Assembly: GCF_044704955.1 (NCBI RefSeq)
Contig: NC_091999.1
Span: forward strand, 47,182,001-47,246,000
Source: Pristiophorus japonicus
Lineage: Eukaryota
Direction of reading: 5' to 3'
DNA length: 64,000 bases
The translations under genes were made by a program, and so were the position numbers. The notes under the pieces were generated by a model, which did no database searches, was not told the origin of the DNA, and saw only the letters and a program-made list of their open reading frames with translations. How positions within the stretch are numbered: position 1 is the first letter of the stretch; each line of letters starts with the position of its first letter. This document shows, one piece after another, positions 1-64,000 of this stretch.

Positions 1-1306
1 CTCGGTCCGATCCATAAGCAGTATGAGGAATATCCAAGATATCTGATTAAGAAGGGAGGAACTTGGATAGCACCAGATATGCAGTGTTGTACTCTGAAAG
101 GGACAACATGGGTTTATAGATGCTCCAGCTTGTGGGTTCACCCTCGACAAAGAATCTCCAGAATGCCAGATTGAAATAAGTAAATGGGGTGAAGGCCAAA
201 CTAATACCGTGTATAAAGGAAAAGGACAGTATTGTGTGACTACTACTGTCACGTATATGACTGTGGGTTAAACCGATGCCCCATACTAGAACATCACTTT
301 AGCTTGATTCCACCGAGGAACACATGTATCGCTGCTAAACATTGGTTCTGGCACATCAGCATGACACAACTTATCTGCAGACAAGACTGCCTCTGGAGGA
401 TGAAGCCATTCAAGTCATTCCACATATAGGACACTATATTCTCCTTGTTTCTGGCTTTAAAGCTCATAATTCAGCGAATTAGGACATCCCAGAAACACAC
501 AGTGCAAATGATATAGACGAATAGAGAGACAGAACAGGCAATCCCGAGACATGAGAATCAGGAATGGAGGAAAGTAGTATCTAATTAGATTGTTCCAGCT
601 GGGATTGGTGATAGCACGGATAATAGCTTCAGGGATTATGGGCATTGCATTATGCTGTAAGGAAGTCAATAAGAGACATTGAAAATATAAGGAAAGGGAA
701 GGACACTGAGAGGAAACCAGGATTAGTAAAGACAAAGAAGGATATAATACACTTTGTCAACATGTAATGTAACCCATAAAAAAAAACCTCTGGGACAGGT
801 TGACACGTGGACCCTGGTTAATTCAGCTTCTGAAAGGGGTTTATGTTTAATTCATTCGATAGTGGGATAAATGTAGTTCATATTATTAGGGAGAGAGAGA
901 CAGATTTCACTGAGCAACAGCTGGTGTTTTGTGACCAACCAGGCTTCGATATTCATAATAGAATGGATTAGAAATATTGTTAGGATAAGAAAAGTCCAGA
1001 ACTAGTGGTTTATGATCACCGTGGCCAGGCCGCAATGCTTCTAAATGTGTTGCTGTTGTAAACTTGTGTCTCTGGACCATGCAGTAGCCAGAGACTACCA
1101 TATTAGGCAATGCCGGCTCCAGTTTGATAAGAAAACAGTCTATAAATGTAAACTTTTTCCTTTGTTCGTTAGCATGCAGATACCCGTGCCTGGTTACATG
1201 TGCTCCATCTGTGACTATATTCCACTTGTAAATTGCTTTTCATGCTGATGGTAAAGAATAAATTGATTATAAACAGAAGACTGAATTCGTTACTACTCAA
1301 GTGAAC
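1..1306 (+). mobile_element. Possible 3' end of a degraded ERV (env-like remnant, purine tract, LTR ~843-1306)
   Basis: Cys-rich degraded frames, then hydrophobic FQLGLVIARIIASGIMGIALCCK (~594-665), GAAAGGGG before TGT at ~843, TATAAA at 1141, AATAAA at 1257. Confidence 0.35.
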
Positions 1307-3319
1307 AAACAGAAGTTTGTTTTAAATCAACACTTGGTTATTTTTTTTTAAGTTTGGAACTTCATAACTTCCTTAAGAATTAAAAATCCGTTAAAACAGC
1401 AAAATCATTAGTAAAGCTATCATTATTAACCTTGAATAAAACATAGCGTAGTTAATTTCAATAGCTCCAATTTAATTCAGACCAATATTTTATTAACTAA
1501 ACAATACAGAACAGATAAAATGAAACAAAATAGCACATGCTTACAGAACACAGTAAATTACATCATTGTTACCTTCAGGTGCTTTTCCAAATGACTAAAA
1601 ATACTGACTATGAGTAGACAAATATTGATTTAATTTGTTTAAATGTGAAAAAACAAAGTGCTTTGGAAATTTCAAACCACGCATCAGGCACATGGCAACC
1701 GTAACTTCAAGGCTGAAGCTTATCTTTTGTAAAACAAACTCGCCTGACTTTCAGAGTTGCACAGCTTGCCCCAGTCAAAATATATCCACAGCAGCGTCTT
1801 TAACTTCAAAATGTAAATCACAAAGATCCACTGCTACTAGTTCCACAATCTGAATTGAAATGAACATACTCAACACATCCACACTTCTGTAAAACTCCCA
1901 ACATCCAAGACAACAAAGGGTTAAATGGCTTTGAGCTCCATGCAGAGAAAAGTGGGTGAAGGTAAAACAAACATAACAGATGCTTTTTTCAAAGACAGAC
2001 TTTCAGACAAAAGGAATACTGTAAATTCTTAAACATTCATGGTCAGGAAAACTTCCACTCTAACACAATTCACACAAACTTAAATTCCAGCATCCTTTCA
2101 GGTTCCTTTCACTCAGTAATCTTGTGCTTTATTTTTCTCGGCACAGACACTGACAGCTTCAGTGTTGGTTTCAACTTTAAGTTTCCTTTTTTCGCCGTTT
2201 AAATTGTCATCTCAGTAACTTATTCTCTAATTCTGTTTTGTCCTTCCTTTGCTGAGTTCTCGGCTGGGTTAACTTGCACCTGAGATCTTTTTCCCTCTCT
2301 GTCTCGCCTGTTCCTTATGCTTCTCCTCTCTCACCTGTTAATTTCTCAAGTCAGTGCACAGAGGTGGGTTGCGTAAACCAATATACGCTTCCCTTTGTCA
2401 AATTGGAACTTGCCCTCGTCAATTTGACTCTGGACCCAATCGACCGATTTTCAGTACGAGTCACCTTGTGGACTCGCAAGGAATGATGTCAAGTGAGTGG
2501 TATGGAGCAGCTTCACATGTTCATTGTTCCTGGCACACTCTGTCAGGTTAGCCATGCTTAGCAAACCCATCGCTCAATTACTGGTAGATTAGTCCTACAT
2601 CTCCCAGAAATTCTCCATCCTGGATTGATAGCCTGGCTGAGTAAAACGAGTTGGCCAGAGATCTACGGACCCCAGTTCCACTGAACAAAATATTGATGAA
2701 TTACTATCTGTCAAGTCAATTTGTTGAGTTTTTGGGTCTGTGCCAATTCGCCCTTTCACACCTAAGTTCAGAAAGCTTTCACTTAACTCGTATTGGTGAC
2801 AGTAATTATATTTTATTCAGTGAAATTGAGACACTACTCTTCACCAAACCCCGCATCCCAACTCCCCTTGCACCTCTGTCTCCAACCATCTTCATCCCAA
2901 CTCCTTTCACCCTTATTCTCCACCCTCACTGACCACTCCTCTTAAACCCCTCTCATCTTAGTCATTTCAATTGATAGGAAACAGAGAGATTGTACCAGTC
3001 AGGATTTGAAAGATATTTACAACAGATTCTACAGGTTCTTGGACTTATGGTCTTTCTATATTCTGTCCACGCGATCAGTTAGATAACAGACATTCTCCTG
3101 TGAATACTGAGCTGGACTATTGGGCTCTGATGTGTTTATTTGTTCATTTTGGTGAATCTAAAGCTTTGCCAATCAATTGATATGATCGGTCTATTTGTTC
3201 ATCTTTTGTCAAATACATTTCCTGAGTGGATTCAAATTTAAATTAAAACCAGGTTTGCAGCCATGATGCTCTATTCACACATCGAAGGTGAGATAGATGC
3301 TATGGGGCACACGCTAAGT

Positions 3320-3935
<616 letters not shown>

Positions 3936-4125
3936 TACAGATCTCATCACCATAAGTCCACAAAAAAAATTCAGAACAGTAAATCCTAGCTTTTATGGAA
4001 CATTTTTTCCTCTCTTGTTCCTCCAAAGCTGTAAATCGCTGCCTCCTCCTTGTGCTGAAATCCAAACACATCGCAAGTCTCAAGACATTTTATCCTCCAT
4101 TCCCAGTTTTCCCCACCAACTATGG

Positions 4126-4290
4126 CTGGTTTCAGTTCTACACTCCCTCTCCTACTCTGATGGTGCTGACTCTGGCTGGGTTCAGTTCGACACTCACTGG
4201 TTCCACTCCCTCTCCTCCCCTTATGGTGCTGACTCTGACTGGGTTCACTTCTGCACTCACTGGTTCCCCTCCCTCTCCTCCCCTGACTGG
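4126..4290 (-). repeat. ZNF-associated ~57-bp tandem repeat (copy A)
   Basis: Reverse complement of gagtcagcaccttcaggggaggagagggaggggaaccagtgagtgtagaactgaacccagcca. Confidence 0.85.
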
Positions 4291-4494
4291 GTCCCTGAAG
4301 TTCCAAGCACTCTGTGTTCATTTTAAAAGGTGACCACACATGCGCTCTATGGCTCGACGAACAGCGATAGCGGTGCACAGATCTGCAGCGTTCCTTTACA
4401 AAGGCTGCCAACCTGGGCTTGTTCCCGTGAAAAAGTCCCAGAGCTGCAAACGTGGGAGCTCTAGGTTCTTAGTCAGGGTTTAGCACCTACACCA

Positions 4495-6503
4495 GTTACA
4501 AATGGATATGGTCTCATAGCCATTACAGAGACATGGTTGCAAGGTGACCAAGACTGGGAACTTAACATTTCGGGGTACTTGACAATCCAGAAGGAAAGAC
4601 AGAAAAGAAAAGGAGGTGGGGTAGCTCTGATGATAAAGGATGGAATCACCGCCATAGAGAGAAACGATATTGGCTCAAATGATCAGGATGTTGAAACACG
4701 TTTAGTTACCAACGGATGGCTATCTTTTCTCTTACACCCTTTCCTCCTCACTGAAATATATTTTTCTTGAGAGTTGTGAAATATCTCCTGAAATGTACAC
4801 CAACCATCCTACACTTTAATCTATTTTCCCAGTCCACTTTAGCCAACTCAGCACTCATCCCTTCATAGACCCCTTTATTTAAGCTTAGTACGATGGTTAG
4901 AGACCATAGAAACATAGAAAATAGGTGCATGAATTGGCCATTTGGCTCTTCGAGCCTGCACCGCAATTCAACGAGTTCATAAGAACATAACATAAGAATT
5001 AGCAACAGGAGTAGGCCATCTAGCCCCTCGAGCCTGCTCCGCCATTCAACAAGATCATGGCTGATCTGGCCGTGGACTCAGCTCCACTTACCCGCCTGCT
5101 CCCCATAACCCTTAATTCCCTTATTAATTAAAAATCTATCTTTCTGTGACTTGAATACATTCAATGAGCTAGCCTCAACTTCTTCCTTGGGTAGATAATT
5201 CCACAGATTCACAACCCTCTGGGAGAAGAAATTCCTTCTCAACTCGGTTTTAAATTGGCTCCCCCGTATTTTGAGGCTGTGCCCCCTAGTTCTAGTCTCC
5301 CCGACCAGTGGAAACAACCTCATTGCCTCTATCTTGTCTATCTCTTTCATTATTTTAAATGTTTCTATAAGATCACCCCTCATCCTTCTGAACTCCAACG
5401 AGTAAAGACCCAGTCTACTCAATCTATCATCATAAGGTAAACCCCTCATCTCCGGAATCAACCTAGTGAATCGTCTCTGTACCCCCTCCAAAGCCAGTAT
5501 ATACTTCCTTAAGTAAGGCGACCAAAATTGCACGCAGTACTCCAGGTGCGGCCTTACCAATACCCTATACAGTTGCAGAAGGACCTCCCTGCTTTTGTAC
5601 TCCATCCCTCTCGCAATGAAGGCCAACATTCCATTCGCCTTCCTGATTACCTGCTGCACCTGCAAACTAACTTTTTGGGATTCATGCACAAGGACCCCCA
5701 CGTCCCTCTGCACCGCAGCATGTTGTAATTGCTCCCCATTCAAATAGTATTCCCAATTTTTGTTGTTTTTCCCCAACGTGGATGACCTCACACTTTCCGA
5801 CATTGTATTCCATCATGGTTGAACATGCAACTTCAGTACCCCATTCCTACTTTCTCGCCATACCCCTTGATGCCCCTAGCAGTAAGGACTACATCTAACT
5901 CCTTTTTGAATATATTGAGTGAATTGGCCTCAACAACTTTCTGTGGTGGAGAATTCCATAGGTTCGCCACTCTGAGTGAAGAAGTTTCTCCTCATCTCTG
6001 TCGTAAGTGGCTTACCCCTTATTCTTAGACTGTGACCCCTGGTTCTGGACTTCCCCAACATTTTTGAACATTCTTCCTGCATCTAACCTGTCGAAACCCG
6101 TCAGAATTTTAAACGTTTCTATGAGATCCCCTCTCATTCTTCTGAACTCCAGTGAATACAAGCCCAGTTGATCCAATCTTTCTTGATATGTCAGTCCCGC
6201 CATCCCGGGAATCAGTCTGGTGAAACTTCGCTGCACTCCCTCAATAGCAAGAATGTCCTTCCTCAAGTTAGGAGACCAAAACTGTACACAATACTCCAGT
6301 GTGGCCTTACCAAGGCCCTGTACACTGTAGTAACACATCCCTGCCCAGTACTCAAATCCCCTAGCTATGAAGGCCAACATGCCAGTAGCTTTCTTAACCG
6401 CCTGCTGTATCTGCATGCCAACCTTCAATGACTGATGTACCATGACACTCAGGTCTCGTTGCACCTCCCCTTTTCCTAATCTGTCACCATTCAGATAATA
6501 GTC
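4495..6503 (-). mobile_element. Stacked CR1-like LINE fragments (mostly minus-strand ORF2 3' ends; a short plus-strand endonuclease piece at 4495-4700)
   Basis: ORF2 C-terminal motifs VRPHLEYCVQFWSP, RGDLIETFKI, FFSQRVV; microsatellite tails catagaaa / aagaacat. Confidence 0.9.
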
Positions 6504-7202
6504 TGACTTGTAGGAGGTAGGCACCTTTAGAATATACCAGAATACTAGGCATTAGGCACCTGCTAGATATATCTAAACGCATATAAGTTTAAAGTGGACA
6601 CACACATAAAATGGCTGCCCAGGCATGATGGGAAATCAGGTAGTCAAGCTGTGAACTGTTGAACGTTCAATGACCAAGAAATAACCCTGTGAGGCCCACT
6701 GTAGGAATGCCTGGGATGCGGGAAGACAGAGATAAGAAGGAAACCAACTCCTGTGAACAAGGTCATAAACCAATTAATTCCCCAGAAAGAAAGATAAGAG
6801 GGAAACCATCTCCTGTAAACAAGGTTATAAACCAATTATTTCTCCCAGATGAAAGAACTAGGGAGAGAACCTATAAAGTCATCGATCAGCCCAAGCTGAC
6901 AATAACCGAACATATGGTTCCCTGGATACTAGGGGAATTCTATTGGGTTAAAAGAACCTATATGTAATCTATAATCGTTGTGATTGGCTTGTGTCCAGCC
7001 GTGATGGGCTGTGTAGCTGTAGTAAACTGTTTTGTAACTGTTGTGAAACATATAAAGGTGCATGTAACCCTTTGTTCGGTGGAGAGAAACCTGAATACGG
7101 TACTGAGTTTTTCCTCCCCGCTGAGCGTAATAAAAGCCGCATCAGCATTGGAACCGACTCTGAGTGTTGAGTGATTCTTCTGAGAAAACACTAACGCTAA
7201 CA
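6504..7202 (+). mobile_element. Solo LTR inserted in a CR1 element
   Basis: CR1 sequence is interrupted at ...ataatagtct and resumes at gtctgtctct (gtct duplicated). TATAAA at 7051, AATAAA at 7129, ends in CA. The left end is uncertain by a few nt. Confidence 0.75.
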
Positions 7203-9860
7203 GTCTGTCTCTCTGTTTTTACCACCAAAGTGGATAACCTCACATTTATCCACATTATACTTCATCTGCCATGCATTTGCCCACTCACCTAACCTATCCA
7301 AGTCACTCTGCAGCCTCATAGCATCCTCCTCGCAGCTCACACTGCCACCCAACTTAGTGTCATCCGCAAATTTGGAGATACTACATTTAATCCCCTAGTC
7401 TAAATCATTAATGTACAATGTAAACAGATGGGGCCCCAGCACAGAACCTTGCGGTACCCCACTAGTCACTGCCTGCCATTCTGAAAAGTACCCATTTACT
7501 CCTACTCTTTGCTTACTGTCTGCCAACCAGTTCTCAATCCACGTCAGCACACTATCGCCAATGCCATGTGCTTTAACTTTGCACATTAATCTCTTGTGTT
7601 GGACCTTGTCGAAAGGCTTCTGAAAGTTCAAGTACACCACATCAACTAGTTCTCCCTTGTCCACTCTACTAGAAACATCCTCAAAAAATTCCAGAAGATT
7701 TGTCAAGCATGATTTCCCTTTCACAAATCCATGCTGACTTGGAACTATCATGTCACCTCTTTCCAAATGCGCTGCTATGACATCCTAAATAATTGATTCC
7801 ATCATTTTACCCACCATCGATGTCAGGCTTACTGTTCGCTAATTCCCTGTTATCCCTCCCTCCTTTTTTTAAAAAGTGGGGTTACATTGGCTACCCTCCT
7901 CTCCATAGGAACTGATCCAGAGTCTATGGAATGTTGGAAAATGACTGTCAATGCATCCGCTATTTCCAAGGCCACCTCCTTACCTACTCTGGGATGCAGT
8001 CCATCAGGCCCTGGGGATTTATCGGCCTTCAATCCAATCAATTTCCCCAACACAATTTCCCAACTAATAAGGATTTCCCTCAGTTTGTCCTTCTTACTAG
8101 ACCCTCTGACCCCTTTTATATCCGGAATGTTGTTTGTGTCCTCTTTAGTGAATACCAAACCAAAGTACTTGTTCAATTGTTCTGCCATTTCTCTGTTCCC
8201 CGTTAATACTGCCCCTGATTCTGAGTGCAGGGGACCTACGTTTGTCTTTACTAATCTTTTTCTCATTACATATCTATAGAAGCTTATGCAGTGCGTTTTA
8301 ATGTTCCCTGCAAGCTTCTTCTCGTACTCTATTTTCCCTGCCCTAATCAAAGCTTTTTCCTCCTCTGCTGAATTCTAAATTTAGCCCAGTCCCTGTGTTC
8401 GCTGCTATTTCTGGCCAATTTGCATGCCACTTCCTTGGCTTTAATACTGTCCATGATTTCCCTTGATAGCCACGGTTGAGCCACCTTCCCTTTTTATTTT
8501 TACGCCAGGCAGGGATGTACAATTGTTGTAGTTCATCCATGCAGTCTCTAAATGTCTGCCATTGCGCATCCACTGTCAACTCCTTAAGTATCATTCGCCA
8601 ATCTATCCTAGCCAATTCACGCCTCATACCTTCAAAGTTACCCTTCTTTAAGTTCTGGACCATGGTCTCTGAATTAATTGTTTCATTCTCCATCCTAATG
8701 TCGAATTCCACCATATTATGGTCACTCTTCCCCAAGGGGCCTCACATTACACATTCCTCGCTCATTACACAACACCCAGTGTAAGATGGCCTCCCCCCTA
8801 GTTGGTTACTCGACATATTGGTCTAGAAAACCATCCCTTATGCACTCCAGGAAATCCTCCTCCACCGTATTGCTTCCAGTTTGGTTAGCCCAATCTATAT
8901 GCATATTAAAGTCACCCATGATAACTGCTGCACCTTTATTGCATGCACCCCTAATTTCCTGTTTGATGCCCTCCCCAACATCACTACTACTGTTTGAGGT
9001 CTGTACACAACTCCCACTAACGTTTTTTGCCCTTTGGTGTTCTGCAGCTCTACCCATATAGATTCCACATCATCCAAGCTAATGTCCTTCCTAACTATTG
9101 CATTAATCTCCTCTTTAACCAGCAATTCTACCCCAGCTCCTTTTCCTTTTATTCTATCCTTCCTGAATGTTGAATACCCGTGGATGTTGAGTTCCCAGCC
9201 CTAATCATCCTGGAGCCACGTCTCTGTAATCCCAATCAAATCATATCTGTTAACATCTATTTGCACAGTTAATTCATCCACCTTTTTATGGATACTCCTT
9301 GCATTAAGACACAGAGCCTTCAGCTTTGTCTTTTTAAACACACATTGTCACATTATAATTTTGCTGTAATGTGGCCCTTGGGATTCTCTGCCTTCCACTT
9401 TTACTATTCTCCTTTCTCTCTTTTGCCTCTGTCTCCCTTTTATTTCCCTCTGCCTCCCTACAAAAGTTCCCATCCCCCTGCCATCTGAATTTGAAATTGA
9501 ATCATGCTACTGATTCCAAGGGGATCTTTTACTTGGAGATTGTTTATTAATCCTGTCTCATTACACAGGACCAGATCTAAGATAGCTTGCCCCCTGCTTG
9601 GTTCCGTTATATAATGTTCAAGGAACCCGTCCCTTATGCACTCGATGAACTCTTCCTCAAGGCTACCTGACCAATTTGATTTGTCCAATCAATATGGAGA
9701 TTAACATTACCAGTGATTATTGCTGTTCCCTTTTTACTAGCCCCCACTATTTCCTGGTTTATATTCTGACCAACAGAGTTGCTGCTGTTCGGGGGCCTAT
9801 AGAATACACCCACCAAGTGACTTTTTCCCTTTATTATTCCTTATCTCCACCCAAACTGTT
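7203..9860 (-). mobile_element. CR1-like LINE ORF2 (RT and endonuclease), degraded, plus a second endonuclease fragment
   Basis: [45 protein letters not shown] motifs. Confidence 0.92.
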
Positions 9861-10062
9861 TCAGCACACAGCCGATTTAATTAACTGTTTCTCCTCAGAT
9901 AATAAAGATCACATATATTTAATTGCAGTTCCAAACCTACAACAATACCAAAGATTTCTTAAAGAAAAAAAAGTCACATATCCACCAGCCAATCACTTCC
10001 CTGCTTGGCTGTGACGTCACACTTCGATTTAGATTTTTTTTTCACTTTATGTTCCTGCTGCA

Positions 10063-10540
10063 GCTGGCCTCCTGACTGCTGCCCTTTGTACTCCCGCGTT
10101 CACTCAGGTCTCGCGATGCTGGCCTCCTCCTGACTGCTGCCCTTTGTACTCCCGCGTCCGCTCAGGTCTCGCGATGCTGGCCTCCTCCTGACTGCTGCCC
10201 TTTGTGCTCCCGAGTCCGCTCAGGTCTCGCGATGCTGGCCTCCTCCTGACTGCTGCCCTTTGTACTCCCGCGTCCGCTCAGGTCTCGCGATGCTGGCCTC
10301 CACCTGACTGCAGCCCTTTGTACTCCCGCGTCCGCTCAGGTCTCGCGATGCTGGCCTCCACCTGACTGCTGCCCTTTGCACTCCCGCGTCCGCTCAGGTC
10401 TCGCGATGCTGGCCTCCACCTGACTGCTGCCCTTTGTACTCCCGCGTCCGCTCAGGTCTCGCGATGCTGGCCTCCTCCTGACTGCTGCCCTTTGTACTCC
10501 CGCGTCCGCTCAGGTCTTGCGATGCTGGCCTCCTCCCGAC
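10063..10540. repeat. 58-bp tandem repeat, about 8 copies
   Basis: Unit gctggcctcctcctgactgctgccctttgtactcccgcgtccgctcaggtctcgcgat, nearly identical copies. Confidence 0.95.
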
Positions 10541-10667
10541 TATTCCACAGAAGCACGGGGTTTGTCTGCTTTTATTCATGAATTTAACAAGTCTATATTA
10601 AAACGATGAATTTAAAAAATCTGCATTAAAATGTGAGCCAGTGGGTTGTGAGCCCCAGAGCCTTGTG

Positions 10668-11017
10668 TCCACGGCAAACGAGCCAAATGTGGGCAGCAGA
10701 AATGTTACAAGGACACCCTTACAGCTTCCCTGATAAAGTGCGACATCACCACTGACACCTGGGAGTCCCTGGCCAAAGACTGCCCTGGATGGAAAAAGTG
10801 CATCCAGGAGTGCATTGAGCACTTCGAGACTCAATGCCGAGAGCATGAAGAGGTCAAGCGCAGGCAGCGGAAGGAGTGTGCAGCAAACCTGTCCCACCCA
10901 CCAGTGACACAGTCTGTGGTTCCCGTATTGGACTGTTTAGCCACCAAAGAACTCACTTCAGGAGTGGAAGCAAGTCTTCCTCGATTCCGAGGGACTGCCT
11001 ATGATGATGATGATGAT
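10668..11017 (+). mobile_element. RTE-like LINE 3' end with (ATG)n tail
   Basis: Degenerate G.QRKRYKDTL...WE.LA.D...W-type motif and terminal atgatgatg repeat. Confidence 0.7.
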
Positions 11018-11049
11018 GTGTCCAAAAGGGCACACAATTAAGGCCCATA

Positions 11050-11660
11050 GCCTCCCCTGGCCCCAGGCCCTCAACAAGGGACTGCACAAGGTCGCGCCAT
11101 GCGGTTCAGACAATCAGCGGCACAAATCCGTCCCTCGGGCTCCCCAATTGGTTGGAGGACCCGCCGCTGGCTCGTTCCTCCAGCGCCGGTCCGCTCGCTC
11201 CGCTTTGGTCGGAAGCTCCCGTCAATCAGGCCCGGTCACATGTCCCTCGAGCGCGCTCCGCCAAACTGGTGAAAACTGGTCTCGGGGACCCGGATGGGCG
11301 GACTCTCGGGTTTAGATTTCCCTTTATTCTCTCCCTGTCCCCCCCGCTCCCCCGCGCAATTCTCTACCCAATCGGAGTGGAGGAAAGTCGCTTTGCATCA
11401 CCGCTCGCGGCACTTTAACGGACTCAAACGCCTTTCCCCAGAAGGCGCCGCGCCGACTCCACACCACAGGATCCGAGTGCACAGGCGCAGCTCCGAGTGT
11501 GGGGGGGAGGAGGCGGTTGGTGTCCCCTGGGCATGCGCGACTATTACCGATGGCGATCGCGAGGGGGGCGCTGTGCCGGACGTGTTTCCCGGTGTGCATG
11601 CGCAGACTCTCGGCTGTCAATCACCAATCCGGCAGCTCAGCTGCTGGTGAGACCTGTGAC
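11050..11660. promoter_or_regulatory. CpG island, probable promoter of the flanking ZNF gene(s)
   Basis: High CpG density, NRF1-like GCATGCGC (11531, 11596), CCAAT boxes, donor-like CTG|GTGAGA at ~11647. Confidence 0.6.
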
Positions 11661-11809
11661 ATCATCGAATCCCTGACATTGACAGCACAGAAGGAGGCCA
11701 TTCAGCCCACCGTGTCCCTGCCGGCTGGCACATAGCTCTGCAGCCTAATCCCACTGTACAGCTCTTGGTCTGTAGCTCTGTAGGTTATGGCACAATAAAG
11801 AAAGCCGTA

Positions 11810-12225
11810 CAGTTATATAGCGCCTTTCACGAACACCGGACGTCTCAAAGCTCTTCACAGAGAATGAAGTACCTTTGGAGTGTAGTCACTGTTGTAATGT
11901 TGGAAATGCGGCAGCTAATTTGTGACCAGCAAACTCCCACAGACAGCAATGTGATAATGACCAGTTAAACTGTTTTTGTTATTTTGATTAAAGGATAAAT
12001 ATTGGCCACGACGCCGGGTGTAGCTTCCCTGCTCTTTTTCGAAATAGTGCCATGAGATCTTTTACGTCCACCAGAGAGAGAGAGGATCAGGCTTCTGTTT
12101 AAAGCCTCATCCGAAAGCTGGCCCCTCTGACAGTGCAGTGACACTGGAGTGTCAGCCTAGATTTTTTGTGCTCAAGTCTCTGGAGTGGGACTTGAACCCA
12201 CAACCTTCTGACTCACCGAGCCACA
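11810..12225 (-). mobile_element. DeuSINE/SacSINE1-like SINE
   Basis: Core tatatagcgcctttcac...gtagtcactgttgtaatg...ggagtgggacttgaaccc. Related copies at 14060-14310(-), 37740-38160(+) and 60530-60975(-). Confidence 0.75.
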
Positions 12226-12489
12226 GCTGACACCTCTGCTAAGGCCAATAGGTCCTTCCTATCCACTCTATCTAGGCCCCTCATAATTTTATACACCTCA
12301 GTGAGGTCTCCGCTCAGCGTCCTCTTTTCCGAAACAAACAACCCCAGTCTATCCAATCTGTCCTCATAGCTAAAATTCTCAGGTCCAGGCAACATCCTCG
12401 TAAATCTTTGTACCCTGAGTGGTGCAATCACATCTTAATTGTAATGTGGTGACCAGAACTGCACACAGTACTCTAGCTGTGGCCTAACT

Positions 12490-12706
12490 AGAACCTAGCC
12501 AGAGTCAGCACCTTCAGGGGAGGAGAGGGAGGGGAACCAGTGAGTGTAGAACTGAACCCAGCCAGAGTCAGCACCTTCACGGGAGGAGAGGGAGGGGAAC
12601 CAGTGAGTGTAGAACTGAATCCAACCAGAGTCAGCACCTTCAGGGGAGGAGAGGGAGAGGACCTAGTGAGTGTAGAACTGAACCCAGCCAGAGTCAATAC
12701 CTTCAG
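12490..12706 (+). repeat. ZNF-associated ~57-60-bp tandem repeat (copy B)
   Basis: Same unit, about 3.5 copies, directly upstream of the ZNF exon. Confidence 0.88.
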
Positions 12707-12793
12707 CATGAAGGAAAAAATGTTGGCAATGATGTAATGGGTTTGGATTTCAGCATGGGGAGTAGGGATGACTTTTGTAAACTCCTTTTTCAG

Positions 12794-13821
<1,028 letters not shown>

Positions 13822-16789
13822 CTGCAGGGTTCAATTCTGCTGTGATCACATCAGGACTGAATCGTGTTCATTTTGACAGTCGGGCTGTGTTTCCCCTGTA
13901 ACTGGGCTGGATTTAATGTTCTGGATATCTGACAAATAAATCAGCTTTGGTTCCAACACACAGTGTGTCGATTCCTTGACTTCTCCAATATAAGTGGCGA
14001 CTAATTGTTGTCCTGTTACTAACTGTTCCTTTTTTGGATCTTTTCTCCTTCATTTAACAAAGACCTGCCCTTATGCAGCACCTCACATGACCTCAAAGTG
14101 CTTTACAGCCAATGAAGTGCAACAACACCAAAGTACATTTGAAGTGCATTCACTGTTGTAGTATAGGAAATGCAGCAGATGATTTGCACAAAGCAAGCTG
14201 CCATGAACAGCAATGGCCAGAGAATCTGTTTGAGTGATATTGGTTGAGAGCTGATGGGGCCTCGGTTGAACGACTCATGTGAAAGATGGCAACACTGACA
14301 TTGCAGCAATCCTGTGCAGTACCTGTCCTAGGAGTGTTTGATGGGACAGTGTAGAGGTAGCTTTACACTGTATCTAACCAGTACTGTACCTGTCCTGGGA
14401 GTTTTGATGGGACCGTGTAGAGAGAGCTTTACTCTGTATCTAACCCGTGCTGTACCTGCCCTGGGAATGTTTGTTGGGAAAGTGTAGAGAGAGCTTTACT
14501 CTGTATCTAACCCCGTGCTTTACCTGCCCTGGAAGTGCTTAAGGCAGACACAAGGTGCTCAGAATGACCCTTTCCCAAACACTGACATCCATCACCTCGA
14601 TGAGAACATCAATTAAGCCAAAGATAAGGAAAACCCATCAGTTCCTCCCCTGGACACAGATCCGGAGGGCCAGTGAGTGTCCCGAACATTGTTGTACAGT
14701 GTGTTCGATAGCTCACCCCTGGGTCTGAGCCTTTTGGTGATGATTTGAATTTGATGCCCTCGAGTTGCTGACTCACCGACTGGTGGAAATAGTTTTTCGT
14801 CACATACCGATCAAACTTTGAACACCTCCCTCAGATCTCCAATGACCCTTTGTTCTAATGAAAAGAGTCCCAGTTTCTCCAATCTGCCCTGTTAACTAAA
14901 GCCTCTCTTCCCTGGTATTATCTCAGTGAATCACTCTGCACCCTCTCCATGGGCTCGATATCCTTCCTGGTGTAAGATCCCCAAAACCTGACACAATACT
15001 CGAACTGCAGCCTAACCAATGATTTGTGCAGGTTTACATGACCTCTGCCCTTTTGTACTCCACACCCCTATTTATAAACCATAGGACCCCATGTGCTTCT
15101 TTAACCACGTTATCAACATAAAATGGCTAAAATACATTGACTTTGATTTCAATGAGCATCATGGGAAAGATAAGTTTAGTCTGAGTTAGAAACTCAAACA
15201 ATCGATTCACTGCAGACAGGTCACCTTGACAACACTGATCAGACATTCCATTCACTGAACTCACTGTTGCAATCTGTAATCAGCTCGGGGAAAGAACAGG
15301 GTTTGTCTGTGAGTAACCAGAATGTAAGCTTAAACCAGAGTGAGTAACACAATAGATTAGAATATAACGCGTGATGCTTATACCTATAATTGTGAAACTA
15401 TAAGAACTAACAACTAACAGCAGGCAGGGGAGTTTAGGGATAATGAGAAAATTACTGAAGAAAAGTAACTGCTGGGAACCAGGGAAAGTGTCCTTGTAAA
15501 TCACGGATTAGAGACGTTCCAGCTATCTTTTCCTCGTATCCTGCCCAAACCCAGCAGACAAGACAAAGAAGAGTCCAATGCCAGAGGTGGATCAGTGCAG
15601 GGTATAAAAGTGAGGAGTGACTGACGTAAGAGGACAGTGGGGACTAGAGACACCGTAGATCAAACTCAGGGCACCCGAGGTTCAATCCAGTTACTGTGGA
15701 CACGCGGGACTTGCATCTTTACTCTGATGTGGTAGAGCACAGAGAATCTGCTCAAGTTATATTTCTTAAAATATTAATGTTTCTCATAATAATCATTGAA
15801 TATATTTAAGGTGGAGATAGACATATTTTTGAGCGATCAGGGAGTGAAGGGTTATGGGGAGCGGGCAGGGAAGTGGATTTGAGGCCAGGATTAGATCAGC
15901 CATGATCTTATTGAATGACGGAGCAGGCTCGGGGAGCCAGATGGCCTACTCCTGCTCCGATTTCTTATGTTCTTGTGTTCTAACACTCGTCTCTCGATCC
16001 TCAATAAGACATGGAATTAGCTGGAATCCTACAACCCTAAATCTCTCTGCTCCTCTACTCCATTGAAAGTTTTACCATTTAATATACATTTCCTCCCTTT
16101 TTCTTCCTCCCGAAATCTATCGCAGCACATTTCTCTGCATTAACTTTCATTTCACATCTACCTGCCCAATTATTAACCTGTGTATTGACAATGAAGGCAC
16201 TTAAAGTCCTCTTCACAGTTAGCCATGAGCCCTTTTTGGTGTTCCCTGGAGATTTTGATCATGTGCCCCATATACCCAAGCCCAGATCATTTCTCTATAT
16301 TGAGCAGAGCAATGGTCCCAACACTTATCCTGGGGACACCACTTTTTACATCCCCCCAGTCTGAAGAACCTCCATTAACCGCCACTCTCTGTTTTCTGCC
16401 CTTGACCCAACTTCCTCTCCATGCTGCCCCACTCCATTTAATACTGTGAGCCTTAATTTGATCAACAAGCCTCCTGTCCGGCGCCTTATCGAACACCTTT
16501 TGACAATCCATCTACACAACATTTATTTCCTTTCTCACTGCACTGTGTGATTTCCTGAAACCCTGCTGCCTGTCCTGAATGAATCCATTTCACTAACAGA
16601 TGATGCAATGTTTGCTCCACCCCACAGGGTTCCATCTGTTTAAAGCCACAACACAAAGGTCCCGTTTCCTCCTGGAGTTTAAGAGACAACACTCCGCATT
16701 ATCCGCCGCCTCACAACCACCCGCCAGTTTCAGACACAGACTCTGGGACCACCAGGAAGTGCTGGGAAATCCCCAGCGAGTCAGGAAGT

Positions 16790-17985
16790 GTCTGTAACTG
16801 GGGGATAAATGGGGACTGGTCAGGGAGTGTCTGTAAATGGAGGAGAAATGGGGACTGGTCAGGGAGCGTCTGTAAATGGAGGAGAAATGGGGAGGGGTCA
16901 GGGAGTGTCTGTAAATGGAGGAGAAATGGGGACTGGTCACGGCGTGTCTGTAAATGGAGGAGAAATGGGGACTGGTCAGGGTGTGTCTGTAAATGGAGGA
17001 GAAATGGGGAGTGGCCAGGAAGTGTCTGTAAATGGAGGAGAAATGGGTACTGGTCAGGGAGTGTCTGTAAATGGAGGAGAAATGGGGACTGGTCAGGGAG
17101 TGTCTGTAAATGGAGGAGAAATGGGGACTGGTCAGGGAGTGTCTGTAAATGGAGGAGAAATGGGGACTGGTCAGGAAGCATCTGTAAATGGGGGAGAAAT
17201 GGGGACTGGTCAGGGAGTGTCTGTAAATGGAGGAGAAATGGGGACTGGTCAGGGAGTGTCTGTAAATGGAGGAGAAATGGGGACTGGTCAGGGAGTGTCT
17301 GTAAATGGAGGAGAAATAGCAACTGGTCAGGGTGCGTCCGTAAATGGAGAAATGGGGACTGGTCAGGGAGCATCTGTAAATGAAGGAGGAATGGGGACTG
17401 ATCAGGGAGTGTCTGTAAATGGAGGAGAAATGAGGACTGGTCAGGGAGTGTCTGTAAATGGAGGAGAAATGAGGACCGGTCAGGGAGTGTCTTTAAATGG
17501 AGGAGAAATGAGGACCGGTCAGGGAGTGTCTGTAAATGGGGACCGGTTAGGGAGCGTCTGTAAATGGAGGAGAAATGGGGAGTGTCAGGGAGTGTCTGTA
17601 AATGGAGGAGAAATAGCAACTGGTCAGGGAGCGTCCGTAAATGGAGAAATGGGGACTGGTCAGGGAGCATCTGTAAATGGAGGAGGAATGGGGACTGATC
17701 AGGGAGTGTCTGTAAATGGTGGAGAAATGAGGACCGGTCAGGGAGTGTCTGTAAATGGAGGAGAAATGAGGACCGGTCAGGTAGTGTCTGTAAATGGAGA
17801 AATGGGGACCGGTTAGGGAGCGTCTGTAAATGGAGGAGAAATGGGGACTGGTCAGGAAGCATCTGTAAATGGGGGAGAAATGGGGACTGGACAGGGAGTG
17901 TCCGTAAATGGAGAAATGGGGACCGGTCAGGGAGCGTGTGCAAATGGAGGGAAAATGGGGATTGGTCAGGGAGCGTCTGTAAATT
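16790..17985. repeat. 39-bp minisatellite, about 30 copies
   Basis: Unit gggactggtcagggagtgtctgtaaatggaggagaaatg, with 36-bp variants. Confidence 0.95.
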
Positions 17986-18181
17986 AATTAGACATTACTA
18001 TTTTTAGTGAACAAATGTATCATTTCCCGTGTCCCAGCTCCTGTAAATACTGGCCGTAAAGGGATCGAATCCTCAGGAGGCTCCACACTGCTGGCTGTTC
18101 ATGAGTCAGTGATCTCGCATCACATTCATGGGCTTCTGCTGTGTGTGTTTAATAAAGTGTCAGGAGCATTTCACAAACAGT

Positions 18182-18610
18182 GAGGAACCAGTGAGTGTAG
18201 AACTGAACCCAGCCAGAGTCAGTACCTTCAGGGGAGGGGAACCAGTGAGTGTAGAACTGAACCCAGCCAGATCCAGCACCTTCAGGGGAGGGGAACCAGT
18301 GAGTGTAGAACTGAACCCAGCCAGAGTCAGCACCATCAGGGGAAGGGAACTAGTGAGAGTAGAACTGAACCCAGCCAGAGTCAGTACCTTCAGGGGAGGG
18401 GAGCCAGTGAGTGTAAAACTGAACCCAGCCAGAGTCAGCACCTTCAGGGGAAGGGAATTAGTGAGAGTAGAACTGAACCCAGCCAGAGTCAGTACCTTCA
18501 GGGGAGGGAAGCCAGTGAGTGTAGAACTGAACCCAGCCAGAGCCAGTACCTTCAGGGGAGGGGAACCAGTGAGTGTAGAACTGAACCCAGCAAGAGTCAG
18601 TACCTTCAGG
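18182..18610 (+). repeat. Shorter-unit (~51-bp) variant of the ZNF-associated repeat, about 8 copies (copy C)
   Basis: ggaaccagtgagtgtagaactgaacccagccagagtcagtaccttcaggggagg repeated. Confidence 0.9.
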
Positions 18611-19459
18611 TGGGAGGGGGCGAGCCCGAGTTGGGGGAGGGGGAGAGACGGGGTTGGGGGAGCCGGAGTTGGGGGAGAGGGGGAGGGAGAAAGAACGAGT
18701 TGGGGGAGAGGGGTGGAGAGGGAGAGCCTGAGTTGGGGAGGGGGGATGGGGAGAGCACAAGTTGGGGGAGAGGGGGAGGGGAAGAGCCCGAGTTGGGGTA
18801 GATGGTTAGAGCCCGATTGAGGGGGAGGGGGGAGCCCGAATTGCGGGGGAGGGGGAGGAGGAAAGCCCGTGTTGGGGGAGAGAGGGACGGGGAGCCCGAG
18901 TTTGGGGAGAGGGGGAGGGGGAGCCCGAGTTGAGGGAGAGGTGGAGGGGGAGAGCCCGAGTTGGGGAAGAGGGGGAGAGCCCGAGTTGGGGGAAAGAGGG
19001 AGGGGGAGAGCCCGTGTTGGGGGAGAGGGTGAGGGAGGGGGAGAGCCCGAGTTGGGTGAGTGGGGGAGGGGGGAGCCCAAGTTATTTGGGGAGAGGGGGA
19101 AGGGGAGGAGCCTGAGTTGTGGGGAGGAGAGGAGCCCGAGTTGGGGGGTGGGGAGGAACCCCAGTTGGGGGAGGTGAGAAGCGCCAGTTGTGGGGGAGAG
19201 GAGTAGCCTCAGTTGCGGGGGGGGGGGTGTGGTGAGTAGCTCGAGTCGGGGGGGAGGGGAGGATATAGGAGCCCGAGTCAGAAGGAGATGGGAGGGTGGC
19301 GGAGCCCGAGTCGGGAGGGGAGGGAGCCCGAGCCAGAGTGTGGTGGGTGGGAGGGGAGGGAGCCCGAGTTGTGGGGGGAGGGTAGGGAGCCCGAGTTGAG
19401 CTGGGAGAGAGCCCGAGTTGGGGAGAGGAGGGGTGGGAGCCCGAGTTGGGGGAGGGGTG
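18611..19459 (+). repeat. G-rich degenerate repeat (gagcccgagttggggg...)
   Basis: More than 25 copies of a GAGCCCGAGTT-like core separated by G runs. Confidence 0.9.
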
Positions 19460-21981
19460 TGTTGTGCATCTGTAAAGCATGCACTCCCATGTTCTGCCAA
19501 CAGGGAGCACATCCCCTGAAGTCCCAAGGGATCCCAGCATCCCTTGGGAGCACTGTACATAAGCCGGCCCCTAAGGCCTGTTCCTCATTCTGGAATGCCT
19601 TAATATAGACTGAGGTCACTGTTACTTTAATCTCCCTGTGTGCAGTCTGATCTCTGTTAGGAACACAATAACTGGCGACGAGTATGCAAATCCAATGGAA
19701 AGATGCAGCAAACTGTTGGCGTCCTGGAGAAGGTCTTGGAGGATGGGAACTAGGAAGCCTATGTCGAACGGCTAAACCATTACTTTGTAGCCAATGAGCT
19801 GGACGGAGAAGGAAGCGCTGCGAAAAGGAGAGCAGACCTCCTCACGGTTTGCGGGGCACCGACCTACAGCCTCATGAAGAATCTTCTGGCTTCAGTGAAA
19901 CTCACAGATAAGTCGTATGAGGAGCTGTGTACACTGGTTCGGGAGCATCTTAACCCGAGGGAGAGCGTGCTGATGGCGTGATATCGGTTCTACATGTGCC
20001 AGCGATCTGAAGGTCAGGAAGTGGCGAGCTACATCGCCGAGCTAAGGCGACTTGCAGGACAATGTGAATATGATGGCTACCTGGAGCAGCTGCTCGGAGA
20101 CTTTTTTGTACTGGGCATTGGCCACGAGACCATCTGACGAAAACTTTTGACTTTAGAGACACCGACCCTCAGTAAGGCCATTGAAATAGCACAGGCGTTT
20201 ATGTCCGTCAGTGATAACACCAAACAAATCTCTCAGCACACAAGTGCTATCAATGTTCACAAATTAATTGGAACTGTGTTTGTGAGCAGAAATGTACAGG
20301 GCAGAAACCACGTGTTTGCAATTGCCAGAAGGCCTCAGGTGACCCAGATGACTCAGAGTCCGCAACAAAGGATCAATGCAAGGTAATTCACACCTTGTTG
20401 GCGTTGTGGAGGCTTCCATTCAGCCTATTCATGCCGCTCCAAAGGGTATGTTTGCAACAGCTGTGGAACAATGGGGCTGCTCCAACGAGCTTGCAGACGA
20501 GCTGCAAGCTCTGCAAAACCTGCTGACCACCACGTGGCAGAGGAAGATCGGTCCATGGTGGATAAAAGCAATTTCGAGCCTCAGAGAGAGGAGGCAGATG
20601 CTGAAGTACACGGGCTGTACATATTTTCGACAAAATGTCCACCTATAATGCTAAATGTAAAATTGAATGGGTTACCCGTAGCCATGGAACTGGACACTGG
20701 CGCTTGCCAATCCATCATGGGTAAAAAGATGTTTGAGAGACTGTGGTGCAACAAGGCACTCATACCAGCCCTGAGCCCCATGCACACGAAACTGAGAACG
20801 TACACCAAAGAGCTCATCACTGTCCTGCGCAGCGCCATGGTCAAGGTCACCTATGAGGGCACGGTGCATGAACTGCCACTCTGGATTGTCCCGGGCGATG
20901 GCCCCACACTGCTTGGAAGGAGTTGGCTGGGCAAAATCCGCTGGAACTGGGATGACATCCGAGCGCTATCACATGTCGATGAGGCCTCATGTAGCCAGGT
21001 TCTTAAAAATATCCTTCCCTTTTTGAGCCAGGCATTAGACATTTTTACCGGGGCGAAGGTGCTCATCCACTTGGTCCCAGAGGTACGGCCCATTCACTAC
21101 AAGCTGCGAGCGGTACCTCACATGATGAGGGAGAGAGTGGAAATCGAGTTGGACAGGCTGCAACGCGAGGACATCATCTCCCCAGTGGAATTCAGTGAGT
21201 GGGCCAGCCCGATTGTTCCAAAGTGATGGCACGGTCAGGATTTGTGGCGATTATAAAGTAACTATTAATTATTTCTCGCTACAGGACCAATACCCACTAT
21301 CTAAGGCAGACTACCTATTTGCGACGCTGACAGGAGGCAAGACGTACACCAAGCTCGACCTGACTTCGGCCTACATGACGCAGGAGTTGGAGGAGTCTTC
21401 GAAGGGCCTCAACTGCATCAACACGCACAAGGGACTGTTCATCTCCAACAGATGCCCGTTTGGAATTCGGTTAGCTGTAGCGATCTTCCAGAGAAACATG
21501 GAGAGCCTATTCAAGTCAGTACCATGCACAGTGGTCTTTCAGGACGACATATTGGTCATGGGTCGGGACACTGTGGAGCACGTACAAACCTAGAGGGGGT
21601 CCTCCAGCGAATGGATCGCGTAGGGCTGCGGCTGAAGAGGTCGAAATGCGTTTTCATGGCAACAGAAGTGGAGTTTCTGGGGAGAAAGATCGCGGCGGAC
21701 GGCATTCGGCCCACAGACGTCAAGACTGAGGCGATCAGGAACGCGCCCAGGCCACAGAACATCATGGAGCTGAGGTCGTTCCTGGGACTTCTCAACTATT
21801 TTGGCAACTTCCTACCGGGTTAAGCACCCTCTTAGAGCTCCTACATGTGTTATTGCGTAAAGGTGAGAACTGGGTATGGGGGAAAAAAACAAGTAATTGT
21901 TTTTGAGAAAGCCAGAAACATTTTATGCTCCAACAAGCTGCTTGTATTCTATAACCTGTGTAAAAGACTTGTGCGAGCATG
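19460..21981 (+). mobile_element. Ty3/Gypsy LTR retrotransposon, 5' part, truncated at the start of RNase H
   Basis: 5' LTR 19460-19670 (TGTTGTG...CACAATA), PBS TGGCGACGAG at 19673, gag from 19703 with knuckle CWRCGGFH, protease MELDTGA, RT WASPIVP...RICGDYK...FQDD...LRSFLGLLNY. Several stops and frameshifts. Confidence 0.92.
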
Positions 21982-22511
21982 TGTTTTGGATCGATAATAA
22001 TAGATCCAGATTCGGGATCTGGATGAATGTTAAATAAGAGACAAGACAAATGAAGTAAAGATAAAACACCATTTACTGAGAGAAAGGAAACATCATAGAG
22101 TTTACGAAGAAAAGGGAAGTATGATAAGATGCAACAAAGGTCACGGCCTTCGGCCCGTCGGGAACTCCACAACGACGGCTGGTCTGGAGCCTTAGGGGTC
22201 CCGGCACCACTCGCGAATCCTGGTCTAAGGTGAAATTCAAAGAGCTACTGGTCAGTTCCGTTCCTTTACACTATTGAATAAACATGGGTGCATGTGGCTT
22301 ATGGACAACTCCTAATCTGTAAGTCCCCAGCTTTTCTTCCACAAAGCATGAGGCCTCGAGGCGCTGATCGTCCCATAAACAAGATGGTGTGCGCATCAAG
22401 GTCTCTCTCTCTCTCTGGATCAACAACATTCCACGAGGCATGAAGCAGAATACACACTGTAAGTGTCGGAATATCATAATTAACCCTATGTGATTAACCC
22501 TATACAATACA
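21982..22511 (-). repeat. ERV 3' LTR
   Basis: TG...CA termini on the minus strand, preceded by a degenerate purine tract AAGATTGGAT. Confidence 0.92.
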
Positions 22512-22608
22512 ATCCAATCTTGATATTTAGACATTCTAAGTAATATAATCGAGTTGAAAGCGTAGTGCATCAGTTACATATTGTGTATGCGCGAACAACG
22601 CCCACAAT

Positions 22609-23034
22609 CTACATCAAAGAATACATACATATCAGAAATAACGCGATGAGTAAAACAACGATAGGATGTAGTAACAGCTTCAAAGCGGCAGATGTCTTTG
22701 GGGACCATCCGTAAAAGATATCCCACCAATGGTGTACCGTAAGGTCAGTGACAGTTGTCGCAACTCTGACCAAGGCGCCTTCACTGTAACTCATAGCAAC
22801 TTGCAGAGTATGAAGAGTACGCCCTCGTTTGCTCAATTCGTCAGTGACCTTTTGATTATCTTTTAGAAATTGAGCTTAACGAGTTAGGTCTACAGTGGGA
22901 GGAAGGTTAGTAATTGTCTTGCGTACGATCAGTGTTAGCTATCCGCCACCCCATGCTGTGTTTGAGGATGGAAGTAGCACAGTCACAGATAAGGAGACAC
23001 AGAGGCTGGCCAGCACGAGTTGGTAAGTCGCCAT
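22609..23034 (-). pseudogene. env: Internally deleted env remnant (signal peptide plus membrane-proximal/TM region)
   Basis: One frame from MATYQLVLASLCVSLSVTVLL to HHWWDIFYGWSP...LLLHPIVVLLIALFLICMYSL, with two internal stops. Confidence 0.7.
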
Positions 23035-23076
23035 TTTGGGCAGAATTCCTGTGGGAGGAATCATAATTATATTAAT

Positions 23077-26070
23077 TCAGCCCCGTTTAGTCAATTTACC
23101 CTTGTCAACAGAGAGAGGAAAATCTTGACCCGTCAGGAGCACACAATAAGTGTTTCGTTCTCCTTTCACTAAGATTTCCCCTGCTTGTAAGCGTTTCTGG
23201 GGGTACTGCACCCACACTTTTCCTCCTTCACAAACTGTGTCCTGAGTCTGATTTTCTTTTTCAATAGTAGGGACACTAACTTTGCCTAACATGTGGCTTA
23301 TGGGAGTTCCCCCCAACAATGGTCGGTGATTCAGATTGCGCACTGCTTGTGGTAAGATCTTTAACCACCCTTGCAATGTGTTAGTGGGAGTTAATATTTT
23401 AATCTGTTGTTTAAGTAATCCATTCATGCGTTCCATTAAACCTGCAGCTTGCGGATAGTAAGGTTTGTGAAACATCCAATAGATCTCGTTGTCTACCGCC
23501 CACCGTTGCACTGTTTGACCTGTGAAGTGCGACCCATTATCGGACTGTACTTCTGCTGGCTCACTGTAGTATGTGATTAAATTCTCCAGTCCTTTAATTG
23601 TACTTGGTTGATTCGCTTTAGTCACTGGATAAGCGAACAAAAGTATAGAATAGGTATCAACAACAATGAGCAAATATTGGAACCGTTGTTGCAATGGTAA
23701 AGGTCCTACATCATCAACTTGCCATGTTTCTGCTGGTTGAGTCCCTCTCTTAATATGGCACCGTGTTGTCGTTGTTGGGGAAAATGCTTCACCTTTTGAC
23801 AAATTTCACAGGTGTTTATGATCTGATTAACACCGTCCGTCGTCAAATGTAACCCCCTATTTCGTGCCCACTATATCGTACCCTGAGTGCCCAAATATCT
23901 AGATTTGTGGTGGACCCACTTGCCTATGCCATATTCTTCCTCTTCCGCCTCTTTGACAGCCCGTACCCGGGCTATATTATCAACGGTGTTATTATATTCA
24001 GAGGTCTTTGAAGTATTTTTCATGTGAGTATCCACATGATATACAGTTATTTTCATCTTCTGGGCTTTGGACCATATTTGTTCCCATAGGTATTTTCCCC
24101 ACAAGTCTTTCCCAGTTATTTGCCAGTTATGTTCATGCCAGTTTCGCATTCAGCCCGCCATGCCATTGGCTACTGCCCATGCGTCAGTATATATGTTTAC
24201 TTGTTGCTGTTCCTCTTCTAACGCAAGGAATACAGCTGCTAGTTCTGCTTGCTGGCTGGAGCCTCCCACGCCCTCATCATGCACAATTGTCTGGGTTTTT
24301 GTATTGAAGGCAGCGGCTCGCCATCGCCGAAAGCCATTTCGCCAGACCGCTGAGCCACCTGTGAACCAGGCATGGCTACGTTCTTCGGGTGTTAACTGTT
24401 CAAAAGACACGCCCCAGGGGATCGGTGACTCTTTGGTTAAACTGACAGACGACTGCGTAAGTTCACTCTCAACTGTTTGTGGGTATTCAGCCACATGCTC
24501 ATGTAGCCGGGTGATTCCTTCTTTCCCTTTACTTGCTCTGTCTGCGATATACCATTTCGAGCGCACTATGGAGCTTTGCTGCACTCGCCCGACCTTATGT
24601 GTCTCATTTTCTGAGAGAACCCAGGATAATATGGGTAGGTCTGGTCTTAAACTGACTTTGGCGTCCCCTGTCTGTCCTTCTGATTCTGTAAGGGCCCAAT
24701 AACATGCTAATAATTGTTTCTCAAATGGAGTGTAACGAGCAGCAGCATCTGTCAATGTTCTAGACCATAACCCTAACGATATACGAGTGCCATGTTGAAC
24801 CTGCCACAAACTTCATATTGCAGTATCATTGGTAACGGATACCTGGAGCTCAAAAGGCTGTCCAGGCACTCGTGGGGCTAGGGGTAAAGCTTGAGCTACG
24901 GCTTCTTTGGCTGCATGTTGTTCCTTTCCCCACTCGAAGTGGGCCTTTTTTCGTGTTACGGCATACAACGGTTTTAAAAGCATCGTGAGGTGAGGGTTGT
25001 GTCTCCTCCAGTAACTCAATAGTCCCACGAACCGTTGTGTCTCAGTTTTATTCGTGGAGGTGGCCATTTCTTGAATGTTATTCTTCACAGGCTCGGGTAT
25101 GACGCGCTCACCCCGAGACCATTGGATCCCCAGAAACTGGACAATCTGGCTCGGGCCCTGCATCTTCTTCGGATTTATCTCCCAGCCCCTGTCTCTCATG
25201 TGTTGGACTAAAGTAGCTAGGGCTTCTGACACCACAGCCTCGGTGGGACCCCTTATTAGTACATCATCGATGTAGTGTGCCAGTGAGGCATTAGGAGCCA
25301 ACGTGCACATGTCCAGGTCCCGGGCCACCAATCCTTGGCATAGGGTAGCGCTATGTCGGTAACCTTGAGGTAGGCCTTTAAACGTGTATTGTCTCCCTTC
25401 CCAAGTGAATGCAAACTGGTCCTGGGATTCTTTCGCTATTGGAATGGAGAAAAAGGCATTGGCCAGGTCGGTAACCGCATACCACTCCGCACCTTCTTGA
25501 GACAGCCGCTCTGTTATAGTTACTACATCTGGGACAGCAGTTGCCAGGAGAGGGGCACATTTGTTCAGTTGTCGGTAATCCGCAGTCATCCTCCAACTTT
25601 TGTCGGATTTCTGCACACGCCAAACAGGGCTATTGTAGGGGGACACCACATGTCTAATGATTCCTGCCTCCAAGAGCCCTTGTATGGTTTCCCCTATTTC
25701 TTTGTGTCCCCCAGGTATGCGGTACTGTTTCATAGTCACTATACGCGATGGCCATGGTATTACCACTGGTTCCTACTTTGCTTCCCTGCAATCTCAGTGA
25801 TCGCCCATATCCCGAATGAGAATCGCCCAAACGAGTTGTTGTGTGTGATTCCCTTTAAAAGGTCCATCCCAATAATATGTTCCTTTACTGCCGATATTAA
25901 GACCGTTACCCAGCGCGGAGGCCCATTTCCCAACGCCATTTTGATAGTTGTTCGGACAGCGGGCGTTTCTGCCCCTCCGAACCCATTAATCATCACACGG
26001 GTCCCTGTGTGTTTCCTAGGGTTTCCATGGATAATAGTAACTTCTGCCCCTGTGTCTAGTAAAGCAACAT
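23077..26070 (-). pseudogene. pol: ERV pro-pol (PR-RT-RNaseH-IN), disrupted
   Basis: ORFs 24813-25766 (RT), 24150-24809 and 23871-24149 (tether/RNase H; WFTGGS instead of WFTDGS), 23077-23802 (integrase). Confidence 0.92.
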
Positions 26071-26125
26071 CTCTTTGTATGTTCGCCCCTGCCCCGCCAC
26101 TGTATCGTAATCGGAATGTGTGGCC

Positions 26126-27745
26126 TCAGATCCCCGGGAACTTGGGTTGATGTGGTTCTAACGGGGAGTACTCCTGGATCCTGGCCACACCCCATTCGAG
26201 GGGATTACTAGCCTTCCACAGCTCTTCTACGCTGGGGTATAGGCTAGTGGGAGGTGGTTTCTCCGCATCCGCAGACTTGTCGCTATCCGACTTAGTCTCC
26301 CTTACCTCCCTCCTTTTTCCCTTCCCTGTTCCCGGGACGCAGCGTTGCTTCCACATAGAATACATTGTGCTGTTGGGATTCCATCAATTTTTTCCTTGGG
26401 GACCCCTGCTTTCAGTAAAGCCGTGAACATGTCCCTCCGCAAAATTATTTTTTTTTCTTTCCTGACCCTATATCTTTCCCAGAGGTCGAACCTTGTCGCT
26501 GGTCCTGATCCCCCTCTACATTAGCCGTTCTCGACTCTCCCACACTATCTTCTACATCCTCTAACTGTCCTAACAACAGGAAAGCGTCCCCTACCCGCTG
26601 CCCTTGGGCTGGTCCCAATAATGCGAGTAGTGCACCCCTCATCATAGGAGGGCCACTCTTCATCAGCCTGCTCTGCATTCCTGCCGTAAAGAGCTCCTGG
26701 TCTGGCCCCCCATATTGTTGGTGATATATTCCTCCCTGTGTTGCCATGTTGCACAATTGTATTGCACCCTCTCCCACAGTACTCCAAGGTTTTACCTCCA
26801 CTTCCAAATCAACGGAGAGGGATATTTTTGCTGGACCCCTATAATAACCATGTCCCATAGCGACTTGTTCCCTGGACATTCCGTAGCACTGCTGTGATAT
26901 AGTGGTCCGTAATCATAGTCCTCAGTTTTGTTAACTCTTCAGGGTTAAATATTACGCCTGATGCTCCCTGATCCCAAATCCGGGTTAGCCATTCTGACAA
27001 TGATTCCTCGGGTTTTTTGCGAAATCGAGACCCTATTTCTTGTAACTCACTAGTGGTCAAGTCACGCACCCCTCTAGTGGTTACCAGCTGTTCCCCATCT
27101 TGCTGTTTCGCCTTATTTGTCATAAGGGGTCTAGCTTTCGTGCTCGGAGCGTATGGGGGAGGATTTTTAGTTTCCTCCCGTTCCCCCCCTCTCCATCTGT
27201 CCACTCATATTCTGAGTCAGAGGAGTACCAGATGTCTCCTTCCCAATGAGCCGGATCCCAAGTGGGTCCAGCTACCAATGCACGTACCTTTGACCGATCT
27301 ATCTGCAATTTCCATCGTCTGGCTTTTTAATAATTTTGTACTTTCACCAGATGGCATATTAAAGTTTCTGATTGTTCATTGAGCTTGTCCACCCGTTATT
27401 GTGCAGTGCGGATCGCTTCAGTGAGAGTCGAGTTTTGACTTTCAAAAACTTTAACAGCTGTTTTTAACTCTAGGTTTTCTGCCTCACTTTCCTTAAGTTG
27501 TTTACACATCGTCCTTAATGCTGTCAACAAAATCCATTCCATTTGTGAGGGACTACTTTTCTCCTGTGGGCTACGGTTCTATCTTTGCTCTGTTCCAATA
27601 ACTGCATATCCCAATGTTGCGGGGGTGCAAACTGGGCTAGCACATTGGCAAGAGAGCCAAAACCCTCATCCCTCATGCTCCCCCCTGGTATTCTATACTT
27701 CTCTCCCGCAGGAGGAGACTGCTCCTTGTCTTTTCTCTTAAACAT
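26126..27745 (-). pseudogene. gag: ERV gag (fragmented)
   Basis: Successive ORF pieces (MFKRKDKEQ..., NPPPYAP late-domain-like motif, FRKKPEESLSEWLTRIWDQGA) between PBS and protease. Confidence 0.8.
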
Positions 27746-27753
27746 TTTACCAG

Positions 27754-27771
27754 ATCATGTTCGTGACGTCA
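27754..27771 (-). promoter_or_regulatory. Primer-binding site complementary to tRNA-Ser(CGA)
   Basis: TGACGTCACGAACATGAT versus TGGCGTCACGAACAGGAT expected from the vertebrate tRNA-Ser(CGA) 3' end as I recall it (16/18). Lies 3 nt inside the 5' LTR. Confidence 0.8.
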
Positions 27772-27774
27772 ACA

Positions 27775-28307
27775 TTTTTTGGATCGATAATAATAGACCC
27801 AGGTTCGGGATCTGGATGAATGTTTAATAAGAGACAAGACAAATGAAGTAAAGATAAAACACCGTTTACTGAGGGAAAAGAAACATAATACAGTTTAAGA
27901 AGAAAAGAGAAGTATGATAAGATGCAACAAAGCTCATAGCCTTCGGACCATCGGCAACTCCGCAACGACGGCTGGTCTGCAGCCTTAGGGGTCCCGGCAC
28001 CACTCGCGAATCACGGTGCAAGGTGAAGTTCAAAGAGCTACTGGACAGTTCCATTCCTTTGTACTATTGAACAAACATGGGTGCATGTGGTTTATGGCCA
28101 ACTCCAAATCAGTAAGGCCCCAGCTGTTCTTCCACAAAACATGAGACCTCGAGGCGCCGACCGTCCCATAAACAAGTTGGTGTGTGCATCAAGGTCTCTC
28201 TCTCTCTCTCTCTGCATCAGCAACATTCCACGAGGCATGAAGCAGAAACAAACTGTAAATGTCGAAATATCATAATTAACCCTATGTGATTAACCCTACA
28301 CAATACA
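27775..28307 (-). repeat. ERV 5' LTR
   Basis: Direct repeat of 21982-22511 (about 9% mismatches by manual count). Begins TGTATTG on the minus strand. Confidence 0.92.
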
Positions 28308-28309
28308 GG

Positions 28310-29740
28310 GGCCACAAGCCGCACCCCTTGCACACGCTGATTGGTTGGAAGACTAACCGCCCACCCAGACCTCCAGCTCCACAACTGCTCTCCCTATTGA
28401 TCGGGAGCTGCCGTCAATCAGCCAGGCAGTGTGAGCTGAGCATGCGCGGTGGGTGAGACAGGGGGTCAGAGATGGGTGGAGGGAGGGAGCGATTTAATAA
28501 AGGACGTGCATATTTGTACTGCAAAAATGGCCGCCATGCTCCAACCTTTTTCCATGATTGGTTCCTTTGGAAGATAAGCCACAGCCTGAGGTGTCACTCG
28601 AATGTGTAACTGAAACCGCCCATCCCAACGTCTCATTTACTTTGCAAATTGTAACTTGATCCACTTTGACTTCCTGAAACAACAGAGGCAGAGCTCCCAG
28701 AAGACAGCGACTGCCAGCCAAAGTGTCTTGCCCCAGTCCCAGTACATCCTTCCCCAGTCGAAGTGCCTTACTCCAGTACCAGTATATGCCTCCCCAAGCC
28801 AAAGTGCCTTATCCAGTCCCAGTGCATTCCTCCCCCAGCCAAAGTGCCTTACCCCAGTCCCAGTATATGCCTCCCCAGGCGAAGAGCTTTACCCGAATAT
28901 ATGCCTCACCCAACCAAAGTGCCTTACCCCAGTCCCAGTATATGCCTCCCACAGGCGAAGAGCCTTACCCCAATATATGCCTCCCCCAATCAAAGTGCCT
29001 TACCCTAGTCGCAGTGCATGCTTCCCCCAGCCAACGTGCCTTACTCCAGTCGCAGTGGAAGTTTCCTCCAAACGAAGTGCCTTACCCCAGTCCCGGTGCA
29101 TGCCTCCCCCAGCCGAAGTGCCTTACCCCAGTCCCAGTGCATGCATCTCCCAGCCGAAATGCCTTACCTCAGTCTCAGTGCATGCCCCCACCCCAGCTAA
29201 AGTGCCTTACCCCAGTCCCAGTGTACGCCTCCCCCAGCCAAAGTGCCTTACCCCTGTCCCAGTGTACGCCTCCCCAAGCCGAAGTGCATTACCCCAGTCC
29301 CAGTGCATGCCTCCCCCATCCGAAGTGCCTTACCCAAGTTTTATTTCTCTGCACCACATGCACAGAATGATTCGGGCCCAGATGGGGCGGGGCTTGTCTC
29401 CGGTCAGTCACAAAGTGCAGAACCAATAGTTCCCTGCGTTAATAAACCCCGGGCGGGACACGCAGCCCAAGCGCGGGCCCAGGCCCGAGAGACAACACTC
29501 GGCACCATCCGCTTCACATACACCCGGGCTCGTCCCCAATAACCGAATCACAGCCCGGTTCCAGGCCCAGTCAGTGAGCGTCCGGGGCAGCGGGCTCAGC
29601 GGCCGTCATCTTGGTCAGGTTTGGGGAGCGGGCTCAGTGGCCGCCATCTTGGTCAGAGCGGATCTCGCGGTGCATGCGCGGCCCTTTGGGCAGCGATAAT
29701 GGATGGGCGGGGCTTCAGTCAGTTTGATTGGACACATGTT
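28310..29740. promoter_or_regulatory. GC/CpG-rich promoter-like region split by a minisatellite
   Basis: YY1-type AAAATGGCCGCC (~28524) and GCCGCCATCTT (~29640), NRF1-like GCATGCGCG (28440, 29672), GC boxes GGGCGG, ATTGG boxes. Confidence 0.55.
28720..29336. repeat. ~40-bp minisatellite
   Basis: Unit gaagtgccttaccccagtcccagtgcatgcctcccccagcc. Confidence 0.9.
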
Positions 29741-29809
29741 TGTGACCAGGTCAGTGGGCCCTGACAGGGAGCCTTGTTGTGCTGACTGTTGTCTGGTGAC
29801 CCTGTGCCA

Positions 29810-30326
29810 GCCCGGCTCATCCTATTGGGCCAGCCCAAGCTCGGCCTATGGGTCCAGCCCGGCTCATCCTATTGGGCCAGCCCGGCTCACCCTATTGGGC
29901 CAGCCTGGGCTCACACTATTGGACAGACCCGTCTCACCCTATTGGGCCAGCGCGGGTTCACACTATTGGGCCAGCATGACCTCAACCTATGGGGCCAGCA
30001 TGGGCTCATCCTATTGGGCCAGCACAGACTCACCCTATTGGGCCAGCCTGGGCTCACCCGATTGAGCAAGCCTGGGCTCGCCATATTGAGCCAGCCCGGG
30101 CTCGCCCTATTGGACCAACCCGGCTCACCCTATTGGGCCAGCATGGGTTCACCCTATTGGGCCAGCATGTGCTCACCCTATTGGACCAGCCCGGGCTCAC
30201 CCTATTCGGCCAGCTTGGGCTCACCATATTGGATTAGCATGGGCTCTCCCTATTGGGCCAGCCCGGCTCATCCTATTGGGCCAGCACAGGCTCACCCTTT
30301 TGCGCCAGCACAGGCTCACCCTATTG
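29810..30326. repeat. ~23-24-bp minisatellite
   Basis: Unit cccggctcaccctattgggccag, about 21 copies. Confidence 0.9.
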
Positions 30327-30869
30327 GGGGCCATTCTCCGGGGTTGTGCTAATTTGGGCGTTTGTGTCAGGTTTCTAACCCGTGCTGTACCTGCCCTGGG
30401 AGATTGAAAGCACTCTGCCGTGTACTGAAGTGTGACAATCTGTGACGGAATGGAGTCCTGTTTTTTAATAGAACCTGCCATGTGACTGTGACAGACCATA
30501 ATATTAGAGGAGACTGCATGGTGCACCTGGTCGTTGTGCCGTAATTCCGCCTCTGGGACCGATACAACAAGGCAGTGGTCGAGGTGTCTTTACTCCGATG
30601 GGACACTGGGTGGCGCCGTGGGTCATTCACCAATGGGACTTGGGTTCAATCACATCCCAGACAGAACGGGTGAAACATACCTGTCAGGCAAATAAAACAC
30701 AGTGTGACAGGAAAAATGAAGCGGTGTACAGGAGCCATGGAGAAAATCCAAGTTACTTCAATTTGTCATTCCAGATTTATTAACAATTTCACAGAAAACA
30801 ATTTACAGGGAAGTGTAAAAAGGTGAACACAAAGTGAATATAACTGAGCAATACATTGAGAACCGAACA

Positions 30870-31300
30870 CAGGCGGATTGGCCTGTACTCTCTGGAGTTT
30901 AGAATAATGAGAGGTGATCTGATTGAAACATAAGATTCTGAGGGCGCTTGACAAGTTAAATGCTGAAGGTTTGTTTCCCGCGGCTGGACACTCCAGGACC
31001 AGGGAGCACTCTCTCAGGATAAAGGATCGGCCATTTAAGACGGAGATGAGGAGGAATTTCTTCACTCAGAGGGTTTTGAATGTTTGGAATGCCCTACCCC
31101 AGACGGCTGTGGATGCTGAGTCTCTAAATATATTCAAGGCTCAAATAGTTAGATTTTTGGACCCTAGGAGAAGCAAGGGATATGCTATTGGGCGGGAAAG
31201 TGGAGTTGAGGTCGATGTTCAGCCGTGATCTTATTGAATGATGGAGCAGACTCGAGGAGCCATAGGGCCTACTCCTGCTCCTATTTCTTATGTTCTTATG
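30870..31300 (+). mobile_element. CR1-like LINE 3' fragment
   Basis: RRNFFTQRVLNVWNALP motif and ttcttatg tail. Confidence 0.85.
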
Positions 31301-31653
31301 TCGGAGCTGCCAGCTATCTGTACAGTTGTGACAAACATCAGAGCGAGTGAACAGGGGCTCAGCATAAAGGGAAGGGAACACTTGTGAATAAGAATGAGAA
31401 AAGTTATTTATTTACACATGAAATGTACAAAGCACAGTGAAACTCTCAGATATAGTTACATTACAGCCACAATTATCGCACACATTTCAAACAGAGAGAC
31501 GGAAATCCCAGTTATTTATTTCTCAGCGACTGATTCGGATCTAGTAACTGAGACATTTTACTCTGAGAATCACCAAGAGGACATATTTTATTTTTAGTGA
31601 CAGAGAGATGATAAACAGATGAGGAACATCCACGGCGGCCGAAATTCAGACCA

Positions 31654-31662
31654 TCACTTGAG
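31654..31662 (-). CDS. IGHM: IgM TM2 exon coding part (LK*)
   Basis: cttttacag|CTC AAG TGA. AATAAA signals follow at 31520-31515 and 31412-31407. Confidence 0.88.
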   Translation of the reverse strand, partial: LK

Positions 31663-31802
31663 CTGTAAAAGAGGGATAAAAGTATGAAGCGGAATTTTAG
31701 TGGTCCGGGTCATTTATCTCAGGGTTTTTATTAATGAAACATCCAGAGATTTGTCAAACGGCTTCAGTCAGATGGAAGTGTGAGCGGATTGAATCTTCCC
31801 AC

Positions 31803-31930
31803 CTTCACCAGAGTGACGGCAGCGCTGTAGGAAATGCTCAGGAAGAACAGGATGATGAATGTGGAAGCTGTTGTCCAGATGTTACCGCTCTCGTACTCAT
31901 AGTCTTCATTCCAGATGTGGTCTGAGGAAT
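31803..31930 (-). CDS. IGHM: IgM TM1 exon (DSSDHIWNEDYEYESGNIWTTASTFIILFFLSISYSAAVTLVK)
   Basis: ccccgtag|ATTCC...GTGAAG|GTGGGA. Acidic spacer and the conserved antigen-receptor TM motif WTTASTF..LF.LS..YS..VT. In phase with the Cmu4 internal donor. Confidence 0.95.
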
Positions 31931-32639
31931 CTACGGGGATGTAGGGGAGGAAATATATTCAGATCATTTATTAATCCCGGGTATCATGCTATTATTTTAT
32001 ATTCTCTTTTCTTTCCCTTAAGGTATTAGTTTGTTCTTTAATTGGACTTTCAATGTATATTTTGTGTTAAGTTAATTACTCTCAGCAATCTCTCACTGTT
32101 CCTCACTCCACTGCCGCTCTTCCTTTATGATCCCCCTGTAGTCCGTTTTGGAAAATATGATAGTTTTTCTTCCATGTCAGAGGCTAATTGATTTTGGATG
32201 ACTTTGCTACGATCTATCCTTCGGGAATAATACGATGAACCATCGAGGAAGGTTTACAGCAGGATATCGATTATTTTTCCGCTAGGTTAAGGTAGTTACT
32301 TAGTTGGAGGCTGCCAAGGAGTCTATGTAAGAGATCAGTTGTGAGTTGTACCTTGTTTTTTTATTTGTTACGGCAATGCTCTGAACATAAATAACGTGTC
32401 AGTTTGCAACAACTACATTGATCCAGTGTATGTGTAAGGCCAGAATAGTGAAATGTGATATATTATGGTATCAGGAATTATTTATTCAGGCCAAGCGTTG
32501 GATACTTTATCCGTCCAAAAACTGTATCTTAGTTCTACATTCTTCTATAGCCTGACGTTTTTGTTAGTGCTCTTTAGTGTCTCTATCATTGTATGACTAT
32601 CTCTTGTTTTGGATTAGTCGGTGTTTGTGTTTCCCTGTG

Positions 32640-33960
32640 AGGGTGTTGATCTGTGGGGTTGTGCGTATGTATAGTTGTAAGATTGTGTATGTGTGTGGAA
32701 ATATTTGTTTATGTTTTGTTTAAGAACGCTTGTGTTTATATGTAAGTGTGTGTGTTTATAATTAATTGTGAGTGTGCGATTTGGTGTAGGTGAGTGTGTG
32801 TACTTTTATGTGTAAACATGTTCATATCTAAGGGTTTGTGTGTGTGTGTGTATGTGTGTGTGTGTGCTTGTGCAAATGTGTTCATGTGTGTGCTTATGTG
32901 TAAGTGTATGTGTATCCTTGTGTATATGTATGTTTATGTGTATGTTTCCCTGTAAGTGTATGTGTAAGGTTATGTCTAAGCGTTTGTTTATGTTGAGGTG
33001 TAAATGTGTGTGTGTGAGTTTTCGTGTAACATTGTGTTTACCTGTAAGTTTGTGTGTGTGTGTTTTGTGTTAGTTTGTGTTTGGATTTATATGCGTGTTC
33101 ATGCTTGTGTAAATGTGTTCAGGTGTGTGTTTCCCTGTAAGTGTATGGCTATGTCGCAGTGTTGTTCATGTTTAGGTGTAAGCGTGTGTGTGTTTATGTG
33201 TAACAATGGGTTTGCAGGTAAGTTTATGTGTTTGTGTGTGTGTGTGTTTTGTGTCAGTGTGTGTTTTGATTAATGTGTGTGTCTAAGTGCAATTGTGTAT
33301 TTGCATGTAAGCGTTTGTGTGTTTTGTGTAAATGTGTGTTTGGATTGATGCGTTTGTTTACGAGTGTGTGTGTGTTTTGTGTACGTGTGTGTGTGGATTG
33401 ATGTGTGTATTTATGTATGTGTAAGTCTGTTTGTGTGTTTTGTGTAAGTGTGTGTGTTGATTGATGTGTATTTATGTGTGTGTAAATGTGTTTTGTGTAA
33501 ATGTGTGTGTGGATAGATGTATGTGTTTATGTGTGTAAAAGTGTGTGTAAGTGTGTTTTGCAAGTGTGTGTGTATGGATTGATGCGTGTGTCTATGTGTG
33601 TGTAAGTGTGTTTTGCGTAAGTTTGTGTGTGGATTGATGTATGTGTTTATGTGTGTAGGTGTGTTTTGCGTAAGTATGTGTGTGGATTGAAGTGTGTGTC
33701 TATGTGTGTGTAAGTGTGTGTAAGTATCCGTTGTGTAAGTGTGCGTTTAGATTGCCGTGTATTATTGCTATTGTTCAAAGTTTTAGAGAGTACCAATAAC
33801 TGGATTTGACAATGATGGTTTTCATGATATTCTAGTTATGTATAATATTATGTGTCAGAGTGTTAATGTATGTCTTTATATGTAAGTCTATGTGTGTTTG
33901 TGTGTAATTGTGCACTTACACAAAAACACACACACTTAGACAAAATCATCAGCACACTTA
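32640..33960. repeat. Degenerate (TG)n-rich tract in the Cmu4-TM1 intron
   Basis: About 1.3 kb of tgtgtg/tgtaag low-complexity sequence. Confidence 0.9.
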
Positions 33961-34669
33961 CATATGAACACAGACAAACTCACCTCCACATGTATTCTCC
34001 CTGCTCTGTGTAAGTGTGTCCTGTGTGAGGCGCAATGTGACGTCAGCCGAAGGAATGCAACAATTCAACCGATGGGCCTCAGAAACATCAGGGACACAAC
34101 TGTGAGAAACCCGCAGAGGATACAATCACCAGTTTAGATATGGCCCATTGAATTCAGCATGTTAGGTTACAATTAACAGGGACTGTTGCACCCCCAACCC
34201 TATTTAAAAATATTACGTGGAATAAATAGTTATATCAGAATATAATACTCATGTGACAAGTTTAAAATCTTTAGACCATGAGTTAGAATGTGACATTGTA
34301 CTGATGGCAACTTAGTGCATTTAAAAGAGAGTGGTTCACTGCCCATCTCCCTGCGGGAGGGGCAGTGGGGGTTACGTGAATTACGTATTTCCCGTTCCCC
34401 TCTCGCTGGTGGGTGTGAGAGGTACAGTGAGTTAAAATTACCCTTTACTCTCTCTCTGCTGAAGTTACTTTCAGGAATCCTGTAATGAGAGAACTTCACC
34501 CAGTCTCCAACCCATGGTGTATCTGAGCTGGGAGCGCTGGCTGTACAAGCCTTGGGAGCGAGACGCGCAAACACCCGACTTCAGATAAACAGCCCTGACA
34601 TTGGCAAAAATAGGAAACATAGTTAATTGAGCGGCTGTGTGTTTAACTCATGATTGGAAAAAAAAGCCA

Positions 34670-34685
34670 TTTATTGTTTTTTATT
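34670..34685 (-). terminator. Poly(A) signals for secreted mu mRNA (two AATAAA)
   Basis: tttatt on + at 34670-34675 and 34680-34685, about 30-45 nt after the tailpiece stop. Confidence 0.8.
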
Positions 34686-34713
34686 TAAGAACTGAAATGC
34701 AATCGAGAGATTC

Positions 34714-35105
34714 TCATTGACAAGAATTGATGGTGTCCATCAGAACAAGGGAAATGTTGACGAAACTGGGTTTACCGCTGGATTTATTGACGGTTCTGTT
34801 GGTGATCTTCAAGGGGATCGCTTCATGTCCCACCACACAGGAGTAAGAAGCGCCGCTGGCCCACTCCTCGGCTGCAATGGATAGCAGGCTGTACATGAAG
34901 AAGGATCTGCTGCCGTTCTCCGCCATCACCTCGGTGTTCTTGTAGTTGCCCGAATCCACCGGCTTGTCATTGACGGTCCATTTGACGAAGATCTCTCGGG
35001 GGGAGAAACCTCTCACTAAGCAGGTGAGGCTGACCAACCTCTGAGCGGAGACTTCTTCTGCCGAGGGCAGGAGGACAGACACGGCTGGTTCCCGTGGAGC
35101 TTTCG
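34714..35105 (-). CDS. IGHM: IgM Cmu4 exon with secretory tailpiece ([20 protein letters not shown])
   Basis: ttttctatag|CGAAAGC. Tailpiece has the NIS glycosylation sequon and penultimate Cys. Internal donor AGCG|GTAAA at 34776/34775 for the membrane form. Confidence 0.96.
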
Positions 35106-36026
35106 CTATAGAAAAGTTACAATAAAGGCCAATGAACTGGACAGTTCCAGAGACAATGGGGAAACTTTAATTCAATACAGATGGCGGGCTTTGGTCGTGG
35201 AAATTTTTAAATTGATAAAATTCGGAATCCCGACCTCAACGCGCCCACTCCCGGTTGTAATATTATATTTGAGTAAAATATTTAAATGAGACTGGAATCT
35301 TCTATTTTAACCACCATTTGGTGTTTAACTGTCGCTGGTCCGGTTTGACACACTGTGTAAATCCCTGCAGTTATAGCGAGGCGGGGACCGCTGCACCCAG
35401 GTGGCAATTGCCCTTACACCTACCCCCTGGATCCAGCGTCCCTGCCTAACCCAGCCCCCGCGATCTGAAACCTCCTCACTCGGCTTCCAATCTTCCCGTT
35501 CTCCCGTTTGGCCTGTGAGACCACCGCGCCCACAACTCGCCTTCCTCATTTAAATTCTTCCAATTTCAGGTGGTTAGATGTGAGAGAAATGGACACTCCA
35601 TTAAATTTTAACGCTTTTCCTTTTCCCCTCTGGGGCCTCTCTGGTGTTCCATCCCGCAGCAGAGGGAACACAATCCTTCTCTCTGAAATCTTGAAGGATT
35701 GGTCTGGAAAATTACATAGAATTTACTGCACAGAATGAGGAGATTTGGCCAACTGGTCTATGCCGGTGTGTATGTTCCACATCAGCCTCCTCTTAGCTCA
35801 CTTAATCTAATCCTAATAACATACCCTTCTATTCCTTTCTCGCTCATGGACTTATCCAGTTTCCCCTAAAATACATAATGTCAGGTCCCAGAGTGCTGAG
35901 TTCGTGGAATTACCAAACTGAATGATCAGAGTAGCCCATTAAACACTTTATATAATGAATTGGCCCTTGAACATGCACTGGAAATAGTCACAGTATCTCA
36001 CTTATTGCAACAATCTCCCCGCTCAC

Positions 36027-36335
36027 CCTTTTCCTTGTGAATGGAATCTCTGATAGGAGTCGGCATATCCTGATGGCTCACCACGCAGTAGAACTTATCC
36101 CCACTCAGCCAGTCTTGTGTCGAGATGTTTAAGTTGCTGATCACACTGTTGGGATCCTCTCCAGGTTGGACAGCAATCTCTGATTTCAAAGCCTCCTTTT
36201 CTCGGGTCCAGGACACGGTGAGTCCATAAGGAGCGTCAGACACGATGCAGGTTAAGGTCACCGTCGCCTCCAGTAAGACCTGTTCCAGTGACGGTGGGCG
36301 AAGAGTGATTTTTGAATCGCTGCATGGGACATCCA
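36027..36335 (-). CDS. IGHM: IgM Cmu3 exon
   Basis: tttcgcag|TGGATGTC...AAAAGG|GTGAGC, 309 nt. [17 protein letters not shown]...FYCVVSHQD. Confidence 0.95.
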
Positions 36336-38291
36336 CTGCGAAATAGGAATGAAAGTCAGGAAAATCTGCAGCTTCAGAATCAGGGCACCAATATTTAGCC
36401 TTAACTCTTTCAAGGGGGATATATCACTTTTGAGATATCAACCTCTCGCTGTTGCTTTAAGACCGGCGGTATTGGAAGGACAATGAATTGGCAACGATTC
36501 CAGGAGATCTGTAACATTTCTTGTGTATTTGCAGCCAGAGCCACCTGTAATGGGCTGTGAAGCAAATACCCGGCGTAAAATGGGAATACATTGGGGCGCA
36601 ATTGTGTTAGGCATTGAATAGTGCTCTTCCTGAAATCCCTTGCTCCTTTAAGCCCGTCTGTAGATCCTTGCACCCAAATTCATCTCCGCTGGTTATAATA
36701 GCTGAAGCCCGAATAGCCCGAAGTTCAAGAGATCTACACCAGCATTATACTGGTTCAAATCCAGTGTCAAATTAATTTCAGGATTTATGCGACAACAGGA
36801 AACAAAGTTAAGTTTCTGGTCTCTTGTTGCAGTGAAAATGTGCAGGAACCAGTCAAACCCCCCGTCAGATGAGTCGTGCAAGGTCGGGAGAATGGAGTTC
36901 CAAGGGGTCTTTGTGGTGGGGCATCATTTGTAATGATGTGAGGTAGTTTGTTAACTTCTGTAATTACTGAACATTTATCATGTCTGGTGAGAGAGACTCA
37001 GAGTGAAATATGACCTCAGGGCATTAATAGCAACATAGGAACAGGAGGAGGCCATTCAGTCCATCCATTCTGTCCCGCCAACCAGTTAGATCATGGCTGA
37101 TCAACAATCAACACCATCTTCACGCCTTGGTTACGTAACCCTTGATAACCTTGCCTAACAAAAATCTATCAATCTCAATTTTCAACTTTTCAATTGAAAG
37201 CAAGCTTCATCAGCTTTTGGGGAGGGAAATCCCGACTTGCACTATTCTTCCTGTGAAAACATCCTTTCTAACATCACCTCTGCACGGCCTAACTCTAATG
37301 TTAAGGTTCTGCTACTTGTTCTGGACTCTCCCATCAAACTAAATAAATGTTTCTATATCTACTCGATCAATTCCATTTATCAACTTAAACACCTCAATTG
37401 GATCATCTCTTAACGTTCTATACTCGTCTCCTGCTCATTTTACATTATTAGCCACGGTTTAATTCGGGTAAACCTGCAGTTTAGCGCCTCCATGTATATC
37501 CTTCCTGAGGTGCGGAGCCGAGAATTGGGCTCAGTGCTCTGAATAGGGTAGATGCCCATTCTAGCAGGATTCCTGGACAGTTGGCAGGAAAGGGTTCCAG
37601 ACTCCTACTGCCACTCCGTATATGACCAGCCAACTCAGGATAAACCTGTGACTAAGGACATTTCACTCACTGCCTGACATCAGAGCAAGAGGAAAGCTTC
37701 TTCGGCGAGGTTAATAAATCCTGATCAATGAGGAATCCTGAACCAGAAGATCCTGGATTGAATTCCCACTCCAGATACTTGATCACAAAATGTAAGCTGA
37801 GTCTCCCAGTGCAGCACTGGGGGCATGGCACACGATCGGAGGTGCCGTCTGTCAGATCAGCTGTTAAACCGAGGATCCGTCTGTCCTCTCAGGTGGAGGT
37901 AAAAGATACCCTGGCATTACTTCAATGAAAAGCAGAGGAGTTCTCCCTGGTGGCATGGGAATATTTATCCGTCAAAAAATATCACTCAAAAAAAAATGGT
38001 CATTATCACACTGCTGTTTGTGGGAGCTTGCTGTGCACTAAATGACTGCCGTACTTTGTAAATTACAACTGTGACCACATTTCACAACTTAATTCATTGG
38101 CTGGCAAGCGCTTTGGTTCAGTCTGTGGTCGCTGAAAGCGCTGTATAAAGGCAAGTTTGTATCGCAAGAATACACAAACTGCATGATTGGAAATTAGGAA
38201 CAGTCCTCTGCTTTTTACTAATTCCAATAAAAGTCATGACTGAGGTCAGCGCTCAGAATGGTCTGGAACCTCCCGGGATTGTGCCTCTTAC

Positions 38292-38609
38292 CCTGAGATC
38301 TGCTGAAGTTACGGCTTTGCATGACCCCTTGATGAGTGACCTGGCAGGTGTAGACCGAGCTGGTGAACCATTCCTCGGCGGGGACCGTCAGCCGACTGGC
38401 CGTCGAGAAGTTCCCGTTCACCTTAAAGACGGGAGAGGTGATGAAGCCCGAATCCAGGAGTTGTCCACTTTTCAGCCAATTCACGGTCAGTGACTTTGGC
38501 CGGAAATCGATGATTGAACACACAGCGCTTGCATATCTGCTGCTGGTGATTTGTTCAGTGGAACTCAGCGTGAGGAGAACAGTTGGAGGAACGATGTCCC
38601 GTTCAGGAT
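38292..38609 (-). CDS. IGHM: IgM Cmu2 exon
   Basis: tttttgaag|ATCCTGAA...TCTCAGG|GTAAGA, 318 nt. C1-set domain (VCSIIDF...NWLK...YTCQVTHQG). Confidence 0.94.
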
Positions 38610-38729
38610 CTTCAAAAAAAAACATATTACTGACATTGCTCGGAAAATAAATGATTAAGAAATGCAAAGTGTCCTTATATTTTAACAGGTTATTTGCTGT
38701 CAGGCTAACATTAACCTGGCATTTACAGA

Positions 38730-39340
38730 GAGCAGAACTGTGCACATTATTCTCAGTGTAATAGGCAGACCAGAACTGTGCATAATATTCTAAGTGCGAT
38801 GTGGGGACCAGAACCATGCACAGTATTCTAAGTGTGATATGGAGACCAGAATTATGCATAATATTCTAAGTATGATATGGAGACCAGAACTTTACACCGT
38901 ATTCTAAGTAGGTGATGGAAGCCAGAATTCAAACAATATTCTAAGTGTGATATGGAGAACAGAACTGTGTACAATATTCAAACTGTGATGTGGAGACCGG
39001 AACTGTGCATAATATTCTAAGTATGATATGGAGACCAGAACTTTAGACACTATTCTAAGTATGAGAGGGAAACCAGAATTGTGAGTAATATTCTAAATGT
39101 GATAAGGAGACTAGAACTGTGCACAGTATTTTAAGTATTATATGGAAATCAGAACTGTACACAATACTCTAAGTGTAATATGGAGATCAGAACTGTACAC
39201 ATTATTATAAGTATGATAGGGAGAGCAGAACTGTACACAGTACTCTAAGTGTGATTTGGAGGCCAGAACTGTGCACAGTACTCCAAGTATGATATGGAGA
39301 GCAGAACTGTACACAGTACTCTAAGTGTGGTCTAACCAAA
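38730..39340. repeat. 38-bp tandem repeat (about 16 copies) in the Cmu1-Cmu2 intron, derived from CR1 ORF2
   Basis: Unit tatggagaccagaactgtgcataatattctaagtatga. The array runs into gtgtggtctaaccaa, as in the CR1 RPHLEYCVQFWSP region. Confidence 0.85.
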
Positions 39341-39406
39341 TTTCTATACAAGTTGAATATAATTTCTCACCTTATCACAGTTTGCCCTGTATCCCACAGC
39401 ACTAAC

Positions 39407-39706
39407 CTGGCATTGTGATGGCCCAGACCGACACACCACGTCGAACCTCGCAATAGATTGTGCTGCTCCCCACATCTGACTCGGTGATGGTTAACTGGCT
39501 GCTCTGGGTGTAGGTTCCCTTCTTGTTGAGCACTGGCGGGTAGGTCTTCAATCCAGTGGTGATCGGCACTTTATCTTTCTTCCAGGAAAGGCTGGTGATA
39601 TCGGGGGAGTAGTCCATCGCCAAACAACCGTATGTGATGGAGTCATCGGTGCTTGGTTGTTCACAGGAGGAGAGCAGGGCGTAGAGGGTAGGGGGAGACG
39701 ATGTTA
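39407..39706 (-). CDS. IGHM: IgM Cmu1 exon
   Basis: ttttttcccag|TAACATCG...ATGCCAG|GTTAGT, 300 nt. Encodes [13 protein letters not shown]...[10 protein letters not shown]...IYCEVRRG, a shark Cmu1 pattern. Confidence 0.95.
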
Positions 39707-40479
39707 CTGGGAAAAAATGGCCCATTGAACAAGTTAGACTCTGTAATCCATGATTATAAAAGAAATAAACAACTCGAAATTTGACTGCAGAATAAAATAA
39801 TTCCACCATTTCCCCATCAAAGATTACACGGGCATTTGAGTTTCTGTCAGTTCCATGATAAGCACCTGTCAATGCGCTGGTCAGGAACACACCTTTCTAT
39901 CCCCGAGCTCTATCACATTACACAACAAGAACCTTTACACAACTCGTCAATAAATAATCCTTCATTGGACCATACAATAGAAGAACAGAGACGTGTTCCT
40001 GCTATTTCGGCCTGCATTTATCTCTCAATCAGCACCATTTTTGGTCCTTTATTTAATTGCAGTTTGGGGAAATTTGCTCTGTGCACATTGCCTGCGGCGT
40101 ATCCCTAGAAAACAACAGTGACTGCACTTCAAAGTAACAGCGGAATTCCTGCTTCGGACGTTAGCAAAAAACTCTCTAAATTTGCCTACCACATAATTCA
40201 ACAGGTAGCATTTCCATAGTCTAGTTTCTAAGTTTCAAACTGTAGGTGAACCGCGATTGAGTCGAATTTCTCCCTTTCTTTCTCAGCTTTTGAGGGAGAG
40301 CGATGTCCCTCAGTGCACTGTGATCTGGGCTCTATTCCATCCTATTGATTGCATGTCCCTTGAGTTTCCTCCTCCCTCCCACTCAATTAATAATCCGAAT
40401 AAAATACCACTCCAAAATCTGGTTAATTGGAAGTTTCTCCTTAAATGGCCCATTTCAATTCCTATTGTTGTTCTTGTTA

Positions 40480-41380
40480 TATAACAATGATCTGGACTTG
40501 GTTATAGGGAATACAATTTCGAAGTTCGAAGGTGATGCAAAACCTGGCAACGTAGCCAATAGTGAGCATGATAGCAGCAGACTCCATGAGGGTGATAAAT
40601 GAAATGGATCAGGACATGGCAATTGCAATTTAATGCGAATCATTGAGAAGCAATGCACATTGGGTGGAAGATGGAGATGCAGTATAATCTAAGTAGTATT
40701 GTTTGGAGGGGATGCACGAATAGAGAGATCTAGATGTACATATTCACAAATCTTTGAAGGGGGCAGGGCAAACTGGTAAGACAGTTATGAAAGCGTATGG
40801 GATAGATGACTTTGTAAATGGGCCATTGACTACAAAAACAAGGCGGTTATGCTAAACTTACAGATCACGTGTTAGACCTCAGCTGGCGTATTGTGCACAA
40901 TTCTGTAACAACAATGTAGGAAGGATGTCAAGCCCTTGGGGAGTGTAGAGGGGAGGCTTTTACCAGGATGATGCCAGGGATGTGGTCTTCAGTTATGTGG
41001 AAAGATTGGAGAAGCTGGGCCGTTCTCCTTAGAGCAGAGGTTAAGAGGAGACCTAAGAGAGATATTCAACATTATGACAGGTTTTGATAGAGCAAGTAGG
41101 GAGAAACTGCTTCCGCTGGAAAGTAGGTGGGTAACTAAAGATCACAGATTTAAAATAATTGGCAAAAGATCAAAAGGGAAAATTGGGGTAATTTTTTCAC
41201 ACAGAGGGTTGGTAATTTCAGGAATGCTCCAGGCAGTTCCTCCTCTACTTCAGGAGGACTCATGTGCACGTTTACAAGGAAAACCCTGGTGAGTTTGGCT
41301 AAATTGGACAGCTCTTTCAGAACCGGCACAAGCACGATGCCTGAATGGCCTGTTTCAGTGCTGTGAGATACTATCATTCT
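40480..41380 (+). mobile_element. Old CR1-like LINE fragment in the J-C intron
   Basis: Degenerate NDLD...ISKF..D.K, REKLLPL and F..R motifs. Confidence 0.75.
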
Positions 41381-42849
41381 ACACGAGTCAGTGGGAATAG
41401 TTCTTCTACATTTAATGGAAGGAAACGCTTCATATTTTGGACACCTCTACCAGATCTATTTTTATTGTTCGTTAAAATGAAAGAGGATATTTAAAATAAA
41501 GGGATCGTATAAATCTGACGCAAATTAGTCAATCGCATGTTGTTAGAAAGGCTTAAATTCATTACGAATGATGACTTATTGCAGGTTGAGTCTATCTCTT
41601 TAAATGTTTCACAGAATTGCAGCTCAGTGACTGTGTGCCTTGTGTTGTGACCCAGGCCAATAGCTGCATCTCATCAAAGTTTCTCCCTGCCTTGAACATT
41701 ACAGGAAAAATTGGACAAAATAATGTTTCTAAACATGAGGTCCCCATGACGGTTATTTGAAGCGGCAGTCCCTATATTCTCCATTTAAATTGTGAAAATA
41801 ACTTACAGCCTCCCAACAGATCAGAACAGGCGCTGCTTTCTGGAGCGTTATTCACTTCCTGAAACGGTTTGTTCTGAAAGTGAGCTGAGGATCAGGCCAA
41901 TCGTGTTCAATAGTAATCTAATGCTCAAAATGTTCAAACATTAATAACGCATTAAAAATTGGGCATTTTTTTCAGAAAGAATAGAAACATCAATGAATGT
42001 GCGTTGTTTAATCTGGGCAATGGGACGATTTATTGTGTATATCTGGCACGAGTAGTTTATCTGCTATCTGTTAGTCGCAGATAACGGTGCCTTGAACATT
42101 GCCTGACCAAGCACTCTCAGGTCAGATACAGCGCGGATAAGAGAACAAAGCTCCCGCTGTGCTGCCGTGTGGGTCAGGACAGGTATAGCAAGTGTTGCAC
42201 ACAGAGTAATATGTTATCTATACTATCCCGTCAAACATTCCCAGCTCAAGAACTGCAGAGATGTGCTACGAAATGTCTCCCCATAAAATGCGTTATCAAA
42301 TTGACCGATTAATTAAGCACAATTATCACAAGTACAAAGAAAAGCTTCCCATACACTGATCCATTAAAGCGCACCCACTGATATATAGCTCTGATTAAAT
42401 AGAAGATCAATCTATATTGAAGGACCCAATTAAGCTCCGCGTCCTTGTAAATAAAAGGTTAAATACTGAGTAAAGCTATCTCTGCAATGTCCCATCAAGC
42501 ACTGCCAGATAAGTTAAAGCACGGGTCAGTTGCAAAGTAAAGCTCCCTCTTCACTGTCACATCAAACACTCCCAGGGCAGGTACGGCACGAGTTAGATAA
42601 AAAGTAAATTTCCCTCCACACTGCTAATTAAACACATTCACGGCAGGTACAGTAAGGCTTGGATAAAGAATAAAGCTTTCTCTACACTGTCCCATCATAC
42701 ACTCCCAAGACAGGTACAGAATAATCTTCCTCTACAGTGTCCCATCAAACAGTCTCAGTGCAGGTACAATATTGCCAAAATAAATTGGAGCACCCATCAG
42801 ATCGGACGAGGCGCTGCTTTCCTGAAACTGTTTGTTCGGAAAGTGAGCT

Positions 42850-43665
42850 TAGAAACATTGAAACATAGCAACATAGAAAATAGGTGCAGGAGCAGGCCAT
42901 TCGGCCCTTCGAGCTGGCACCGCCATTCAATGAGTTCATGGCTGAACATGCAACTTCAGTAACCCATTCCTGCTTTCTCGCCATACCCCTTGATCCCCCG
43001 AGTAGTAAGGACGTCATCTAACTCGTTTTTGAATATATTTAGTGAATTGGCCTCAACAACTTTCTGTGGCTGAGAATTCCACACGTTCACCACTCTCTGG
43101 GTGAAGAAGTTTCTCATAATCTCGGTACTAAATGGTTTACCCCTTATCCTTAGACTGTGACCCCTGATTCTGGACTTTCCCAACATTGGGAACATTCTTC
43201 CTGCATCTAATCTGTCTAAACCCGTCAGAATTTAAAAGGTTTCTATGAGATCCCCTCTCATTCTTCTGAACTCCAGTGAATACAAGCCTAGTTGATCCAG
43301 TCTTTCTTGATATGTCATTCCCGCCAGCCTGGAAATCAGTCTGGTGAACCTTCGCTGCACTCCCTCAATAGCAAGAATGTCCTTCCTCAAGTTAGGAGAC
43401 CAAAATTGTACACAATACTCCAGGTGTGGCCTCACCAAGACCCTGTACAACTGTAATAACACCTCCCTTCCCTGTACTCAAATCCTCTCGCTATGAAGGC
43501 CAACATGCCATTTGCTTCCTTAACCGCCTGCTGTACCTGCATGACAACCTTCAATAAATTATGTACCATGATACCCAGGTCTCGTTGCACCTCCCCTTTA
43601 CCTAATCTGTCACCATTCAGATAATAGGCTGCCTCTCTGTTTTTACCACCAAAGTGGATAACCTT
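42850..43665 (-). mobile_element. Young CR1-like LINE 3' end in the J-C intron
   Basis: VRPHLEYCVQFWSP. Closely similar to the copy at 5812-6503 and 7203 onward. Confidence 0.9.
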
Positions 43666-43939
43666 AGGTTCAGACCAATCTCATTCAATAATTATCTGAT
43701 GCTCAAACTGCATAAACATTACTAATTAGTAACATGCAGATTGAAGTTTCTTCAATATTTTTAGAAAATCACTCAAATGAGATACAAGATAGATTCGATA
43801 GAGTAAATCTCCCTCTTCACTGATCTGTCTGGCGCTGTAAGGTCATGTAAAGCAAAGGATGAATGCATATTAAACTACACTACCCTGTAAGACGGGTCAA
43901 ATATAACAAGGTTTAGATTCCGAGTAAAATTATTTCTGT

Positions 43940-44210
43940 ACTGTGCCATCAATCCGCACAGGGCAGGTACAGCATGGGTCAAGATACAGAGTAAAGCTCC
44001 CTCTACATTGTCCCATCAAACATGCCCAGAGCAGGTACAGTATGGGTCAGATACAGAGTAACACTCCCTCTACACTGTCCCATCAAACACTCCCAGGGCA
44101 CATACAGCATGGGCTAGATACAGAGTAAAGCTCCTTCTGCCCTGTCCCATCAAACACTCCCAGGGCAGGTACAACCGGGTTAGAAAATGATTAAAGCTCC
44201 TTCTACTGTC
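43940..44210 (-). repeat. ~65-bp shark tandem/interspersed repeat
   Basis: ctctacactgtcccatcaaacactcccagggcaggtacagcacgggttagatacagagtaaagctc. Also at 14313-14540, 42100-42760, 54926-55265 and 59510-59640. Confidence 0.85.
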
Positions 44211-45606
44211 TCCCCGTGGTGTTTCGGAACTGCTCCTTCTGATTACCACAATCTGGGTTACCGATTTCATTTCTGCGGCGACTCATCAAACTTAAATTAA
44301 ATCTTTCACGTTTCTCACATATACCAGTTCCTTAAATAACTGAGTTAAATTACACTCTCCGCAATACAGAATCACAACCCAGAAGGTTTACAACCAGTCA
44401 GAAGGACTCCTGATTCTCACACAGTGAGCAGGCGCACAGAAACAGAACAAACACAAACGGTGCAACAATGGTGCTCCAGGCAGAGAGTCCAGTTCAATCT
44501 CTTAATTTCAATTAAGCTGTTTGATTTCTAATTTATTTCTTGTCAATTTCCAACCACCTCAACTCTGCAAATTTTTAAAAATTAAACTGATATTAATTTG
44601 AGAGACTCTGCAACATCCAGCCATTTTGCCATCTCTGTCAGCTATCTTCTAAACCGTGCAAAAATTAACTCCCCTGAAAGCAAGTATCTGGAAATAATTC
44701 ACATTCCACGGGAATTTGCTGCCTGTCACATGGGACTCGGTGACAGAATAAGAATGTCACAATCCAGGAGACATCTACATTGAAACCTGATCACCCACTG
44801 ATTTGATATATTTTCATCAGTAAATATAACGTGTAAAATCATCGAGGCAAAACAGGAAGTTAATTCACTAAAATCTGCAGCGGCACCTTATCGAACTCAG
44901 CACAGCCGAGTTATAAATGCATTGATTTATAAATTAATTTAGGAATTAATTAAACATTCTCTCCAACCATTGAGGTTTTGCAATAACTATAATACGAACC
45001 AGTATGCAACGCAATTGCAAGGGATCATTTATGTTTAATAAATGATCACTGATGTTACATTCTAATTAATGTTCATGTTCGCTGATTATTGAAAATAATC
45101 TGAGTGCCTGTCTGGCCCTTCCTCCTCAGAAGCACACTTACCTGAAACATTTGAAATTAACTTAATGTGCAGAATTTCAGCCTTACTAATACAGCCGAAA
45201 TTTGTTATTGAGAGACAGCTTTTGGTCTTGCAAAGTGTTCAAGATTAGTTTAATGATAATTCTATCAAACAACACACAATATTTATTCAATAACAAATTT
45301 CGGCTGCACAGTAAGAATGTCATACACCGGCAGATATATTAAATGGAAAAAATGCAATATAAAACACGGCTTTAAGTTACAAATAATTGTGCTCAGTCAT
45401 GCATCTGTGTAAACAGGAGGTAGCAAGTAATTGAAAACCCTAATCAATCTGAACACAGCGCTGGAATCAGTCTGTTGTCAGTGAAATAATTGCAGGCATA
45501 ATTAATAACTGTATCCAGCCTCTAAAAGTTTCCGCTCCCTTTAATGGTGCCCAGTGTACAGCAGGATTTTGGAAGGCGAATAATATTAAGTAAATGAGCA
45601 TTGAAC

Positions 45607-46858
45607 TTATAGCATATTTTAATAACACTGGGAGATATCGCATTATAATCGGTTGGTTAATATTAATTTAATTCCACTACAACCTAAACACTTATTAATT
45701 ATGTATATGGTAATTAGTTACATTTCACACAATAAAATATCAGCATCGTAAACATAGATTAATAGTTGAATATATAATTATCACTTCAATAATTGTTATG
45801 TTAAAATACATTTCAATGATTTATGATTTCTAACACCTTCCTGTTCTCTGCCTACAATCTGTTTCCAAACAGTTTCAAACATATATCATTATTGCATTCG
45901 AGCGTAAACCTGCTGCTGCTCGCTGACACCGATATTAAACATTGTAGAAACGCGAAACTGCTTCACAAATTCTAGGTATTCTGAGTAACACAGGCACAAA
46001 CTCTCCTCAGCAGATCAACACTAAATCACATCACTGAGGGGCGGAATCCCTCGACAGAATCTTTCATGGAGCAGACCCTTCATTCTATAAACTCTTTCAG
46101 CAGAATCAAATGTATCCTTGCAAAAAATCTCATTACACAATCACCAAACCCGCCTAACAATGAAATAACTAATGATTGAATTCAACAGAAATGTAAAATA
46201 CTGACAGCAGAGTTGTGATTTGACAGATCATGCTGAATAAATTAATGTTCATATTATAGCATATTTAATAATAATTGGTGATATTACTACATTATAATAA
46301 TGTTAGTAATATTAATTTAAATCTTCCGGCTGGAAATATTAATTTTTCAGTTCTTAATTACAGTAACACTTCACGTATTTAATCTGAGCGTTCGGGATCA
46401 TTCGCTCAGTTGATGAGAATGTAATTTTAATTAAAAAACATTAAATTCCTTAAGATTATTTACTGATCGCTAAGCTTTCTGTTTTGTGCCTACAATGTTC
46501 CTTTAAATAGATTTAAACACAATGTTTGCATTCGATCAGAAGAACTGCAACAATCAGAGGTCATCGAGATTAAACATTGCAGAAACGTCAAACAGTGTAA
46601 CAACCATAAAGTATTTAAAGTAACCCAGGCACACAGTCGTCAGCGAATAAACACCAAATCACATCAACAACATTTTCTGTGGAGAAACTGTTGAATTCTA
46701 TAATCATTTTGCAGCAGAATCACATTGAGCATTGCAAAAAATCTCAAAACAAAATCCACCGAACCCAAGTTTCAGTGAACAAAATAATTATTAAAATAAA
46801 CAAAAATATAAAATAAAGACACAAATACAAGAGTTACTGAATGAGTGAATGTTCCTTA
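45607..46858. repeat. Ancient ~610-645-bp tandem duplication at the start of the J-C intron
   Basis: Paired anchors: ttatagcatattt 45607/46254, tgcctacaat ~45849/46487, attaaacattg.agaaacg ~45934/46569, cagcagaatca 46099/46712, ttgcaaaaaatctca 46118/46732. Confidence 0.8.
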
Positions 46859-46859
46859 C

Positions 46860-46907
46860 CTGCAGTCACCGTCACCATGGTCCCTTGTCCCCAGTAGTCC
46901 ATAGCGT
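46860..46907 (-). CDS. IGHJ: JH segment (AMDYWGQGTMVTVTA)
   Basis: WGQG motif and donor GCAG|GTAAG at 46859. Confidence 0.96.
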
Positions 46908-46935
46908 CACAGTGAGACACGTTGTGTCAAATACT
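46908..46935 (+). other. JH 5' RSS with 12-bp spacer
   Basis: CACAGTG (46908-46914), spacer agacacgttgtg (12 nt), nonamer TCAAATACT (46927-46935). No nonamer-like sequence at the 23-nt position (ggcggactg). Confidence 0.88.
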
Positions 46936-47250
46936 CCGGCGGACTGTTAACTGTAAAATACAGAGATTAATTTGCACGCAGCTTTGAAAGCCTGATTCTG
47001 ACTCCCCTAAGAGTGAATCAGTGAGATATTTCAGTTTGTACCGTTCATTATATTTATAAAAAATGATTGGAATACTTCTGAAGCAGCTGTGCAGATTCAG
47101 CATGTCAATCAAGAGTAATAAAGCAGAAAAATGTGATACATTTAAATATATATATATCTTACTTCCACTCATTATTTTTACTTAAACCTCAGTTCCTTCG
47201 ACGCTCCTGGCGTGGTAGCGATCGCATGTTTGTGCAAATTCCATGTCTGG

Positions 47251-47288
47251 GGTTTTTGTATGGTAAGCTCGCTCTGTATACCACCGTG
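47251..47288 (-). other. D 3' RSS, 22-bp spacer (23-class)
   Basis: Heptamer CACGGTG (47288-47282), 22-nt spacer, consensus nonamer ACAAAAACC (47259-47251). Confidence 0.93.
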
Positions 47289-47305
47289 GCCCACTGCTGT
47301 AGTCC
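47289..47305 (-). CDS. Single DH segment GGACTACAGCAGTGGGC (17 nt; D1-type)
   Basis: Flanked by a 12-RSS and a 22-RSS. Open in all three frames (GLQQW / DYSSG / TTAVG). Confidence 0.92.
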
Positions 47306-47333
47306 CACAGTGACAGGAACCCGCACAAATACT
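47306..47333 (+). other. D 5' RSS, 12-bp spacer
   Basis: CACAGTG (47306-47312), spacer acaggaacccgc (12 nt), nonamer ACAAATACT (47325-47333). Confidence 0.93.
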
Positions 47334-47740
47334 GCCCTCACTCTCTGCTCAGTACTGACTCTCAACGTACACTTCAAATAGACATTCACTTCAAATACAC
47401 ATTCGCTTCTGATCAAGTTTAGAATTTAGCCAACAGTTTACACAACACAATAGAAAGTGAACACACTTCCAACCAGCTCCCTGCATGTACCAGGCACAGT
47501 GAATCGAGCATCATCTCCAGCTCTGCAATTGCTGACACTGTTCACATTAAACAGGAGCACAACCAAAACTACCCCTCAGTACATGGGTTAGTGTGTTAGA
47601 TTTTCACCATTGAATTCTCAGTGTCTTAGTTTTGTAAGAAGCGGTTTATGGTCTTGTTCTGAACACTGTTGTTAACATTGCATTTGTCACACTTACTGAC
47701 CGTCAGGTTATGATGGAAATTGTTGAATTCCCTCTCGATC

Positions 47741-47779
47741 TGTTCTTGTACGGGTCCAGCCCTGGTTCCTCTCGCTGTG
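47741..47779 (-). other. VH 3' recombination signal sequence, 23-bp spacer
   Basis: Heptamer CACAGCG (47779-47773), 23-nt spacer, nonamer ACAAGAACA (47749-47741). Confidence 0.93.
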
Positions 47780-48084
47780 GTACCTTGCACAGTAATAGAT
47801 GGCGGTGTCTTCGCTCTTCAGGTTCTTCATGTCCAGCGCGAAGATGTTGTTTGAAGTGTCTTTGGACGCAGTAAATCGGCTCGCAATCCCTGCGGCATAA
47901 TACTTGTTCGATGGACTGTAATACTGAACCAGCCACTCCAGCCCCTGTCCGGGAATCTGGCGGATCCAGTACATGTAGCTGCCACCAAGATCGAAGCCGC
48001 TGGTTTTACAGGTCAGTCTCAGGGAGACCCCGGGAATCCTGGTCTCTGCCTCGGGCTGAGTCAACACCACATCCGACTGGACAC
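47780..48084 (-). CDS. IGHV: Unrearranged VH segment ([10 protein letters not shown]...[27 protein letters not shown]...[10 protein letters not shown])
   Basis: Acceptor ttttcacag|GTGTCC. Open frame with both canonical Cys, the FR2 Trp and YYCAR. Followed by a 23-RSS. Confidence 0.97.
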
Positions 48085-48210
48085 CTGTGAAAATAATCAA
48101 AAACCCCTACGATCAATCCTGGTGAAATGATTCCTGACTCTGTAACATTCCAGAGAGAAACTAACACTGAGACAGTAACAGTGAGAGATTGGACAATAAA
48201 AACTACTCAC

Positions 48211-48256
48211 GGGAAAAGAAAACCAGCAACACACTGAGAGAAATCGCCAACCTCAT
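48211..48256 (-). CDS. IGHV: IgM heavy-chain leader exon (MRLAISLSVLLVFFSR)
   Basis: ATG at 48256-48254, hydrophobic signal peptide, donor C|GTGAGT at 48210. Splices in frame to the V exon, giving ...[13 protein letters not shown]. Confidence 0.95.
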
Positions 48257-48344
48257 CCTCCTGGCAATGTGTGGTGAATGGTTCCGGCAAGAGCTCACTG
48301 AGCAAACCCACTTCCAGACTGTTGTATTGCGGTCGCAATGACCG

Positions 48345-48400
48345 GCAGTTAAATAGCCGGGAGATGGGGGCGAGGTCACAGGCGCCGCCCATTGATTCCC
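48345..48400 (-). promoter_or_regulatory. Putative VH promoter: TATTTAA box, CRE-like TGTGACCTCG, CAAT; no octamer
   Basis: Minus strand reads ...gaatcaatgggcggcgcctgtgacctcgcccccatctcccggctatttaa... about 95-140 nt upstream of the leader ATG. Shark VH promoters are known to lack the mammalian octamer. Confidence 0.55.
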
Positions 48401-50045
48401 AGATAGGGGCGGTTTCTGGATCCACATCACACCTTCCGCATCATGAACAGAACGGACTCACATCTGGACTGTAAGTTAAATCCCTTTATTTTCTCACTGT
48501 TACAAGGGGGTGTGAATCTCTGAGATTGAATTACATTATCAGGGTCTAAAGACACCGCCATTTTGTGTTTCTCCATCTCCCACTATCTATCCATGCATCT
48601 GTACCAATAAAGTATCGCTTATAATCTGAATTGTTATCACTCTATGTAACCAAATGCGGGAGATGGGTAATGTGATTCTTTTTACGGTGTACGTGGCTAA
48701 AGCTACACACTTTTGGTCTGGAGATGAGATCATACTCCTCACATTATGCAATTGTCTCTCATTGCATTTCACTAACTGCCCCTGAGTCTGTGACCCTAAG
48801 ACAGCCGTTTGTAAAATTAGCTGTAAAATAAGTCCGCTTGACTGATGATAAAGGAGTGAGTTGACGGAGACACATAAGAAAATGGGTCCCGCCCGCTTCA
48901 GACCTGCGTTTTATGAGAGAAGCTTGTGAATCAGAACCGATAATATAATCAGCAAACCTCGACATTCAAATCCTTGTAGCTAACTTTAATAGCGACCGAC
49001 TGTGTAACAGACACGGGTAACAGGAACTCGGTGTATCAGGACATAGCGGTATGTTACAGAATATCACAGGAGTAAATGCTTCATCTCCAGCAGAAACAGA
49101 TCACAATCTGGGCATTTCACCACCCAATGGTAGCCGGGCTATGAGAGGGTTTGTTCAGGGATCCAAATCAGCGCAAATTACACCGCACACTGCGCGGCTA
49201 CTAATCAGGAATAATGGAGACATTAGTTTAGATCAGGCGCAAAATTCTGTGAGAATATTAAAGAAGTGCAGCTGGCACTTCTCTGTGAGAATATTCAAGG
49301 CAATTCAACCTGTTTTAGTTATGTTGCGAATCTCACTCATCTTATTACAGTGTGGGATGAGGCCATTAAACCTCTCTCCAGCACTTCATGCTGTACTGAA
49401 TAAAGTGACTGAATGGTCTAGAATGGTCTTTATTTGGAAATAGTTTTCCTTAGATACCGTGTGGATCAATTCATTATTTTCCGATCTTATCTTATAATAT
49501 GGCGAGCTAAGAATTTATGGAAAATCATTCTTGAGATGTTATACCAAGTAAAATGCTTCTTATTTTAAAAGTTCGACTGAATAATTTAATGTTCAAATAG
49601 TTAAATACCATCTTTCTCCCATTCTTGTTCACGCTAATCTGACCCACACAATATTTGGCAGTAACCTAACCGACTGACGTCAGCGAGCCTCGAACATCAG
49701 TGTAATTTACAGGAAGCATGTGGGGTTCTGTCCAGTCCATCAAAGGTCAGTTTTCTCACTACTGACCGCATGCCTGGAAGCCAACTTCAAAACCTTCACA
49801 TGGTAAAAAGACCTATTTATAAACACATCTACCCAGTAACAGTACTGGAGTTAAGTTTAATTTTTTGCGTTGTGTAAATGTGTGTAACTGTTCCCATATC
49901 TCAGGAAAGGAAGTATATCCAATGTCTCAGAAACCATGTCAATAGCAGCAGTCAGCTGGAGTATCAGTACCGCACATAACCCTGTAATAGATAGATAAAT
50001 AGATAGATAGATAGATAGATCGATAGAGAGATAGATTCGTAGCTA

Positions 50046-50426
50046 NNNNNNNNNNNNNNNNNNNNNNNNNNNNNNNNNNNNNNNNNNNNNNNNNNNNNNN
50101 NNNNNNNNNNNNNNNNNNNNNNNNNNNNNNNNNNNNNNNNNNNNNNNNNNNNNNNNNNNNNNNNNNNNNNNNNNNNNNNNNNNNNNNNNNNNNNNNNNNN
50201 NNNNNNNNNNNNNNNNNNNNNNNNNNNNNNNNNNNNNNNNNNNNNNNNNNNNNNNNNNNNNNNNNNNNNNNNNNNNNNNNNNNNNNNNNNNNNNNNNNNN
50301 NNNNNNNNNNNNNNNNNNNNNNNNNNNNNNNNNNNNNNNNNNNNNNNNNNNNNNNNNNNNNNNNNNNNNNNNNNNNNNNNNNNNNNNNNNNNNNNNNNNN
50401 NNNNNNNNNNNNNNNNNNNNNNNNNN
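50046..50426. other. Assembly gap (381 N) next to a (GATA)n microsatellite
   Basis: Run of N. Confidence 1.
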
Positions 50427-51840
50427 TGCTGGGTCCACTATTGTTCACAATTTATGTTAACAGTTTAGATTTTGGAGTCAAAAACACAACTTCTAAATTT
50501 CCGAATGCACGTGGGGCGGGCAGGTCGGGGTGTAAATACGATGGAACACTGCAACGAATTACAAGAATACATGAATTGACTAATTAATGTCAACACAGAC
50601 AATTATGGGGTATTACATTTTGGTAAGAAAAATAAAGAGGTCACTTATCACGTTTAAAATAAGAATCTAAGTGGGATGGTGGAACAAAGGTCTCTGAGAG
50701 GGCAAATGCACACATCACTAAAAGTTGCGACGTAGGTTAATAATTCCATAAAAAGAAGAATACCTGAACTCGGGTTTATTTCGAGGGGGATAGTATTGAA
50801 AAGTGCAAAAGTTATGCTAAACTTGGTTAGACCACACTTGAAGTACTTTGTATAATTGACCCAATTCCCCGCCCTTTCCCCGAAGCCCTGCATTTGTTTC
50901 CATTCAGATATGTGGATAGTGCAGGGAAGTGCAGTTGAGGTAGATGATCAGCCATGATCCCGTTGAATGACAGAGCAGGCTCGAGGAACCGTATGGCCTA
51001 ATCCTGCTCCCAATTCTAATGTTCTTATGTTCTGATTTTCTCGTAAATATGGACATTACATACTCAATCTCTCCTCACGGGACAGCACCACCCCCATCCC
51101 CGCAACCCTCCACCCCCGCTGCCGTCCCAGGAATCAGGTCAGTCTGATGAACCTTAGATGCACTCTCTCCAAAGCAAGTGTATCCTTTCTTCGGTAAGGA
51201 GTACACAACTGTACACAATATACTAGGTGTAGTCTCAGCAGGGCCCTATATATGTGCATGAAGGCTTCTTTGCTCTAATACTCCAATCCCTTTGCAATAA
51301 AATGTTGCTTACCAGTTGCGTTCCGAATTGCTCACTTTGGCTCTATTTTAGCTTTCTGTGATTCGTGTACAAGGCCATCCAAGTCTTTCTGAATAACAAC
51401 ATTACCCAGTTTCTCAGCATTCAAAAAATATTCTGCGTTTCTATTTGTCCTACAAAGGTGCGTAACTTCACACTTCTCCACATTACACTCAAGCTTCCAT
51501 GTTCTTGCACACTCAATTAACCTGTCAATATCCCTTTGCAGCCTCCTTACTTCTTCCTCACTGTTTACTGTACCACCTAACTTTGTATTGTACAGTACGA
51601 TAATTTAAGTCATTTTCTATACACGTGTAGAAGCTCTAACAATCTTTTTTTCGGTTTTTGATAGCTTATTTAATTTTATATTTTCTCCCATATTCTCAGT
51701 TGCATGTGCATCTTTTGCAGAATTCTAAAATCTTCCCAATTGTCGGGCTTACTACTCTTTTTGTCAACATTCTAAGCCTGTTCATTTAATGCACTACTAT
51801 CTTTAACTTCCCTTGTTAGCCATGGTTGCACCATTTCTCC
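50427..51840. mobile_element. Degraded CR1-like fragments in both orientations
   Basis: gggtccactattgttcac (LGPLLF), ggttagaccacacttgaagtac, ttcttatg tail, and reverse-strand RT remnants. Confidence 0.7.
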
Positions 51841-52629
51841 TGTGAGGTTTTTATTTCATTATGGAAGTTTATCTAATCTGACGGGTCTGTGTGATGGGCT
51901 GAAGGTGAATTTGCAACAATAATTTTGATATTCCGCCCTTGATACTTCCTGATCATCTGCTCTAAAAAAAATCCTCTGGGTAAAGGTTCAAGCAAGTTGT
52001 TGTGGTTGGAATTATGAATCATGTTTAAATAAGCTCTGGGGCTTGCAGTAGATATCGTTTATCAGCAGGTGGCGACAGTGATCATATTGATACATCAGTC
52101 ATGTGGAGACGGATGTTGCTGAGCATTTCAGTCACCGTCTGCATTGTCAAAACAAGTAAAACAATATAATTAATGCTTCTCATTCAGTCAAATTTGAAGG
52201 GAGCATGTATCCTTAGAAATAATCTGAAGGGCAAATAAAGATTGCATTTATTTCAATCCACATTTTAGGAAGATTGTCGGGCTCTTGCCGAAGATGCAGA
52301 GGAGATTGCTACAAGGCAGAGGGAGTTCAGTTATGTGGAGACGAGAGAGGATGGGATTATTCTTATTATAGCAGGGAATGCTTCGGGGGGAATTAAAATT
52401 GTGAAGGGGTTTCATAGAGTTGATATTAAGGTAGGGTTTCCATCGGCAGGTCTATCGGTAACCAGAGGACAAATATTGAGATGATTGATAAAATAAATAA
52501 AAGACGGGAGATAAGGAGATTTTTTATGCAGCGAGTTGTAATAACTGGAATGTCGTGCTTGAAAGGGTTATGGCAGCAGATTCAATCATAACTTTCAAAT
52601 AGGGAAATCAATATATATTTGAAAAGGAA

Positions 52630-53652
52630 AGATGATCTGGTGTAATAAAATGAGAGACAGTGTCGAGGATAATATAAACAGAGACAGTGCCTGGCGTAAT
52701 ATAAAAAGAGACATGGTCTCGTGTAATATAAACTGAGACAGAATCTACTGTAATGTAAACAGAGACAGGGTCGAGTGTAATATAAACAGGGATAGTGTCT
52801 GGAAGAATATAAAGAGAGACAGGGTCTCGTGTAATATAAACAGAGACAGGGTCCAGTTTAATATAAACAGAGACAGGGTCTAGTGTAATATAAACAGGGA
52901 TAGTGTCTGGAAGAATATAAACAGAGACAGGGTCTACTGTAATATAATAAGAGACAGTGTCTAGTTTAATATAAACAAAGACAGGATCTAATGTAATATA
53001 AACAGAGACAGGGTCTAGTTTAATATACACAGAGACAGGGTCGAGTAATGTAAACAGAGACAGGGTCTAGTGTAATATAAACAGAGATAGGTTATAATTT
53101 AATATAAACAGAGACACGGTCCAGTGTAATGTAAACAGAGACAGGGTCTCGTGCAATATAAACAGAGTCACGGTTTCGTGTAATATAAAGAGAGACAGGG
53201 TCTAGTGTAATATAAACTGGGACAGGGTCTAATGTAGTATAAACAGAGACAGGGTCTAGTGTAATATGAAATGGGCCAGGATCTAGTGTAATATAAACAG
53301 GGACAGGGTCTAGTGTAATATAAAAAGAGACTGGGTCTAGTACAATATAAACAGAGACAGGGTCTTGTGTAATATAAAGATAGACAGGGACTCGGGTAAT
53401 ATAAACAGAGACTGGCTCTAGTGTAATATAAACAGAGACAGGGTCTAGTGTAATATAAACTGGGACAGGGTCTAGTGTAATATAAACAGGGACAGGGTCT
53501 AGTGTAATATAAACAGAGACAGAGTCTAGTGTAATATAAACAGAGACAGGGTCTTGTGTAATATAAACAGAGACAGGGTCTCGGGTAATAAGTGTAATAT
53601 AAAGAGGGACAGAGTCTCGTGTAATATAAAAAGAGACGGGGTCCAGTGTAAT
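52630..53652 (+). repeat. 27-bp satellite array, orientation A
   Basis: Unit gtgtaatataaacagagacagggtcta. Confidence 0.93.
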
Positions 53653-53839
53653 ATTGGATAGAAGTACAGATAGATGGATAGAAGTACGAATCGACGGACG
53701 GACGGACAGACGGATGGACCGACCAACCGAACGACAGACAGACAGACAGACAGATAGACAGTCAGACAGACATGAAGATTTGCATGGCTGGAATGTTGCT
53801 ATCAAATTACTCTTGACATTCTATATGTTTAAATTACTC

Positions 53840-56660
53840 TAGACCCTATTTAATTATAACTGCACTCGACCATCTCTCTATTCAGATTGCCCAATGCCCT
53901 GTCTCAGCTATTACCGCACTTGTCTCAAGATCTATTTTATTACTGTAGATCCTGTCTCAGTTACACTGCACTAGACATGGTCTCTGTTTATATTATGCTA
54001 GGCTCTGTATCAGTTATCACATTTCTAGACCCTCCGTTATAATACATTAGAACCTGTCTCAGTTACTACTGAACTCGACGCTGTCTCTGTTTATATTACC
54101 GTACACCCTGTTTCTGTCAATATTTCACTAGTCCCTGTCTCTCCTTATTTTACATTAGACACTGTCTCAGTTTATATTGCACTAGAAAATGTAAATGTTT
54201 CTAATACAATAGATCATGTATTAGTTATTATTAGAGCACGATCTCCTTTATTATATTATGTTAGACATTGTCACTCTTTATATTATACTATCTCCTGTCT
54301 CTTTATAATAGATTGGTAGATTGGTCCTTTCTCTGTTTATATTACACTAGACCTTGTCTCTATTTATATTACACTGGACCCTGTCTCTATTTATATTGCA
54401 CCCGACCCTGTCTCTATTTACTATTATACTAGACCCTGTTTTTTTTATATTACATTAGACCCTGTCTCTGCTTATATTACACGAGACCCTGTATTTTCTA
54501 TATTACACTAGACACGGTCTCTGTTTATATTAGACTAATCCCTGTCTCTGTTTATGTTACGCTAGACACTGCCTCTATTTATATTACACTGGACGCTGTA
54601 TCTGTTTATTTTACACTAGACCTTGTCACTATATCCTCACTCTGTCTATGTTACAATTGGACCTGTCTCGGTTATTACTGCACTGGACCCTGGGGTATAG
54701 ATGTGTCTATATAGGTCAAATCGACCAATCCGTGTGGCTGAGGGTCAGAGGTCGCACTGATTTAGCTATGGTGCCAAAGTCATGTTGAAGACGCTGCATT
54801 GTTGTGAACAATGACGTCGCCCATTGTTTACGTGTTGCTGACGTGATGATGTCAAACAGGTAAAAACGAAATGCAATATACAGGAAGTTGCACTGATAAT
54901 ACAATTTTTCTGGGATAGTGATGTCACACTGTGCCATCAAACATTCCCAGGGCAGGTACAGCGCGGATCTATGCAGAGAAATGCTCCCTTGATGCTGTCC
55001 CATCAAACAGTCCCAGCTCAGGTACAGCACGATTCGAGAAACAGTAAACGTCCCTCAACACCGTCACATCAAACACTCCCAAGGCAGGTACAGCACGGTT
55101 TAGATAGAGAGTAAAGCTTGCTCTACACCGTCCCATCAAACTCTCCCAGGGCAAGTACAGCACTGGTCTATACAGAGTAAAGCTCCCTCCACACTGTCCC
55201 AGCAAACACTTCCAGGGCAGATATAGCACGGGTTTACTACAGAATAAAGCCCCCTCTACACCGTGCCCTGTTCTTAATTCTCATGTTCTTATGTACACTA
55301 CACCCTGTCTCTGTTTATGTTACACTGGGCCCTGTCTCTGTTTACAGTACACTCGACCATGTTCCTGTTCATATTACACTCGAATCTGTCTCTGCTTATA
55401 TTAAATTATACCCTGTCTTTGTTTAATGGCCTCTAGGCCCTGACTCAGTTATCATTCTGCTAAACGATGTTTCTCTTTACATTACATTCAACTGTATCTC
55501 TGTCTATATAAAGTAGGGCCCTGTCTTAGTTATTCCTGCACTAGATCCTGCCTTTTTTTATATATTACTCTCGCCCATGTCTCTGTTTATATTACACTAG
55601 ACCCTGTCTCTGTTTATATATTAGACTAGACTTGTCTTTATTTATATTACACTAGGCCCTGCCTATATTTATATTACACAGACCCTGTCTCTGTTTATAT
55701 TGCACTCGACCCTCTTGCTGTTTAAATTACACTGGACGTTGTCACTGTTTATATCATACCAGACGCTGTCACTGTTTATATTGCACTAGATCCTGTCCCC
55801 ATCTAAAAAAGGACGTAGACAAAAAGCAGTAAACTATAGACGAGTTTGTCTAAAATCTGTCGTTGGGAAAATGCTGGAGTCTAAGGATCAGTAACGGGAC
55901 AATTACAAAAGCATAATTCAATCAGGCAGAGTCTGCATGGTTTTATGAAAGGGAAATCATGTTTGACAAATTTGATGGATTTCTTTAAGTAAGGATGTAA
56001 CGAGCTGGGTGGATGAAGTAGATTGGTAGATTGGTCCTGTCTCTGTTTATATTACACTAGACCACGTCTCCATTTATATTACACTAAACCCTCTCTCTGT
56101 TTATATTTCACTAGATCCTGTCACTGTTTATATTACACTAGGCCATGTCCCTGTTTATATTACACTAGGCAATGTATCTGTTTATATTGCACTAGACACT
56201 GCCTCTGTTTATATTCCACTAGACCCTGTCTCTGTTTATATTACACTAGGCCCTGTTGCTGTTTATATTACAGTAGACCGTGTCTCGGTTTACATTACAC
56301 TCGATCCTGTCTCGGTTTATAATACAATGGACCCTGTCTCAGTTTATTTTACACTAGGCTCTGTCCCTGTTTACGTTATGTTAGGCCTGTCTCTCTTTAT
56401 GTTATACTAGACCTTGTCTATTTTCATATTACACTAGACCCTGTCTTTGTTTAAATTACACTAGACACTGGCCCTGTTTATATTGCACTCGACCCTGTCT
56501 CTGTTTATATTACACACGGCCCTGTCCTTGTTTATATTACACTAGACCCTGCTGCTGTTTACATTAAACTAGGCTCTGTCCCTGCTTATATTACGTTATA
56601 CCTTGGCTCTCTTTATATTGCACTAGACCCTGTCTATGTAATATTACACTCGACTCTGTG
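53840..56660 (-). repeat. 27-bp satellite arrays, orientation B (interrupted by 65-bp repeats and a CR1 fragment)
   Basis: Unit tagaccctgtctctgtttatattacac at 53840-54690, 55275-55800 and 56035-56655. Further patches at 59250-59500 and 62620-63180. Confidence 0.9.
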
Positions 56661-57649
56661 AGGATGCAATACATTTTTTGGTTTGAAGTATATGTTTAGT
56701 TTTGTTAACAGCTATCAAGAGCTGTCTGCAATTTCTGCTTGATTTGGTATTGTTTCGTTAATATTTGTGTTGAGAAGATGTGGTGAATTTTGTAACAATG
56801 TCCAAGAGGTGGACTGGGATTGAGGGACAGGAGTGAAGGTGTGCAATAGTGCACTGCACTTTGTACTACTTAGTGGCACTCTGTGTCTTAAAGGTTACTA
56901 ATTTACACGTGTGTTGTCCTGTGCCAATTACTCCAAGTTCTTTAATATTAAGGATTGTTTTTCCTGCAGTATTTGCTAGTTCGCTGTCACGTGACCCACT
57001 GATTATGTCAGACAGAGCCTGGAAACTTGACCTAACAGCACTGCCGGATGGGCGGCCGCGTGGTCCTAATATCCACCTGAACGAATTCTCTCATCTCGTT
57101 AAGATGAACAACTGAAAAGAGCACACACAAAGTTTTTCCTATATGTGTATGTGTATGTGTATGTGTGTGTGTACAAAACACATCATTCATTATGCGTGCA
57201 TTACACAAAGATAAATGATTAGCTTCAACCATTATTTTTCAGCATTTTATTGTATTCAAAATGCAATTGCATGTCGTTTAATAACTTTAAAATTTATTGA
57301 TAACCCATTGTCCTGTATGCTCTTGTTTAGAAAGTGATGTCACACTGACCATTCCGTTACCAAGGTGACCATGTCTGTCGTTGTATTCAGTGGGAAAGGG
57401 GATTAAATCCCAACCGAGTATAATCAGCAGCCCCCCGCTTTATTGTCTAGTGATAACCTCACCGTCACACAGAAGTTCCTGAGATTTACCTCTACTGTGG
57501 ATGATTAGTGTAAGTGTTGGTAAAAATGAAAATGCACCTGTACCTGGCATGAGGTTAATAAATCTATAATTGTCTGATGTGTTGTTTCTCTCGTTACACC
57601 AGACCCCGTCGCAGTTTTTACTCCACCAATACCCAGTCTCAGTTTATAT

Positions 57650-59230
57650 AGTTGATGTGGTCCACTTCCAAAAGGCGTTAGATAAAGTGTCTTGATAATA
57701 TCCTTGCCGGCAAAGTTGAAGCCCATAAAATAAAAAGAACAGTGGCAGCATGGATATGAAATTGGCTGAGTGACAGGAATCAAAAAGTAGTGTTTTTATT
57801 TGGACTGTAGGAAGGTATACAGTGGTATTCCGCAGCGGTAGGTAATTGGAACTCTGCTTATATTGATTTATATTCATGGCGTAGATGTTGGTGTACGGGG
57901 CACAATTTAAAATGTTCATATCATTCATGGCTTGGAAGCATAGTGAACAGTGAGGAGGATAGTGCTGACTGCAAGAGGACATAGATATTCTGGTGGAATG
58001 GGTGGACACGTGGCAAATGAAACGGAGAAAATTTTCAAGTGATACATTTTTGTAGCATGAACGCGGAGAGGGAAAATAAACGAAAGAGTACAATTCTAAA
58101 ACGTGTGATGAACAGAGAAACCTGGGGGTATGTTTGCACAAATTATCGAGGATGGCAGGAAAGGTTGAGAAATTGTTTTAAAAGCATACGAAATCCTGGG
58201 CTTCATAAATAGAGGCATAGAATACAAAAGGAAGGAAATTATGATGAACGTGTATAAAACATTGGTTAGGCCTCAACTGGAGTATTGTGTCCAATTCTGG
58301 ACAACACACTTTAGCAAGGATGTGAAGCTCTTCCAGAGGGGGCAGAAAAGATTGACGTGTTGTTCCAGGGATAAGACACTTCCGTTGTGTGGATAGACTG
58401 GAGAAGCTGGGATTGTTTGCCCTAGAGCAGAGAAGGTTGTGATCAGATTTGAGAGAGGTGTTCAGAATCATAAGGGGTCGAGACAGAGTAGCTGGAGAGA
58501 AACTGTTCCCATGAGGAAAACGTTTTTACACAGCTAGAGGTTAGGATCTGTAATGCACTGCCTGAAAGGGTGGCAGAGGGTGAGTCATTCATGGCATTAC
58601 AAAGGGAATTCGATAAGTACCTCAATTAAGAAAATTCACAGGGCTATGGGAAAGGGCGGGCGAGTGGACTAGCTGAAATACTCTTGCAGAGAGCGGCACG
58701 GGCTATATGGGCCAAATGGCCCTCTTCTGTGCTGTAACCATTCTATGATTCTATAATACACCAGGACCTGTTCAGTTTTTATTACACGAGACCATATTCC
58801 TGTTTACATTACTCCATTCACCACGTTAAATATTTACTACCTCCACCACTGGCGCACTATGTCTGCAGTGAGCACTATCTACAAGATGCATTGCAGCAAC
58901 TCGCCAAGACTTCTTCGACAGCACTTTCTAAACCTATGACCTTTTCTAGCTAGAAGGACAAGGGCTCCGGGCTCATGGGAGCACCATCACCTCCACATAA
59001 CCCTCCAAATCACACACCATCTTAACTTGGAAAGTTATTACCTATCTTTCATAATCGCTGGGTCAAGTTCGTGGAACACCCTCCCTAACACTGTGGGAGT
59101 ACCTTCACCACACGGGCTGCAGCGGTTCAAGGTGGCAGTTCACCACATGCTTTTCAAGGCCAATTAGGGCTAGACAATCAATGTTGGCCTTGCCAGCGAC
59201 ACCTACACCCACATGCCAGCGACCAATAAA
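57650..59230 (+). mobile_element. Degraded CR1-like LINE 3' portion followed by a second LINE 3' fragment
   Basis: ttccaaaaggcgttagataaagtg (FQKA.DKV), ggttaggcctcaactggagtattgtgtccaattctgg, ttctatga tail. Confidence 0.8.
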
Positions 59231-62200
59231 CAATGTCCCAGTATCATTACTTTCAGCACGAGCCACTACTTCAGTTATTATTGCACTAGATACAATAATA
59301 TTGTATTAGGCCCTGTTTCAGATATTACTGGAGTATGCCATGCCTTTGTTCCTATTACTGAAGACCCTGTCTCTGCTTATAGTAAACTAGACAAATACAC
59401 TCTTTATATTACACGAGCCCAATTCTTTCATAATAATAAACTAGACCATGCCTCTGTTTCTATTAAACTAGACCCTGTCTCAGTTATTACTGCACTAAAC
59501 TATGTAACTTACAGGGCAGGTACAGCATGTATCAGATACAGAGTAAAGCTGTCTCTACACAGTCCCATCAAAAACGCCCAGAGCTGGTAAAGCACGGGTT
59601 AGATAGTGTTTAAAGATCCCTCCACATTGTCCCATCAAAAACTGCCAGATAATTAAATGCACATGTCACATTTTGGATGAAAGCTCCTTCTGCGCTTCTG
59701 ATCAATTTGGTTCGAGGCATATGATTAGGGCTCAAGGAAAACGTTTGTTGGATGTTGACATCTAGTTCTGGGGGAAAGCCAATTATCCATTCTTGAGAGA
59801 CAAGACGGAAAGTGGAAATAGGAGAGGGAGAGGATACAGGAAGTCTCCACTGACACAGTTGTGATGTCACTATATACGGTGATTAGAATCTTTTCCCTTT
59901 CTGTCCGTGGGGATCATCTTTACTTTATTCACCTATAATTTAGAGAAATGTATCAAAAAACAGTTGTTGCTGGAATCTGTTGAGAGATTTGCATTTCTCC
60001 CTATCTTTATTTCTGTGCTGTGTTGGTGGGGAAACATTTATTGTCTTTCTGTCGCTCAATACTCTAATCTGAGACTGCTATTTCTGTGTTTATTTACATA
60101 AACGCCTCACTGGTTCCAATGAAATGTTCATGGCAGCAAAATAAGATCAACAGACTCACTTATTGATTCTTTTCAACTCACAACAAGGGCTTATTTTAAG
60201 AATCTTGACAGTTGGTACACAAAATTATACATATCTCGAACAATGACGTTGGCTTTCGTTTTGTTCAATTAGAACAGATGTGATTTATATGAAAGGAAAT
60301 AAATTTAAAAATGAATAATTCAGTTCTGAAAGTTCTGCTGCCAAACTCAGTGGAACATCTCTGAACAGGCTGCTATTCCACTGGATCTCCATTCAGTGGA
60401 ATACTTAATCCATTGAAACTTAATACGTTAAAGCAGTGAGCAGAGGAGTGTCGGACAATCACAGTAATATCTGAGCTTTTCACATATCACAACATGTGTT
60501 TTCCAATGTTGACATTTAGAAACACCTTACATTTATATAGCACCTTTAATGACCTCAAGTTGTCCCAAAGTGCTTTACAGCCAATGAATTATTTCGGAAG
60601 TGTGGTCACTGTTGTAATGTAGGAAACGTGGCAGCTAATTTGTGCACAGCAAGATCCCATTAACAGCAATGGTATAATGATGAGATAATCAATTTTTCAG
60701 ATGTTGGTTGAGGGATACATTTTTCTGCTGGAAACCCTGGTGAACTCCTCTGCTCTTTAAGATAGTGCCATGAGTCCTTTAAATCCACCTGAGTGGGAAG
60801 ACGGGGCCTCAGTTTAATATCTGCCCCGAAAGACAGCACCTCTGATCATTCAGCACTCCCACAGTACTGACATCAGGCGTGTCGGTTTAGATTATGGGCT
60901 CAGATGTCTCGAGCGGGGTTTAGTATCTGTGTCCTTCTGAGTCAGAGGCGAGAGTGATCCCGCTGAGCCGAGGCTTGAACATATCACAGCTTGTATTTTA
61001 AAATGCTGCCATTCAGCTCATCATGGCTGAGGTTCAAGGTCTGAGCCCAGTCTTACACCACTCTGTTTATCATCAGGCGCGAGTTCTCTTATCTTGCCTG
61101 AGATGTCATTACCACACTGGGATTTACACTGGGTCCGTAAACAAGTGTCAGTGATTCCGCAGCGAGCATCTGGAAGTGCTCGAGGCAGAAGGACTCATGG
61201 AACTTGAGATTTACATTGTGTGAGCTGCAGCATCGGAGCAGCTGGAAGCTGGAACTGTTCTCCTTAGAGCCGAGCAAGTTCTGGGCCACTTAATAGAGGT
61301 GTTCAAAATCATGGAAAGTTTTGATCGGGTAAATTGGAAGATACACCATCATTCCCTCCGACCATCCCTCCCATCCTCCACCCATCTCTCCTTCCCTCCA
61401 TCCCTTCATCCCTCCCTCTCTCTATCCCTCCCGCCCGCCATACCTGCCTCCATCAATCGCTCCCTCCCTGGACCCACCTCTCCCTCCCTCCAGCCGGACT
61501 CCACCCGTCCAATACACTACATCTCCCTTGCTCCACTCCTCCCTCCCTCCATCGCTCCCTCGTGCACCCATTCCTACCTCCGTCCATCCCGCCACCCCTC
61601 CACCTCTCCATCCATCCCTTGTTCCCTTCCTAACTCCCTCCCTCCCTCTGCCAGCCCAAACCTGTCTTTTTTCCCCTTTGCAGTATTTCTGATTCCATTG
61701 ATGAGGATTCCTCAGCTGGAATTTTCTGCAGCCAATTCCTTCACCGGGCTTTCATATATATTAACAAGTGAGAGAGAGAGCAATGGCAATTATATATATA
61801 TTTAGCCTCCCCACGCCCACCTAAAAAAGCTGACAAGAATTAAAATGTTGACCTTTCCGGAGAGGGAGTTGGTTGGTGAACTGTCACAGGGTAGAAATTC
61901 TAGTTGGCACAGTCAGGATATTTTTCCTGTTTATAAAAAAAAGTAAGCGTAACAATTTTAAAAATTGTTTTAAGTCATCGTCGACTTTCAGCTGCTGTTT
62001 TTTCCTTCCCTTTCTCGCTGTTGTGGACAGGCCAGTGCCCGCCTGGAGCTCGCTGTCAGTGTGTGTACGGGACGGTAGGACCTAAGCTCTCGCTGCGCGG
62101 ACAGAGTTGGAGAAGTTGGGGCTGTTCTCCTTACAGCAGAGAAGGCTGAGGGGAGATTTACCAGATTAGTACCAAGGATGAATGATGAGAAACACTAGTT

Positions 62201-63835
62201 CTGCCCCAGCTGGAGTATTTTGTCCAATTCTGGGCACCACACTGTAGGAAGGACGTGAAGTCTTTCCAGAGGGTGCTGAATAAATTTACTGGAAACGCAT
62301 CAGGTATGGGAGTTACAATTATGTGGCGAGACTTGGGAAGCTGGGGTTGCTCCCCATGGAGCAGAGAAGGTTAAAAGAAGATTTTGTTGATTGGTACCTA
62401 GATGAGGGATTTCAGTTAATGTGGAGAAACCGGAGAAGATGGTTTGTTCTTCGAGTAGAAAAGGTTAAGAGGAGATTTAGTAGATTAGTGTCAGGCATGT
62501 GATACTTCAGTTAAAGTGGAGTTGAGGTCAGAGACCAGCCATGCTCTTATTAAAATGTGGAGCAGGCTTGAGGGGCCGAATGGCCTACTCTTGCTCCGAA
62601 TTGTTATTTTCTTTTGTTCTTAAACAGAGACAGTGTGTATAACTCAGACAGGGCCGAGTGTAATATAAATCAGGTCCTGAGTTATGTAAACAGAGAAAAG
62701 ATCTGTTTCAGTAAAAGTTATATAGGGACTTATGTAACATAAACAAAAATATGCTAAGATATAATTTAAATAAAATATGTTCTGGTGCAGAAATAACTGA
62801 GAATGGGTCATGTGTCATATAAACATGGATATGGTCGAGTATAATATAAACTGAGGCTAGCTTGAGTACACTAATAAATTTGAAAGCGGCATCCTGCTTC
62901 AGTTATACTGATCGAGACAATGTCTCTGTTTAAAGTACAGTAGGACATGTGTTGGTTTTTGCTGCAATCGACCTTGTCTCTCTTTATATTACACTAGACC
63001 CTGTCTCTGTTTATATTACACTAGACCCTGTCTCTGTTTACATTACACTAGACAATGTCTCAGTTTATATTGCACTATACAATGTCTCTGTTTATATTAC
63101 ATTAGACAATGTCGCTGTTTACATTACACTAGCCAATGTCTCCGTTAATATTACACTTGACAATGTCCCTGTCTATTTTGAATGAAGAGAGTACTCGAGT
63201 AATTTTGACTGTGGAATGAATGAAAGCTTGTTTTAAGAAGGTATGGAGTTGGCTGCCTGTTTTAGCTCCACCCACTCTTTCCAAACAGAGTGAAATGTTT
63301 GTTTTTAACCCTTCATGGTGTTGTCCTGTATGTGGGAAGTTTAAGAAACTGTGAACCTTATGGTATTACATTTTAAGTTGGAAACGAAGGTGTGGATATA
63401 AGTTACGGAGCTAGGAAATGCACAAAGGATAGGTTTGTTGAGTAAAAGATAACAATACATGGTCCCGGTAGTAAAGAAAAAAAAAGTTTGACACGCTCAC
63501 TTACTTGTCGAAAGAAAACATGCAATTGGGTTGAAAGACATAAATTGAGTCTAAGAATGAGATAAAGAATGCCGTTCAAAACGCTCCCATTTTCCTTTGT
63601 GTAAAACCTTGACATGAAAGCTTCTAGCTCAGTAAAAAAAAAAGAGTTTTAAATTTAGAAATACTTCAGGGATCAGGTCAAACCCCTGGGCGAGTGGTGA
63701 GCTATCTGTGAAGGTGTAAAAGGGACTTTTGAAAAAGGCTCAAACAGTAAGCTTTAGCAGTTTACAAAAGAAAAAGATAAAACAGGAAAAGGTCTTTGCC
63801 ATGGGAACAGGAGGAGGGCAGAAAAGGGGGACTTG

Positions 63836-63958
63836 CCACAATACCCTATAAGACCTGAAGCTAGAACAGCGGTTGTAGAAATAGTAAAAGGGCTAGTGGA
63901 AAAGGGTATCTTAAAAGAAAGAGTTAGCACCACTAACTCCCCAAAAAGGCCCAGGTAG
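63836..63958 (+). mobile_element. Retroviral reverse-transcriptase N-terminal remnant
   Basis: Translates to PQYPIRPEARTAVVEIVKGLVEKGILKERVSTTNSP, matching the QYP...L...G.L.....NSP start of retroviral RT. Confidence 0.6.
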
Positions 63959-64000
63959 GGAAATCCCAGGTCCTGTACCTAGGGTACTGCCTCTCAAGGG

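What the first reader, a model, noticed from the sequence alone, without database searches (positions are those of the whole stretch)
46860..47779. Single-D shark IgM cluster with a 12-RSS JH: TCR-beta-like V23 / 12D22 / 12J wiring
Seen: VH has a 23-RSS, the only D has 12/22 RSSs, and JH has a 12-RSS (CACAGTG-12-TCAAATACT). I find no second D in the ~380 bp between D and J. Established: typical shark IgM clusters are V23-12D1(22)-12D2(12)-23J, and IgH J segments normally carry 23-RSS, which makes D use obligatory; V23/12D23/12J is the TCR-beta arrangement. Inference: this intact cluster needs only two joins, gives shorter CDR3s, and under the 12/23 rule can join V directly to J, producing D-less heavy chains. 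Variant and germline-joined clusters have been reported in chondrichthyans, so novelty for this configuration must be checked.
Basis: partly seen in the sequence, partly recalled or inferred. Interest (0 to 1): 0.85.

Follow-up and report, generated by a model that had tools for sequence, protein, structure and literature searches.

The report
Shark IgM cluster missing D2
An intact shark IgM antibody gene cluster has only one D segment, and its J segment carries the kind of recombination signal that normally sits in front of a second D, most likely because that D was lost in the germline; this is a new variant of a known shark habit, not a new system.

Summary
On the minus strand lies a complete IgM minilocus: leader, VH, one D, JH, Cmu1-4 with a mu tailpiece, and TM1. 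The signals are VH CACAGCG-23-ACAAGAACA, D with 12 (5') and 22 (3'), and JH AGTATTTGA-12-CACTGTG. A lax scan finds no second D, and JH has no nonamer at 23 spacing.

DNA contigs from a public run of the same species cover the whole stretch and cross the J/12-RSS border, so an assembly collapse is unlikely.

The J's 12-RSS shares its nonamer core and heptamer with the D's 5' RSS. In other contigs, from the same species and from a relative, a homologous RSS sits in front of D-like coding. Another relative has a J whose flank lacks a 12-spaced nonamer. The best reading is a canonical V-D1-D2-J cluster that lost D2 and the J's 23-RSS in the germline, probably through RAG.

Two joins, shorter CDR3 and legal V-to-J joining follow from the 12/23 rule. 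None of these, nor expression of this cluster, was shown.

Unverified first-stage notes of this scan report the same wiring at three or more other clusters in this genome. The papers I could search list germline VD-J, VD-DJ and VDJ forms but not this one. I rate it a new variant of a known kind, of moderate interest.

The parts
48211..48256 (-). Leader exon 1 (ATG at 48256-48254; gtgagt donor at 48210). A TATA-like CTATTTAA lies about 90 nt upstream.
   Evidence: Read directly from the sequence. No canonical octamer within 160 nt of the ATG.
47780..48084 (-). VH exon (end of leader plus FR1 to FR3, ending YYCARY). The open frame has the conserved Cys, Trp and Cys.
   Evidence: Pfam V-set, E=1.5e-14. 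Best named relative is the Heterodontus francisci VH, HV01_HETFR, at 76% identity. ORF.
47741..47779 (-). VH 23-RSS: CACAGCG-23-ACAAGAACA
   Evidence: heptamer 6/7, nonamer 7/9. The nonamer at 12 spacing scores only 4/9.
47306..47333 (-). D 5' 12-RSS: AGTATTTGT-12-CACTGTG
47289..47305 (-). The single D segment, GGACTACAGCAGTGGGC (17 nt, D1-type by its RSS pair).
   Evidence: At least 7 nt of it occur in 2 of the 12 cDNA junction inserts shown from a relative, one with 12 nt.
47251..47288 (-). D 3' 22-RSS: CACGGTG-22-ACAAAAACC
   Evidence: nonamer 9/9. No alternative nonamer at 10-14 nt.
46936..47250 (-). D-J interval (315 nt) with no RSS-like site. Inferred to be the former D1-D2 interval.
   Evidence: Lax scan. 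No internal homology with the V-D interval. Spanned by DNA contigs of run X1: record 2 covers 47030-47312 and record 1 covers 46871-47130.
46908..46935 (-). JH 12-RSS: AGTATTTGA-12-CACTGTG. Inferred to be the former D2 5' RSS.
   Evidence: Homologous RSSs precede D-like coding in an organism-A contig and in organism-E contigs.
46860..46907 (-). JH coding (48 nt, AMDYWGQGTMVTVTA) with the splice donor at 46859.
   Evidence: In run X5, J-type sequence is spliced at 46860 to a CH1-like sequence in 108 contigs.
39407..39706 (-). Cmu1 exon
   Evidence: ORF. Pfam C1-set. Splice sites read.
38292..38609 (-). Cmu2 exon
36027..36335 (-). Cmu3 exon
34714..35105 (-). Cmu4 exon with the secretory tailpiece (...[20 protein letters not shown], then stop).
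   Evidence: Residues 3-121 align to the end of solved Ig mu chains, E about 1e-46. Pfam C1-set, E=3.9e-22.
31803..31930 (-). TM1 exon (…NIWTTASTFIILFFLSISYSAAVTLVK).

Best explanation
This is a complete and apparently functional shark IgM minilocus wired V(23) / (12)D(22) / (12)J. It most likely descends from a canonical V-D1-D2-J cluster. A germline event removed the D2 coding, D2's 3' RSS, the D2-J interval and the J's own 23-RSS, leaving D2's 5' 12-RSS directly against JH. The likeliest agent is RAG acting in germ cells. One route is an ordinary D2-J coding joint in which D2 was trimmed away completely. The other is a hybrid joint that ligated the 12-RSS signal end of D2 to the J coding end. 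In lymphocytes the cluster should be assembled by two joins (V to D with 23/12, D to J with 22/12) in either order. A direct V-to-J join is also legal under the 12/23 rule. Shown here: the segments, the spacers, the absence of a second D, the intact exons, and the presence of the J/12-RSS border in independent DNA contigs. Inferred: the origin by loss of D2, the role of RAG, and every functional consequence.
For: Anatomy: searches give the RSS types, show no hidden D, and show no 23-spaced nonamer at J. Intactness: the V and C exons are open, there are V-set and four C1-set domains, Cmu4 with its tailpiece matches solved mu chains, and TM1 and the splice sites are present.

D2 origin of the J signal:
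(a) The J RSS and the D 5' RSS share the unusual nonamer core AGTATTTG and the heptamer CACTGTG at the same spacing. This pattern occurs 2 times against 0.04 expected.
(b) One DNA contig of the same species aligns to the J's 12-RSS and then continues into GTACAGTGGGTGG followed by CACAGCA, which reads as D-like coding with a 3' heptamer.
(c) Two organism-E contigs carry a homologous RSS followed by ATATACTGG. That D-like motif lies in the J-proximal half of a cDNA junction insert from organism B.
(d) Organism C has a J plus heptamer whose flank has no nonamer at 12 (1/9). Its spacer resembles this cluster's V 23-RSS spacer, which points to a 23-RSS J in a relative.

Geometry: V-D is 474 nt, D-J is 381 nt and J-Cmu1 is about 7.1 kb. 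Nurse shark segments lie about 400 bp apart, with J 6.3-6.8 kb from Cmu1. V-D-DJ is a documented somatic intermediate there (PMC2435157).

Germline joining by RAG in shark germ cells is established (PMC2193156).

Not an assembly error: X1 DNA contigs have depth in 30 of 30 bins, and no DNA joint appears among those listed. At the J/RSS border, about 72 of 198 depth units cross without any indel. A paralogous contig with the same layout crosses with 2 extra nt.
Against: The J coding is 48 nt with 17 nt before the Trp codon, and its YAMDYW-like 5' end reads as a plain J. No D2-derived nucleotides are recognisable, which is unexpected for an ordinary coding joint. Outside the RSS there is no sequence homology between the flank upstream of D and the flank upstream of J. 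The key contigs are known only as loose ends of 30 letters or fewer, and one of them is a single contig. The organism-C loose end behind 46899 matches this J RSS only weakly (11 of 30). The canonical spacer scheme (V23, D1 12/22, D2 12/12, J23) rests on my recollection of Kokubu et al. 1988, which is not held in the library. Expression of this particular cluster was not shown.
Confidence: 0.6

Rival explanations
1. The same structure arose without RAG, by a deletion between two direct repeats. The CACTGTG heptamer 5' of D2 and the CACTGTG heptamer 5' of J are identical and in the same orientation. Replication slippage, microhomology-mediated repair or unequal exchange between them would delete D2 and the 23-RSS and leave an untouched J behind a 12-RSS.
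For: The J coding looks complete and carries no D2 or N nucleotides. Both heptamers in this cluster are CACTGTG. Such a deletion would give exactly the observed junction.
Against: Seven nucleotides of homology is little for a deletion of about 450 bp. A paralogous contig differs by 2 nt exactly at the heptamer/J border. That looks more like junctional processing, or a second independent event, than a clean repeat-mediated deletion. Germline RAG activity on these same clusters is documented (PMC2193156). First-stage notes, which I did not check, report many other joined forms in this genome.
Confidence: 0.15
2. The V23 / 12-D-23 / 12-J wiring is a primary, TCR-beta/delta-like design of IgM clusters in this shark lineage and not a derivative of the four-segment cluster. 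The D2 plus 23-RSS-J form would then be the derived one, or simply a parallel form.
For: The spacer pattern equals that of TCR-beta/delta. IgH clusters are linked to the TCR alpha/delta locus in elasmobranchs (PMC12227049). First-stage notes list at least four clusters with this wiring and none explicitly with a 23-RSS JH on this chromosome.
Against: By established knowledge, JH carries a 23-RSS in bony vertebrates, as described for mouse in PMC2435157. From my recollection it does so in horn shark too. Organism C has a J whose flank is not a 12-RSS. The homologue of this J's RSS precedes D-like coding in other contigs. One note reports a D with 12/12 signals elsewhere in this genome, which implies a 23-RSS J there (unverified). 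D2-type motifs are used J-proximally in a relative's cDNA.
Confidence: 0.15
3. The structure is not germline. It is either an assembly collapse that dropped D2, or a somatic V-D-DJ intermediate from lymphocyte DNA that was captured in the assembly.
For: V-D-DJ is a real somatic intermediate in sharks (PMC2435157). The tissue that was sequenced is unknown to me. At several positions all X1 contigs differ from the window, so X1 does not simply confirm this haplotype.
Against: X1 DNA contigs cover all 30 bins, cross the J/12-RSS border and span from D into the D-J interval with no gap. A paralogue with the same layout exists in the same run. There is no repeat that could cause a collapse between D and J. 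A single lymphocyte clone would not dominate a genome assembly. The same wiring is noted at several other loci (unverified).
Confidence: 0.04

Closest known systems
Canonical elasmobranch IgM minilocus VH-D1-D2-JH-Cmu (horn shark, Kokubu et al. 1988, recalled; nurse shark, PMC2435157)
   Same: One VH with leader and 23-RSS. A D1-type D with a 12/22 pair. Segments a few hundred bp apart. One JH about 7 kb upstream of Cmu1. Four Cmu exons, a mu tailpiece and TM exons.
   Different: There is no D2. JH carries a 12-RSS instead of a 23-RSS. Two joins are needed instead of three, and V-to-J joining becomes legal under the 12/23 rule.
Germline-joined and partially joined shark Ig clusters (VD-J, VD-DJ, VDJ; PMC2193156, PMC5192425, PMC4279169)
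   Same: An inherited cluster that looks like a rearrangement intermediate. It lacks one interval and one RSS pair, which is attributed to RAG activity in germ cells.
   Different: No D2 nucleotides are recognisable at the junction, so it may be a hybrid joint or a clean deletion and not a coding joint.
Somatic V-D-DJ (1R) intermediate of nurse shark IgM rearrangement (PMC2435157)
   Same: The same topology: V and D1 unrearranged, with the 12-RSS of D2 leading into J.
   Different: Here it is in assembled genomic DNA and in DNA contigs of a public run, and paralogous copies exist. It carries no D2 or N nucleotides.
TCR-beta / TCR-delta RSS arrangement (V23 / 12-D-23 / 12-J)
   Same: An identical spacer logic, which permits direct V-J joins. 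D-less TCR-beta rearrangements are reported as common in humans (PMC8488670, abstract seen).
   Different: V, J and C are unambiguously immunoglobulin mu. The resemblance is one of wiring only.

Membership tests
Cartilaginous-fish IgM heavy-chain cluster | A single VH with a split leader and a 3' 23-RSS | tested here: met
Cartilaginous-fish IgM heavy-chain cluster | One JH with the WGxG motif and a splice donor, a few kb upstream of Cmu1 | tested here: met
   J to Cmu1 is about 7.1 kb.
Cartilaginous-fish IgM heavy-chain cluster | Four C1-set exons, a mu-type secretory tailpiece and TM exons | tested here: met
Cartilaginous-fish IgM heavy-chain cluster (canonical form) | Two D segments (D1 12/22, D2 12/12) and a 23-RSS on JH | tested here: not met
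   One D only, and the J RSS has a 12-nt spacer with no nonamer at 21-25 nt. The canonical spacers are recalled from Kokubu 1988, which is not held.
Germline-joined / partially joined shark Ig cluster | One intersegment interval and one facing RSS pair are lost relative to the open cluster | tested here: met
   The D2 3' RSS and the J 23-RSS are absent, and the V-to-J span is 1.4 kb. For comparison, nurse shark PCR products are about 1.64 kb for germline and about 1.2-1.27 kb for 1R forms (PMC2435157; a different species, so indicative only).
Germline-joined / partially joined shark Ig cluster | The junction shows fused coding ends (residual D nucleotides, trimming, N/P additions) | tested here: inconclusive
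   No D2-like nucleotides lie 5' of J. A paralogue differs by 2 nt at the border. This is compatible with a hybrid joint, with full trimming of D2, or with a repeat-mediated deletion.
Germline-joined / partially joined shark Ig cluster | Present in germline (non-lymphoid) DNA | tested here: inconclusive
   It is present in the assembly and in DNA contigs of run X1. The tissue and individual are unknown.
TCR-beta/delta-type recombination wiring | V 23-RSS, D 12 (5') and 23 (3'), J 12-RSS | tested here: met
   (22 counts as 23 minus 1).
TCR-beta/delta locus | TCR-type V, a J with FGxG, and a TCR C region | tested here: not met
   The J has WGQG, the C exons are mu and the V is VH.

The most novel reading that the evidence does not exclude
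In this shark lineage a large share of the working IgM clusters are single-D, TCR-beta-wired miniloci. They descend from one or a few germline RAG events, possibly hybrid joints that transplanted D2's 12-RSS onto an intact JH, and were then spread by cluster duplication. The species would build much of its heavy-chain repertoire with two joins and could make D-less heavy chains. That would be a natural experiment on how RSS rewiring reshapes a primary antibody repertoire.
Probability: 0.3. Interest if true: 0.7.

Novelty: new variant of a known kind. Interest (0 to 1): 0.5.

Why it matters
Shark Ig clusters are the classic evidence that RAG can act in germ cells and remodel antigen-receptor genes over evolutionary time. 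It makes JH a 12-RSS segment and makes V-to-J joining legal, as in TCR-beta. If a genome-wide census confirms that such clusters are common and expressed in this species, three things become testable. The first is whether 'beyond 12/23' restrictions operate at an Ig locus. The second is how much CDR3 length and diversity depend on the second D. The third is whether germline hybrid joints leave fossils. If it is one of many dead or rarely used variants, it is only a further example of the known plasticity of these loci.

Tried and rejected
2. Primary papers for the canonical spacer scheme and for nurse shark and skate clusters are not held: Kokubu 1988 (PMC454840), Hsu 2016 (PMC4874517), Lee 2008 (PMC2590587), Harding 1990 (PMC330358), Flajnik & Kasahara 2010 (PMC3805090) and Rumfelt 2001 (PMC29333). 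The scheme is therefore cited from memory.
3. Eight full-text searches found no description of a germline V-D-DJ form or a 12-RSS JH in IgM clusters. The library lacks most subscription journals, so this is weak evidence of novelty.
4. Local alignment of the flank upstream of D against the flank upstream of J, and of the V-D interval against the D-J interval, gave no homology beyond the nonamer. Scores were at or below the shuffle means.
5. I searched for a hidden D2 or a 23-spaced nonamer at J and found none. A lone CACTGTG at 47501-47495 and weak RSS-like matches at 47623 and 47570 in the V-D interval have no partner nonamer or coding context. I take them as chance.
6. The search of earlier findings by sequence came back blank.
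7. For RNA evidence on this cluster, the runs labelled with the window's species (X18-X20) hold next to none of its words. The cDNA-like run X5 is labelled as another organism. Most of its V contigs diverge at CDR1 and CDR2, and its dominant CH1 differs from this cluster's, so I claim no expression for this cluster.
8. I did not pursue species identification. The nearest named VH is horn shark at 76%, and organism names in the run list are coded.

Full report
WHAT IS THERE. The finding lies on the minus strand of the window. Reading in sense, the elements are as follows.
- A leader exon at 48256-48211, a short intron, and a VH exon at 48084-47780 that ends ...YYCARY.
- A V RSS, CACAGCG-23-ACAAGAACA, at 47779-47741.
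- After 407 nt (47740-47334), a D 5' RSS, AGTATTTGT-12-CACTGTG, at 47333-47306.
- A 17-nt D, GGACTACAGCAGTGGGC, at 47305-47289.
- A D 3' RSS, CACGGTG-22-ACAAAAACC, at 47288-47251.
- After 315 nt, a J RSS, AGTATTTGA-12-CACTGTG, at 46935-46908.
- A 48-nt JH at 46907-46860 (AMDYWGQGTMVTVTA) with a gtaagg donor.

A consensus scan of the whole window picks out exactly these four signals at the coding borders.

About 7.1 kb downstream lie four C1-set exons: Cmu1 39706-39407, Cmu2 38609-38292, Cmu3 36335-36027 and Cmu4 35105-34714. A TM1 exon lies at 31930-31803. Cmu4, including its tailpiece [20 protein letters not shown], aligns end to end with solved immunoglobulin mu chains at E about 1e-46. The V is a VH. 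Its best named relative is the horn shark VH at 76%, followed by bamboo shark and cat shark V segments at 68-74%. This is a complete IgM minilocus, uninterrupted in every exon, from a shark that is none of those species.

IS IT AN ASSEMBLY OR SOMATIC ARTEFACT? I laid contigs of four public runs on 46700-48400. Run X1 is DNA labelled with the window's species.
- It has depth in all 30 bins, and no DNA joint appears among those listed.
- One contig spans the D and 259 nt of the D-J interval without a gap (47030-47312, 9 differences).
- Another spans J coding, the 12-RSS and 195 nt upstream (46871-47130, 23 differences). This is a paralogue with the same layout and 2 extra nt exactly at the heptamer/J border.
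- About 72 of 198 depth units cross that border with no indel.
- At several positions all X1 contigs differ from the window. X1 is therefore not merely the window's own reads, but neither does it confirm this haplotype base for base.

There is no repeat between D and J that could cause a collapse. I put an artefact at about 4%.

WHERE DID THE 12-RSS ON J COME FROM? By my recollection of Kokubu et al. 1988 (not held), the canonical horn shark cluster is V23 / 12-D1-22 / 12-D2-12 / 23-J. Malecek et al. 2008 confirm for nurse shark the V-D1-D2-J order, the spacing of about 400 bp and the 6.3-6.8 kb from J to Cmu1. They also show that V-D-DJ arises somatically as a one-rearrangement intermediate (PMC2435157). 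Removing D2, its 3' 12-RSS, the D2-J interval and the J 23-RSS from that scheme gives exactly the wiring seen here. Four observations support this.
1. The J RSS and the D 5' RSS share the same off-consensus nonamer core and the same heptamer. This is what duplicated D-type signals would look like.
2. One organism-A DNA contig aligns to the J's 12-RSS and then continues not into J but into GTACAGTGGGTGG followed by CACAGCA. That reads as D-like coding with its own 3' heptamer.
3. Two organism-E contigs carry a homologous RSS (heptamer plus AGAC..., then aligned sequence) in front of ATATACTGG. In the cDNA-like run X5, TATATACTGGGG and CTGGGTGG motifs sit in the J-proximal half of junction inserts. 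GTACAGC and ACAGCAGTGGGC, which resemble this cluster's D, sit V-proximally. This is the expected D1-then-D2 order.
4. Organism C has a J and heptamer followed by a flank with no nonamer at 12 (1/9). Its spacer contains the same GGGCTGG core as this cluster's V 23-RSS spacer, which suggests a 23-RSS J in a relative.

These contigs are seen only as loose ends of 30 letters or fewer. The inference is reasonable but not proven.

WHICH EVENT? An ordinary D2-J coding joint should leave D2 or N nucleotides. Here J is 48 nt with 17 nt before the Trp codon, and its 5' end reads (Y)AMDYW, as a plain J would. No D2 remnant is recognisable. Three routes fit.
- A coding joint with D2 trimmed away completely.
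- A RAG hybrid joint, in which the 12-RSS signal end of D2's 5' side is ligated to the J coding end. These two RSSs are a legal 12/23 pair in the same orientation.
- A RAG-independent deletion between the two direct CACTGTG heptamers.

The 2-nt difference at the border in a paralogue hints at junctional processing or separate events, but it is a single case. I favour RAG because germline RAG joining is documented for shark Ig genes (PMC2193156). First-stage notes from this genome, unverified, also list VD...J, V...DJ and D-less V...J clusters.

HOW IT SHOULD WORK. By the 12/23 rule, V(23) can join D(12) and D(22) can join J(12), so two joins suffice. V(23) to J(12) is also allowed and would delete the D, as in TCR-beta, where D-less rearrangements are reported (PMC8488670, abstract). 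None of this was observed for this cluster. X5 is clearly spliced Ig cDNA: 108 contigs join J at 46860 to a CH1-like sequence. It shows 90 V-J joints. The 12 printed inserts are 15-31 nt long, and some of that length comes from V and J end differences between paralogues. However, X5 is labelled as another organism. Its dominant V contigs diverge at CDR1 and CDR2, and its dominant CH1 start (ATPSPPTL) differs from this cluster's (VTSSPPTLY). The two inserts attached to an ATGGACTAC-type J like this one leave about 8 and 17 nt between paralogue-specific V and J ends. That is compatible with zero or one D, but two sequences prove nothing.

KNOWN OR NEW? Germline-joined and partially joined clusters are textbook for cartilaginous fish. 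The reviews I could read name VD-J, VD-DJ and VDJ (PMC5192425, PMC4279169, PMC3308330, PMC6795676). None of my eight full-text searches found a germline V-D-DJ form or a 12-RSS JH in IgM clusters. The library lacks the key subscription papers, so absence is weak evidence. Within this scan, first-stage notes report the same wiring at three or more other places on this chromosome, and a follow-up agent described a germline V-DJ cluster. I could not check those. I therefore classify this as a new variant of a known kind, of moderate interest. Interest would rise if a census shows these clusters dominate the expressed repertoire.

Organism names are coded.

Noticed in passing
window:48256-48420 (minus strand, upstream of the leader): No canonical Ig octamer (ATGCAAAT) lies within 160 nt of the leader ATG. 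The only one-mismatch match sits about 500 nt upstream. A TATA-like CTATTTAA is present. In the cDNA-like run X5, depth falls off between about 48296 and 48352, consistent with a start site just downstream of that TATA in related clusters.
   Followed up: partly
window:47495-47501 and 47543-47623: The V-D interval contains a lone perfect heptamer CACTGTG without a nonamer, and a weak back-to-back pair of RSS-like matches (CACTGAG-22-ACACTAACC, then AGTTTTGGT-12-TAATGTG). These are probably chance, but relics of an older signal pair are conceivable.
   Followed up: partly
window:46907/46908: A paralogous cluster in organism-A DNA (run X1, 263-nt contig) has the same D-J-interval / 12-RSS / J layout. 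It has 2 extra nt exactly between the heptamer and J, giving a J that starts TTACGCTATGG (YAMDYW).
   Followed up: partly
window:47292-47294: An organism-C DNA contig carries the same D with a 3-nt deletion (GGAC-AGCAGTGGGC). A cDNA junction insert from organism B contains that shorter form (ACAGGACAGCAGTGGGC...).
   Followed up: partly
window:52600-53810: Long ORFs on the minus strand translate as a tandem repeat (…LDPVSVYITLDPV…). This is a satellite-like tandem array upstream of the cluster.
   Followed up: no
window:33000-33270: A TG/CA-rich simple-sequence tract between Cmu4 and TM1, with high GC skew (0.42) and strongly negative AT skew (-0.35) in that bin. It produces spurious RSS-like hits.
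   Followed up: no
window:50046-50426: A run of 381 N, about 1.8 kb upstream of the leader.
   Followed up: no
window:10000-12000 and 18000-20000, 28000-30000: GC-rich blocks (0.56-0.59) downstream of the cluster. Another first-stage note calls 19460-28320 a provirus-like insertion. I did not examine it.
   Followed up: no
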